NCBI GenBank assembly: GCA_965603825.1
Contig: CBFDEM010000045.1
Coordinates: forward strand, 434,001-498,000
DNA length: 64,000 bases
Origin: Blepharisma stoltei ATCC 30299
Taxonomy: Eukaryota > Protista > Ciliophora
Direction of reading: 5' to 3'
Made by a program: the position numbers and the translations under genes. Below are positions 1-64,000 of the stretch, piece by piece; position 1 is the first letter of the stretch; every line of letters begins with the position of its first letter. Under the pieces are notes generated by a model. The model searched no databases. It was given only the letters and a program-made list of their open reading frames with translations, and was not told the DNA's origin.

Positions 1-1
1 A

Positions 2-1966
2 TCTGGTGTATCTAAAATAGAGACAGTTGGGAAAACCTATATGGCATGTGCAGGTCTTAGCATTTTTGAGTCAGAAATGGACCCAAATCTAACCTGTGTT
101 TCTCATGCTAGGAGAGCTATAGAATTTGGGTTTCTTGTTATAAAAACTGCCAAAGCTATTTTTTTGAAGAATGGCGAAGAATTAAGCTTTAAAATTGGGA
201 TAAATAGCGGCCGCGTAGTCGCTGGAGTTGTAGGAAACCATAAACCACAATTTTCTTTGATAGGAGACACTGTTAACACTTCAAGCAGAATGTGCTCCAC
301 AAGCACTGAGCCGAATCGCATACAAATTTCTATGAGCACATATGATTTACTTGATGAAAATGATAAACAAGGCTTAAAATTCATCCCAAAAGTAGTGTGG
401 GTAAAAGGCAAGGGTGATATGAATACATTTATGGTCAGTTTAGAAACCAAAGCAGATGGGACAAATTCACTTGAAAACTTCCAAACCCACCAGAGAAATG
501 CGGCTGTTAATCAATCTTCACCTAATAATAATATACATACAGCAAATATGAGGAGTATAGGCGAAAATGGGTCACTAGCACAAAGCGAGGTCCATAAGCG
601 CAGAACTTCACTTATTGATTCGTTAGATATCAGAGAAGCAAGAGAACTGTTTGATAGGTCAAATACTGATACAATAGAAAATGTTCAGATTTTTTCTTTT
701 AGATGCAATGAGTCTGCGAAAGAAAGGGAATTCAGACTTGAGGCTATTGAAAACAAGCTACCTATGTATTTTGTCGGGCTTTACATAGGAATAATTGTGT
801 TTATTTTATCAATTATTTTACAAATTATAGCTCTTATAATTGACAAAAAAGACTCTGATATATCTTTTATGGTAATTTCTGGAGCTGAAGCTTGCATGTT
901 CGCTTTTATTTCATATTTTTTGAAATTTTACTACAAAAAGAGGAGATTTGCTTGGATTATGCAGGCGACTTTTATTTCTGGCCTTGTGCTGAGCAGTACA
1001 CTAATGTCATATAACGATCAGGTATATATAGATATTCAATGCATTTTTGGGATGTATTGGATCTTACTAATGACTCACACATCAGAGCTGTTTTTCCATT
1101 GAATTCTTATGGTTTCTATACTTGTTCTTACGCCTTGGGTAATTTTAGTTTTTATATTCCAGGACTCTTTCAACAAAGTTTTCATTGTTTTCGCCATATG
1201 GTACATCATCACTGCATTTTATACTCTCCATCACAAAGAAAAATCAATGAGGACCAGTTACCTTTTAATCTCAGCTGGAAAAAGCGAAATAGAAAAAACT
1301 GAGAGATTGCTAAAAAATATGATGCCTCCACATGTATATCAAAATTTAAAAGAAGAAAAAAATATCACTGAGCTTATTAAGGATGTTACTTTAATCTATG
1401 CAGATATTGTAGGGTTTACAGCTTGGTCTGCAAATCATGCCCCTGAAGAAATCGTTAGAAGGCTATCAGATTTATTTACAAGTTTTGATAGGATGTGTGA
1501 AGAGCATCACGTCTATAAGGTCCATACAATTGGAGACTGCTATGTAGCTATGGGATATAGAGAAAATAATAGAAATCCCCAGAAAGAATGCATGAATATG
1601 GTAAAATTTGCACACTCTATGATTGAGGTTATTGAAGAGGTTAATTATAAGTATGGGAGCGAGCTAAATATGAGAATTGGCATGCATACAGGTGATGTTA
1701 TTGGGACGATGTTTGGGACAAATATTGTGAGATATGATATTTATGGGTCTGATGTGCTGATCGCGAATAAAATGGAAAGCAATGGAGAAGCAGGGAAAAT
1801 TGTTGTAAGTGAAGATACTAAAATACTTATTGAAACTTATAAGCCTGGGAAGTACCAATTCAGCTTTTTAAAAGAAATTCCGCTACAATCTCTGGAGAGG
1901 ACTATAAAAGCTTTTATGTTGCTCGATATTTCTGGAGATTTAGACACAAGTTTAAGATTTCATTAA
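2..1966 (+). CDS. Alveolate-type membrane guanylyl cyclase, C-terminal part (5' end outside window); paralog of the downstream gene
   Basis: ORFs 41-1102 and 1109-1966 are in one frame joined by TGA(Trp) at 1100-1102. First cyclase domain KIETVGKTYMA...PQFSLIGDTVNTSSRM, then a TM bundle, then second cyclase domain YADIVGFT...KVHTIGDCY...RYDIYGSDVLIANKMES. Ends TAA. Confidence 0.93.
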
Positions 1967-2282
1967 TGCTATTTTAATATAAGAACCAAATTAAAGAATA
2001 TCTATACACAATTAATTTCTTAAAAAATCCTTTTAATTTTTATGTGATAACTATACTAATTAAATAAAAAAACTAATTTGGATTTTGTAACAATTGAAAT
2101 CGAAAGTAAAATGTTTTTTACAATTTTTTTGATTAAAGTATTGAATTTTATTTTTTCGGAACTATTTTATGATTATTATAAATTTCCTTGAGTATAGGGT
2201 TAACATTTAAAAAATAACTAGTCAAATAAGCGAAATCTGTCTAAAATTAATACATAAATATAAAAAAAAATTTGATATTGCT

Positions 2283-5200
2283 ATGGAAACATTTCAGTCT
2301 GATGAAAGTTATAGAAGTATTGTTCTTCAAGGATCCAGACCAGTTGAGGGAAGCGATTTTGTTTCAAATAAAATCTCTTCATCAGATTTTACAGCCATTT
2401 CAATCATAAAGGATGCTCTATTGATGCAATTTCTAAAGCTTTCCAATCTTTGATTTTTATTTGTTTCTGTTTTAGAAATTGTCTATCATAGAGAAGGCTG
2501 AAACACACTTCTTTTATTCGGCCTAATCCTGCTTTCCAATGCTTTGAGAGTTGCATATTGAAAAAATTCACTGTATAAAAATGACAAAAAATCTAACAAA
2601 AGTATCATCTCGGTATGAAATGGGGTTGGATTTGTCGAAAAGTTGTGGGAAAATTTGTTAGTTGGAGAAATTATTTTGCTTAAAGAAAATGATATCATTC
2701 CAGCAGACATTCTTATTCTGGCAGTAGGAAACCAAGAATACAAATGCTATGTGGACACTTTTGAAGTACTAGGTGAAAGAGATCTAAGAGTAAAAAAGCC
2801 AATAAAAAGCACACAAGATATTATAAATTCTACCGATATAAAGCATGCTTCACAATTTCTAAAGCGATTAAACGAAACTGTCAAAATCTCTGAGCCAAGA
2901 AAAAATTTCCTTAAATTCAATGCAAAAATAAACATAAGGTCGCCTAAGCCTGAACTAATTTCTTATGAAAATTATATTTTAAGAGGAGAAACATTAGTTA
3001 ACACCCCTTGGATTTTTGCAATGGCTGCTTATACAGGAGCTGAAACCAAAATTTACATGAACTCAAAATTTGAAACAAAGGTGTCAAAACTTGACAAGAC
3101 TTTAAATTTGATTGTATATTGGCTGCTGTTATTAGTCATAACATTGACAGGAATTCAAGTCATAATAGGTTTATTATTAGGAAACGCATTCTATAACAAT
3201 CAAGTCGATTTAGTTTTCAACTCAATACTTATCGTCCACCGTATGATTCCTTCTTCTCTATTCCTTTGTGTAGAACTTTCTCGGATTTTCCAGGCTTGGA
3301 TTATTCACAAAAAATATAAAGGAATAAATTTTCTTAAAAGCTCTGTAAATGAAGACTTGGGGCAGGTAGAGTATATTTTAATCGATAAAACTGGGAGTTT
3401 AACCAAGAATGAGTTAGCCTTAAAAGTTTGTGTAATTGGAGAAGAGCTGTATAAAATCGAATCATTAGACGATGAGGATAATGAAGATGGGTCAAATTCT
3501 TCATTTAAATTTTTAGCACCCAATCAATTAGAAAGAAGTGACTCAAACGTCGGCCTTCAAACAGCTCGTCAGCTGAAATATTTAATAGCGCATGATGAGA
3601 TATGCAATGAAAAAACCAAAAATTTTATGCTGTGTATGGCTTTATGTAACAATGCTTTTCCAGTGTCTGATATTGAATTTACAGCCATTTTAGAAGATGA
3701 CAGGATACTTGCAAAGTGCGCTCAGAATTTAGGCGTTAATATGATTTTTAGAACGCAAAATAATGCAGTTGTTGATATCAATGGAGCTCCAATTACTTAT
3801 AAAATCTTAGGAGTGCTTCCGTTTGCTCGGAAACAAAAAAAATCATTAATTGTGATTTCTTTTCCAGGAAAAGAAGGGTCTATTCTATTCGCGAAAGGGG
3901 AAAAAGAAGAAATGCTTGACTTGTTTGATGGTGGAGAAGAGAGTAAGCATTTGATATCAAAAATTGTTGAGTCAAAAGATTTATCAAGTCTCAGAACTTT
4001 TATTTTTGGATACAAGATATTATCGCAGGCTATGACTGATCAGTTTATATTAGATATAACAAACGCCAATTTGTCACCAATTAATAAAGTTGGAAGAATC
4101 GAGTCTGTTTTTGAAAAAATTCAAAAAAATCTAAACTACCTCGGAATTGTTGGGCTTGATGATACAGTTTCTGAAAACTCTAAACAATCAGTAAAACTAT
4201 TATCTGATTTCGGAATAAAATTTTGGGTGCTTTCTGGGGATTCTGAAGAGAGCACTCTTAAAGCAGGATTGAAATCAGCATTACTCGAAGAAAACGGAAG
4301 AATTGTAAAATTAAATAATTTGGCTTCAGAACAAGCATGTATGGAAGAAATGTTAGAAAATATAAAATCTTGTATATTTCAGGAAGACTATTCTATAAGT
4401 ATTCCTGAAAATCCTAAGCTGCTAATATCAATGGACAGCATGATACAAAAGCCTATGGAAATACGGACTGAAGACCTCCATCATCAATCTTCTGAATTTC
4501 AAATAATTAAAAAAATAAGTGACATTAGCTATTTTAAGTTCAAGAAACCAAGACGCGATACAAATTCACTGAGGAGAAAGATACTCCCACTAATTTCAGA
4601 GCCTGATTTAAACACAAGCATGCTTTTTAAAAAAAGCTATAACCATAATTCTGTTGATTTTACTCTATCTGTAGACAGTATAAGTTTGGAATCTGCAATC
4701 AAAACTAAAGAAAGCAGGCAGTGCTTTGTGGCATTGCTTTTTGCTGCTAATGCAGTATTTTTCCATTCAATTTTACCAAATCAAAAACGAAAAATTGTAA
4801 AATTATTAAAAAATAATTTTGATTTTAAACCTACAGTTTTAGCAGTTGGGGATGGCACTGATGATATTGGGATGCTTCAAGAAGCACATATAGGCGTTTC
4901 ACTAAAAAGAAGCGGTTTTCATGACGCAGAGAATGCTAGCGATATTATGATTGATAATCTATCCTGTTTAGCAGACTTAATTATTTATGAAGGGCATAAC
5001 TGCTATAATAGAATGTGGAAGATGGCTATACTTTGCTTTTATGGAAATTTATTATTAGTTTCTGTAGATTTTTTTTATAATGTTATTTTTGGGTTTTCTG
5101 CAAATCCATTAATTCCTGATGAACTTGAAGTAATTTTTGATCTGCTAGTCATGGTTATTCCAATGGTTTGTTTCGGAATTTTTGAAAATATGGCAAATAT

Positions 5201-8200
5201 TAAAGATATTTTAGAATTCCCAAATTATTATTTTGAGCATATTTTTTCTGTCTCAGCAATGGCTAAGGGTATTATTTTTTCAGTATTGTGGGGGTTTATA
5301 CAAGGGTTAGTTATAATACTTATTATGTTTACCTCAATAGGAGAAATTGTAAATGAGAATGGATTCACTAGTAATTTTGATTTATCAGGATTTGAAATTT
5401 ATATAATAATTTATGTGCTTATTGGCATAACATCTATATGGGCATCCAGTAAATTGTCATTAATTCAAATAGGATCTCAGGTCTTTGTATTGGTTTTTTC
5501 ATCTGTGATAATATTATTGCTTACATATAATCAGCTCTCCAATGATCAGCTTATAGGAATTTCAGAAATGCTTGGAGATGTATCTTTATCTTGGATTTGC
5601 ATGATTTTTGTCCCAATTTATATGTTTTTAATTACTTTTTCAGTAATTTCTATCTATGAGAGCTTCAAATATAAAAAGAGCCCAAAAATCACAGTCCTAA
5701 GACCTAATAATAAATTTAGTAAAGATATACGACTAGAAAAGTACAGAAACTGTATTGGAGAGATTTATAATGAGTCATCAGATTGAGACAAGAAAATGAA
5801 CCAATACACTTTTGATATTAATAAATGCAAGCTAAAATTTATCTCAGAATACAGAGAGCAAGATTACCAAAAATATGCTACAGAGGCGAATTTACAATTT
5901 TATAAATATTTTATGATACTGAAATTGGTAGCAATAATTGGAGTCACAATATATAGGATTATTCAAGAAATTGATGATCTTTATACCCTTAATTCTTTCT
6001 GAATTTTTTTACCAGATCTATTATGATCGATTCTAATATACACAGAATTCTGAAAAAAATGACTCAAAACAATCGTTATTATAAACTTTTTAACGTACAA
6101 TACAATTATTTTGATGAAAAATATTTTTATTCCATCAATACCCATTTTAGTAATCGTCCATTTTTTTATCGGTTTTAGCCAATTTTGGTATGAAATGATA
6201 ATTTGTGGCTTGATTTTTTCATTTTCAGGATGCTCTGCAACTATTTTCTATTTTTCCCGGGTACTTAATGAAGAGCATGATGAAGTTGTAATAGGATCAT
6301 TAGAATACATGATTACTTATATAGGAATTGCGCTGACATCAGCACTGATTGGCTACACAATCGATAAGTCTAAACGAAATGAATATATCGTGAGTAACAA
6401 AGTCCATATAGAGGTAAATAAATTAACAAGCATTTTAAATTTGCTGCTTCCTTCACACGTGTCAAGTCGTGTGAAAAACGGCGAAAGATCATTTGCAAAA
6501 GACCAAGGCATCGTCAGTGTGATTTTTTGCGATATGTGCAATTTCGATTCTATAGTCGCAAGCTACTCTCCACAAGAGCTTGCTTCATTTCTTGATGATC
6601 TTTTCAGCAAATTTGATAAGCTATGTGAGCAGTCTGGGGTATCTAAAATTGAAACAGTCGGAAAAACTTATATGGCTTGTGCAGGACTCTCTATTTTTGA
6701 ATCAGAAATTGACCCAAATTTAACTTGTGTTTCTCATGCGAGAAGAGCGATTGAGTTTGCACTTTTGGTCGTAAAAACAATTAAAACGATGAAGCTCAAA
6801 AATGGAGAAGAATTGACATTCAAAATTGGAATAAATAGTGGAAAAGTGACTGCTGGAGTCGTAGGAAATCATAAGCCTCAGTTTTCTTTGATAGGAGACA
6901 CAGTAAATACTTCAAGTAGAATGTGCTCAACTTGTACAGAAATAAATGGAATCCAAATATCTATGGACACTTATGAGCTGCTTGAAGAAGCGGAAAGAAA
7001 TGGTCTGGAATTTTCTGCTAAAACTATTTATGCAAAAGGCAAAGGGGATATGGACACCTTTATAGTTAGCCTAAATAGTAGAGAGAGTATTAAATCAGCA
7101 GAAGAAAGCCGTAAAAATTTTCAGCTAAGTCTTGATGTCCCTAATGTATCTACAGTATCCCCAAACGCCAATTCCAGGCATTCCTCAGTCTCTTCACAAG
7201 GCCAAACCGAATCCCAAAACCGGTCTTCGCTTATGTATGATCTTGATATCTACGAAACTAAAGAACTTTTTAAAAAAACTAGCACAGGGATTATTGAAAA
7301 GCCTAGTTTTTTTTCTTTAAAATGCCAAGAGTCTCAAAAAGAGCGCAATTTCCGATTAGAAATTATGAAAAATAAGCTGCCATTTTATTATACAGCTCTT
7401 TCTATTGCAGTTTTAGGGTTTTTTTTCTCAATTATTCCAATAGCTATTAAGAGTATTGCTAAATGTGATGAGTCAAATATAAAAGGCATAGTTGCATTAT
7501 CCTCTGATATTATTTTATTTGCATTTATGATTTATCTACTAAGAAAATATCATCATAAAAGATGCTTTGCTTGGGTGTTGGAATTTGCATATGTCTTGGC
7601 GCTAGTTATGAGTTTAATCGGAACTTATTCAAAAGGTGAGATTTATACAAATCTAGAAGTAATATACATCATGCACTGAATCCTGCTTATGACTCATTGC
7701 TCAGATCTATTTTTCCACTGAAATTTTATTATATGTCTCATTTCTGTTTCTCCCTGCGTGGTCATGCTTTATATAGAAATGAACAGTTTCGATCGTATTT
7801 TTATATTGGTTATAATCACTTTTATCGCTGTCTTATATTTTACATTATTTCACAGAGAAAAAACAATGAGAAAATCTCATCTTTTAATAACAGCAGGAAA
7901 AAAAGAAATAGAAAAAACTGAACAATTATTGAAAAATATGATGCCTCCTCATATATACCAGAACTTGCGAAATGAAAATAATGCTGCAGAAGTTATAAAA
8001 GATGTCACTTTAATTTATGCTGATATTGTAGGCTTTACAGCCTGGTCTTCTACTAATTCTACTGCAGATATAGTAAAAAGACTGTCAGATCTATTTACGA
8101 GTTTTGATAAAAAATGCGAAAAATTCCATGTCTATAAAGTCCATACTATTGGGGATTGCTATGTAGCCATGGGATATAAAGATAACGACAGAAACCCTCA

Positions 8201-8573
8201 GCAAGAATGCATCAACATGGTAAACTTTGCGAAATCGATGATAGAAATTATAGAAAAAGTCAATAGAAAGTATAGAAGTCAGCTGAATATGAGGATTGGA
8301 ATACACACAGGTGATATTATAGGAGCAATTTCAGGGACAAATATTGTAAGATATGATGTTTATGGCTCAGATGTTTTAATTGCAAACAAAATGGAAAGTA
8401 ATGGAGAAGCTGGAAAAATCTGTGTAAGCGAAGTGACCAAAAATTTAATTGAGTCTTCCAATCCAGAATTATATCATTTTTCGTTTTCAAAAGAAATTTC
8501 TATACCCTCAGTCAACAGAACAATAAAATCATACATGCTGACCGATTTTTCTTCTGACGAGGAATCCCCTTAG
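2283..8573 (+). CDS. P4-ATPase-like/guanylyl cyclase fusion protein (~2096 aa)
   Basis: Single frame from ATG 2283 to TAG 8573 when 11 in-frame TGA are read as Trp. P-type ATPase motifs (EDLGQVEYILIDKTGSLT, LSGD, LAVGDGTDDIGMLQEAHIGV) are followed by TM segments and two class III cyclase domains. The architecture is known from ciliate and apicomplexan GCs. Confidence 0.93.
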
Positions 8574-8662
8574 ACTTTATATATATATAATTTATAAATC
8601 TAATTTAAATATTTCAAAAACCGTTATATGAAAATGGAAGTCTGTCATCCATAATAATTATC

Positions 8663-9022
8663 ATGTCGAACAAGTGGAAATTCAATACCTTTGACTGTAT
8701 GCAACACCCTGTTATGTGCTTATGGGCCTGGTGTGTCCCATGTGGTGGTTGCTGCATGCAAGCTGTGGACGCTCGAGAATGCGACAAAGACAATAAGAAC
8801 GCATGCTTGATTGCGTGCCTTATGAGCTGCTGCCTTGGAGTTTATGGCGCTACTTTCAACAGGTATCAAGTAAGGAACAAGCTACAACTCGAAGGAACTG
8901 TCCCTATGGACTTCTTGTGCCATTGCTGCTGTGGATGCTGTTCAGTAGTCCAGGAATGGCAACAAGTTATGGACACCAAGCATGGGAAGGCAAAAATAAA
9001 CATCTGGGAAGTCGGAAAATAA
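8663..9022 (+). CDS. PLAC8-family Cys-rich protein
   Basis: W..FDC...CLWAWCVPC...NRYQVRNKLQLEG...DFLCHCCCGCCSVVQEW matches the PLAC8/cornifelin pattern. Confidence 0.85.
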   Translation: MSNKWKFNTFDCMQHPVMCLWAWCVPCGGCCMQAVDARECDKDNKNACLIACLMSCCLGVYGATFNRYQVRNKLQLEGTVPMDFLCHCCCGCCSVVQEWQQVMDTKHGKAKINIWEVGK

Positions 9023-9687
9023 ATCCTAAGTTTAAGAGAATATTTTTTAAGTTAAATTTCTGGTTCAAACATTAGTCAGTTTATGGTTGGAAGATTATAG
9101 ACTCACGCCAATGTGCGGGCTGCAAAATTTTTGAGGAAATTTGTGTAAGAAGCAAAATAGTTAAAAGAAGGTTAAAACTTAAATTATTGTGGAGATTTGA
9201 AAGCCAAAAATTAAGTGCAACTCCCCAGCTTTCAAAGTTGTTTAATAAATTAAGCTAGCTAAAATTGGAATGAAATTAAGTTATTAGACTGATCAGGTTT
9301 ATCAAATGTGCTTAGGCCAGAAAAAATATTTAAATACTAGATGTTGCTTTATTTCAATTCGTAGTAGGATTTATTTAAGATTATCCTTCAATAATGTTTA
9401 GCTTTAAAACTCATTTTATCACCAAAATTATCTATTATCTCCTTTTGAGGATTATTAAAATTAATAAACCACATTTGCTTGAGAAGTTATCTTAAAATAA
9501 TTATTTTGAATAGTTGACCTGATATTGAGTTTTATTTGAATATAAGCTTAAAAACTAAACCAAGTTTATTTCAGTATTGTGGGGTTTCAAAATAAAACTA
9601 AAATGGATTCGAATTTAAAATTAGCATTGACCAGCAAATAGCATAAGCTCTATTAAAATCAAAGTAAAAATAAGCAGATGCTAAAGT

Positions 9688-10818
9688 TTAATTAAGTTCT
9701 GCATTTTCTTGGCTAGCTTCAGGATTTATATTTTCTCCTTCTTGGACTCGTTCATTTGGCTGTGGAGGCTCTTCTTCTTTTACTTCTTCAATGATTTGTT
9801 CTTGTTTTGGCTCTCTATCTTCAATTATTCCCGCATCTTTTTCACCCTCTTCTTTTTCACCTTCTTCTTTTACGATTTCTTCTTCCTTATTTTCTTCTTG
9901 CTCATTTCCTCCTTCATCAATAATTTTATTTCCAGTGTCCACTTCTATCCCTTCTTGCTCAATGCCTTGATCTCTGACATACTCTTCAAAAGCTCCTTCG
10001 TCATCTTTAAACAAGGACTGGTCCATCATAAACATAGCCTTTCCGCTTATTCTGCCAAGCTTTCTGTTTTCTTCAGCTTTGGCCTGTTCCCTCATTTCTT
10101 TTTGCTCAGAAATCCATTTCATAAAAATTTCCAAAGTGACAGGGACTCCGCCTGGTGGTAAAGCAGTTCTTTCTTCTTCAATTTTGTACTCAATAGGGAG
10201 CTCATCTTCTTCAGGAGCCATTTCTAAAGCTTTTTCTTCTTCTGATTTAATTACATATCCTTCAGGTAGAGCGTGCTTATAAATGCAAGTATCTCCGTTA
10301 GGGCATTTCCAAAACCATCCGAACTTATTAGACTCGACTGCTTCTAAGAAAAATTGGCAAGTGATATCATTATGGCACGTCCTTGTGTCTGTGTATAAAT
10401 CAGGCTTTTCGAGCTGAATTGGCTCGCCTGATAAATCGTGCGAAAATTTGCATTTGTCGCCTTTTTTGCAAAATCCTTGCTTAAAGTAAGGACAAATTAC
10501 AGTCTTTGCATTTGCATCGTCAACTTTGGGGATCTCGACCACACTTTTGAAGAGTGAAGCTAGCAACGCACTTTCGACTTTTGCCTTTTTCTTTTCTTCC
10601 TTGGCTGCGTGTTCTTGGGCAAGTTTAGCGCTTTCTCCTCCTTTGTTAACACCAGTGACTTGGGTTTTGACACCTTTGATGTATTTTTGGACTGATGCCG
10701 ATTTGTTTTTGTTTTTTAAGCCAAAGGTTTTGTCTTCAATGACTTTCTGTTTGAATTTTTCTTCTTCACGCTTCTTTTGTTTTTCTGCCTGCTTCTTTGG
10801 GTTTGCTTTTGCGGGCAT
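9688..10818 (-). CDS. ZC3H15: CCCH zinc-finger protein, ZC3H15/Tma46 (DFRP1) family
   Basis: IEDKTFGLKNKNKS..VQKYI, CPYFKQGFCKKGDKCKFSHD, CQFFLEAVE..KFGWFWKCPNG..CIYKHALP; acidic tail. Confidence 0.9.
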   Translation of the reverse strand: MPAKANPKKQAEKQKKREEEKFKQKVIEDKTFGLKNKNKSASVQKYIKGVKTQVTGVNKGGESAKLAQEHAAKEEKKKAKVESALLASLFKSVVEIPKVDDANAKTVICPYFKQGFCKKGDKCKFSHDLSGEPIQLEKPDLYTDTRTCHNDITCQFFLEAVESNKFGWFWKCPNGDTCIYKHALPEGYVIKSEEEKALEMAPEEDELPIEYKIEEERTALPPGGVPVTLEIFMKWISEQKEMREQAKAEENRKLGRISGKAMFMMDQSLFKDDEGAFEEYVRDQGIEQEGIEVDTGNKIIDEGGNEQEENKEEEIVKEEGEKEEGEKDAGIIEDREPKQEQIIEEVKEEEPPQPNERVQEGENINPEASQENAELN

Positions 10819-11271
10819 ATTTTTATTAGAAATTGGCTATATGGATTATGGCTTAATAAAGAAAATTGAGGTAAATATGATTCTAGAAAAGAGGGAATAA
10901 ACGAAGATTTTGTGAGAGGAAATTGAATTAATTTTTATGATAGGTATTTTGAGAGAAAATGATAGAAAATTATGATGAATAAAAAAACAAAAATAAAGAA
11001 AAATTTGAGATTATGCTTTTTATATTTAAAAAGTGATATTTATTATTTCAGAAGCTTAGTTTTAGCATTTTATATAGCTTTAGGAGTCATAGGCTACAAA
11101 AATTATACTATTTCAATTTATGAAAATTTAATTTCCTATTCCTTTATTTTTAAGAGTTACAAAGATTTTGCTAGCTATATTATTAGAGCATTTTAAAACT
11201 TTATTAAAAAGAACAAGAAAGTGTTTATGAAACATTTAAAATTATATAGCTTGAGAAGGACCCCAAAATGC

Positions 11272-12099
11272 TTAACTGAAACTTAAGCAATTTTTGCTTA
11301 ATTGTAGACAGTATAAAGCATATATATGTTGCGATGACATATATGGGTTATAGCACTGTGGAATTGGTTGGGCAATGTCATTTGGAATTCCTTTCGTATT
11401 AAAGGCACACGCAATTTTTTCACTATTGAATTCTTTGTGACAGCAGCTAGCGCTCTCAGCATCTCCAAGTTTTTCATACAAACGGGCTAAGCTGCCTAAG
11501 ATTTCTTGGTTTTTTTGGTACTTTATCACTTCTTTATAAACTTTAACTGCTTCTTGGTTTTTGTTTTGCAGCTCCAAGCAATATCCAATATTGCAAAGAA
11601 GTTCTGCTTTAAGCTTTAAATCAGATGCAGAAAGCTCATAAGCCTTCTTATAATAATGCTCAGCGTTCTCATAGTGCCCTTGATTTTTATAAATCTTCGC
11701 TAAATTACTATAAATAATGCCCTTTTCTTCAAAATCTGGAGAAATCTTGAGAGCAGCTAAAAATGCTACTTCAGCGTATTTTCAGTTGTTGTATTTTGAG
11801 TACAGAAGACCGATCCCATATCAAAGCTGAGGATTTGTGTCCTCTTTTAGTGAGTAAAGGCACTTCTGGTAAATGGCATAGCATCTCTCTAAATCTTGGC
11901 TTATAAAGTAGCAATGGCCAAGATAAACCCAATGCTTGCCTTCAGAATTTTCTAGCTGAGTTTTTCTCTCAAAGAAGGCTAAGGCACTGTGGATGTCTAC
12001 TATTTCTTGGGGATTTCGCAAGCCTTCCATGATGGCTGGGTAAAATTGTTCTTCAGTTTGTTCACTGACCTGATTTTCCACACTCAAGACCGTCGACAT
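11272..12099 (-). CDS. TPR protein, Ssn6/Cyc8-like repeats (~275 aa)
   Basis: ATG 12099; two TGA read as Trp join the ORFs. WVYLGHCY..., NPQL(W)YGIGLLY...YAEVAF resemble Cyc8/UTX TPRs. Confidence 0.75.
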
Positions 12100-13522
12100 G
12101 TTAATGCAATTATAAATTAAACATAGACCATTTAAAATAATTGGTAAATAATTAATACGAATTATTTGCATGAGATAATAAATAGAAATGAGATTAAAAT
12201 ATTTTTACATTTTTAAATCCTTTTTATGAATTTGAGCTGACATATGGATGGAATTAAAATAAAAAATTCACCACGACAAAGTTTGCTAGATTTATTATTC
12301 AAGAGATGCTTTCTTTAAAAATAGCTCTCTTTTGTAATCAAAATTGTTTAATTTTACTTGAACATTCATATAAGAGCTATGAGAAAATTTTATAAGCACC
12401 CACAAGCTCTGTTTGGCTTTGGGAAAAATGAAATTCGCATACTCTAAGCAGCCAAAGAAATCATATGCGATACTCTTGTAGGAAAAAATATAAAAAGTTG
12501 ACCTATTAAATTAGAAAGAAGGGCTGGCGACATATTTCGGTGATTAAAATACCATATTAATTATATGTTTTAACGCTTAAAATTAAAGCACTATATCAAA
12601 ATAATTAGGCAATCATTATTTTTTAGAAATCAATTAATTTTAATTTAACTTTGAATTATATATTTTTACAATTTAAAAACCTTCATTCTAAATTGTTTAT
12701 ATATTGACCTTTAGCCAATTTTAACGATTTGAATTTTTTACAATATGATTTGATTACTAAATCTATCATTTTAATTTTTAAGACACGAAAATTTTCAGAA
12801 TAAAAAATTTCAAAATCCAATTTGACACTAAATGTAAATACTAATAGTAGCTTTTATCTATTTATAGAGTTGCTGCTTTTATTATAATAATTTTTTCTTT
12901 AACTTTTATTATGGATTCTTCTAATTAAGTAGGGGTTTTCTTATTTTATATTATGTTTATAAAAATGCCTTTCTTTTAAAAGAATAAATATGAATTAAAT
13001 ATAAAAATAATTTAGTATAAGTGCTGATAAAATTAATATTATCATTCATCAATAGTAAAAACTTATTTCTGAATTATAATTTACTTTTAGCTATCGATTT
13101 CTGGCTTAAAATAATGACTTCTCCAAACCTTTATTATTATTAATTTTTCTGATGGGGTTGAAAAAAATAATGTTTTCTATGCCTGACTTGGAAATTTTTT
13201 TATAGTTCTCTTTAAATATAATTAACTATTGAACCAAAATTATTAATATTGAAGAAAAAGTCTTTCTTAATAACTTTTCTTGATTATTACTAAAAGAATC
13301 TAACTTAAATATCATTTAACAGCAAAATCCTCCAAAGTAAATTAATTACTATTATAATACAACTTTTTTGCTTCTCAAAAAATTCCATTTCTGGCATGCT
13401 TTATTCAATTCAGCATTACTTAACTTTAAATAGCAATTTTTTGTTTCCTACTATTTATGCCATTTTCTGATAATAATCAGACTTTAATTAAAAATATCTT
13501 ATATAAATATTAATAAATAATT

Positions 13523-14056
13523 ATGACCACAGATAACGAGAGGACTGATTTAAAATTACTTCCACCCCCTATCGATTTATGTGTGATTACAGGTTTGAAG
13601 ACAAGAAACAGTTTATCATGTCTATCTTGTGGGATGATGTTCAGATCTCAAAGTGATGTAGAAATACATTTATTATCAGAAAACTCTACTTTTCCAAAAT
13701 TCGGAATAGCAAATGGAGAAGAAACAGTAATACAATATGAAAAGAGTGCTTTAATTTTACCATTATTCAGCTCTTTAGATATTGAGGAAAAAGAAGAATT
13801 TGTCTGCCAGCAATGCCGATTGGAGTTTAAATCATATAAAGGGATGAAACAACATATAGGGAAAATGCATTTGACGAAATATAAACATTCAAAATGTCCA
13901 CTTTGTACCAAAAATTTTAGACATAAATATGCAGTTAAATTTCATATAAAGCAAGTTCATGAAAAATCAACGCGAGCAAGCTGCAAAAATTGTGGAAGAG
14001 AGTTTTATAATAAATATTTGCTGAATAATCATACAAAGACTTGCTACTGCTTATAG
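13523..14056 (+). CDS. C2H2 zinc-finger protein
   Basis: CQQCRLEFKSYKGMKQHIGKMH, CPLCTKNFRHKYAVKFHIKQVH, CKNCGREFYNKYLLNNHTKTC. Confidence 0.85.
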   Translation: MTTDNERTDLKLLPPPIDLCVITGLKTRNSLSCLSCGMMFRSQSDVEIHLLSENSTFPKFGIANGEETVIQYEKSALILPLFSSLDIEEKEEFVCQQCRLEFKSYKGMKQHIGKMHLTKYKHSKCPLCTKNFRHKYAVKFHIKQVHEKSTRASCKNCGREFYNKYLLNNHTKTCYCL

Positions 14057-14288
14057 CTCATGCAATTTTAAAGATTAGATAATATAAGCTAATTTTGTTA
14101 TTGAAATTATATATTAACCAACTTATTTATCTTTGTTTTAATAATTTCCTTTAATTTATGACAGAGCAATTAGTTATTTACAATAAATGTCCATATTTTT
14201 GAAATTAAATAGAATATCTTTCACTTTATAGTAAAGTATTGATTTATAATAATTTTACTTATTTATTAATTTTTAAAAACTAAATAAT

Positions 14289-14831
14289 CTAGATAGAAAT
14301 TATTTTTAATAGGTTATTTGCTAGACCTATTGCATCAATAACTTTCCGAATAATAAAAAATCCCATTGAAATTTGATAAACTTGCACCCATGAGCCTTCA
14401 ATTTCAAATGCTTTTGTCTGAGTAAGGAAAAGCATCATCAAAAATACATCACTTAATATTCATGGAATTTCGACGATAAGTGGTGATAATTTGAGGTTTT
14501 TAATTGACTTTTTGGATACTTTTGTGTATATGTCAGCATACATTTGTATCCAATTGGCTAAGTATTGTAATCCAGCAGCGCACAATAGATAAAACCTTCA
14601 TTCTTCTTTGTAAAGACTAGTAATAATTATAAGAATGCAAGTTGGGATTCTTCCTATAGCCAAATCCACTATTTTTGTATATTTTGTTGGCATTATTGTG
14701 GTAGTACCCAATGAATAAAGGGCAGAGCAGCTGAGAAATACTATAGCAAATAGCTGAGGATTGTTGATGAAAAAGACTAGAGAGAATAAGCTGATGCATC
14801 GAATAATGTTGATTGGCACCAAGGTTACCAT
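14289..14831 (-). CDS. Hypothetical multi-pass membrane protein (~180 aa)
   Basis: ORF 14598-14831 extends through two TGA(Trp) to TAG at 14289-14291. Several hydrophobic segments; no family recognised. Confidence 0.55.
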
Positions 14832-15404
14832 TTTTTAGTTTATTCTAATAAAGTCAAGTCAAAACTTCCAATTTGATTTATTAATCCAGTTTTCTGCTGG
14901 CTATATAATAATTCATAGATATCATATAGACTAAAGTTTCACAAAACCAATTTAAAAATGATTAAATTTTAATAAAACCGATACCTTTAAAATAATTGCT
15001 TATGCCTTAATACTTAATTGCATAAATTTATTCTCAAAATCTATCCATTCCACACTAATATAGTGATTAACATTATATATGATTTTTTAAGATGGAAAGG
15101 AAAATTATATAAGAAGTGCTCCTATTCTTGAAAGATTGAAGGAGAATAATCAAAGAAAGCTAAAATGAAGCTATTGGGGGAATTTACACAAAGAAAATCG
15201 ACTAGTAAACCTTCTTAGAGTAGTTTCATGTGAATTTTCAGTCAGAATTATAGTGCCAATTGAGATTATATAAATATGCATTTATTTAATTTAACTTTAG
15301 TCTAAAAGGATAAGAATAATCTAATTTACTTAATTAAAACTTGCCCAATTAATTAATTAATTTTTATATCAATTAATTTCAAATGCTACATATTTATAAT
15401 AATT

Positions 15405-15947
15405 TTAACCCTTTTTAAGGATTCGGTTCCATGCTGCTTTTGACCATTCTTCTTCACTAATTTCAACGCAGATGGTATCTTTGCTTTTGGGGATTTCTTT
15501 TTCTATTCAATTTTCTTGGCTGTTTTTTGGTAATTTATTCTCGATTTCTTCAATTCTTGTTTGAATATTTTTATCTCTTATCGTAATCCCTTCTTGTATC
15601 ATTTCTAATAACGCAGTCAGGTTTTTTCCATCTCTTTGTTTTAATCCTTCTATTTTTACTGTTAATTCATTCACTTGGGCTTTCATTCATTCTTCCAGGG
15701 TTGACATTTTATTTAAGCATTCATTTAATTCAATATCTTTTTGCTTTACAACTTTGCGAAGAGCCTGATTTTGGCCTAAAAGTTGTTGGTATTTTGCCTT
15801 TTTTTCTAAATCTTTATTATATGAATCAGAATTTCGAGCTCTTTTTATTGGAAGTTTTGATGTGTTAGCTCTAGGCTTTTTTTCTTTAGAATTGATCGTG
15901 CTATTTGATGTGCTTTCTTGCGCAGGAAGAAGTTTGGTTGCTGACAT
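15405..15947 (-). CDS. Hypothetical coiled-coil protein (~180 aa)
   Basis: ORF 15687-15947 continues through two TGA to TAA at 15405; heptad-rich. Confidence 0.65.
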
Positions 15948-16290
15948 ACGAATCGATTTTTTATTTGTTTAGGAAAATTAAAATTAATTGAATTTGAAAT
16001 ATATATTGCCCCCAAAATTTAGAAAAATTTTAATTTATGTATTTTTGCAAATAAAATTCTGATCTGCAACAGCAGTAATCTAAAATAAAATCTTTTAAGA
16101 AAATACCTTTTTTTTGCATAGGTTACATTAATTATTTATTAGCTTTAATATATATTAAGCTTGTCATCAAAATTTATTTTAAAAAATAAAAGCAGCTAAT
16201 TTAATATTGAAATCATCTTGTCCAAGCATTTTGATTATCATTCACGAAGATGGAAAGTAAACAACCGCAAAGCAATTTAATTATTATTTA

Positions 16291-16992
16291 ATGATAAATG
16301 CACGATCTATATCCTCTCAAAGAGCTATATTAAGAAACTCAAAATCAAAAATATTGAGTTCTGTACCTTCAGCTATTATTTCTAAACCAGAAGAAAAAGA
16401 TCATCAATTTAATCATACAAGTCGTTTGTCAAAAGACAGTCCAGATTTCAAAGAAATAAGGCGAAGTAAAAGTATATACGTATCCCCACCACGATCCCAT
16501 ATATCAAGAGATCTGAGTTCTCAAAAACTACATAAAAGAAATTCACAGAGTAATGAGCATTGTCACCTATATGAAACTTCAGCCTCATTATTTTCTAACC
16601 TTGAAAATAGTGCTTCAAATACTCTCAGACTAAGCCCTCTCAAGCGAAATAGACATAACTCAAACTCAGCAGAAAAATTGGCCTCATTGGATTCAATAGT
16701 GGATAAATGTGAAAATGTCAGAAGGAGTATGAGCAAATCTAACCTTTCAAATGCTATGGAAAACGCGATCAGTTGAAAAGTACTTAGAGAGTCTCTTGAC
16801 ACAAAAAAGGAAAGGCCCTATGTAAAATCTTACCAAAAATCATCTGAAGATGAAATGATAAAAGAAGCTTTGGAGCTTCAAAAAAAATTTGAGATAGATT
16901 TTATAAGAAAAAAGCGGAAAATCTGGAAAAATTCTAAACCTGCACTTGCATTCAAACTTGAAAAAAGTTTAAATAAATATCGAATAAAGTAA
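16291..16992 (+). CDS. Hypothetical Ser/basic-rich protein (~233 aa)
   Basis: ORF 16291-16776 continues after TGA(Trp) to TAA at 16990-16992. Confidence 0.65.
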
Positions 16993-16995
16993 TAA

Positions 16996-17691
16996 ATGGT
17001 ATTTGTATCTCTTTTAACACCAGCTTTTGAAATACAAAGAGGAATATCTGATTTGTATGCAGCTTGCAATGAAAGATTTGGTACTAGCTCCATAAAAATT
17101 TATAGACTGACTCCAGTTGAACAAATAGAAAATGAAGATGAACTTGTTGCAAAACTTGATTGTAATTTATCATTATCTGCAATTGAAAATCTTCTTAACG
17201 AGAGAGCCCAAATCCAAATTCAGCTAGAAAGGGCGAAAGAAGCTTTGAACGACTATAGTTTCGAGATTAAAAAGCTTAAGGAAAACGCAAGGTTATCAAA
17301 ACCACAAAAAATCAAAAAACTTGAGATTGAGAATAAAAAATTGAAAGAAAATTTTAAGTAAAAGTTACTTAGGACCAACTTAGATATGCATACAGAATAT
17401 ATGAAAGAAATGGAATTGAAAGTAAATAAGCTTAACGAAAAAATTGAAGACCTCGAATCAAAAAACTCAGAGAAAGATTATGAAAAAATCAAAAAAGAAG
17501 AAAATAAGGATCAAAAGGATATGTCTAACCTAAATAAAATTGAAATAGTAGCAAATATAAGTGATTCAGCAAATAATTTGGAATTTAAGGCTGCTGAAGA
17601 AGAACACATAGGAAAGCCAACCTCATTACCGATAAAGGGAAAACTCTCTATTCCGAAGCTAAGTATTGGAGGTCTATCTATGCAAAAATAA
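16996..17691 (+). CDS. Hypothetical coiled-coil protein, one 15-nt intron
   Basis: ORFs 16996-17361 and 17386-17691 are joined by removing intron 17358-17372. Confidence 0.7.
17358..17372 (+). other. 15-nt spliceosomal intron GTAAAAGTTACTTAG
   Basis: GT..AG, A at -6, contains the in-frame TAA; removal restores the frame. Confidence 0.85.
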
Positions 17692-18140
17692 TTTAAATAC
17701 TTAAAATTTAAATATCTTAAATATTTTTCATAAATGGAAATACAAATTTTGCAGTGATTAGAAAAAAGCCCAAAATTATAGTAAGTATATTCCGCACTAT
17801 TTTACATTATAATTTTTTAATATTTTATTATCGAAATAAATCTCCTAGGTATTTTAAACTATAAGCTTTAATTAACTTACTCAACCCTTTATTTATTTAA
17901 TTTTGAAAAGTTTCCTATAAAGCTCTCTTGCTCTTAATGTCTAAATCTGAATTTTCCTTTTTCTCTGCTTTAATCTATTTTTATCAAGTTAATCAATTTA
18001 TTTTTATAAAATGCTAATCAATATTTCAGGATTTTATATAAGATCTCTACCTATTATCTTAAATTTATAGCTAGTATATCCAAGAAAATTGATGATTTAA
18101 ATAAATTTACTTCATTCTTTATAAATCCTCTATAAAAAAT

Positions 18141-19467
18141 ATGGGACTAGTCGCATCTTGTGCGAGCTCTGCAATCTGCTGTGCAGGATCAGCATGTTGC
18201 AATTGCATGTGTGGTACATGTATGAAATGCTGTAAAACTTCTCATCATCACCATATGAGACTCGGATACCTTGTATTAATGATTATTGCTGCTGGCTTTG
18301 GTATCTTATTTTTATATGAAGGAAAAAATATGATGACTCCTTGAACAAAATATGGCCTAGTAAATTGTGACGGGAACTCTGAAAGTGTATGTTTGGGTGT
18401 CCAAACAGTCTATCGTGAAAGTTTTGCTTTAGCGTTATTTTTTCTTTTAATGCTATTTCTAAGCATCCCCGGTGGGAAATTCAGTGCTATTATAAACCGT
18501 AAAGCTTACTTAGAGGGTGCATGAATTTTTAAAACGCTTATAATTATCGCAATTTTTATTATCACTTTTTTTATTGACAATGCGTTTTTTGTAAATTCTA
18601 AGATAGGATGTTTGAAGAGAAATCTGCAGATATGTGTCAATGTTCTTCTTGGTTATCCAGATTATTATATTAATTGACTTCGCTTATACATGAAATGAAG
18701 ACTGGTTGAATAAATATGAAGTTTCGTCCTCTAAAGGCTACTGGGGATTTTGCTTATTCTTTTTCTCAGGGCTAGCATGGTCGCTATCTATAACTATAAT
18801 CGCACTATGCTACTATTGGTTTGGGACATCATCCGAATGTGGGGTCAATATATTTCTAATCACACTAACACTCGCACTAGGATCAATTTTTACAGTAATG
18901 TCTTTGACTCCTCTAGTCGAGAATGGATGTAATTTATAATTAGCTTTACTTACAAGTTCAATTGTGAATATTTATATTGTTTGGCTATGCTGGTATGGGC
19001 TAGTATCTGATACATCAAATTGCAATTCATGAAATGACACAAAATCAACAGGCTTGACTATTGCTTTTGGGCTTTTAGTTTTAATGATTATGCTTCTTTA
19101 TATATCATTCAGAGAAATTAAAAAATCCGATAAACAAACAATCGCAAGAGACGCTGCAGAAGTCGTCATGGCACCTGAAGATGAAGGAAATGAAAAAGAA
19201 GCTTATAAAGAAGACGAAGAACTTGATAGAAGAATGGTTTATTTCCATGTGCTCATGATTATTGTATCTATGTATTATTCAATGCTACTTACGAATTGAG
19301 GAGCTGCAAATGTGGATGGAGGCGCTTATGATAAGTAATTGATAGTTAGTGACAATGCAAGCATGTGGGTAAAATTTGTTGCCTTGTGAACAACTGTTTT
19401 GCTTTATGTGTGGAGCCTGATTGCCCCTAAAGTGTGCAAAAACAGAGATTTTAGTAGTCAGATTTAA
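18141..19467 (+). CDS. Serinc/TMS1 serine-incorporator membrane protein, four tiny introns
   Basis: Cys-rich N-terminus; VYRESFAL, QGA(W)IFK, IQIIILIDFAYT(W)NEDW, FHVLM..SMYYSMLLTN(W), WVK..LYVWSLIAP..NRDFS are Serinc motifs. Introns at 18499-18513, 18591-18606, 18929-18943 and 19335-19349. Confidence 0.9.
18499..18513 (+). other. 15-nt intron GTAAAGCTTACTTAG (stop-free, frame-neutral)
   Basis: Matches the intron consensus; removal gives the Serinc-like INQGAW. Confidence 0.7.
18591..18606 (+). other. 16-nt intron GTAAATTCTAAGATAG
   Basis: Required to shift the frame by +1 into the IQIIILIDFAY exon. Confidence 0.85.
18929..18943 (+). other. 15-nt intron GTAATTTATAATTAG
   Basis: Contains an in-frame TAA; removal gives ENGSLLTSS. 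Confidence 0.85.
19335..19349 (+). other. 15-nt intron GTAATTGATAGTTAG
   Basis: Contains an in-frame TAA; removal restores the C-terminal WVK..LYVW exon. Confidence 0.85.
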
Positions 19468-19511
19468 TTTTATATCAATAATGAAAATTAATTTTTACAA
19501 GAAACGGATAA

Positions 19512-20834
19512 ATGCCTGCCTTTAAGCATTTTCTCTTAGTTCTATTTTATCTTTTGCAAGCAAATTCACTAAAAATACGCCCACAATCAGTTTTTTTACA
19601 AACTTCCTACTATGAGAAAACCCAATCTACAAGTCTAGGCACACTTGCAGATGGCATTGACAAATTAAATCAAGATCTCACAGATCTGGCTCAACAATTG
19701 GACGAATCCTTAAAAGCCCTCAACGACCAAGTGAAAAATTCAATAGATATTTCAGACGAATACAGCACCGCACTAATAACAGCCAATATAAATGATATTA
19801 AGCGGCAGCTTGACGCATTAGACCAACAAATTTCTCAGCTAGAGGCAGAATACACTACAATCCAATATTGCCAAGACAAGCTTTCCTGTGGCCTCTGCAC
19901 CGAGAGAACTGACTGTGTATGATGTTCTGAAGAAAAAACCTGCGTTAGCGGAGACGAAAACGGACCATCAGGAGAAGGATGTTTTGATTATTACTATGGA
20001 CAATGTGATAACACTGGCTGCGATATTTATCTGTCCTGCGATAATTGTATTGCTGACCCACTCTGTGGATGATGCGAAAACGGCGATTTTTGTGTGTCTG
20101 GGACTGAAGACGGCTCAGACCAATGCAAATCAGATTTTTATATTCATAAAGATGGAAGCAACAGCATATGCCCTGCAGTTGGCAATTCTGGCTCAGATAC
20201 CGATTTATATGTAAACACAAACAATTTAGAACAAAAAGATGAAGATGACTATCAAGCAGATTTAGACGTTTTGTATGGGGTCAAAGAAGATTTAGAAAAA
20301 CAATTAGAGCAGCTTGAAGATGCCCTTGATGAAATAAATGATGAAGCAAGAAAAGCTGAAAATAGAGATATGGGAGATATCGCTGTAGAAAATGATTTAG
20401 GAGGAATTGGAGATATGGTGGATAGCCAGTATGAAGATGAAATAGAAGAAAGCAAAGATTATCAATGGGAGCTTGTAGAAGAATCTTCAGAAGAAACTAT
20501 TGACCAAGTCAATGAACAAGTTGTAGAAAGCACTGACTCAGTTGATGAAAATATAAATGAGTCATATTCGGCTATTCAAGATAGACTAGATGAAGTGGAA
20601 AGTGAATTAAATAGTGAAATAGATGCATTAGAAAGCGATATAGAAAGCTTGCAAACAGAAGTGGACTCGTCAGCTGCACAAAGTAATACAACAACCACAG
20701 AAACTACGACAACTGATGGGACAACAACAGATGAAACGACTGATGGAACAACTGAGACAAGTGAAGCTGATACAACTGAGTCAACAGAAACATCGGAGTC
20801 TTCTGATGCAACTTCATCAGAAACAGCAGAATAG
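19512..20834 (+). CDS. Secreted acidic coiled-coil protein with two PSI-like Cys modules and a Thr/Glu-rich tail (~440 aa)
   Basis: Signal peptide; CQDKLSCGLCTERTDCV(W)CSEEKTC and CDIYLSCDNCIADPLCG(W)CENGDFC (both W are TGA) are PSI-like CxWC modules. One frame to TAG at 20834. Confidence 0.8.
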
Positions 20835-20920
20835 TCTTCATTCATGCAAAATTTAATCATTATTGTTTGATAAATAATACAATTTATATAAATTTACTTA
20901 TTTCATATTAGTTTCAATTA

Positions 20921-21261
20921 ATGGCTGATTAAGAGAAACAGAACTGCTATTGGAAGTTTCTATTATTGGAAACGCTGCTTGTGGAAAATCATATCTTATG
21001 CTAAAATTCAGAGACAATATTTTTGAAAATAACTATATAACTACGATTGGAGTGAATATTAGAAATATAGATCATATGAAAATGCAGTAAGCCTGAGCAA
21101 AATCTGATTTAGAAAGCCAGAGAGTAGTTACTTATGATGAAGTAAAAGAGCTTGCAGAGATAAACAAAGCATACTATATAGAGGTATCAATGGTAACAGG
21201 AGATAATGTCCAAAATGCTTTTAAATTAATTACAAGCAAAATAGTCTCAAGCTTGAGTTAA
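20921..21261 (+). pseudogene. Rab-family small GTPase pseudogene
   Basis: IIGNAACGKSYLM..F..NYITTIGV, KSDLESQRVVTYDE, YIEVSMVTGDNVQNAF. ATG 20921 is out of frame, there is an internal TAA, the WDTAGQE region is absent and there is no C-terminal Cys. Confidence 0.8.
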
Positions 21262-21561
21262 TTATTATTCTTTAAAACTTTTTCCATATCTGAGTGAATT
21301 TTCTTCAGTTTTTTGAAAATACTGATATGATAATTCTAAGCTAAAATGTAATAAATAGTTAGTTTTAATGATTAATGGCCTATCTATTAATATTTGGCAT
21401 TTATCAAATCTCGCTTAAATCTTTTGATATCTGCTAAGTTTATTGAAAGAAAACTCTAATTTATATTTTTAAAATTTATCCAGCCCATAATAAAATTTTT
21501 ATTATTTCAAATTTTATTGAGGGGGACCTTTTAATCATTTTTTTTATCCATATAATAAAAT

Positions 21562-22782
21562 ATGAACGAAGATCTCAGTTTCTGTCCATTTCATAGACCA
21601 TTAGAAGACACTTGCGGAGGCTGCTTAGCCTTTATCAGCTCAGCCCGCAAAATAAAAGAAGAAGGAGACAAACTCAACAAAGACGTCGACCATCTCAAAA
21701 AACTAAAAAAGATCCTTAAAGTAAAGTTAGCAAACCTTGAAGGAACCTTATACAACCTAACCAAGCATACCCTAATTCAAGAAGGCCAGCTTCCAAACTC
21801 CTACGTCAAAAAGCACGCTCTCAATGAGTATTTATTAAAACTGCCTCTTCCTTCAAATTTTTTCGCAATTCTCAAAGACAAAGAACTTTCTATGAGCTTT
21901 TTGCTGCAGGTCGGGGCTATAGAAAGCAGAAGATCTTGCCATTGTGGAAGAGATATGGCATTAATACTCAGAGATAGAGAAGAAAAATACGAATTCGAGT
22001 GCTACTGTGGGGCGTCTGAAAGTCTTATAGAAAGAACTATCTGGGAGCCAGCCCATCTGACACAAGAAAATATTTTACTTTACATTTTCTTATGGGCAAT
22101 GAACATGAGGGATAAAGAAATCATCCATTTATTAGGGATTTCTTCATATGACGCCAAATACTGTGATATCACATTGAGAAAAATCATATCAAACTATTAC
22201 ATAAAAAACCTCCCCAAGTTCAAAGGAATCGTAGAAATTGATGAGTCTTGCTTCAGAAGCAGCAATAGCAGTACAAGCCGAAACGTCAAATTTGGCCAAA
22301 ATTCACCAGAAAAATGGGTGTTTGGACTATATGAGAGAGAGTCAAAAAGAGTTTATATGGAAGTCGTCCCAAAAAGAACTGCCCAGCATTTAATCCCAAT
22401 TATCCAAAAACGCTGTGAAGTCGGAACTACAATAATTTCAGATCAGTGGGCTGCATATAATAAACTTCCTGAGTACGGTTTTCCTCATTTTACTGTAGAC
22501 CACTCAAGGTTTTTTGTGAACCCTCACAATAGAGAAATCCATACCCAGCATATCGAAATTTCTTGGTGTTGGGCGAAATATGATATCAAGCGCCATCATA
22601 GACATCTTAATAATATGCAGGATTATCTCAATGTTTTTTGCTGGAAAAGACAGTTCAAGAATAGCCATAAATTAAGCGAAGTTGGAGACACAATGAAAGC
22701 ACTATTTGAAGTACTCAGTGAATATCAAAAAGAAGGGAAGATTATGGAGAAGAAGATTGCTGAAGCGTTGCTTGTAGAGTAA
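21562..22782 (+). CDS. Merlin/IS1595 (ISXO2-like) DDE transposase-derived protein, apparently domesticated
   Basis: GIVEIDES, KWVFGLYER, VVPKRTAQHLIPII, GTTIISDQWAAY, HFTVDHSRFFV, HTQHIEISW. N-terminal Cys/His cluster, coiled coil and a CHC..CYC zinc ribbon. The next gene's stop is 7 nt away, so there is no room for a right TIR. Confidence 0.9.
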   Translation: MNEDLSFCPFHRPLEDTCGGCLAFISSARKIKEEGDKLNKDVDHLKKLKKILKVKLANLEGTLYNLTKHTLIQEGQLPNSYVKKHALNEYLLKLPLPSNFFAILKDKELSMSFLLQVGAIESRRSCHCGRDMALILRDREEKYEFECYCGASESLIERTIWEPAHLTQENILLYIFLWAMNMRDKEIIHLLGISSYDAKYCDITLRKIISNYYIKNLPKFKGIVEIDESCFRSSNSSTSRNVKFGQNSPEKWVFGLYERESKRVYMEVVPKRTAQHLIPIIQKRCEVGTTIISDQWAAYNKLPEYGFPHFTVDHSRFFVNPHNREIHTQHIEISWCWAKYDIKRHHRHLNNMQDYLNVFCWKRQFKNSHKLSEVGDTMKALFEVLSEYQKEGKIMEKKIAEALLVE

Positions 22783-22789
22783 TTAATAA

Positions 22790-24370
22790 TTATAACTCAA
22801 TTTCTTCTTGTTGTGAGAGAGGCTGGTAGAAGTATTTTTTAGCGGCAATGTATAGTAATCCAGATATTATGCCGATAATCAAAATGACTAAGTATAATGC
22901 ATTCCATTGAAAACTTCCTTCAAATTTCTTATCTTTATCTGCAGGTCCTGTTGAATTTAAGTCAGATTTCAATGCAGAAGAGAAAAAAAAAGAGCTTTCA
23001 TCAATACTGTAATTTTTATTCGAGACTTTATAATGCTGTTTTGTCCTTGAATTTACTATATGGGACTGAGGAGGGACATTTGGGTCAGGTTTATTCTGTT
23101 TCAGCCAATTCGAATCAACTTTTGCTGAAATCACTACAATCACATCTTCTTCTGTTATTATTTCTTCTGAAAACTCAGTCATACCTCCCCATCTGCATTT
23201 CCCACCTCTATTTTTTGTTTTTTTTAATAGACTGATTGATTTGCTTGAATCTTTTATGATTTCTTCATATAAAGTCTCAGTATATTTCCCATAAAATACC
23301 TGTGTATAATCAACTGTTATGCATCCCCAAACTGTCCAGTCTACTCTTATCCCATTTTCAATTGTTACAATATCAGCTAAAATGTATGGTTTTGCAAGGT
23401 CGATTAGCCCAAGTGACATTCTAATAAACTGTGGGATTAGTCCACCTTGTTCTGAGGACAATACTTGGCTTTTATGTCCATATCTTTCTGTATCAGGTGA
23501 TTTGTCATTATCTGCTTCTACAAGAAACATTAATTGTTTCAGTCCTTCTGGGTTTGAATTTGAAAATTCACTGCAATTTGTGATTGGTTTTTCAGGATTT
23601 ACTGAGTTTTCCCAACCTCCTGCATAAGCCCAGTCTTCCATTCCACCAGTCACATCATAAACTTTATCAGTCATCGGGCCAACGCCTAAGTCAGCCTGAG
23701 AAAATTCTAAAATGGCTTTGGCAATTGAGTCGGCTGCTGCATGGTCTGGGGCTTCTGTAGATTTTTCATCCTTTTTATGATCAGGAGCTCCCCAAGGATA
23801 TGAAATAGAAGCATCTCCTCCATGAAAAGTGATGCTTGTCCTTATCAAGTATTTTTCGAATATTTTTTCAACTGTTTTAGCTGTTATTGTTTTGAAGCAT
23901 TCTCCTTTGATCATATATGCGAAATCTCTGTTTGTGTCATATAATCTCCCTCCCACTGATTCTTCACGCTGGTTACGATAATATCCTTGAGCATTTGTCA
24001 TTGGAGTCATAATTATAAGGCGGGTGTCGACTAGTCTTTTTATTCATGAATTTGTGTCATAATTTGAACATAAAAATTCAGCGAGCTCTGCTAACACGAC
24101 TGGGCCTAAGCGCTCATTTCCATGAAGGCAGCCTGAAAAATAGATTTGAGGAACTGAACCATTTGAGTTTGAAATTGTAAGAATTGGGGTTAAACACTCA
24201 TGGCAGTCTTCAGGCGATGGCAAGTTAAAATCTGTTTGAGAAGATGACAGTCTTAGAAATGGGCAAGTAGCATTGAGATGCAATAGACGGGACATTATTT
24301 CTGTGTAGTTCAGTGGTGAGTAGCTGTAAACTGCAGAAAAGCTGGCAAAAATAAGAAATCATGCCATCAT
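22790..24370 (-). CDS. M14 zinc carboxypeptidase with signal peptide and C-terminal TM anchor (~526 aa)
   Basis: HGNE, PMTNAQG, DTNRDF, TFHGG, YDVTGGMEDWAY. Joined through two TGA; ATG at 24370. Confidence 0.88.
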
Positions 24371-24483
24371 CTTTAAAGTATTTACTTGTTTCCTATAGCT
24401 TAAATTGTGAAAATGGTCGATTAAATGCTAATAAAGCTTAAAAAAGATTAAATTGTTTTAAAAAGAATTAAAAATAAATTATA

Positions 24484-26295
24484 TTATATTTTCATAAAAA
24501 TTTCGTTTTTTGGCTTTTCTATTTCAGGCGGCATTGATTTTATCATTTGGAAAATTTCTGCGTCAGACTTATTCCAATTTTGTGGAAGTAGCCATCTTCT
24601 CGAAGTATTTGTAACAATAAATGGCAACAAATCTCCTTTTATCTTTTTACAAGTAAACAAAAGATGACAGCAAGGTATCTTGTATTTAATTGTTTTATTG
24701 CAATTGCAGCTTGCAGCATTCACATCAATTTCAAATTCTTCTTTACAAAAATGTCTGTCATCTTCAACATATATAAAATTTTCTCCTAATTCAGATTTTA
24801 TTTCACAATTTTCCATGCCATTTAAAGATCTCAAAATCTTTTGTATGCAAAAATCAGTGTACAAATTCTGCAGCCCATTAATTCCTTTGAGTCCCAGCAC
24901 TACTTCAGGTTTCTCGAAATTGGAAATTTTTGTATTATTACTCGTCTGCATATCTTCGAATTCTTTGAAAATGTTAAATTTTGCTTCTTTTTTGAGCAAA
25001 GAATTGATAGCTTTTAACAGGACTTCTACGTTTCGGATCCTGCGTTTTGAGTGAAGCCCTGCTAAAAAATAGTTGCAAGTCCAGTATTTCGTCCATTTTT
25101 TTCTTTTTATCATCAAATTTTCTAATTCGTTATTTCTTGCTGTGACTGGGATTTCGTCAACCATTTCACTAAATTTTTTAATAATTTCTGGCTCAGATTC
25201 AGCTTTATAAATTCCAATCATTTTTTCTCTTATAATAGTCCAATCATTGCTAAATATCCCATGAAGCCTTTCTAAGACATGTAAAACACTGAAAAGTATT
25301 TTAGTCTGCGGGAAGCATTTCTTTAAACAATTATATAAAACAGGCTCTGAGTCCATAACGATAATTTCTGGGTCTACAAGTCCTAGTTTTTTAAACTTCT
25401 TGAACGCTCATGAATAGCTTAACTCATTTCCAATCCTGGCTAGTGTCAAAGCAATCAAATTATTGTTTCCTCATGAATCTACAGTGACCATAAGTATGGT
25501 GAAATTAAAATATGAGTAAATATTATAAGAAGTACTGATAAACATAATATCTTTCATATTATTCCATATATATATTTTTTCGGTCGTTGTCGCGAAAAAT
25601 CGTTCTGTTTTTGGCTCACTTTCTATAATAGTGTCAGGCGTTTTTATGTGATTTTTGATAATGTCTTCATAAGTCATTGCCATTTTCTTTTTTTGGCACT
25701 CGTATTTTACGAAGTCTTTTATTTTTCTGTAATTAAACATAATATCTGGATGCTTTTCTACGATTTTTTCATAAATTCTTTTTGGAGTGAAGCCTTCTTG
25801 ATAAAGAGTCAATGCATAAACTTTTATATCGTTAGACAGACATACACTTCTAGGTATTTCTTGAAGATTTGAGGTGGTGAGCCTAGGGTGGTTATGGTTC
25901 GGGACCATTTTTCTGCAATAATACTCTAAATAATTTTCATTTTTATTTCTCGGGACTCAGTTCATAGTAAATGGACAAAGAGACGATGGAGCGAGGTGAG
26001 GGAATTTTTCGTTTTTGTGAGGAACTGAAAAATAGCAGACTCAGTCAAAGCGGTTTTTGTGGGAGCGGATTATCCTGGCGATTGTGTTGTCTTCTTTAGC
26101 ACATGTTGATGCTATAGCGAACTTTAGATCTGGAAGGTTTTTACAAGTTATGACAGAGCCAACGTAAAAGCACTCGGTAACATAGCCGCTTTGCTGATCT
26201 GAGGCAATTTCTTCATCATAAAAGCCCTTTCTTTTTTTATCATAGCGGCAATGTTTTTGCAGGAGTTTAAACGGATTTGCGAAATGCTTGCTCAT
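24484..26295 (-). CDS. MULE-transposase-derived FAR1-like protein with SWIM finger, copy 1 (603 aa)
   Basis: One frame with 4 TGA(Trp). N-terminal C..CPF..HNH DNA-binding-type motif; MULE core (SYS(W)AF..PEIIVMD..FPQTKILFSVLH); SWIM CNC..IPCCH. Confidence 0.82.
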
Positions 26296-26306
26296 GATTT
26301 TATATT

Positions 26307-26320
26307 ATCCCCCTTTTTAA
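26307..26320 (-). promoter_or_regulatory. Upstream motif TTAAAAAGGGGGAT, 11 nt before the ATG of MULE copy 1
   Basis: An identical 14-mer occurs upstream of MULE copy 2. Regulatory function is inferred. Confidence 0.5.
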
Positions 26321-26330
26321 AATTAATAAA

Positions 26331-28142
26331 TTATTTAAATTTAATTGCAATTCCTAAGAGCTCTTTATCTGTTTTACCATCATGTTCAGGCAAAAGCCAC
26401 CTTTTCGCTGTATGCTCAATAATAAATTCCACAATATTCTTGTTTTTACGCCTACACATAAACAGTAAGTGAGAGCAAGGGATTCCATGCTTAATCATTC
26501 TTTTACAAGTGCATAGTCTATATTCCCAATGGATTTCAAACAATTTTGACACCCTTCAGCTTCTATCATCAACTATTATGATTTCATCATCTAAATTCGT
26601 CCTAGGAAAAATTTGTCATAAACATTTAAGGGCAACGTAAACCCTCAGCAAGCAATATTGAGTATAAAGTTTTTCAATCCCTTTCACATTAGCTGCTACA
26701 TCTTCAAGAGCTCCAATTTTCTTGACACTTATATGTTTTACGCTGCTAGTTTCTTCGTCAGCCTTACATAGATTTTCATATTGAGAAAACATTTTTAGCT
26801 TTCCTTCTCGCTCAATTACTTTGTTTATTTCTTTTTTGATGGTAAACATGGATTTAGACCTTTTTCTTGTTAATAATCCAGCTGTAAAAAAATTTCAGAC
26901 TGAGTATTTTGCCCACTGGTCTCTGTAGTTAAAAAAGTCAAGATATTCTTCACAGTTTTGGAGTGACGGGTATTCACTAAGGAGATTGTTTCAGACTGTA
27001 AGAAGATCTTCTTCAGTTTCTGCACGAAACACATTGATAAGTTTATAAGTGATAAATGGGCCTTTTCTGCCGATGCCAAGATTACAAGAGTGCGCATAAT
27101 GCTGGAGGCTGAATAAAATGGTGGAGTTTGGGAAATTTTCCTTCATAGAATCATATTGTGTTTTTATAGAGTCAGTTATTATGGTTTGAGGCTCAGTAAA
27201 TCCTTGATTTTTAAATAAATTGAAAGTCCAGTCATAGTTTTCTTCATTGTCTTCTTTAAGCAGCGCAATTGCAATTATCGAATTAATGCCATTTCTGTCA
27301 ACAGTCAACATTAGCATTGATGCTTTAAAAAATGGATGCAGCTTCCCATTGGTCTCTATAAGCAAAATGTCTTTTAATGAGTTTCACAAAGCCAGTTTTT
27401 CTTTAGTTGTGATAAAAATTCTTTGCTTTTTGGGGTTATTTATAAGAATAATTCCATCTTCAGCGATATTTCTTTTGACAATGTCATCATAATTCATACG
27501 GGATTTCCAAAGTCCTGTGCGACTAGATAGGCATGATCTAAGGACTTTGGAAGACATTTTAAGGCTTGGATAGCTTTGTTGAATTGCGTTAAAAATTTCA
27601 CTGCGGCTGAAGCCTTGTTGGTAGAATTGGCCAATTTCTTCTTTCACAAATTCAGGGAGAACAGTATGGGATTCAAATGATTTACAGTCGTTGTCATTAG
27701 GCCTAGGATGGTTGTGGTAAGGATTTATTGAGCGGCAATAAAATTCATATTGGCCATCTTCACGTTTCCTTCCATTTCACACCATTTTAAATGGACATAA
27801 GCTTTCAGGGGTAATTGAAGGAAATTTATCATATTTTCTGGTAATTGAAAAATAGCACACAAATCGGCAGGAACGCCCATTAAAATGTTTTTTAGTCCGA
27901 ATTATGGAGTTTTCTTGGCGGTCGCAAACAGATATCACTTGAGTTATTAATTGTTCACGGTTTTGACAGACTATTATTGAGCCTTTTGCAAAGCATGTGA
28001 TGTTATAAAAGGTTTCTGCAATTTCAATTTCTTTATATTCTTTTACAGGCGCCTCTTCGTCATCGTCTATATCTTCAACTAATTCTATTTTTATTTTCTT
28101 GGAAGGCTTTTTTCCTGCGTTTGATTTGCTTTTCTTAAGCAT
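26331..28142 (-). CDS. MULE-transposase-derived FAR1-like protein with SWIM finger, copy 2 (603 aa)
   Basis: One frame with 6 TGA(Trp) from ATG 28142. FVCYFS..CPF..HNHP; IALLKEDNEENYDWTF..PQTIITD..FPNSTILFSLQH; SWIM CTC..GIPCSH. Confidence 0.82.
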
Positions 28143-28162
28143 ATAATTTATTTTAATAGACA

Positions 28163-28176
28163 ATCCCCCTTTTTAA
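28163..28176 (-). promoter_or_regulatory. Upstream motif TTAAAAAGGGGGAT, 20 nt before the ATG of MULE copy 2
   Basis: Identical to 26307-26320 despite strong divergence of the two coding regions. Confidence 0.5.
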
Positions 28177-28260
28177 TGAGAAATAATCGGGAAAAGTGGT
28201 AACTTTGGTGATTTAAATTATTTTTTTAGTGAAAACTATTGCAAATCAATTAAAATAAAA

Positions 28261-29550
28261 TTATTTAGAATTAGGCTGCGTTCAGTTTATAGCCCCATCA
28301 ATTACATCCATTGAGACACTAGGATCTTTTTCTTCTTCAGGAACAGTTTCTGCTGTGCATGAGTTAATAACCATCATGACCATAGGGTACAGATAAGTTA
28401 GCATTCATCCCATCTGATAATAAATAAAAATTTCATAAAACAGAACTATATATGCATTTCGTATTAAATCTGTGATGTGTAAAGTATCAGTCACAGATGA
28501 AGAAGTAGAAGGCAGGGCATTTTGGATGATCACAATCAGCATATTCAAAATGTTAAAATAAATCCACGATGCTAATAGTCTTATGATGGAATGCCAAGTG
28601 CTGACACTTCCCCATCATTTTTGCTTAATTTTATTATAAGAAAATGCCATACCCAGCAAAGCACCTGTAGAAAGAGATAATGTGCTTACCATCTTCAGAT
28701 TATTTTGTGCAATATCTTTGCTGTCAGAGATCTCCAATGAGTCAGGACAATGGGAATTTACCTTTTTCTGCCATTTATCTGGCATGTATGCATCCCTGAA
28801 TTCATATAGGATAATTCCGACTGCAATGCCAAGCATAAAAGCGCAGTGTATAAAAATAAGCCCTGGCTTCATTTTTATAAAGATTTCCATTATCAGCTTA
28901 TTGATCCATTTATCAAAATAGATAAAAATAACTACAACCAGAAGTCCATAAAGCCAGCTTAATATTATATCGAAAATTCCATTCAAACCTAAGTAGATTT
29001 CAGTGAATCCTACAAAGAGTACCCAAATCAAGTTAACTCCAATAAAAATAGCTTTTTCTCATAGTTTATCTCTTTTGCAATTGAATAATTTCAATGTAAA
29101 GAAATAATAAACACAGCCAATAGAAACCATCGATCTTTCACTCGGAACATTTCAATTTAAAACACAATCCCACCCATGGACATCAGAATGCTCCCAATAA
29201 ACTTGAGGTCTAGAGTATAGCATAGCTAGCATATTTGCTGTACAAATTAAAGTACACACAACAATGATCATTTTCATTCCGGCAAAGGCATCTATATCAG
29301 TGTGGGCATATAAAAAATAAAGCTGATACACAAATGGGATAAAAATCCATACAGCCTTGAAAAAATTAATAGTTGAGTCTAAATTCTGCTTTTGGATTTC
29401 TTTTGAGAACGTTACCTGTTCATCATAAAAGTCTCCTGTCATAATGTCTTCTATAACAACAGCGACTAATCATAAAGCTACTATAAGTCCAATAACAATA
29501 TTGCTCAGCTTAAGGTTTTTCGTCGACGAGGGATAAAAATCAACATCCAT
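28261..29550 (-). CDS. PAP2/glucose-6-phosphatase-like membrane protein, catalytic motifs degenerate (~429 aa)
   Basis: One frame through TGA codons. LYSRPQVYW (C1 region), VPSERS (C2, PSGH position), FTEIYLGLNGIFDIILSW (C3). Confidence 0.65.
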
Positions 29551-29588
29551 CAGAATAAAATTAGAATTACTCATATTTAGACTATTAA

Positions 29589-30788
29589 TTAGCTCCATCG
29601 TGTAAATTCTATATCTCTCTCTGAGCTTGCCCAGTTCTCCAGATATCCCATAATCAGACTTAAAGGCTTCGGAGGTTCCACAATAGGAGGCTCAATTGGT
29701 TCTCTGGGATTATCAGTGATTTCACTATTTTTCTATATAAAAGTTACCCTAGAAATAGTTGTCCTAATTTTTGAGTCAATATTTTTGGAAAAATCTTTAA
29801 AACTCTCAACCTGCTCTTCTCTTGTGATGCTTTTTCCTTTCTCTTTTTTAAATCTGGAAAATTCATTTTTCACTTCTTCAGGGACTTCCGGGGTGGCAAG
29901 AATTAAATTCAAAGGTCTTACAGATTGCCCGATATTTGAGTATTTTTCAAGCTTGGGGTGAACGAGCTCTTTTCTGACTTGTTTATAGTGGTCTTTTGGT
30001 GTCCCAATAGTGTTCTGAATAGTGGATGGTGCTGAAAGCTGGGTTGGGCTTTGATTTTCAGTTTCTTTTGTTTCTGTTTGCTCTTGTGTATTTTGCGGTT
30101 TATTTTTTTTATTTTTTGTTTTCTTGTTTTCGCTTTTATATCTGCCTGATCCACGAACAGCCCCAAACATAGCTTCTTCGTCATCTTCTAAAGCTTCATC
30201 TCCTTTGCTTCCTTCCAGCTCCATTTCGATCTTATGAGCTCTTTTGATTTGTTCTTCAGTCAATTCATGCTCACTGACAGCACTTGTTGTGTAATATTTT
30301 TCGTCATATGTGCTTTTGACTCCAAAATTTTTTTCATTGAATTCAAACTGATTCCAGCCTTTTATATTATTTTGATCAAGGGTGTCTTCTTCTCCTTCAC
30401 ATTCAAACCTTTCTAATTCTCTTTCCTTGTTGCTTCTTGATCTGGATATTTCTTTGTCAGTCTTAAATTTTTTGAAAGAAATTACTGAAATACTTTTAAA
30501 TTCAAGTGATAATATATCATGAATTAAAAATTTTTGTTTCTGAATCATTCCTCCTTCAATTTTGCAGTCCATTAAGCAAGCTCCTTCAGATGTATAATTA
30601 TTTAAACGTCCTTGATAGCTTTTTCCTGATTTAGTAGTGAGTTTGCACTGTTTATTTAATAAAGATAAAATTGCAAACATCAGTCTTTGTTTAAGGGTTT
30701 CTTTAGAATTTGGCTTTGATTTTTGGGGATCCAGGCTAGAAAGTTTAGGCTTTTCCTCATTGCATAAATTTTCTTGATTTGGATCCAT
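29589..30788 (-). CDS. Ataxin-2/Pbp1-like Lsm + LsmAD protein, one 15-nt intron
   Basis: RLMFAILSLL..TKSGKSYQG, FKTDKEIS, GWNQFEFNEKNFGVKSTYDEKYYTT, DDEEAMFGAV. Intron 29733-29747 removes the TAG. Confidence 0.85.
29733..29747 (-). other. 15-nt intron GTAACTTTTATATAG
   Basis: Consensus with A at -6; the frame continues about 47 codons to TAA at 29589. Confidence 0.75.
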
Positions 30789-30894
30789 ATTATTATTTTC
30801 TAAATTTAGATTTTAATGTTAATATTATTGATTAAGTTCATTATAGCATAAGTTTATCTGCCTTGGTCTTCAAATTAGCATATCCATTATCTAA

Positions 30895-33417
30895 TTAAGT
30901 ATTATCAGGCTCATTTAGAATTTGTGTCACAAATTCTTTCAGCTTTTCTTTTCACACTTCCACAGGCGCAGTATTAGTTCTATCTTCCTTAGTAAATAAT
31001 AATGACCGCATTTCTTTGATCCTCGCTAAGATCAACACATGCGAAGGGCGGTAATTTGGATTAAATTTAAAGCATTCTCTCATTAAATCCACAACTTCAG
31101 GATTTTGATATTCTAACTTTTCATCCACATTGAGTAATATTTTGCAATCCATTTTATTTTTTATAATATTGCAGATAGCTTCATCTTTTAATTTCTGCTT
31201 CATTTCTCTCGACATTATTTTTGAGTCTATATAATCATTTTTGAGTTCCTCTGAAGCAATTTCTTCATAAAAATTTTTTCCTTTTAACAAGTAGTATATA
31301 AATAAGCTTACATTAAATGCAAAACTTTTAGGCTCATTGCAATATTGATTCGTTATTTCCTCTGGAGCTTTCCAAGAAACAGGAATTTCGTCAAATAAGC
31401 AATAATCTAATACAAACATATAAGTTTTTTTGTTAATTTTCACCAAATAAGGGGTTATAGATTGTAAATTTTGATTTTTTGCAGTACAATATGACTTGAC
31501 TTTAGATAGCAATTCAATTATGTCGATAATTAAAAACATATCTTGCTTTATTTCTTGTGATAATTTGAATAAAAACAATTCCTGGTACTGCACAACTAGA
31601 TATTGTTTGTTTCTGTACTTGCAAATTCCATAGCACATATTAATGTTGTCATGCTGAGTGGCGGTATACTTTATGTATAAATCAAAGTATTCCCTTCTAT
31701 TATTCATTTCTCTAAGCTCTGCTACAAATATGGTGCATTCAAGCGTCTTGATATCTTCCTCTTCATTTCTAGCAATAACTGGAGGTCCAGAATATTCTAT
31801 ATTTATGTAATCGATGTCTGTTAAATAATAAGAATTATTTTCAAGCTCATGTTGAAGATAATCTGCAAAACTCGTAAACCATTTCCCTAAATATTGAACT
31901 ATGTCTTCTTTATGTGGTCTTTTTCCAAATAAAGATTGCAAAGGTGAATCTGGCTTAATTTTTAATGTTTTCATGAAAGTGCCTAAATATCGATAGGGCT
32001 CTTTTATAAATGTAAGCTTTGCTGTGTATAATTCATTGAATAACATCTCAATCATCCCTTCAACCTTAAAATTTGATTTTCTCCTGACGGCTTCAGGTAA
32101 AGGCACTGGGTCAATAAATCTATATTTTACAGTTTTACTGCTGTCATCAAAAACTGCTTGATTTCCTTCGATTGCATCTCTAAGAAAATCTTGCTTAACA
32201 ATTGCTGCATAAATTTTTTTCTCCCTATTATATTCCTCCACATTGCCAAAATTTCAAATTTTTTCAATATATTTAGCATTTTTTCTTTCCCTTTCGTCTT
32301 CTGTGTCTCCATCTATTACAAATCGCGTAAAAGTTTTATGCATGTACCTCTTTTTGCAAAAATTAAATAATTCTTTGATATCAAGCCTGCTTTTTTCATA
32401 GTAAATTTTGTGCAGGCCTCTCCCATACGATTTATATGAGCTAATTGTACTTGATATCATCTCTTGAGGAATGCTTATAATGCTTTTTTCTTCATACCCT
32501 ATATAGCAAAAAGAAAGTTTTATTCCAACTTGTCATCTTTTAAAGTCAATAAAAAATTGTCCGCATTTAAGCTCGCTATTTACAAGTGAAATGAATTCAA
32601 TAATCGCATCATAGTGCTCCCCTTGGTCAAAAGTAACAACCTTTGCATCTATAGAAAATACAAGTCTTATTTCAATAACTCCGCTTTTTGTTTCAAAAAC
32701 AACTGGAAATGTTCCTCATTTTTCAGAGCTATCTCCTGTGTCATTAATAGCTATCAATAGAATAAATTTCCCATTTTCATTGCTATCTTTAATATTTTCG
32801 AAACCAAGAGCTTTGATTCCTTCTTTTAGAAGGGCATGGGCCTTCCTAACGTCAATGTTCTTTGTGTCGCCAAATTTTAATAAATACAATGACTCTTTGG
32901 CTTCTTTAAAAAAGGTATAATTCCTAATAAACACGTCAATTCCAGTCAATAGAGTTGTTCATATTTCATCAGCCAGCTTTGTTTTTATTTTTTCGTATGA
33001 TGGCAAATAAATAATTCTTGATATTAGTAAAATATTGCAGTTTTCGTAGGACTCATTAAGTTTATTAGCTTCGGCTCCTGACTTTGCAATTGAAGGGACG
33101 AGTAATAAAGAAAAATTCTCTCATTGGGAATTAATTTTATTGAATTGATTACAAAGCTGTGAATACTCTGCTTCAGGCTTGAGAAATTTTGACATAGTTG
33201 ATATATAGATGATATAGTTTGTGAAAGTTATAAAAACAGCCAAACTAACTTGGTTCATGCTATAAGTTAAAAAGATATGCTTAGCTTTTTCTTGAGGAAC
33301 AAATTTAGGGAGAATCGCAAGCCTTTTCGATGTCGGAGTATGCTTTGTGTTTAACTTTTTAAGAACTTCTTCAAATGCTTTGAAAGATCAATCTACAGAT
33401 GATAAAGTATCCACCAT
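30895..33417 (-). CDS. Large protein (~840 aa) with C-terminal degenerate kinase-like (pseudokinase) domain
   Basis: Continuous frame from ATG 33417 to TAA 30895 with TGA=Trp. HDNINMCYGIC..YLVVQY, LDYCL (DFG position), WKAPEE, LMRECFKFNPNYRPS. Confidence 0.7.
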
Positions 33418-33771
33418 GATGGATCTATAAATTATAATACCTCTAATTCTAATTTAAGATGCTGAGAAATAGACAATAAATTACAGTAATAGAAATTCAT
33501 TATTACTATTATTTTTAATTGCAATTCCTCAATCTATCCTTTTACTATTAAAAACTTAATTTCAAATATTTGAAATTTAAAATTTGCTTTGCTAAAATAA
33601 ATATTTGCTCCTTATATTATGCTTTGATATAAAGAAATCAAGTACCTTTGAAAAGCAAACAATTTTATTGACATAATCCTACAAATTTTATTCTCAATGC
33701 AAAGTATTTTGGATTTATAAATGCACCTATGTGAAAACTAGCTAATTATTAGTAGGGTCGTTTTAAAAATT

Positions 33772-34167
33772 CTATGGATTATTTTGGAAAAGTTTTTCTG
33801 CATCCCAGAGTGATCCAGATATTAGCTTGTGCTTCAGATCTTCTTCATTGTGAACTATTACAGGAACTTTTTCATGCCTCTTCATGCGGTGCTTGATTGC
33901 TTTGTGAGAATTAAGATTTCCAGCCTGTGTAAAAGATTTCGTGCATCCAGGATAAGGACATTTATATGGCTTTTCACCTGTATGAACTCTTATATGCGTC
34001 TTTAAATTAAAATCAACTGAAAACGATTTTTCACAGTAAGGACAGTGGAAAGGCCTTTCTCCGGTATGGACAAGCTGGTGTCTTCGCAATTTTGAGTTGT
34101 CTTTGAATGCCCTCTTGCAGATTTTGCATTGGTAGTTCCTGATACTCATATCGTAGCTGTCTGACAT
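33772..34167 (-). CDS. YY1-like C2H2 zinc-finger protein (three fingers)
   Basis: [54 protein letters not shown] closely parallels YY1 fingers 2-4. Confidence 0.85.
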
Positions 34168-34637
34168 ATTAATTTGTAAGGGAAAGATTATGGTTTTTAA
34201 GCATTATCGTCAAGTATAGCATTCTTAGTCGGAAAAAACTCTAATTTTAAGCTTTTTAAAATGAGAAATATTAATGAACTTCAAAATCGACAAAGGCTAG
34301 ATTCTTTGTGCTCAGAAAATAGATAGCTCTTGCTATTAAAATAAATCTCCATAAAAATCTACTTTTATATTCTATTGATTAGTATAATAAATTATTAGAA
34401 TATTCAGTAATGATATTAGATTTTTAAAAAGAAATTCCAGATTGCAAATCAATTTAATAGTCAAACTAATTCTTAAGGTTTATTTTCTTTATAAAATTCA
34501 AAAAATAATTAAAACCTGCAAGTTCATTAGAAAAATTAAAGGTTAAAATGGACTACTTAATGCGTAGCTTTCTTATTTTGTAACAAAAAATTACTTATAT
34601 ACAAAAATGGTTTTTAAGCATCCAATAACTTATATTC

Positions 34638-35087
34638 TTATAAAAATACATTTTTAGCTTGTCTCGCAATAACTGGCGATAAATCATAATTCTTATACAA
34701 TTTATCTATTCTTCCTTCTTCTCCAACTCTTCAATTTTTGTCATCAATTTCTATATTTCTTAGAGTTCTTATTATATCTGCTGATTCTAATTCAATAATT
34801 CTTTGTTGTAAAGCTAAAAGTCCATTGCGGGCTAATGTGCTTTTAGCTCCTAAATTTTCAAGTTTTAAGAAGCCATCATCGTATTTAATTGAGAGCTTTT
34901 GTGGCAAGTTTCTGGCGGGTTTAAAGTTTGTTGAATTGTGGATTTCTTGTTTTACTTTATTTAATTTTTCTAAATACTCTTTTGGGACTTGGGATAAACT
35001 TTTAACATGCTTACTTTTTTTAGGTTTTTGTTTTTCATGATAACTTTTAATGTAAATAGCTCTTAATTGAGCTAAGCTTTGCGACAT
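34638..35087 (-). CDS. Hypothetical basic protein (~149 aa)
   Basis: ORF 34731-35087 extends after TGA to TAA at 34638. Confidence 0.6.
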
Positions 35088-35822
35088 TTAATTATTAGAC
35101 ATTTATTAGAAGGTTCCAATACTATATGGAGATTAAAATATTTTTTAAGTTTTACTGGAAAAACACTGATACAGCTTTAGCTAGATATTGAACCCTTCTT
35201 TCACATATTAAATTTAAAATGAAAAACTATAAAAATAGGAAATCGTGAGGTTTAAAAATATTAGCACTAACAATAGATGGGAAATTTGGATCAGATATAA
35301 AAATCCCTTTTTCTTAAATTTCCTCCTGGATTGGCTTACTTGAGCTTTTATAATAAAGCTGAAATTAATGAAATATTTTTTAGGATAACCCTTATCAGAA
35401 ATAAATGCAAATTTATGATGTAGTTTTTATTTTTTTAATCAATATTAAAAACACATGATTGATAATTTTTTAAAATTTTGGCATAGAGAAAAATTGGCAT
35501 TTTGAGCATCAAATAATAATATAGCACAAAAAATATTTGCATTAAAATCATATCAAATATTTAAAAATCTTTTTCGGTGGAGGTTTGAAGCTTCTTCTAA
35601 ATCTGTTAAAAATGAATCTAAGAACTTTAAAGAATTCACTATTTATCATAGATAAAATTGGAGCAAAATGCATACAAAATTCCCATTTTAAGTGGATAAA
35701 GCTCTAAATAACTAATAAATAAAAATATATATAGAATTTCATTTAGACTATAAAATGGAATCTATAATACGAAAATATAAACAGCCATAATCATTTTCTA
35801 TGATAATTAGATAATTAATCGC

Positions 35823-36608
35823 TTAAGACAGCATTTTGGTTTTATGAATTTCTGAAAACTTCGTCTGAGTTACAGGCAGCGCTCTTCTCATTGACTTAAA
35901 GCACGCCTGAGGTATCTGCTCATACAGCGCATGCATTCCTCTATGCACTTGATCTTCAAATTCAAAAATAGCTCTACTAACAGCCTGCGCAAACGCTTCA
36001 TCATCTCCTTCATTAATGTTTTTGCTGCATTCTTTTTTTTGATTTGACTGCAAATTCCCTTCTTCAAAATAATGCGCACGAATATTAATTTCCCCTTCAA
36101 TCTTATTCCCTACAACTTTCCAATTGCTCAGCCATTCTCCAGTCCACATATTTCTCAAATTCAAGACTGGCGATGCCAAAAATATAGAAAATCCATCTTC
36201 ATTCGTAAAGACTCTAGCCTGTGCAGTTTCAGAATAATGCTGACTTAGATATTGGTCAAGCTTAGTTTGAATAGCTTGAGCTCTGCTATTTTGAGGCTCA
36301 ATTTCTTCAACAGATTCTGCTTCAAATGTATGGGAGTTGAAAATAAAGCGTTTTGCAATCTTCGGGTCAATAAAACTACTCCCAGTCCTTCCTTGTGGAG
36401 TCAGCATAGCTTGGCTCTCACCAATAGAAACAGTAGCTCCATGTGCAGCTAAGCACTCAATAAGGGTGTCTTGTATGGTTTCCTGCTCCAGGAGTTCTTG
36501 GTCCCCAACTATTCCTTTTAGGTCATTTAAGACTTCTTTAAGTTCTCCTACAGGAGAATTTCTGAGAAAGTATTGAATTACGCGCAGCCTGACCTCGCTC
36601 CCTTCCAT
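35823..36608 (-). CDS. CAPZA: F-actin capping protein alpha subunit
   Basis: FLRNSPVGELKEVLNDL, NMWTGEWLSNW, AHYFEEGNLQ, FKSMRRALPVTQTKF. Confidence 0.92.
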   Translation of the reverse strand: MEGSEVRLRVIQYFLRNSPVGELKEVLNDLKGIVGDQELLEQETIQDTLIECLAAHGATVSIGESQAMLTPQGRTGSSFIDPKIAKRFIFNSHTFEAESVEEIEPQNSRAQAIQTKLDQYLSQHYSETAQARVFTNEDGFSIFLASPVLNLRNMWTGEWLSNWKVVGNKIEGEINIRAHYFEEGNLQSNQKKECSKNINEGDDEAFAQAVSRAIFEFEDQVHRGMHALYEQIPQACFKSMRRALPVTQTKFSEIHKTKMLS

Positions 36609-36633
36609 TTATGATTTAGATGACATAAATAGC

Positions 36634-37899
36634 TTAATTTAGGATTAGTGGAGTTTTTATTGTTTGTTCAACAAGCGCATAGGAATAAACGTCATTAAAT
36701 GGCATTTGGTGCCGATCGCCGCCAAACACAACCATCATGTCTCCAAAGAGAATTGAAGAATGGCCATCTCGAGGGTGAGGGGCTTTGCCATTTATTTTCC
36801 CTACAACTGGAGCAGCTGGGCCGATATAAAGAGAAGCTCTTTTTCCTCTTGTCGGAGAAGAGTCCCCAGAGCTGAGTTCTGGCGATCTGTTGGCTTCTGA
36901 AGATTTGTGTGGACTTTCAGTGTTTATTGTTTTTGATCTTGGCATTAATGGGCTTTTTGCTTTTTTGAACTCTTCAAGTTGGGCTGCAGATACAGGGTCT
37001 TTGATTTGTTGCTCATCTTGGAACATTGTCCATAAGTTAGAAGAAAATTCATAGGAATGCATTTCGTTGGTTTCTTTCGTTATGTCTCGCATTCCTCCAA
37101 AAATGATCATATAGTCTTTATAAAGAATTGCAGTTTGTCCAGACCTAGGAGTTGGGACTTGTCCTAGCCCATGTATTTGTTCCCAATTATAAGTCCTTAA
37201 ATCAAGCTTCCACAAGTCATTGAGTTTTTCGCCTTCGTCATTTGACCCTCCAAAAATAAATAAATGGTCTCTGTATACAACAGCGCTGTGATTTGATCTT
37301 GATGGAGGCTTTATCCCGGTCACTTTTGCGTTTTTCCACTTAGCGGTGTTTAGGTTAAGGATATAGACTTCATTAGTGCGGTCTCCTTGGACAAAACCGC
37401 CAAAAACAACCATCCAGCCAACAGAGGCTTCTTCATAAAGACAAGCTGTATGGGAGTCTAATGGAGGAGGACACGTGGGGACGTCTGGGGTCCAAACAGT
37501 CCATTGTAGAGAAATAAGGTCTAAAACCAATGTGTTGTTGAATTCTCTGTCACCGTTGGAGCCGCCGAATATAAACATTCGATTATCTTTCACAATTCCA
37601 GTATGTCTGCATAACGGGCCACGGTCTTCGATAGGAATTTCTACTCATTCTTCGTCTTCGCCTGAGTTAACTTCAGGAATCCTTAAAGCCCAAAGGCCAC
37701 CTTGAGGTCCTTCTCTAAGATCTTGGCCTCCATAAATCAGCATTTGGTTTCGCCACACGCAGGCAGAATGATAACTTCTTCTGGATGGATGCCTTCCTAC
37801 TGGCCTTACTTCAGACCAAAGCTCAACTGAAGTGTCTATGTGGGATTTGGTGTTTACTTTTAGATCAGGCCTTCGAGAATTAAACTTATATTCCTCCAT
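36634..37899 (-). CDS. Kelch-repeat beta-propeller protein (~421 aa)
   Basis: Repeats of PSRRSYHSA..IYGG, PPSRSNHSA..IFGG, PHPRDGHSS..VFGG; joined by TGA at 37645. Confidence 0.88.
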
Positions 37900-38577
37900 A
37901 CAGGAAAAATTATAGCTTTTAATTAATTTAGTTAATTGTTGATAAATATTATGAATTTGCGATAAGGTAAGAATTTAATGCGCTTCATGTCTTTAAGAAT
38001 TATAATGATAATGAGACATTTATAAGGGATATTATCCTCCGTTAAATTAAAGCTGAATAAAATTATTTTAATTTTTTTTGGAGAAGAGATATTTTAAGAA
38101 TCAAAAAAGTGTCTCAGGGCTTGAATTGATATATAAATTATAGAGATGTAATAAAAATAGACTTAGCAGTAAAATTGAATTTTCTTTAGTTTAATGTTAG
38201 ACTATGATAAAATCGTTAGCAGGCTATGCAATGCAGTGTTTAATAATCAATTATTCAGTAGGCAAGCCTGCAATAAATCCTTATATGTTTTGTATTGAAA
38301 CTCAACTATATAATAGTTTTTGTTTCAAAAGTTTGTCCTCAGTTTCTCTAGCTGCCATTTACTCCATCCATAATCCTTCCGTCCTCCTATGCACTTTTCC
38401 CCTTGCTTCTTAATCTTTGTCCTTTTCCTAATGCCCCAGACTTTATTTATCCATTCTTCAATCTCCTATTTCTTTCGCCATTCCAGTTAGCTTTTGTTGC
38501 TTCCTCTTTAATTTCCTTTAGCCTCTTTTAATACAAATAAAAATCGTAATGCCTTGTTCAAAATAATTATTTCATAT

Positions 38578-40584
38578 ATGGAGGAACCTACTACTAATTT
38601 ATCTGAACTCTTAAATCAAAAAGAAAAAGAATATCAAGAAATCTGCAAGCTCCGTCTATTGCAGCTAGAAGATCAATTAAATACTAAAAATACCTATATA
38701 AAGCAATTATTATCCCAAATAGAAAAAATTCAAGAAGATTTTAATTATAATGTTCAATTAATTGACGAAAGAGATACTGAGCTAATTGAGCTCGAATCCA
38801 AAATCGACATACTAAAAAAGCTTATAAAAGAAAAAGATACTGATATAAGTGAGCTAAGGGCATATATTTCAAATCTTGAAGAGAAAGTAAAAACATCATC
38901 TTCAAAAAACACAAATAGAGAAAAATCATTGATTTCAGAAAGAGACGAGCTTAGAGAAAAAATAATTGAAATAAAAATTAATAAAGAAAGTGAGATAGCA
39001 GAGCTTAAAAGTGCATTTGAAAAAGGATATGCGAAGATTAGGCAATCTTTAGAAGAATCTAAAGCTGAGAAATTTAGTTTAATTGAAAAGTATGAGAAAA
39101 TGCTAGAAAATCAACAGTTAGAGCACAATAAAATAGCTTATGCTCTAAATAAAGAATTAGAAGAAAGAAAAATTCACATTTCAAGCTTGATCAAAAATAT
39201 TGAAGAAATTCAAAAAACTAATTCTTCAAGAATAACTCAAGATATGAAAGTTGAGCTTGAAAATTCATATAGAGCTCAAATAAAAATTCTAGAAGAAAAA
39301 TTAGATTCAATGGAGAAAGAAAGCATAAAGAAGAAAGATAGAATCAGACTATTAGAATACGAAAATCAAGAACTAAAAGATATGAATATCAAAGACGCTA
39401 ATTTTGCTTTGCTGCAAAAAAACAATTTAGAAAAAGATATTGCCAAACTAAAATCTATGCACAATGATGAGTTAAAATATATAACGGAAACCCATGAAAT
39501 TCAAATCCAAAGAATCACAACTTTGCACTCTAATCAAATTAAAAAGCTCCAGGAAAAGCTAGCTCTTGCAGAGTCAGAATTAGAAAAATATTCGATTATT
39601 TTTGAAGAAGCCAAATCTGCACACGAAGATCAAGAAAAAACATTGAAAAATGAAATAAATAATTTGAAAGAGGTAAATGAGACTGAAATTAAGGCTCGCG
39701 AAAATATAATTTCAAATATCCAAGCAAAATTGAAAATAAGAGCAGATGAAATTGAGAGCTATAAAGGGAAGATTGAAAACTGGAAAACAATCGCAGGACA
39801 AAGTTCTGAAGAAATTAGGACGCTAAAAGAGGCGCTTTGGAATGCTGAACAAAAAATTAAAAATTTTGAAAGTTATCAAAATGTTAAAGACTTAGAAAAA
39901 GATGAGCTGCAAAATAAGATTCAAAATCTAGAAGCAAAACTAGTGCTTGCATATTCTCAGCCGAAAAAAGAGGAGAAAGAAGAGTCAAGATTATGATCAG
40001 AAGATTTAGGCCCTGCAAGCTCTATAGCATCGTATGATAGCCAAGGCAATCAAATTATAAAAGAAAATTACCAGGCTTCACAGTCAATTGGATATGAGAA
40101 AAGTGAAGGATTTAATTATGAGTCTACAGGAAATAATCAAGGTTTAACAAAGAAAATCAAAGAGCTAGAAGATGAAAACTCAGGCTTAAAACGCCAAATC
40201 AAGCAGCAAGGAGGTAGCCAAATCGCTACAAATAATGCAGAAATAAAGCAATTTATAGAGAAGTGCCAAAGAATGAAGGCTGAGATAATTAGGCTAACAA
40301 ATGAAAGAGATCAGCTGATACAAATAAGCTCAGAACTCAGATATGAAGTGAATAGATTAAAAGAGAGTGCACCTGCAGCTCAGCCTCCTGTAGAAAATGC
40401 TGCAGATGAAGATCACATTTTGCTCCAAGAAGAGTTTAGAGTTGAAGATTTTCCTATAAACGATGCCCAAAATCGTGATATGAACTTAGAAATTAAAGGA
40501 TTTAATAAGCCTCTAGTAAAAGCTCCTCAGGGCATCGATTTTAAAACTCTTAAACCTACAAAAGTCCATAAATCCAAACTATAA
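38578..40584 (+). CDS. Long coiled-coil protein, CCDC57-like (centrosomal/basal body)
   Basis: QEDFNYNVQLIDERDTEL and LTNERDQLIQISSELR resemble the conserved ends of CCDC57. The frame continues through TGA at 39994-39996. Confidence 0.7.
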
Positions 40585-40705
40585 AATAGTCTTAAATAGA
40601 TAAAATTATAAAATTGACTTAAGTTTTAGATATGGAATAAAATTAAAATTTAAAATAAAATCAAAATAATAGAACCAAAGTTCGCTATTAAGTTTACAAG
40701 TCTAA

Positions 40706-41095
40706 TTAAGCTTGATTCTCAAACTTGACAATACTTTGCTTCAAAATATCTTTCCATATTAGTTTCTCACAAATATCTTTTAGTGAGGCTTCTGGAGTAT
40801 CTTCTCTGCAATCTGAATTGAAGCTAGCTCTAGTAGAGCCTTCATAATCTGGATTCAAAGCATTTGGCCTTTCTGCTTCATTATGGGTTTCATCATTAGC
40901 TTGGCTCACTAAGCTATCCAAATTGCTATTGATCCTTCTTAAAAGGCAGTCTATATTTTTCCAGTCAGTCTGCATAAAAACGTCGTCAAAATATCTTTTA
41001 GAATATTGCAAGTTAAAACAGAAAAAATAAGTATATCTTCGGCTTGTCTCTGGGTCTTTCGCTAGCTTTACATGGTGTGTTGCGATCTTATGCAT
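40706..41095 (-). CDS. Hypothetical protein (129 aa)
   Basis: Clean ATG..TAA ORF between AT-rich spacers. Confidence 0.55.
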   Translation of the reverse strand: MHKIATHHVKLAKDPETSRRYTYFFCFNLQYSKRYFDDVFMQTDWKNIDCLLRRINSNLDSLVSQANDETHNEAERPNALNPDYEGSTRASFNSDCREDTPEASLKDICEKLIWKDILKQSIVKFENQA

Positions 41096-41159
41096 TTTTA
41101 TATTTTATATTTAAATATGGATTGTTACCTTTATCTCCATGCTAAAATCTTATGAATAT

Positions 41160-42095
41160 TTATATTATTTTTAATTTTGCAACCTCAAAGAAACTCGATT
41201 TCGAATATTTTTCTCTCACACCTACCAACGAATGTTTAGGGGCTGCTTGAAATAAAATAAGCAGGTCTTTTGCACAAGCCCTCAACTCTGATTCATTATA
41301 TCTTGAGCACGAAACAAGCCTTGCGCTTCAAGAAGGATCAATTTTATGGAGCTTTTGACACAAGTAAACAGCAGAGGCAGCTATCATGGAGGCTTTATAT
41401 TTTAGCATATGATACTCTACTAATGCTAATTCACAAAGGTACCGAACAAAAAATGACATTTTCATGTCAAGTTCTGCGACCATTTCAAGCCTTTCAAGGA
41501 ATCTCCAAGTAGTAACGACTGTTAAATTGAAATCTAAAGCAGCTAGCATATCACGCTCCATCACTAAAATTTGGTCTCTTGTGTATGTTTTGTCTGTAAT
41601 AATTACAAAGTCGTCAACTGTGACTGGTATGATTTCTTCATATTTGCAAGATATAAATAAAGCTGTAGCACCTACAAGCTGTAAATTTGATTTAGGAACA
41701 GGCCGCTTTTCTAGATATCGGTCAATGTAGTTGACTGTTAAATAAAGGGTCTCGGTAAGCAGTTTAAATTTCAAATGAACACTAACGAGCCAATCGATTA
41801 AAATTGCTCTCATTTTGTAGCTTAACCCCGGCTGATTTTTAATATAATCAGGGTTAAAAGATGCCAAATCTTCATATACATAAAGATTGTGATAGATCTC
41901 AGCTGCATATTCTCCAAGGAATTGAGGATCACTTAAATTAACGGTATCAATGATATCAGGCTGAAATTCAGGCTTCGATAAAGGAGTGAAAACTCGAAGC
42001 GGCATTCTAGTTTTGCACTTGGGAGATTGGTCATGAGGTTTTATTTTTGTTTCTGCAACTAAAGCGTTTTCATTCTCATTAAGAGAAGTGTTCAT
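41160..42095 (-). CDS. Cyclin A/B-type (mitotic) cyclin (~311 aa)
   Basis: MRAILIDWLVSVH, ETLYLTVNYIDRYL, LQLVGATALFISCKYEEI; RMPL is D-box-like. Extends through TGA to TAA at 41160. Confidence 0.92.
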
Positions 42096-42742
42096 ATTTT
42101 AAACAAAATATCGTTAATTACTTCTTCATCTATTAAATTAAATAGTTTCAAATAGTCAAACTAATTTAATATGAGCATTTTATTATAGATAATTCAGTAA
42201 GATTTATATTAAAATTATGAATTAGTAAGTAAATTTTAGCTGTTTATTTAAAAAGATTTTGCAGGCTTTAACGGCTCATAAGAGAGCTATCTATGACTTC
42301 CTTCGAACTACTGGCGACCAGAGGCTGATGCTTGAAGTTAAAAATTAAGGCTGCTTCACTTCCACTGAGGACTGACCAGAGGGTAGGTGGTTCTACTCCA
42401 AGTTTTTTCCAAACAAAAAATGCAAAATGAAAACTTGTGATCAAAGGACTAGAGGTTGAAGATTGCTGGCATTTATGATTATAGAAGTCTCTTAAACAAC
42501 TTCTAATTACTTTTTGTTTGAGAAGCATCATAACAATATATTTAAATTTAAGAAATATTTCACTTTAAAGTAATCCACATAACTTTGATTAGCTTCTTAA
42601 ATTATATAAGAATAATAATTTTCCTACAATTTCAAAGAATTTAATATAATTAACCTTTTAATTATCTCTCTTCTATAATAATCCATTTTAAGCTAATTCC
42701 TCTATTCCATCATTTATTTTTTCCTCTTATTAAAAATATTTA

Positions 42743-44944
42743 ATGTCCCTAAAATTTGAATCTTGATGGTTTGATTTTTATCCAATCTATTCTCTGAAGC
42801 AAATTGACTCCATGCCTATATACATTAAGTTCCAGTCCTTAAAAGCCTATTTCAAAACTAGCAATGAATCCTCTTCAGAAGCGTTCTGAAGAGATGACAA
42901 TTGCGACATCTATGAATGATTTGACAAGCCATCCTCATCAGGAGAAAAGATTGGCCACGATTTCAATTCAGATACTTGGTTTTACGAGCACTGGTTCATA
43001 GACAGCGAAATTCACACGACAATAAAATCATGGATTACTAAATCTGCAATAGAATGAGGAGTCATCATTAAAATTTATCCAGATCATAAGCTTCATACGT
43101 CGTGGAATTTACAAGATGGGGTCAAAACCTTAGAAGAGTCTGTTATAAAAGATGGCTGCACTGCTGGAACTAGAAGAAGACTAAACTGCACTGTAAATGG
43201 TATTGAAGATTCGATAACAAATTTTAAGGAAAAAAATGATGAGAAGTGAACAGAAGAAACGTGAACAAAAGGGACTGCTAGAGGACAAGAAAAAGTCTAT
43301 AAGAAAGGAAATGAGGCAAATGGAAAGAGCTGAAGCGAAGATTATGATTCTGGGGAAAAATGCGAATGGAACAGTCAAGATGGGATTGTAAATGGCAAAA
43401 AAGAAGGATGGAATCCTAAAGTGAAATGGACAGAAATTTGGAAGAAAGGAGGAAATTATGAAAAAACTGATAAAGAATTTGTGGAAGGCAATAAGAAATG
43501 GGGAATCATAAAAGAGATAAAAAAATCATCAACTTATAAGTTGGAGTGGGAAGGCGAAAAGCCTTCTTTTGAAGGAAATGGCCAAGAAAACTCATCTGCT
43601 GAAAAATTAGCAGACTTGAATAATAAATTGCAAGAAGATTTTTCATTAAAGTGAAAAAGCGCTCTTGACTTGTGCCTTGATCTAATTTCTCAATCTAATG
43701 ATACTTTGTCGAAGATTGAATTCCTTGATCCTAGCTTAGATGATCAAGTTTCAAAGAGAAGAAACCAATTATCCTCCAAAATCAATGAATTAAATAAAAA
43801 TCCAGACGAAAATAGCTTACCTTGTGCAGTAAAATTACTAAAAGAGCTTGAAATCTTAAAATGCTTAATTTTGGATGACCATATTAAAGATCCTTTAATT
43901 AAGAGCTTAGAACTGAATGAATTTATAGGAAATAAACTTGCAGAATTAATGAGCATACCAGATCTTTCCAAAATAAAAGATTTGGAAGAAAATTTCAAGG
44001 ACTTAAACAGTTTGGTAAATAAAGAAAAACGCACAGCTTATATCAATAAATCATTAGTTTGCAGTATTTGTGGAATAGAAGATATAGATAACGAATTCGC
44101 TCAAATCATAGCGACATTAACAATAAATGCCAATAAATATATTGGAATTTTGCCTTTTGACAGTAAATACCTCTTAAAATTTATTTACTCAAATGGCACA
44201 CAATCGCAGTCTTCAATTTCAAAATCTTTAAACTTGCTTGGAGATATGATCAAAAGCGATATCAACAAAGACTCATTGAAAGAAATAATTGATAGCGGAA
44301 ATAGCGCTATGACAGGGGTAATTCCAAATGACCAAGCCGAAGCATTGGTACTAATCAATAAAACTGTAGAGCTGCTTCTATCAAGTTTTGCAAATGAAAC
44401 TGATGCGATTCATGACCTTCTTATCAAACTCAAAGAAGAGATCGAATTCTCTGAGCAATCAATCCCATCAAAGTCTTCCAGCTTAGGAAAACCACCTAGA
44501 CCTACAAAAGTCCGCTCATCAAAACCGCCTCTGCCAGCCTTACCTGCAGAGCCCGAGGGAAAAAATGATATAGAAAAAGCTAATGAAAGCTTGATAATTC
44601 AAGCTGAAAACTATAAAAAAATTGTCAGCACACTTGAAAACGAAAACTCAATGCTCAAAAAACGCTTAGGCTGTCTTGAAAAACTCTGTGGCAGCAAAAC
44701 TAAAGAATTTTCCAACGCAGCAATACAGGCAAGTGAAGAAATAATTTTTCAGTCTTATGAAAACTCCCCTCTAAGTTCTCGCAGTTTTATCAGTGAGAGA
44801 GGAGACTATACGCCTTCGTCTTCGGTTATTCTTGAAGAAACCAAAAACGAAGAAACTGAATCTTCAACCACCACAAAAGTGATAAGGAGAATTATTAAGA
44901 AAACGACCATTAAAAAGAGAATAAATAGATCATTAGTTTCTTAA
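42743..44944 (+). CDS. Hypothetical protein (~733 aa): Trp-rich N-terminal domain, helical middle region, Pro-rich linker and coiled coil
   Basis: Unbroken frame from ATG 42743 once 8 TGA are read as Trp; joins ORFs 43421-43654 and 43670-44944. Confidence 0.78.
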
Positions 44945-44945
44945 C

Positions 44946-45572
44946 TTATCCAACTTTAATATACAAAGCGATGGCTATTGCAATCATAAGTAATACAATG
45001 ATGACAAGCATTATCAGCTTCATCCATTTACGTCTTCTGTCCATAGAGGTGATCACACGGTTCGCTTTATTCACGTTAGTTCCGACGTCGTTGACTTTGT
45101 CATTTATCCCTTGGAGCTGAATTCTTTGGCCTTTTAATACATTCATAGTGTTATTTGCGGTGGTTTCAGCTTCAATGCCTACTTTGTAGGTTCTTTCTAA
45201 TGTTTCACCTGTTTCTTGTAACAACTCGTTTTGAGAGATCAAGCCTGTTCTTTTGTCAACGCCAGCTGCATTTCCTATAAGGTCGACTTTGTTTTTACGG
45301 GCTTGCTCATTATTAAGGGATTTTTTTAGGTTTAAAAGATTTTCTTGGTGACGCTTTAATCGAGGCTGGTATTGAGAGGAAACATTAGGCGGAAGAGAGA
45401 TTATTTCATTTTCCATTTGGCGAAGTCAATGTTCAGCTTCTTGGATATCATTTTTTGCTTCTGATATAAGAGTGTCTGGCTGCTGTGATGCAGGAAGAGT
45501 TGCAACTTTTTTATTTGCGCTGGCAATATACTTAGAAAAGTCATTTTCATATCCTTTGAAGAGTTCGGCCAT
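44946..45572 (-). CDS. VTI1: Vti1-like Qb-SNARE
   Basis: MAELFKGYENDF..LRQMENE N-terminal bundle, SNARE coil with QR..L, C-terminal TM; one TGA. Confidence 0.88.
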
Positions 45573-45744
45573 ATTATAATTTTTGCAACATTTGGCTATC
45601 TTCAAATAAGTTATTAAATTAGAAGCAGAAAATTAATATTTTTCAAGGCAACATACAATAAAATATACAAAAATATATCAAATGATATTGGTTTTCTAAC
45701 CCTACATAAGATTCATGCCAAATTATATATCTAAATGATTTTTA

Positions 45745-46683
45745 TTATTGATTCAATACTTTCAGAAGTGCCCCTAAAGCACCAAAATATCCATCATGTT
45801 TCAAAAACAGAGCTGTAGTTTTCCCTTGTGACCAATACTCCACTGAATAGTTAATTCTATCCATCGTGTATTCATATCCCCTAATAAAATTCCCTGCAAA
45901 ATAAACGTGATCTGTTTTTTCAAGTTTAGTTGCTAGATATGCAATCTGCCCAATATTATATCCTACCATATTTAATAAGCTCTTCGCTATATCAGCTCTT
46001 TGAAACTCATTTGTATCCTTCATCGCAATTTTCCCTAGTGAAACAGCCAAAGTGTCTGGATATCCTGACCCATATATATCAGACATCAATAAATCGGTAT
46101 TATTTGCATTCCCGTGCTGACATAATTCTAGCAGCTCCTCATAGCTTTCTATTCCCAAAATTGCAGTGGCGAGTCCTAAACATGTGCCTCCTCCCAAACA
46201 AGTCCCAGTAACTCTTGAAATCCTTTCTTCTTCTAATTTAATAATTGATACTCCTGAGCCAATATTGCAAAGTAAGCTTGGCAAAGGCCTAGGGACCACA
46301 CTTTGTTTTCCTCTTTCTATCGAAAATGTATAAGCAGGCTCTGGCACTTCTTTGAGAACCTCGCTGAACCCAGCATTCAAGCTTTGGATTTCGTCAACCT
46401 TAATAACCGTTGTGTGGAGCTCTCTCTATATTTATTATACCTCAAGCTCACTGCTAAATTTATAAGCCCCTCCCCCTGTCACAGGCAATTCTTTGCTATT
46501 GAATCCTAAGTTTTTCAAAAACCCGATGGTTTGGTCGATATCTCTGCTTTGAAATACAGCCAAGTGAATTGTGCCGTAAGAAGTCCTAAAATCCAAATCA
46601 GAAGCAGGCTCATCTTGGTCTAAGTACGCTACTTTTGCCAAGGTCCCTCCAATATCAATAGCGAACTTTCTGCTATTCTCCAT
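45745..46683 (-). CDS. Type II (eukaryotic) pantothenate kinase, one 15-nt intron
   Basis: AIDIGGTLAK, TGGGAYKF, DEIQSL, NIGSGVSI, GTCLGGGT, FLKHDGYFGALGA. Intron at 46426-46440. Confidence 0.92.
46426..46440 (-). other. 15-nt intron GTATAATAAATATAG
   Basis: Contains in-frame stops; removal joins the PanK halves. Confidence 0.88.
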
Positions 46684-46718
46684 TTATTGCACAGTTAAGT
46701 TCCTAAGATTAAATTAGC

Positions 46719-49028
46719 TTAATAATTATCGTCTTTGATATTAGAAGCGTCATAAGGAACTTTAGTAAAACCTGGCTCTTCAGTGAAGTAAAGCCCTCTC
46801 AGCTGTTTTTGTTTATCTTCATCTGAGGCGAGTCCAAACAGTCTTTCGTTGGCTACTCTTTCGCCCCATGTGATCCCATTCTTGACCCTTGAAGGCGTAT
46901 CAGGGATTTTGCTGTCAATAAAGGCCTTGATAACTAGCAGGATATGCTCAATTAATAAGAAATAAGTCCATTGTACAGCAATGTCGTCGCCAATATAGAA
47001 GATATCAGCTGTAAAAATAATGATGCCAGTGTTGGTGAGGGCGCCTAAGAAAGAAATAAATCTAACGATAATTTCCCATTCTCCAATTGAATTAGCTGGA
47101 TCTGGGTAACATCTCTTGCAGAGGTGGGTAAGCTTGTAGGCGTCGACTCTGATTTCGAGAAGATTCATAAAGAGGGCTACTAAAGGAAGGAGTGGGAAAG
47201 CAGCTGAAAACATGATCACGTACCCATAATTAATCACAATTTCCATATAATCATCAAGAGGGGTTTCGTAAGGGTCTAACTGATTTTCTTCTTCTGCAGC
47301 AGTCCTTTCAGCTCTTACACTTTCTCCTTCTTGTTTTAGCCTTTCCGCTTCTTTATTCTCCTTTCGTTTTTTAAGCCAGTTCCTAAGTAAAGGTAGCCCA
47401 AGCTCAAGCCCATTCATGCTAACATTAATGATAAACATATAAACAATCTGAGTCTCAACTTCTGCCAGACAGTCGTCATTTTTGCACCCTTCATAATGGC
47501 GCTTGAAAAATGCAATGTAAAATAATGAAAGATAAGAGTTGATAAACTGGAAAAGGTATAATTTAAGGGTAAGTGAATCCATATATTTTGATTCATATTC
47601 ATAATTTTCCCATGATGTCAGTTTCACTGCAACTCGTCTATATATGAAGTTCATAACTTTGATTTGCAGACCATTTAAAGTTGCACAAACACCTGGGCTG
47701 AATGTGCCTGCTGCTCTCAGCATAAAAATGCCAATGACAGTAACCACAACAATTCCTACGAAAAGAATCGAAACTGAGTACCCAATAAAGCGCTTGAATT
47801 TTTCATAGCTTTTGCTTTGGCTTATTTTTTTCTTTCTGCCGTCAACTGGGTCTGTGCCGTATTCTCCTTTAAAGCCTGTTCTTTGTTGTTCGACGACCAA
47901 TAAATTTACTGTACCCCACATCCAAGAAAGTTCGCCTTGTCTTCTGTGCCATAACTGGTCAAATAAGCTTGAGCCAATTGCTAAAAGCAGCCCAAATACA
48001 AGCTGGGCAATATCAGGAAGAGACATGTCACTTGATTCTGCGTCTTGTTCAGAGTTATTTTGGATTATGAATAATCCAATGCCTGCAATTGCTGGGATCA
48101 AGAGCCAAATGATATAATATTGAAGCCATGCGAAGTACATAGAGATTTTTTCACCAAAATATGAACGTATTTGCTTGAATGGCTGTGGCTTATAGAATTT
48201 ACCGAAGCCTCCCCAGTTATCTTTGAGAAACTGAAGCTTGGCTTGTTCATGCAAGCAAAAATGACCTGCAAGTAAAGTGTTTTCGACTAATTCTCCAACG
48301 TCAATCACACTTTCAATCATTTCGAAAACAATTCTGACCTTGTCTTTATAGAGGAATAAAGAAGTGCCTAGGTTTTCATCCTTTGCTTTTTTCTGGAGAG
48401 GGGTGTATTTTTTGAAATTGTCTTCAATTCTTTTCTTAGCAAAGCTTGCGATAAGCTGCAAAGGGTTGCTTGCTCCTAATTCTTCGTCGTCTTTTTCAAA
48501 GCCTGAATAGGGATAGACGTATTGAAATCCTGCTTTTGGTTCTCCCTGCCTTGAGAGCTGGAGGTAGTAGTTCATTAAATCAGCCTGAACTCTTAAGTTA
48601 TACTCCGATGCTTTCATCTTGCAGAAAATTTCATCTTTGTCCCTTGAATAATAAAGTTTGACTTCAAGCTTCAGGTCATTTGTGAGGATATGCAAAATAC
48701 GTTCCATCATGAGCTTTAGGAATTTTCTAAATTCAACAGTATCCCCTGCAATGTCTCGTGTGAAATTTTTCCATTCCCTCTTGAGCGTTGTGATCCTTTG
48801 GTCTTCGTTTGGATTTTCCTCTCCACTGATTTTGAACGATGTATTGTAAATGGTTTTACATCGCTCGACAGGGATCTGGTAATTAATTGTACCTTTGACA
48901 GTTTCTTCAGTTGAAAAAATGTTTTGAAAGACAAAAACGTAGTGGTACTGCTCTTCACTGTCAGCTTGGCTTTCAACTTTTTGTTCCCCGTAAAGGTTGA
49001 GCAAAGGGTTAAGATTAACTTTTGCCAT
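46719..49028 (-). CDS. Anoctamin/TMEM16 Ca2+-activated channel/scramblase
   Basis: IRSYFGEKISMYFAWL, KLYLFQFINSYLSLFYIAFF, DDYMEIVINYGY, EIRVDAYKL. Confidence 0.93.
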   Translation of the reverse strand: MAKVNLNPLLNLYGEQKVESQADSEEQYHYVFVFQNIFSTEETVKGTINYQIPVERCKTIYNTSFKISGEENPNEDQRITTLKREWKNFTRDIAGDTVEFRKFLKLMMERILHILTNDLKLEVKLYYSRDKDEIFCKMKASEYNLRVQADLMNYYLQLSRQGEPKAGFQYVYPYSGFEKDDEELGASNPLQLIASFAKKRIEDNFKKYTPLQKKAKDENLGTSLFLYKDKVRIVFEMIESVIDVGELVENTLLAGHFCLHEQAKLQFLKDNWGGFGKFYKPQPFKQIRSYFGEKISMYFAWLQYYIIWLLIPAIAGIGLFIIQNNSEQDAESSDMSLPDIAQLVFGLLLAIGSSLFDQLWHRRQGELSWMWGTVNLLVVEQQRTGFKGEYGTDPVDGRKKKISQSKSYEKFKRFIGYSVSILFVGIVVVTVIGIFMLRAAGTFSPGVCATLNGLQIKVMNFIYRRVAVKLTSWENYEYESKYMDSLTLKLYLFQFINSYLSLFYIAFFKRHYEGCKNDDCLAEVETQIVYMFIINVSMNGLELGLPLLRNWLKKRKENKEAERLKQEGESVRAERTAAEEENQLDPYETPLDDYMEIVINYGYVIMFSAAFPLLPLVALFMNLLEIRVDAYKLTHLCKRCYPDPANSIGEWEIIVRFISFLGALTNTGIIIFTADIFYIGDDIAVQWTYFLLIEHILLVIKAFIDSKIPDTPSRVKNGITWGERVANERLFGLASDEDKQKQLRGLYFTEEPGFTKVPYDASNIKDDNY

Positions 49029-49253
49029 TTATAGCCAATACAATAAAACTGGCAAAATAGGAATTCATTATCTCAAATAATTATGACTACCTTTTTTATG
49101 AGGACGGAAAGATTTACATCTATTTGGCGTAAACTTAAAAACAGCTTATACTAATTAATTCGGAGAAAATTACTATAACTGAAGGATTTTATCTAGAGGC
49201 ATTTGAGGTTTTCTAATTTGATATATCATAAAAAATTATTCTTTTATATAGTG

Positions 49254-50111
49254 TTATCTTGAAGTTAAAGATCCAGATCTTTTCTTTTGAGATTTAACTG
49301 AATTTGATACTAACTCTATTTTTTCGTCATAAATCCCAAATTCTGAAGGAAGCTGATAAGCGCCAGGCCCTGGAACTTCACCTGGAGAGCTTGGCTGCGA
49401 GCTTCTTTCAGATTTCCCAAATGTCCTTGTAGATGACGAGTGGAATCTTGAAAAAAAATAATCCCCATTTTTGCTTATCCCTTCTATCGGCTTATACGTC
49501 CCAGGCCCTGGTACATTTGAATAAATCCCATTTGTGTTTGCAAACCTATCTGATGAGCTTGAGCCAAAAGTCCTAACTTTTGTGCTTCCTCATGAAGATA
49601 AAAAATATTGCCCAGTTTTGTTCATATTCCATTTCGGTGCATAGTTGCCTGGGCCTGGAAGGTTTTTTTGTTCTTTTAATTCACCAAGAGAGTTCGTCCT
49701 AGATCTCAAACTCCATCTAGGTCCGTCATCACCTACACTTTTTTGTCTGTATGAGTAACTTCCAGGGCCTGGATTGCTTGGATCAGGCCTTTTATGACTT
49801 TCAAAAACCTGCTTATTGCACAGTTCTCGGGCTGTTCCAAAGCTGAATGAGACTTTTTTTAGGGATGAAGGTGCTTCGTAGTGCCAAGGAGGTGGGCTTT
49901 CAGCTTTTTGTTTTGTGAAGTCAGAGCGATCCCCAAACCCGAACATTGTAGAACGGGTTTTTAAAGTTAGGGGCAGATCATAGCATGATTGTTTGCAGGG
50001 AGGTTTAAATGGCTCTGCAAAGCGCTGGGATTTTCCGAAGGAATATTGCTGTTTTGATTTAGATGAGTTCAGTTGGTGTCTATTGATTTGGAGAGGGGAA
50101 GTAGTTTGCAT
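49254..50111 (-). CDS. SHIPPO/ODF3-like PGPGxY-repeat ciliary microtubule protein (~285 aa)
   Basis: Repeated PGPGSY, PGPGNY, PGPGTY and PGPGAY with FG..R motifs; continues past TGA at 49590. Confidence 0.82.
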
Positions 50112-50767
50112 TTATCAATAATCTCATTTTATTGAATTCAAAATAAGAAATAAAAAAACAAAAGATAATCGGATGACTAATAGATCAATATATATGATGT
50201 CGATAAAGGTGAAAAGTTTACTTATTGCAAATACCTTAATTAGTGTTTAGCATGCCATTTTATTCAGCAGAGCTGAGATAATCCTCTATTTTAAACTTGA
50301 ATTTGTGACATCCGAGTCATCTTCTAATGCCCTTTACAATTGGACGTCATAAAGTTGTTATCAAATGATATTAGCTTCTTGCACGCCAAGTAGCTTATAG
50401 ACAGCATTACCTCGCTCTGCATTTAACTTGTGCATGCTTTCAACCTAAAGTCTTCTGGAAGACTCAAGCAACAAGCCCTGAGCCTCCTAAATCCAAGAGC
50501 CAACGCCTCCCACTCTATTGCCAGTCCTTTTTGGCATAATTATATAAAGGGCCACTAGGAATATTAAACTCCATAATAATAAAATTGCAATAAGATTGAA
50601 AAGCTCTTGGAAAACTTATCCAACGATGCATTTTATTATTAGGTTTTTACAAATGCCAAATTAAGAGAAAATTTTAATTTATTTTATTAAAATGAACCTA
50701 TATTCTAAACAAATATCCTAAAAACAAACAAAAATCATTCTATACATTCTTAACTCTGATAAATTAT

Positions 50768-51256
50768 TTACGAATAAATTTGAGCTCCAAAGCGATCAAT
50801 CGGCCAGACAACTTTTATGACTTCTCCTTCTATTAGTCCCAGTGGAATCGAAGTGCTTCCAATTTCATCTACATGTGATGGATTTTCTGGCGTCACCCAC
50901 GCATGCCCAGCTTGTACATAAATAAACCCATTTCCAGATGGACACCATTCTCCTTCAACACATTTAACCTTTCTAATAACTCTTTCTCTAGGATTATATG
51001 GATTCTTTAAAATAACGATCTTGTCTTTTAAGGATTTCAGCTTGGTACTTGGGGAAACACTTCCAACCAGCACATAATCATCTTCAATAAGGCTTGATGA
51101 AGTCTTTAAATTGGGATTTAATGTGGGATACATAGAATCTCCTTTTACTCTTCCTTTTTAGAAATTACTGATATTGTAGAACTCGTTATTGAAGACTCAT
51201 ATAATTGGGACAAGTGGCAGAATTTTCTTCGCTATCGGTGAAATCCATAAAGCCAT
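50768..51256 (-). CDS. Mitochondrial inner-membrane peptidase IMP1/IMP2-like (S26), one 15-nt intron
   Basis: VKGDSMYPTLNP, VQAGHAWV, IPLGLIEG..VVWP. Intron 51154-51168 removes a TAA. Confidence 0.8.
51154..51168 (-). other. 15-nt intron GTAATTTCTAAAAAG
   Basis: Consensus, A at -6, contains an in-frame TAA. Confidence 0.8.
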
Positions 51257-51528
51257 TATTGATAATAAATATTTTTAGTAGGGCATTAGACCTTGTTTTT
51301 AGGAAAAAGTTATCGATATTTAGGTAATATTTTTAAATAATAATTCAATTTATAATTAATGTTTTTTAATGAAAATTGAAGTCCCTTTTTATTTTAGCTA
51401 AAAATTTAAATTTATTTTATACTTTAGGCTATGCGTTTTCCTATATTTGCCATAGTTTACTCTGCAATTTTTTTTACTATCATTTTTCCATTAAGAAGTT
51501 GTTTACCTCTTTCTAATATGGTTATAAT

Positions 51529-52113
51529 ATGATATTTCTTGCTCTCGTAATTTCAGTAATCACTGCTTGCGAGTTTTCATGTCATTCAAAATGCTCAACG
51601 GTTGATTGTATTCACAAATGTGGATGCAATGAGACTTTTAAGTTTACTTATCAGTCTGCTGAGTATATATTTAAGCCTTATGCCACAGGAGAAATCGAAT
51701 TTATTGAGAAAGATATAGGTTGCAACTTAAGCCAAGCGGAATTTTGTAAGCAAAGTTTGCAAAACGAAGAGATATATAGCTGCATAGTTTCAGCAGGGTG
51801 CGAGCAAATGCTGATTTCAGAAGTAAAAATCCTGAATATGGATGATACTGAATGCATTGACACATGCACAAATAGTTGCAAAGGACAATTAAAAGACAAA
51901 TTGGATCAATGCTTGGAGCTCTGCTTAAAAAGTAGTTGTGCAGGGCTCTCTAGTGATGAGGCTGGAACAGTAAGTGGGCTGATGAATTTTGGAACAACAA
52001 TATCACTCAGTGGTGCTATATTAATCAGTATATTTGGATTGGTATTTTATTGCCAAGCTGCAAGGAAAAATTCAAGATATGAAGAACAAGAAATGTACCA
52101 TCGATTGATATAA
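51529..52113 (+). CDS. Small Cys-rich type I membrane protein
   Basis: Signal peptide, Cx3C-rich ectodomain, TM helix, short Tyr-containing tail. Confidence 0.75.
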   Translation: MIFLALVISVITACEFSCHSKCSTVDCIHKCGCNETFKFTYQSAEYIFKPYATGEIEFIEKDIGCNLSQAEFCKQSLQNEEIYSCIVSAGCEQMLISEVKILNMDDTECIDTCTNSCKGQLKDKLDQCLELCLKSSCAGLSSDEAGTVSGLMNFGTTISLSGAILISIFGLVFYCQAARKNSRYEEQEMYHRLI

Positions 52114-52195
52114 CAGCCTTTAATTAAATTGTGCTTATTATTTAATATTAATTATTCAATTTTCTAATTAATATGAAATTTATAAAATAGACTAG

Positions 52196-52693
52196 ATGCG
52201 CAGAAGCATCAAAAGGCATAAAGTAAGAATAGAATACAAAAATATTTATTCAGTCATTCAAAGCTTAAAATGTGACGATTTTCAAAGTCTGCAAGGAGAA
52301 ATAGAAAAAGGTTATGACCCAGAATATGGAGATGGCCAGCTTTCACTTGTCCACTACTGCGTAATTTATGAGTCATCAAAGTGCTTAAACTATTTATTAG
52401 AAGAAATAAAAATCTCGCCAAATCAATTTGACACATCGAGCAGAGGAACCCCTCTTCATTTAGCAATTTCTCAAAATAAGATCGAAATTGCTAAAATTTT
52501 GGTCAATTCTGGAGCTGATCTTTGTACTGCAAATTTCAATGGAGCATCACCAATTAATTTATTGGAAAATCAAAACTCTGACGACTGGCAGGTTGTTCTT
52601 GATTTGGCCAAAGAGAAAATAATAAAATCAATTTGAGATAGACAGAAGGCTTTTATTTATCTTCGCTTATGTTTCAAAACATCTTTAGTGTAG
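52196..52693 (+). CDS. Ankyrin-repeat protein (~165 aa)
   Basis: GTPLHLAI..IAKILVNSGAD..N..GASP; continues after TGA to TAG at 52693. Confidence 0.8.
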
Positions 52694-52837
52694 GATATGT
52701 AAAAAATTAAAAATCCTTGGAATAATATGGCTAAAGTATCAATCCTAAAAAAGAAATAAAAAGTAGTGGGATTGCTTCGGTTTTTAGACAGCTCCATATA
52801 ATTATTAATTTTACCCAAAACGAGGAATTTTATATAA

Positions 52838-53860
52838 TTATTTATCAGGTTTTTTCTTTGTATATCTAATTTCAACCTTATCCTCATACTCTTGTATTTC
52901 TCCATACTCCATATCTTCATCAATAACCTCTTCTGCAAGTGTTTTTATATCAATACCTTTTGCCCCTCTCTTCAGCGGTTTTTGTTGAGAATCATGCTCT
53001 TTTCATCCAATATAATGAACCATATCAAAAGTAGCAGGAAGTTTTCCTGTGTATTGGCCTTCCCTAACCTTAAATAAATGCTCATAAATTGCAGCTGCCG
53101 CGATAAAAGTGTCTCTTGAAACGCTTTTTCTTGCATTTAACGAAGCATTTCCTTCCCCAACAGATTGAAGAAAATTCATTAGTTGAAAAGCGTCGTTAAA
53201 ATAAAGAGTTTTTTGATCTGCAGTTGCGGTGACTAATTTATAATTAACTTTGTATAAGATTTGCCCTATATCTGTTAAATGAAACATAGGAGAAACGTGA
53301 GGGCTTACCCCTCCTTCTCTTTCTTGCTCTCCTAAAGATAAAGCAATTCTAAGTTCCTGCAAAGTGTCTCCACCCATTGCAGTACCTATTAGAGCTCCGT
53401 CTGGCTGTAGAGAAAGCAAGCACTTCTCAAGGGTTTGCCCAATTTTATTCAGTCAGTGTAATTGTAAGTTATTTACAATGAGATTAAAATAATTTTCAGG
53501 GAATGATCAATTTTCTTCATCTAGATACAATCCTGTGTATTTGAAGGATGGATTAAGATTTTTTATTTCTTTTAGCGAGAAATCAAGACTTTCTTTACAG
53601 GAATCTATGATAGTCAGTCCTTTTAAGTTTAAAAAATTGTTTGAGTGTATATCCCTTGCTCATAGGTGAGCCATTGGCCCAATAAAGCATGCATTTGAAA
53701 AATTTCTGCCTTTAATTGATCCAAGTCTGCTTAAGATATCTTGAATGCTTAGTTCATGGTAATAAATTTCTGATGCTTGAATATTTTTTGATATTCTTCT
53801 TTTGTGGAGAATCTTTAAGCCTCTATCAAAAACATCTTTCAGCACCCCTTTAGATCCCAT
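52838..53860 (-). CDS. NDUFAF5: NDUFAF5-like SAM-dependent complex I assembly hydroxylase
   Basis: VFDR.LK..H, LDEE, LH(W)LN, GGDTLQELRIAL.LGEQEREGGVSPHVSP, PATF...IG(W)K...QKPLKRG. Confidence 0.9.
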
Positions 53861-54002
53861 TTACTATTAGATATATTAAATGCTTAACTTAAGACACCTT
53901 TAATAGTTTGGACTATTGCAGCACATTCAGCAGCAATTATAAAAAATGATAACTTCAAAGAATATTCACATAAATTTATGAATAAATAAGGATTACCATC
54001 AC

Positions 54003-54536
54003 ATGAAATCTCATATAACCCTAACCTATGAGCCTTTAAACCTAGACTATTATGTATCACAGGCCTCAGACCCTTCCTGCGGTGCTATTTCTGTATTTAT
54101 TGGGACCACTCGTGATAATTTTGATGGCAAACGAGTTGTTAGACTTGAATACGAAGCATATGCACCCATGGCAGAAAGGAAAATCAATAAAATAATCGAA
54201 GAAGCCAGTAAACTATGGCCACTCCATTCTGCAATAGTTGCCCACAGACTAGGACACGTTCCTACGACCGAAGCCAGCATCATCATTGTTTGCTCCTCAT
54301 CTCATAGAACCGAAAGTTTAATGGCAGTCTCCTATATAATTGATCACCTTAAAGCAGAAGTTCCTATATGAAAAAAAGAGATATATGAAGATAGTGGAGC
54401 ATGAAAGGCAAACAAAGAATGGCGGCATCCAATGGATATTCAAAATAGAACACTGGCACAAAATATTGAAAATTTAGAAAGCGAGTATAAAGACAGAGAA
54501 AAAGTTGATGATATTGGTCCTTCACTTAACAGATAA
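54003..54536 (+). CDS. MOCS2: Molybdopterin synthase catalytic subunit (MoaE/MOCS2B)
   Basis: CGAISVFIGTTRD..LEYEAY.PMA, HRLG, PI(W)KKEIYE..(W)KANKE, with both W encoded by TGA. Confidence 0.93.
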
Positions 54537-55518
54537 TAATAGCATTTTTATTTTTAAATTATTTAATATTTTCTGCATAGGTAAATTATAGAGATTTTAA
54601 AACAATTAAGCATTTTTGATTATTTTTCTTAATTTTTGATGAATTATGTGTAGAGGTGATTGACTAGATTCCATTTTACACTTTACTATACTTTCATAAT
54701 AAACTCTCCATTTATTGTATCCGATTTCTGAATACTCTGCTTCCGTCTGATTTTATGGGCTAGGTAAAATTAAAACATGTGCAATAAAGAAAATTTAAAT
54801 AAATACTTAATTAATTAATTTCTCCAATTAAGCATTGAGTAAATTGGTTTATATATCACATTGAAATAAAAAGAAAATTTCTGCACGAATTTAGCATACT
54901 ATTTGAAGCAAAACAATCTATAATTGATTTGTTTTATGAGAGAAAGCATTATATGCAAGATTAAAGTGATCAGCATGCAAAATGAGTATTGAATTTTTCA
55001 ATAGACAAAGGACTGTAACATTCCAGAATTCTGCAATGGCAATTACCGTCAAACCATAACTTATTTAATTTGCTTTTCAACCTCTATTTATTACTCGCAC
55101 ATTAATTTCTATAAGAATAATAAACACTTTTAATTTATCAAACCAATCTGCTGCAATTATAAGCATCTTTCACATTTTTTTAGCACACTCTCTCTTTTAT
55201 TCTCAAAGTTTAATGGATTTCATGAAATTCGAAAAGCTTCAACGAAAATTAGCAAATCTTGCAATGTCTCATCTCTTTAAATTTTTTATCTATTCAATAT
55301 CCTAGTATTCTTTATCTTCGTAAATCGTTAATTTTCGTTTATAAAAATTCCACCTAAAATTTTCATCACTTACATAATGCCTTATGACGGCTCCAAACAA
55401 GTATTTATATCAGATTTTGATAGTCTTTTTGTATTATTCTTTCTAGATCTGGCTACTCTGAAAACTGACCTAGCATAAAACGGATATTTTTCTGATCTCA
55501 TGCTTCAATAATCATAAA

Positions 55519-58500
55519 ATGGACGACTTCGTAACAGGAACATACATAGTCTGTGCTATATTCTTCATACTTTCTCTTGGAGGACTAAGCAATCAATTAA
55601 CTGCAAAGCGAGGAAATTACCTAGGAATAATTGCGATGACCCTTGCAATCATAGCGACCTTTTTTGCCGATGAATTCGACTATCAGTTCGCTATATTCTT
55701 TTTTATGCTTGTGCTCGGCGGTCTAATAGGATGCGCTATGGCTCTTAGAGTGGAAATGATCAATATGCCCCAAATGGTTGCAGCACTTCATAGCTTTGTA
55801 GGACTTGCCGCAACCCTTGTGTCATTTGGACACTATTTGCTTCACACGGACCAAGACAACCTAGCAAGAATCGAAACAAATATTGGGGTCTTTATTGGTG
55901 CAGTCACCTTTACAGGGTCAGTTGTGGCCTGGGGAAAATTACAAGGCGTTATAAGGAGCCAGCCTTTGATAATACTAGGCTGGGGAAGACACGTAATAAA
56001 TTGCTTATGCATCATTGCATGCATTGCTATTGCGATTGTTTTTGGTCTAACGGATAACGACGAAACTTTGACCAAATTTTTCTTATTGTTAGCAATCTCT
56101 TTTATTGCTGGATTTTTAGGGTGGCATTTGGTAATGGCTATTGGAGGAGCTGATATGCCAGTCGTGGTGTCCATGCTAAATTCTTACTCAGGCTGGGCCA
56201 CTTCTGCCAGTGGATTTTTGCTAGAAAATGAGCTACTCATCATTACAGGAGCACTTGTAGGATCTAGTGGAGCTATTTTGAGCTACATTATGTGCAAGGC
56301 TATGAATCGGTCCTTTATCAGTGTGATTTCAGGAGGATTTGGACAAGGCACAGGATCTCCTTCATCAGCAGCCAAGGCACAAAAAGGTGAGCAAAAGCCA
56401 ATTGACGCCAAAGGAATGCTTAACCTATTAAGAGACGCCAAAAGAATTATTATTGTTCCAGGGTATGGTATGGCCGTTGCCAGATGTCAGCATGACGTCG
56501 GAACATTCGCAGATTTTTTAATCAAAAGAGGCCGAAGGGTGGAATTTTGTATCCATCCAGTCGCAGGAAGACTTCCTGGACATATGAATGTACTTTTAGC
56601 AGAAGCTGAAGTAGACTATGGCATTGTAAGAGAAATGGACGAGATCAACAAAGAATTCCCAGAGACAGACATTGTCATGGTTATTGGTGCTAATGATATT
56701 GTTAACCCTGACGCTCAAGACGACCCGAATTCTCCTATTGCTGGAATGCCAGTCTGCGAAGTCTGGAAAGCAAAAAACGTCATTGTCTTCAAAAGAGGAG
56801 GTGGGACAGGGTATGCAGGAGTAGAAAACCCTTTATTCTTAAAGCCAAACACAAAAATGTACTTCGGTAACGCTGACAAGTCAATGAAAGAAATACTGAA
56901 CATCATGACTATGAATGAAACCATGTTTGGCGAAGCCAAAAATTCTACTTCATCTGACACAGGCCCAGAATCTTCTGACTCAGAAGAAGAAGTTGAGAAA
57001 TTCCCTGAGCCAAAAATGACAATTGGAGTGCCTAAAGAAATTACTCCCCTCGAACAAAGAGTTGCAATAACTCCAGGAACTGTCAAAAAATTCAGAAAAT
57101 TAGGCTTTAGAGTCGTTGTTGAAAAAGGAGCTGGAGAAGGTGCGAAATTTTCTGACGAAGAATACACAGAAGAAGGGGCTGAGGTTGCGAGCACTGAACA
57201 AGTGTGGGCCTGCGATATCGTGCTAAAGGTGAAAAAGCCAGACCACCACCCAGTTCTGAATAAACATGAGGACACTTTGTTACAAAATACCAAACTGTTG
57301 GTTAGCTATGTGTATCCTGCCAACAATAAAGAATGGCTGGAAAATTTGGCCTCCCGATATCCGAACTTGACTTATTTAGCTATGGAATGTGTACCTCGTA
57401 TTACAAAAGCCCAGAAACTTGACTCTTTGAGCTCAATGGCTAATATAGGAGGATATAGAGCAGTTGTGGAAGCTTTCCAGTATTTCAGAAGATGCCCAAA
57501 GCCAATGATCACAGCTGCTGGAAAACTCCCTCCTGCTGAAGTTTTAGTCATCGGAGCTGGAGTAGCTGGCCTTTCTGCTATTGGCTATTGCAAAAACCTA
57601 GGCTGCAACGTATACGCAATGGACACCCGCTCAGCTGCCAAAGTAGATGCCGAATCCATGGGTGCTAAATTTTTGTCAGTCCCAATCCAAGAAGAAGGAC
57701 AAGTAGCTGGAGGATACGCCAAAGTTATGTCAGAAGAATACCAAAAAGCCCAATACCAATTAACAAAAAGAACTGTAAGGAAATGCGACATTGTGATAAC
57801 AACTGCTCTAATTCCTGGCAGGCCTGCACCTAAACTTGTAGACGACGAATGCATCAAAGGCATGAGACCTGGGAGTGTCGTCGTTGATATGGCTGCCGAA
57901 ATGGGAGGAAACTGCGCATACACAAAAGCAAATGAAGTCATAGTAACTGAAAATGGAGTCACTATTGTTGGATTCACAGACTTAACGAGCAGAATGGCAC
58001 CACAAAGCTCAGAGCTCTATGCAAATAACTTGTATAATTTATTAGACGAAATGGGAGGAGCTGAAAAATTCAATATAAATATGAAAGATGAAATCATCGC
58101 CCCAATGTCTGTGGTTCATGAAGGAAAAATGGTATGGAGCCCACCTAAGCCTTTGCCTCCTCCTAAAGCTCCTGAAGCTCCTAAAGAAATCTCAAAAGAA
58201 CCTGAAAAACCAACGAAAAAGCCAACAAAAGAAACTCCTTGGTGGTACATGTACGTCGAATTTGCATTTTTAGCTGCAATTTGTGCAGGAGGGTTTATTG
58301 GGCTTGCATATTCCACTTATGGAGACTTCATGAGTCTTTTTATGACTTTTGTTTTAGCAGTTGTAATTGGCTACATGGTTATTTGGAACGTAACACCTGC
58401 CCTACATACACCACTGATGAGCGTCACTAATGCAATTTCTGGTATCATCGTAATCGGCGCTATGATGCTTTTAGACTCAAATGATGGCTGGATTGATGAA

Positions 58501-58689
58501 GGCTCTGCAGTTGGCGCCATTGCGATATTTTTCGCAAGTATAAATATTTTTGGTGGTTTTATTGTAACAGACAGAATGCTTTCAATGTTCAAGACCAATG
58601 CAATGCCAGAGCCAGGTCTGCATCACCACAACACTTTGCACCACCCTCACCATCACCATCACCATACTCACCAAAATGAAAAACCTTAA
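55519..58689 (+). CDS. NNT: Proton-translocating NAD(P) transhydrogenase, single chain in beta-alpha order
   Basis: Beta part: [58 protein letters not shown]. Linker. Alpha part: [40 protein letters not shown]. Confidence 0.96.
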
Positions 58690-58770
58690 TAAGAATTAAT
58701 ATAATAGTCATATAAATGGATCCATAAAGAACGTCTCAAACTATTTCTACTTTCAAACAATAAAATATTT

Positions 58771-59871
58771 ATGGAAGATCAGTGCGCAACTCCAACTCGT
58801 GACTCGGTCAAATCAAACCCTTCGTCAGAGCCTTCTAAAGTATCTACTCCTATGAGCTCTGGACAGCCAAAGCCTAGGCTTTCAAAAAGACGATATACTC
58901 CGTCTGATTCGCCGGTATCGCCGCATGAAGGGTTCAGGACATCAATATTAGTGCTTAATTCTTTGGAGGAAAATTCAAGACCACATAGCAAACTTTTAAA
59001 ATTCATGCAGCAAAGACCAGGAGAAGAAAAACCAAGACAAGTGATGCTGCCTTTATTTTTCCACAAAAAGTCTGAGAGGATTCACAAAAGACAAGCTAGT
59101 TTGACGATGCCTACACAGCCTTCAACTTTTAATCAAATTTTTGAAAATGTTAACCCTTTTCAAAAATCAAATTTGAAAAGGGTAAATTCGGCGGGCAAAA
59201 GGAAAACAGTTTCATTTTGCAGTGACCTAGATAACTTTACAGCTATTGATAGGTTTGCATCTGCAGGGCATAGTCCTGAGCAAAGTGTGGTAGATTCCAT
59301 AGTTTTCACTGGAAGCCAAGACCCAGATATATTAGTGGACAGTTTGGAGGTAAATGACCACAGAATGGAAAAAAGAGACAAAGGAAGCATTGGGACCTTT
59401 ACAACAGCTCAAAGCTCATTTGCGGAATCAAAAACCCAAGATCATTCTCATGACAATTTGAAAAAGAAATTTGATGACTGCGAAATTTATATAGGAAATC
59501 TCCCTAAAGAAGAATCTAAAAGTATCCCAACCACATGTGCAGGAACCTTATGCACTCAGACTAATCAGGAAAATAATGATGAAGTTCCTGAGTTCTTTTC
59601 AGAAAGAATTGATTTTGAATACGAAAATGAGGTAAAGTCAAGTGTTTTGAACATCCCAGAATTTTCAGAATATCCTACTATTGGGTATTGCAGAAATTGC
59701 TCTAAGGAAACAGTAACAATAGTGGAGTATGAAAAAATAAAAGGTAAAGGATTTTTTGAAAAAATTGAATCATTAATGTGTTTCTGCGTCCCTGCTTGGA
59801 TGTATAAAAGTCATTACTTTGTGCATAAATGCCCAACTTGTGCAGAAGAAATAGCTAGAGTTATTGCATAA
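58771..59871 (+). CDS. Disordered protein with C-terminal LITAF-like zinc-binding domain
   Basis: YCRNCSKETVT..hydrophobic segment..HKCPTC. Confidence 0.75.
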   Translation: MEDQCATPTRDSVKSNPSSEPSKVSTPMSSGQPKPRLSKRRYTPSDSPVSPHEGFRTSILVLNSLEENSRPHSKLLKFMQQRPGEEKPRQVMLPLFFHKKSERIHKRQASLTMPTQPSTFNQIFENVNPFQKSNLKRVNSAGKRKTVSFCSDLDNFTAIDRFASAGHSPEQSVVDSIVFTGSQDPDILVDSLEVNDHRMEKRDKGSIGTFTTAQSSFAESKTQDHSHDNLKKKFDDCEIYIGNLPKEESKSIPTTCAGTLCTQTNQENNDEVPEFFSERIDFEYENEVKSSVLNIPEFSEYPTIGYCRNCSKETVTIVEYEKIKGKGFFEKIESLMCFCVPAWMYKSHYFVHKCPTCAEEIARVIA

Positions 59872-60099
59872 ATTAATAAATACCAATTATCATTTTATCA
59901 TTACCTAAATTTTATAACTTTTATATGTAAGCCTTAATAAACTACTATGACATGCTCTATTTAATTTTTTATCTCATAAATTCAAATTATATAACATTTA
60001 TAATAAAAGCTACTTATCTAGTCTTTTCTATTAAATTTTGCATATAATTTATATGCATGAATTTGAATATTTATTAATATTAAAGAAATTCATCATACA

Positions 60100-62511
60100 A
60101 TGGAATTCGGAATTCATCCTTTACCTTTAGATGATATCGACAACCAAGACAAAGTTAACTTAAGAGACTTAATCCTGCGCCGACTTTCAGCAGCAAAAGA
60201 GCAGAAGCAGCGAACTACACAAAGCTTGTCATTAACTCCAGATAATAATCAATCATCTTCTACTTTTTTACCTCAAGCTTTCCAAACTCAGTCTCCAGAT
60301 ATTGAAAAGCAGCTACTTCTAACGATGCTGGAAAAAACCCAAACCTTAACCAATCAAAATCAAGTCACTTTTGCCCAGGAAAGGAAAACTCTTGAAAACC
60401 AAATCGAATCTCTGCTATCACAAGTTCACAATTTGCAGCAAAGAAATATCGCTTTGAGCGAAGAAATGGAAAAATATAAAAAATATCCAGGAAGTGATAT
60501 GTCCCATCTCCAATTTTTGGAGGAACTGAAAAGCTTAGAAAAGATCAGTGATGAGAGAGAAAAGAAATATTGCGAAGAAATAACGAGTCTTAAGCGTGAG
60601 CTTTCAGAAGCAAAACTATTGAGTACTTTAGAAAGAAGTAGTTCATATCTGAACAGTGAGGAAAAATCGCAAACAGTTTTAAGCAAACGACTAATTGAGC
60701 TGGAAAATAAATTTGAGGAGGCAAAAAAAATTATAATTGATAAAGATAGAGAACTAAAAAAATTCCAAGATAATTTAGCATGAAGCCCACAAGGAAATAT
60801 AGGGATTTCAATAAAGGGAAACTCAGAATTGAAAGCAGAGAATGAAAAATTGGAAAGGAACATGAAAAGGCTGATTAGTATGTCATGCAAAAGAGAAGCT
60901 GTGCTAACTGAAGAAATAGAAAGGCTTAGAAATACCAGTTCACATTTAAATGAACTGACGCATAACAGAGAAATTGAGCTTCAATCTCAAATAGAAAACC
61001 TCACAACGTCAATGACTAATTTACAGAAGAACTTTGAGCAGCAAGAAGGAATTTATCATAAAGAAAAAACTAATTGGCTTGAAGAAAGAGACTCATTGAT
61101 TTCTCAGTTGAAGCAGCTAAATGAAAGATATATACAAGCTGATCAAAATAGCTATAATAGGATTAGAAAAGAACTTGATGGAGTTTATGAAACTCTTGAA
61201 GAAAAAGACCGCATAATTGATCAGCTGAGAGAATCAGGGCTCTTTGTCATTGAAAATACTCAATCATTTGAAAATTTAGCTGAAATTAAAAATCAGCTGT
61301 CTGGGATTCATAGTGAGCTGGAAAAATTGAACCAAAATACTGTGGCTGTAAATGAAGCTTACTCAAAAGAGCAAACTGAAAGAGATGAAGAAATTTATAA
61401 ACTACATAACGAGCTGACAGAGCTAAGACACAAAATGTCAGTATATGAAGGAAAAAAATATGAGAGTGAGATAAGTACATTGAGGATTGACCTTCAAAAA
61501 GCATTAAGCGAAAAAGCTCACGCAAAAAGGCTAATTCTTGCTTATGTCCGATCAGTCCAGCACTTAGAAAAAATACTTTCAGAAAAGCAAAGCTTTTCTT
61601 TAGATGATCAAATCGCGACTTTGCAACTAGAAAATTCCAGACTTCAAGAAGAAAATCAAAGCTTAGTAGAAGCAAGACAAAAATTGTCCGAGACATATGA
61701 AGCTGAAATGAAACAGCTGCAAGATTTGATTGATAGCCAATATCTCAAAATCCAAGATTTACAAGCAAAAACTGAAGGAAGCTCAAAAGCAAGACTAAAA
61801 ATGATAAGCGAGCAAACCCATGCTTGGGAACTTAGACAAAAAACACTCCACGAGCTAAACAGACAGCTTCACGCACATGTGGGGCTAATTGAAGCAAAAT
61901 CCTTAACAGAGCTTCAAACCAAAGAAATCCAAGACTTAAAAAACAAGTTTGAAACCAATAAAAAAGGCCTAATTCAGCTCAGAGAAAGATGGGAAAAACA
62001 ACGAGAAGATATGAGACTAGAAATAGTAAATCTTAAGCAAAAAATTGTCGCCCTTGAAAACAAAGATCAGCACACCACTCAAGAGCTGAATAAACACTAC
62101 AATACAATTGTGAATAATTCAAAAGAAAATTTGAAATTAGAAGAAACCAGGCTCATTGAAATGAAAACCCAAAACGAAATTTTCAAAAAAACTTATGAAG
62201 AATTCGTAAGAAAACAAAAAAATTTTTATGAAAGCAATGATAATTTAATCAAAGTAATGAAAAAGGAATGCGAATTGGTAGGGAAAGAAATAGAAGAAAT
62301 AAAAAATATGCATAATGATGAAATTAAATTCATCAGAGAAACAGGACCTTTTGCAGAAATGCAACAATTAAAACAAGAAGTAAAGGATAGAGAAAGGAGT
62401 ATGAAGGAATTAGAAGATTATATTAGGGTGCTAGAGGATAAGCATAGCAAAGAGGTGGAGTCATTTTTGAAGCTTGATGAAAGTGATACACGTAAGAGGA
62501 AATGAATATAA
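60100..62511 (+). CDS. Large coiled-coil protein (~803 aa)
   Basis: ORFs 60100-60783 and 60829-62505 are in frame across a TGA; the end reads TGA-ATA-TAA (62511). Confidence 0.75.
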
Positions 62512-62592
62512 TAACTTAAATAAAATTTGTATCGTTTGAGATATTTATAAGGAAAATTTGAATTTATACCAATCACAAATAAAAAAATAATC

Positions 62593-63652
62593 ATGTCTTA
62601 CGTTTATTTTTCTAGGCCTGGAAGAGCTTATTCAAGCAGGTACAAAATTTTGGCTGAAAAAGAAACCCTCCTTTCAGGCAATTTAAAATCCTACACTCAC
62701 AGCGTCCCATCTTTTATGATAAAAGAAGAAGAGCCAAAGCCGCTCGCCCCTACAGCTTTAGAAAAGCTGCTTAAAGAGGAGCTTGAAGAATTAAAAATGC
62801 AGGTAACTCATTATTGAGGAATTAAAAAACAAAGAAAGCCTGCCAAAAATAAAGATTTCTCCAACATCTTCTTTTAAATCTCCTCCAAGAAAAAGCGAGT
62901 TTCTAAAGGTAATAGACAAGCAGTAGAATAATACCAGTTCTGCACAAGAATATTATGATATAAATTACTCACAAGTTGAAAAAAGTGTGGCAGTGCCTTC
63001 TTTTAAAAGCACAAATAAAAGAAATTTAATAGAAAAAGAAAGCGATTTATCAAATTTTAGCTACAGAGAGCCTGAATGAAATCCTAAAGGGGTTATTCCT
63101 TTTTCAAAACAAACGCAGAGAAAACCATTTATTAATAGTGGAAGCCCAAGTGATGAGAGATTTGTTTCTGCTAATTTAAGCCCAGAAATTTGTAGTAAAT
63201 TTAAAAGAAATAAAGTGCCAAATTTATCAAAGTATAGCTCAAGAGATAATATTTTATATAAAACTCAAGACTGTGTGCCTGAATATTTTCCGAATAAAGA
63301 AATTGTTATGCCGAAAATTGCAAGGAATGTAGATTTTGATAAAATGCTCAAAAGAAAAGAGCCAGTTCAAAAAGAAAGACTGCCAAGTGCATATAACGTG
63401 AATTTTTCAATTGTAGAAAAAAATGTGCCTATAATTAATATGAAAAAGCTATTGCCAAGAGAAAAAAACTCAGAGTCCCAACTTCCAGCTTTTTTGCAAG
63501 GGTCTTTTAGCAGCCGACAGCTTGAAACTATGTGCAATTCAAAAAAACAAATAAACCTCTATGAGCTGTATTTAAAGCGACGCAAAAATCGTCAGACTAG
63601 CAACTTCAGCCCTACTGACTTTAGCCTTGATTATGAAACTTTTGAATATTAA
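62593..63652 (+). CDS. Hypothetical protein with two small introns (ciliary repeat-like YxxN/F.K..R motifs)
   Basis: 16-nt intron 62803-62818 (GTAACTCATTATTGAG) shifts into the frame of ORF 63215-63652. A second intron near 62909-62937 is needed to remove the TAG at 62924-62926. Confidence 0.6.
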
Positions 63653-63677
63653 ATAATAATAAATTTATTTTAAAATT

Positions 63678-64000
63678 CTACAGCAAGCTTTCTTGATTTT
63701 GGCTTTTATTTTGCTCAATTTTTAGAATTCTCTTCTTAATGTCATCTATTTCTTGTAAAATTTTAAAAATTGAGTTTTCCTCAACCTTCTGTGTTGTCAG
63801 TTCTTTATTATCTTCTCCTTCTTTTTCTTTCAACTCATTCAATTCTGCTGTTAATTTTTGAATGGTGTTTTCATAAAACTCTTCAGACCTTGAGTGCTTA
63901 GCTAGCAATTCTTTATACTTTTTCTCAAGTTTTTTATATTTAATCCTTTGTTCAGTTAATCTTTTTTCCAAATTTACTAAATACTGTACATCTCTTGGCC
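63678..64000 (-). CDS. Coiled-coil protein, 3' end (5' part outside window)
   Basis: Open frame to the window edge, E/K-rich heptads. Confidence 0.6.
   Translation of the reverse strand, partial: PRDVQYLVNLEKRLTEQRIKYKKLEKKYKELLAKHSRSEEFYENTIQKLTAELNELKEKEGEDNKELTTQKVEENSIFKILQEIDDIKKRILKIEQNKSQNQESLL

What the first reader, a model, noticed from the sequence alone, without database searches (positions are those of the whole stretch)
21562..28176. Cluster of three domesticated transposase genes (one Merlin, two MULE) in a somatic ciliate chromosome
Seen: within 6.6 kb lie an IS1595/Merlin DDE gene and two MULE/FAR1-SWIM genes, separated only by a carboxypeptidase. All have intact frames, sit tightly against host genes and show no visible TIRs or TSDs. 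All three have a G5 purine tract just upstream of the ATG. Established: ciliates remove transposons from the macronucleus and use domesticated transposases (PiggyMac/Tpb) for programmed DNA elimination. Inference: this may be a co-regulated, non-PiggyBac module pairing one catalytic enzyme with catalytically dead DNA-binding partners, analogous to Pgm plus Pgm-like proteins.
Basis: partly seen in the sequence, partly recalled or inferred. Interest (0 to 1): 0.8.

Follow-up and report, generated by a model that had tools for sequence, protein, structure and literature searches.

The report
Shared developmental promoter box in Blepharisma
These three tamed transposon genes of the ciliate Blepharisma are already published as switching on while the new somatic nucleus is built; what is new is a short run of G bases just before them that also marks many other genome-rebuilding genes and is kept in Stentor, probably a shared on-switch.

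Summary
The window is Blepharisma stoltei somatic DNA (UGA=Trp). The three genes are real and match published genes MAC18052 (Merlin), MAC18054 and MAC18055 (MULE) by contig, order, CDS length and domain. Singh et al. 2023 already list them as TIR-less and 100-196x induced in new-MAC development. Merlin keeps D227/D294/E332, as do 46/46 close homologs, including four in Stentor. Both MULEs lack the first Asp, the CxxH Cys and the catalytic Glu, against a published count; their nearest kin are germline-limited Mutator transposons with long TIRs and 9-bp TSDs. The cluster looks incidental: no MULE near six Merlin homologs elsewhere, and Merlin and MULE are unrelated folds. The G5 tract is the real lead. 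A GGGGG(A/C)(T/C) box in either orientation lies within 80 nt of the ATG in 13/17 intact somatic transposase genes, including the PiggyBac excisase candidate BPgm, against 1/44 neighbours. It also precedes induced PCNA, Rad21, ligase, TFIIS-N and HMG genes and is conserved before Stentor Merlins (4/4 vs 0/33). Best reading: a heterotrich developmental promoter element, analogous to but unlike the Paramecium Co-PGM motif; function untested. The scan noted the G-tract only on this stretch.

The parts
21520..21527 (+). G5 box (AGGGGGAC), 36 nt before the Merlin ATG; putative developmental promoter element
   Evidence: same box before paralogs L002, L003 and Stentor homologs
21562..22782 (+). Domesticated Merlin/IS1595 transposase, 406 aa: N-terminal Cys/His motif and long helix, Cys4 zinc ribbon (C126, C128, C147, C149), DDE core D227/D294/E332 intact; = BSTOLATCC_MAC18052 (Contig_5.g527)
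   Evidence: Pfam; alignments; model pLDDT 81.6; identity by contig, 1221-bp CDS and domain, 100x induced
22790..24370 (-). M14 zinc carboxypeptidase with N-terminal signal-like and C-terminal membrane-like segments; bystander, no G5 box
   Evidence: Pfam; MAC18053 absent from the stored >6.3x part of Data S3
24484..26295 (-). MULE_A, 603 aa, catalytically dead Mutator-derived protein (S254 for D1, D315 kept, CxxH Cys lost, R421 for E), N-terminal C-C-HxH and C-terminal SWIM zinc ligands kept; = MAC18054 (Contig_5.g529)
   Evidence: 196x induced
26307..26314 (-). G5 box (AGGGGGAT), 13 nt before the MULE_A ATG, inside the 35-nt spacer after MULE_B
26331..28142 (-). MULE_B, 603 aa, catalytically dead (E263 for D1, D324 kept, CxxH Cys lost, K430 for E); 31% identical to MULE_A, 44% to an unlinked paralog on C35; = MAC18055 (Contig_5.g530)
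   Evidence: 145x induced
28163..28170 (-). G5 box (AGGGGGAT), 22 nt before the MULE_B ATG

Best explanation
These are three independently domesticated transposase genes of the Blepharisma somatic genome that belong to a genome-wide programme switched on while the new macronucleus is built. Each has its own copy of a G5 box (core GGGGG-A/C-T/C in AT-rich DNA, either orientation, about 7-70 nt before the ATG), most likely the binding site of a development-specific transcription activator. The same box precedes BPgm, one BPgm-like gene, DDE_3 genes, PCNA, Rad21, a DNA ligase, a TFIIS-N protein and an HMG protein. Their adjacency comes from an old MULE duplication plus a Merlin paralog that lies two genes away, not from a conserved module. 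Merlin most likely still cuts DNA in the developing MAC, on a substrate class other than the TA-bounded IESs assigned to BPgm (about 0.4 for cutting DNA during rearrangement). The MULEs, which came from Mutator transposons still present in the germline, most likely act as non-catalytic zinc-dependent DNA-binding or chromatin factors. Shown: identity, frames, residues, motif position and conservation, germline relatives, published induction. Inferred: that the box drives transcription, that a protein binds it, and every protein function.
For: Box within 80 nt of ATG in 13/17 intact somatic transposase genes vs 1/44 other window ORF starts, Fisher p=5e-9. Strict pattern 97 hits genome-wide vs 43 for the reversed control; 12 of the first 30 hits lie 7-53 nt from the ATG of a long ORF, and at least 5 of these 12 match genes in the top 2.4% of induction: Rad21 191x, PCNA 116x, TFIIS-N 76x, ligase 56x, PCNA 21x (hand binomial about 6e-6). 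HMG gene Contig_50.g122 (81x) also has it. Both orientations occur (BPgm, L032, L034 carry C5; divergent pairs share a box; counts 225 vs 72 and 162 vs 57). Conserved before Merlin in S. coeruleus (3/3, one with four copies) and another Stentor-like contig vs 0/33 neighbours, and before Merlin and DDE_3 in a second UGA=Trp species. RNA-like contigs stop inside the CDS and do not reach the MULE boxes (weak). Merlin: triad in 46/46 homologs, 6/7 strain differences synonymous, dN 0.32-0.38 with dS 1.6 to saturated. MULE: fold matches IS256-family ISCth4, catalytic residues lost, germline relatives with TIRs and 9-bp TSDs.
Against: No reporter, binding or knockdown data. The box is not required for induction: Merlin C53 (51x) and DDE_3 L033 lack it within 200 nt, as do homologs L076 and L085. 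An AlkD-like gene next to a box was not found in the >6.3x table. Gene matches rest on contig, length and domain, not on coordinates, and the Rad21 length was cut by the locus end. The reversed-pattern control is imperfect. Transcription starts are unknown, so a 5' UTR location is not excluded for the boxes closest to the ATG. Absence of MULE orthologs in Stentor rests on searches that also missed a known Blepharisma paralog.
Confidence: 0.7

Rival explanations
1. First reader's module: the cluster is a selected unit in which catalytic Merlin works in a complex with the two dead MULEs, like Pgm with Pgm-likes.
For: All three are co-induced (r=0.90-0.97); a Merlin within two genes of a MULE locus has a rough chance of 0.004; collinear and unbroken in a second strain 3.3% diverged.
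Against: The chance for any two of about 25 transposase loci is about 0.05. No MULE or carboxypeptidase homolog within 5-10 kb of six Merlin homologs. Two other intact Merlins and two other full-length MULEs are unlinked yet carry the same box and are induced. Different superfamilies. The true ortholog of this Merlin paralog in another Blepharisma species was not seen, so genus-level linkage is untested.
Confidence: 0.1
2. The dead MULEs are FHY3/FAR1-like transcription factors, possibly the proteins that read the G5 box and sustain the programme.
For: Catalysis lost while C87, C107, H134, H136 and the SWIM ligands are invariant in three paralogs; plant FHY3/FAR1 are MULE-derived activators (own knowledge); all four full-length MULEs carry the box.
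Against: The box is conserved in Stentor, where no close MULE ortholog was found; the MULEs rise with, not before, the other box genes; germline MULE ends read GGGT, not G5. Induced C2H2 finger genes (ranks 9, 20, 49) are equally plausible readers.
Confidence: 0.12
3. The G run acts at RNA level (5' UTR element for translation or stability), or is a DNA-rearrangement signal like the Tetrahymena A5G5 tract read by Lia3.
For: Several boxes are only 7-14 nt from the ATG; both MULE boxes read exactly A5G5; development-specific eIF4E genes are induced.
Against: Either orientation occurs and distances reach 70 nt; the A5 flank is not conserved genome-wide; the association is with mRNA induction and gene starts; DNA contigs of two runs span both MULE boxes without a break.
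Confidence: 0.08

Closest known systems
Blepharisma stoltei domesticated IS1595 and MULE genes (Singh et al. 2023, PMC9942806; bioRxiv 10.1101/2021.12.14.471607; Seah et al. 2023, PMC9942856)
   Same: These very genes: MAC18052 and MAC18054 are named in the preprint text, MAC18055 in Table S6; TIR-less, induced, role undetermined.
   Different: The preprint's main text has no occurrence of 'promoter' and I found no remark on linkage. Seah SI counts 5 of 6 MAC MULE triads intact; my alignment finds the four full-length ones lack D1 and E. The papers saw IS1595 domains among other ciliates only in Oxytricha and Stylonychia; S. coeruleus has four homologs.
Paramecium Co-PGM promoter motif (Bazin-Gelis et al. 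2023, PMC10711438)
   Same: Short orientation-independent element upstream of the PiggyBac excisase and co-expressed rearrangement genes, conserved between species.
   Different: That motif is an 18-bp AT-rich sequence 50-60 bp before the TSS and was proven by reporter mutation; this one is a G5 core in a different ciliate class and is untested.
Tetrahymena A5G5 tract and Lia3 (PMC4780704)
   Same: Both MULE boxes read A5G5.
   Different: That tract sets IES boundaries; here the box tracks gene starts and the A5 part is not conserved.
Pgm plus Pgm-like complex of Paramecium
   Same: Co-induced catalytic and dead transposase-derived proteins.
   Different: Pgm-likes are paralogs of Pgm; Merlin and MULE are unrelated, and no complex is shown.
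Plant FHY3/FAR1 and MUSTANG domesticated MULEs (own knowledge)
   Same: MULE core plus SWIM finger, no TIRs, host-fixed.
   Different: No Pfam FAR1 hit; independent origin from ciliate germline Mutator elements; function unknown.

Membership tests
Merlin/IS1595 transposase | DDE_Tnp_IS1595 domain | tested here: met
   PF12762 72 bits vs cut-off 27
Merlin/IS1595 transposase | DDE triad | tested here: met
   D227, D294, E332; kept in 46/46 homologs
Merlin transposon (mobile element) | TIRs, TSD and near-identical copies | tested here: not met
   No TIR; paralogs only 35-61% identical
Mutator/MULE transposase | MULE domain and IS256-like fold | tested here: met
   PF10551 29.3 and 35.6 bits vs 27.6; best structure ISCth4, E 1e-7
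Mutator/MULE transposase | DDE triad and CxxH motif | tested here: not met
   S254/E263 at D1, Ser for Cys, R421/K430 at E; germline and outgroup copies keep D, C, E. MULE_A has an E one turn later (E424) in a low-confidence stretch
Mutator transposon (mobile element) | Long TIRs and 9-bp TSD | tested here: not met
   Absent in the window; present in germline relatives L081-L083
FHY3/FAR1-type factor | N-terminal FAR1/WRKY-like zinc DNA-binding domain | tested here: inconclusive
   No PF03101 hit; C87, C107, H134, H136 invariant; model pLDDT under 50 there
Pgm/PgmL-type excision complex | Dead partners are paralogs of the catalytic subunit | tested here: not met
   No Merlin-MULE similarity; different structural matches
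Pgm/PgmL-type excision complex | Co-induction during new-MAC development | tested here: met
   Published RPKM, correlations
Pgm/PgmL-type excision complex | Physical complex needed for IES excision | not testable with these tools
   Needs co-IP and knockdown
Co-PGM-type promoter element | Upstream of excisase and co-expressed genes, either orientation, conserved between species | tested here: met
Co-PGM-type promoter element | The Paramecium 18-bp AT-rich consensus | tested here: not met
   G5 core vs the published consensus
Co-PGM-type promoter element | Required for transcription in a reporter | not testable with these tools
   Needs transformation
Tetrahymena A5G5 boundary element | Fixed distance outside an IES end | tested here: inconclusive
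   Contigs of X7 and X12 span both MULE boxes unbroken, but their germline content is unknown; A5 not conserved

The most novel reading that the evidence does not exclude
The G5 box is the master cis-element of the heterotrich genome-rearrangement programme, older than the Blepharisma-Stentor split and acquired repeatedly by newly domesticated transposases of four superfamilies. The heterotrich-wide, catalytically intact Merlin it controls (peak RPKM about 7 times BPgm) is a second, non-PiggyBac developmental nuclease for non-TA IESs or chromosome fragmentation.
Probability: 0.25. Interest if true: 0.8.

Novelty: new variant of a known kind. Interest (0 to 1): 0.55.

Why it matters
The genes are known, but what turns on DNA elimination in heterotrichs and what the extra domesticated transposases do are stated open questions. 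A five-base box that can be scanned for gives a candidate list of the rearrangement programme, including genes with no Pfam domain that the published tables omit, and extends it to Stentor, where mating cannot be studied in the reference strain. It also gives bait to find the activator. The residue analysis narrows the nuclease candidates to three intact Merlin paralogs and removes the four full-length MULEs.

Tried and rejected
Bacterial-code ORFs split the genes; table 4 restores them. Active transposon or germline DNA: rejected (MAC assembly, no TIRs, diverged paralogs, strain collinearity). L081-L083 came from looking up unnamed MULE hits and turned out to be B. stoltei. Word search with the MULE alignment returned only the query; the exhaustive search found only B. 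stoltei full-length relatives, germline relics and distant FAR1-like proteins. Proteins with UGA were searched as pieces or via database ids; three calls failed on stops. The careful Merlin tree did not finish; the quick tree was used. The figure 2.4e-10 printed ignores unmatched genes and is not used. Literature searches for a G-run promoter motif in ciliates found only Lia3/Lia5 and the Paramecium motif. Bogo and BstTc1 TIRs have poly-C runs but different flanks, so no origin of the box from them is claimed. Read laying gave contigs only and showed 40 of about 208 differences, so MULE dN/dS and box conservation between strains were not read.
Full report
Source and identity. Reading UGA as Trp opens long frames across the window. 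The own genome has 41,464,486 bases in 64 contigs and the window lies on C45, which is Contig_5 in lexicographic order. This fits the Blepharisma stoltei ATCC 30299 macronuclear assembly (41 Mb, UGA=Trp). The published table lists Contig_5.g527 (MAC18052, 1221 bp, IS1595), g529 (MAC18054, 1812 bp, MULE) and g530 (MAC18055, 1812 bp, MULE). These lengths, domains and the skipped number for the carboxypeptidase match the four window ORFs exactly. All three rank in the top 60 of about 14,800 Pfam-annotated genes for induction at 26 h (100x, 196x, 145x). The authors state that such genes lack TIRs and that their roles are undetermined.

Merlin. The 406-aa protein has an N-terminal Cys/His motif and long helix, four invariant cysteines of a zinc ribbon, and an integrase-like core. 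D227, D294 and E332 are intact here, in two unlinked paralogs and in all 46 close homologs, while the two distant paralogs on C2 and C53 are dead, in line with the published three of five. Homologs at 39-59% identity occur in S. coeruleus (four genes) and many metagenome contigs, embedded among host genes. The quick tree groups the three intact B. stoltei paralogs together (support 84) beside a Stentor-containing clade. Synonymous divergence far exceeds non-synonymous, and 6 of 7 visible strain differences are silent. This is an old, heterotrich-wide host gene that has kept its active site.

MULEs. Both reach the Pfam MULE cut-off and MULE_A's model best matches the IS256-family transposase ISCth4. 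Against relatives, the first Asp is Ser (A) or Glu (B), the CxxH Cys is Ser, and the catalytic Glu is Arg or Lys; the two other full-length somatic MULEs show the same losses. This disagrees with the published count of five intact of six. Putative zinc ligands at both ends are invariant. MULE_B is closer to an unlinked paralog (44%) than to MULE_A (31%), so the pair is old. The nearest non-somatic relatives are three broken elements in assembly GCA_914767885.1, which I take from memory to be the MAC+IES assembly. They have TIRs of about 330-700 bp at 95-99% identity, GGGT ends and perfect 9-bp target duplications; the TIR of one is absent from the MAC genome while its flank matches at 100%. 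They keep the catalytic residues that can be read. So the somatic genes are dead descendants of a Mutator family still present in the germline.

Is the cluster a module? The carboxypeptidase has no box and is not in the stored induced list. A rough chance for a Merlin within two genes of a MULE locus is 0.004, and about 0.05 for any two transposase loci. No window gene other than Merlin matches the flanks of four homologous loci, and called genes around two more show no MULE. The order is kept in a second strain with 150 differences in 4485 bases and no frameshift, which is too close to be informative. The ortholog of this exact paralog in another Blepharisma species was not found. Linkage is thus unexplained but weakly supported as functional.

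The G5 box. Only 8 G5/C5 runs occur in the 64 kb; 4 lie within 80 nt before an ORF start, and three of those are the transposases. Across the genome the run precedes 3/5 Merlins, 4/4 full-length MULEs, 2/2 unbroken PiggyBac genes including BPgm, and 4/6 DDE_3 genes; two more have G4. That is 13/17 against 1/44 (p=5e-9). An unbiased strict pattern gave 97 hits against 43 for its reverse. Twelve of the first 30 sit 7-53 nt from the ATG of a long ORF, two more next to ATGs with interrupted frames. Five of the twelve match strongly induced genes: Rad21, two PCNAs, a TFIIS-N protein and a DNA ligase. Others encode a RING-PHD protein, a zinc finger and orphans whose expression I could not look up. 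The box occurs in both orientations and between divergent genes. It stands before all three S. coeruleus Merlins checked, once as four copies and once as a C6/G7 pair, and before one in another Stentor-like contig, but before none of 33 neighbouring genes. It is also kept before Merlin and DDE_3 in a second UGA=Trp species. Box genes share a late-rising profile with BPgm and differ from the early-peaking Piwi. Exceptions exist: an induced Merlin (C53), one DDE_3, and homologs in L076 and L085 lack it.

Mechanism. Most likely a development-specific activator binds the box on double-stranded DNA and turns on a programme of DNA-cutting, repair, replication and chromatin genes; the excess counts suggest a few hundred members (rough). 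Newly domesticated transposases of four superfamilies have come under it. Within the programme Merlin is a plausible second nuclease and the MULEs are plausible non-catalytic DNA-binding factors. All of this functional reading is inference.

Comparison and verdict. The closest precedent is the Paramecium Co-PGM motif, orientation-independent and proven by reporter, but of unrelated AT-rich sequence. The Tetrahymena A5G5 tract matches the two MULE boxes by sequence only. I found no paper reporting the G5 box. Earlier scan notes on this same stretch saw the 14-mer, the dead MULEs and the intact Merlin; I read them after reaching these points. The cluster as posed is largely known; the box is a new variant of a known kind of element and directly testable. 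Interest 0.55.

Noticed in passing
L081:8595-11506, L082:8899-11250, L083:7352-11248 (GCA_914767885.1): Germline-limited Mutator transposons with 330-700 bp TIRs, GGGT ends and perfect 9-bp TSDs, two of them inside host genes; I found no description of their TIRs or TSDs in the germline paper.
   Followed up: partly
window 22838-22847: In DNA run X7 two contigs break here, in the carboxypeptidase 3' end, each continuing into foreign letters, with a 10-base overlap containing TA: an insertion or IES with a long direct repeat and no visible TIR.
   Followed up: no
window 15405-15947 (-), C5 run at 16009-16013: Orphan 180-aa coiled-coil-like ORF with a G5 box about 60 nt upstream; predicted to be development-induced.
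   Followed up: no
window 33772-34167 (-): 396-bp two-finger C2H2 gene resembling YY1 fingers, same length as the rank-9 induced gene Contig_7.g1394; no G5 box. This family is a candidate reader of the box.
   Followed up: no
window about 20920-21260 (+): Interrupted Rab-like GTPase sequence just upstream of Merlin, apparently missing part of the core; possible pseudogene.
   Followed up: partly
L006 (C48) and L007 (C12): Two 99%-identical MULE copies in the MAC assembly with D1, D2 and CxxH intact but truncated or frameshifted, no G5 box, 50-66% identical to germline element L083; recent relics rather than domesticated genes.
   Followed up: partly
L081:1785 (-) upstream: An EF-2 paralog has a C5 box about 70 nt before its ATG; may be a development-specific translation factor.
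   Followed up: no
L079:9860-10000: S. coeruleus SteCoe_15225 has four spaced copies of the box within 140 nt, useful for defining the consensus.
   Followed up: partly
L075 and L078: Merlin lies directly downstream of an SBDS gene in two Stentor-like genomes: conserved synteny that supports old domestication.
   Followed up: partly
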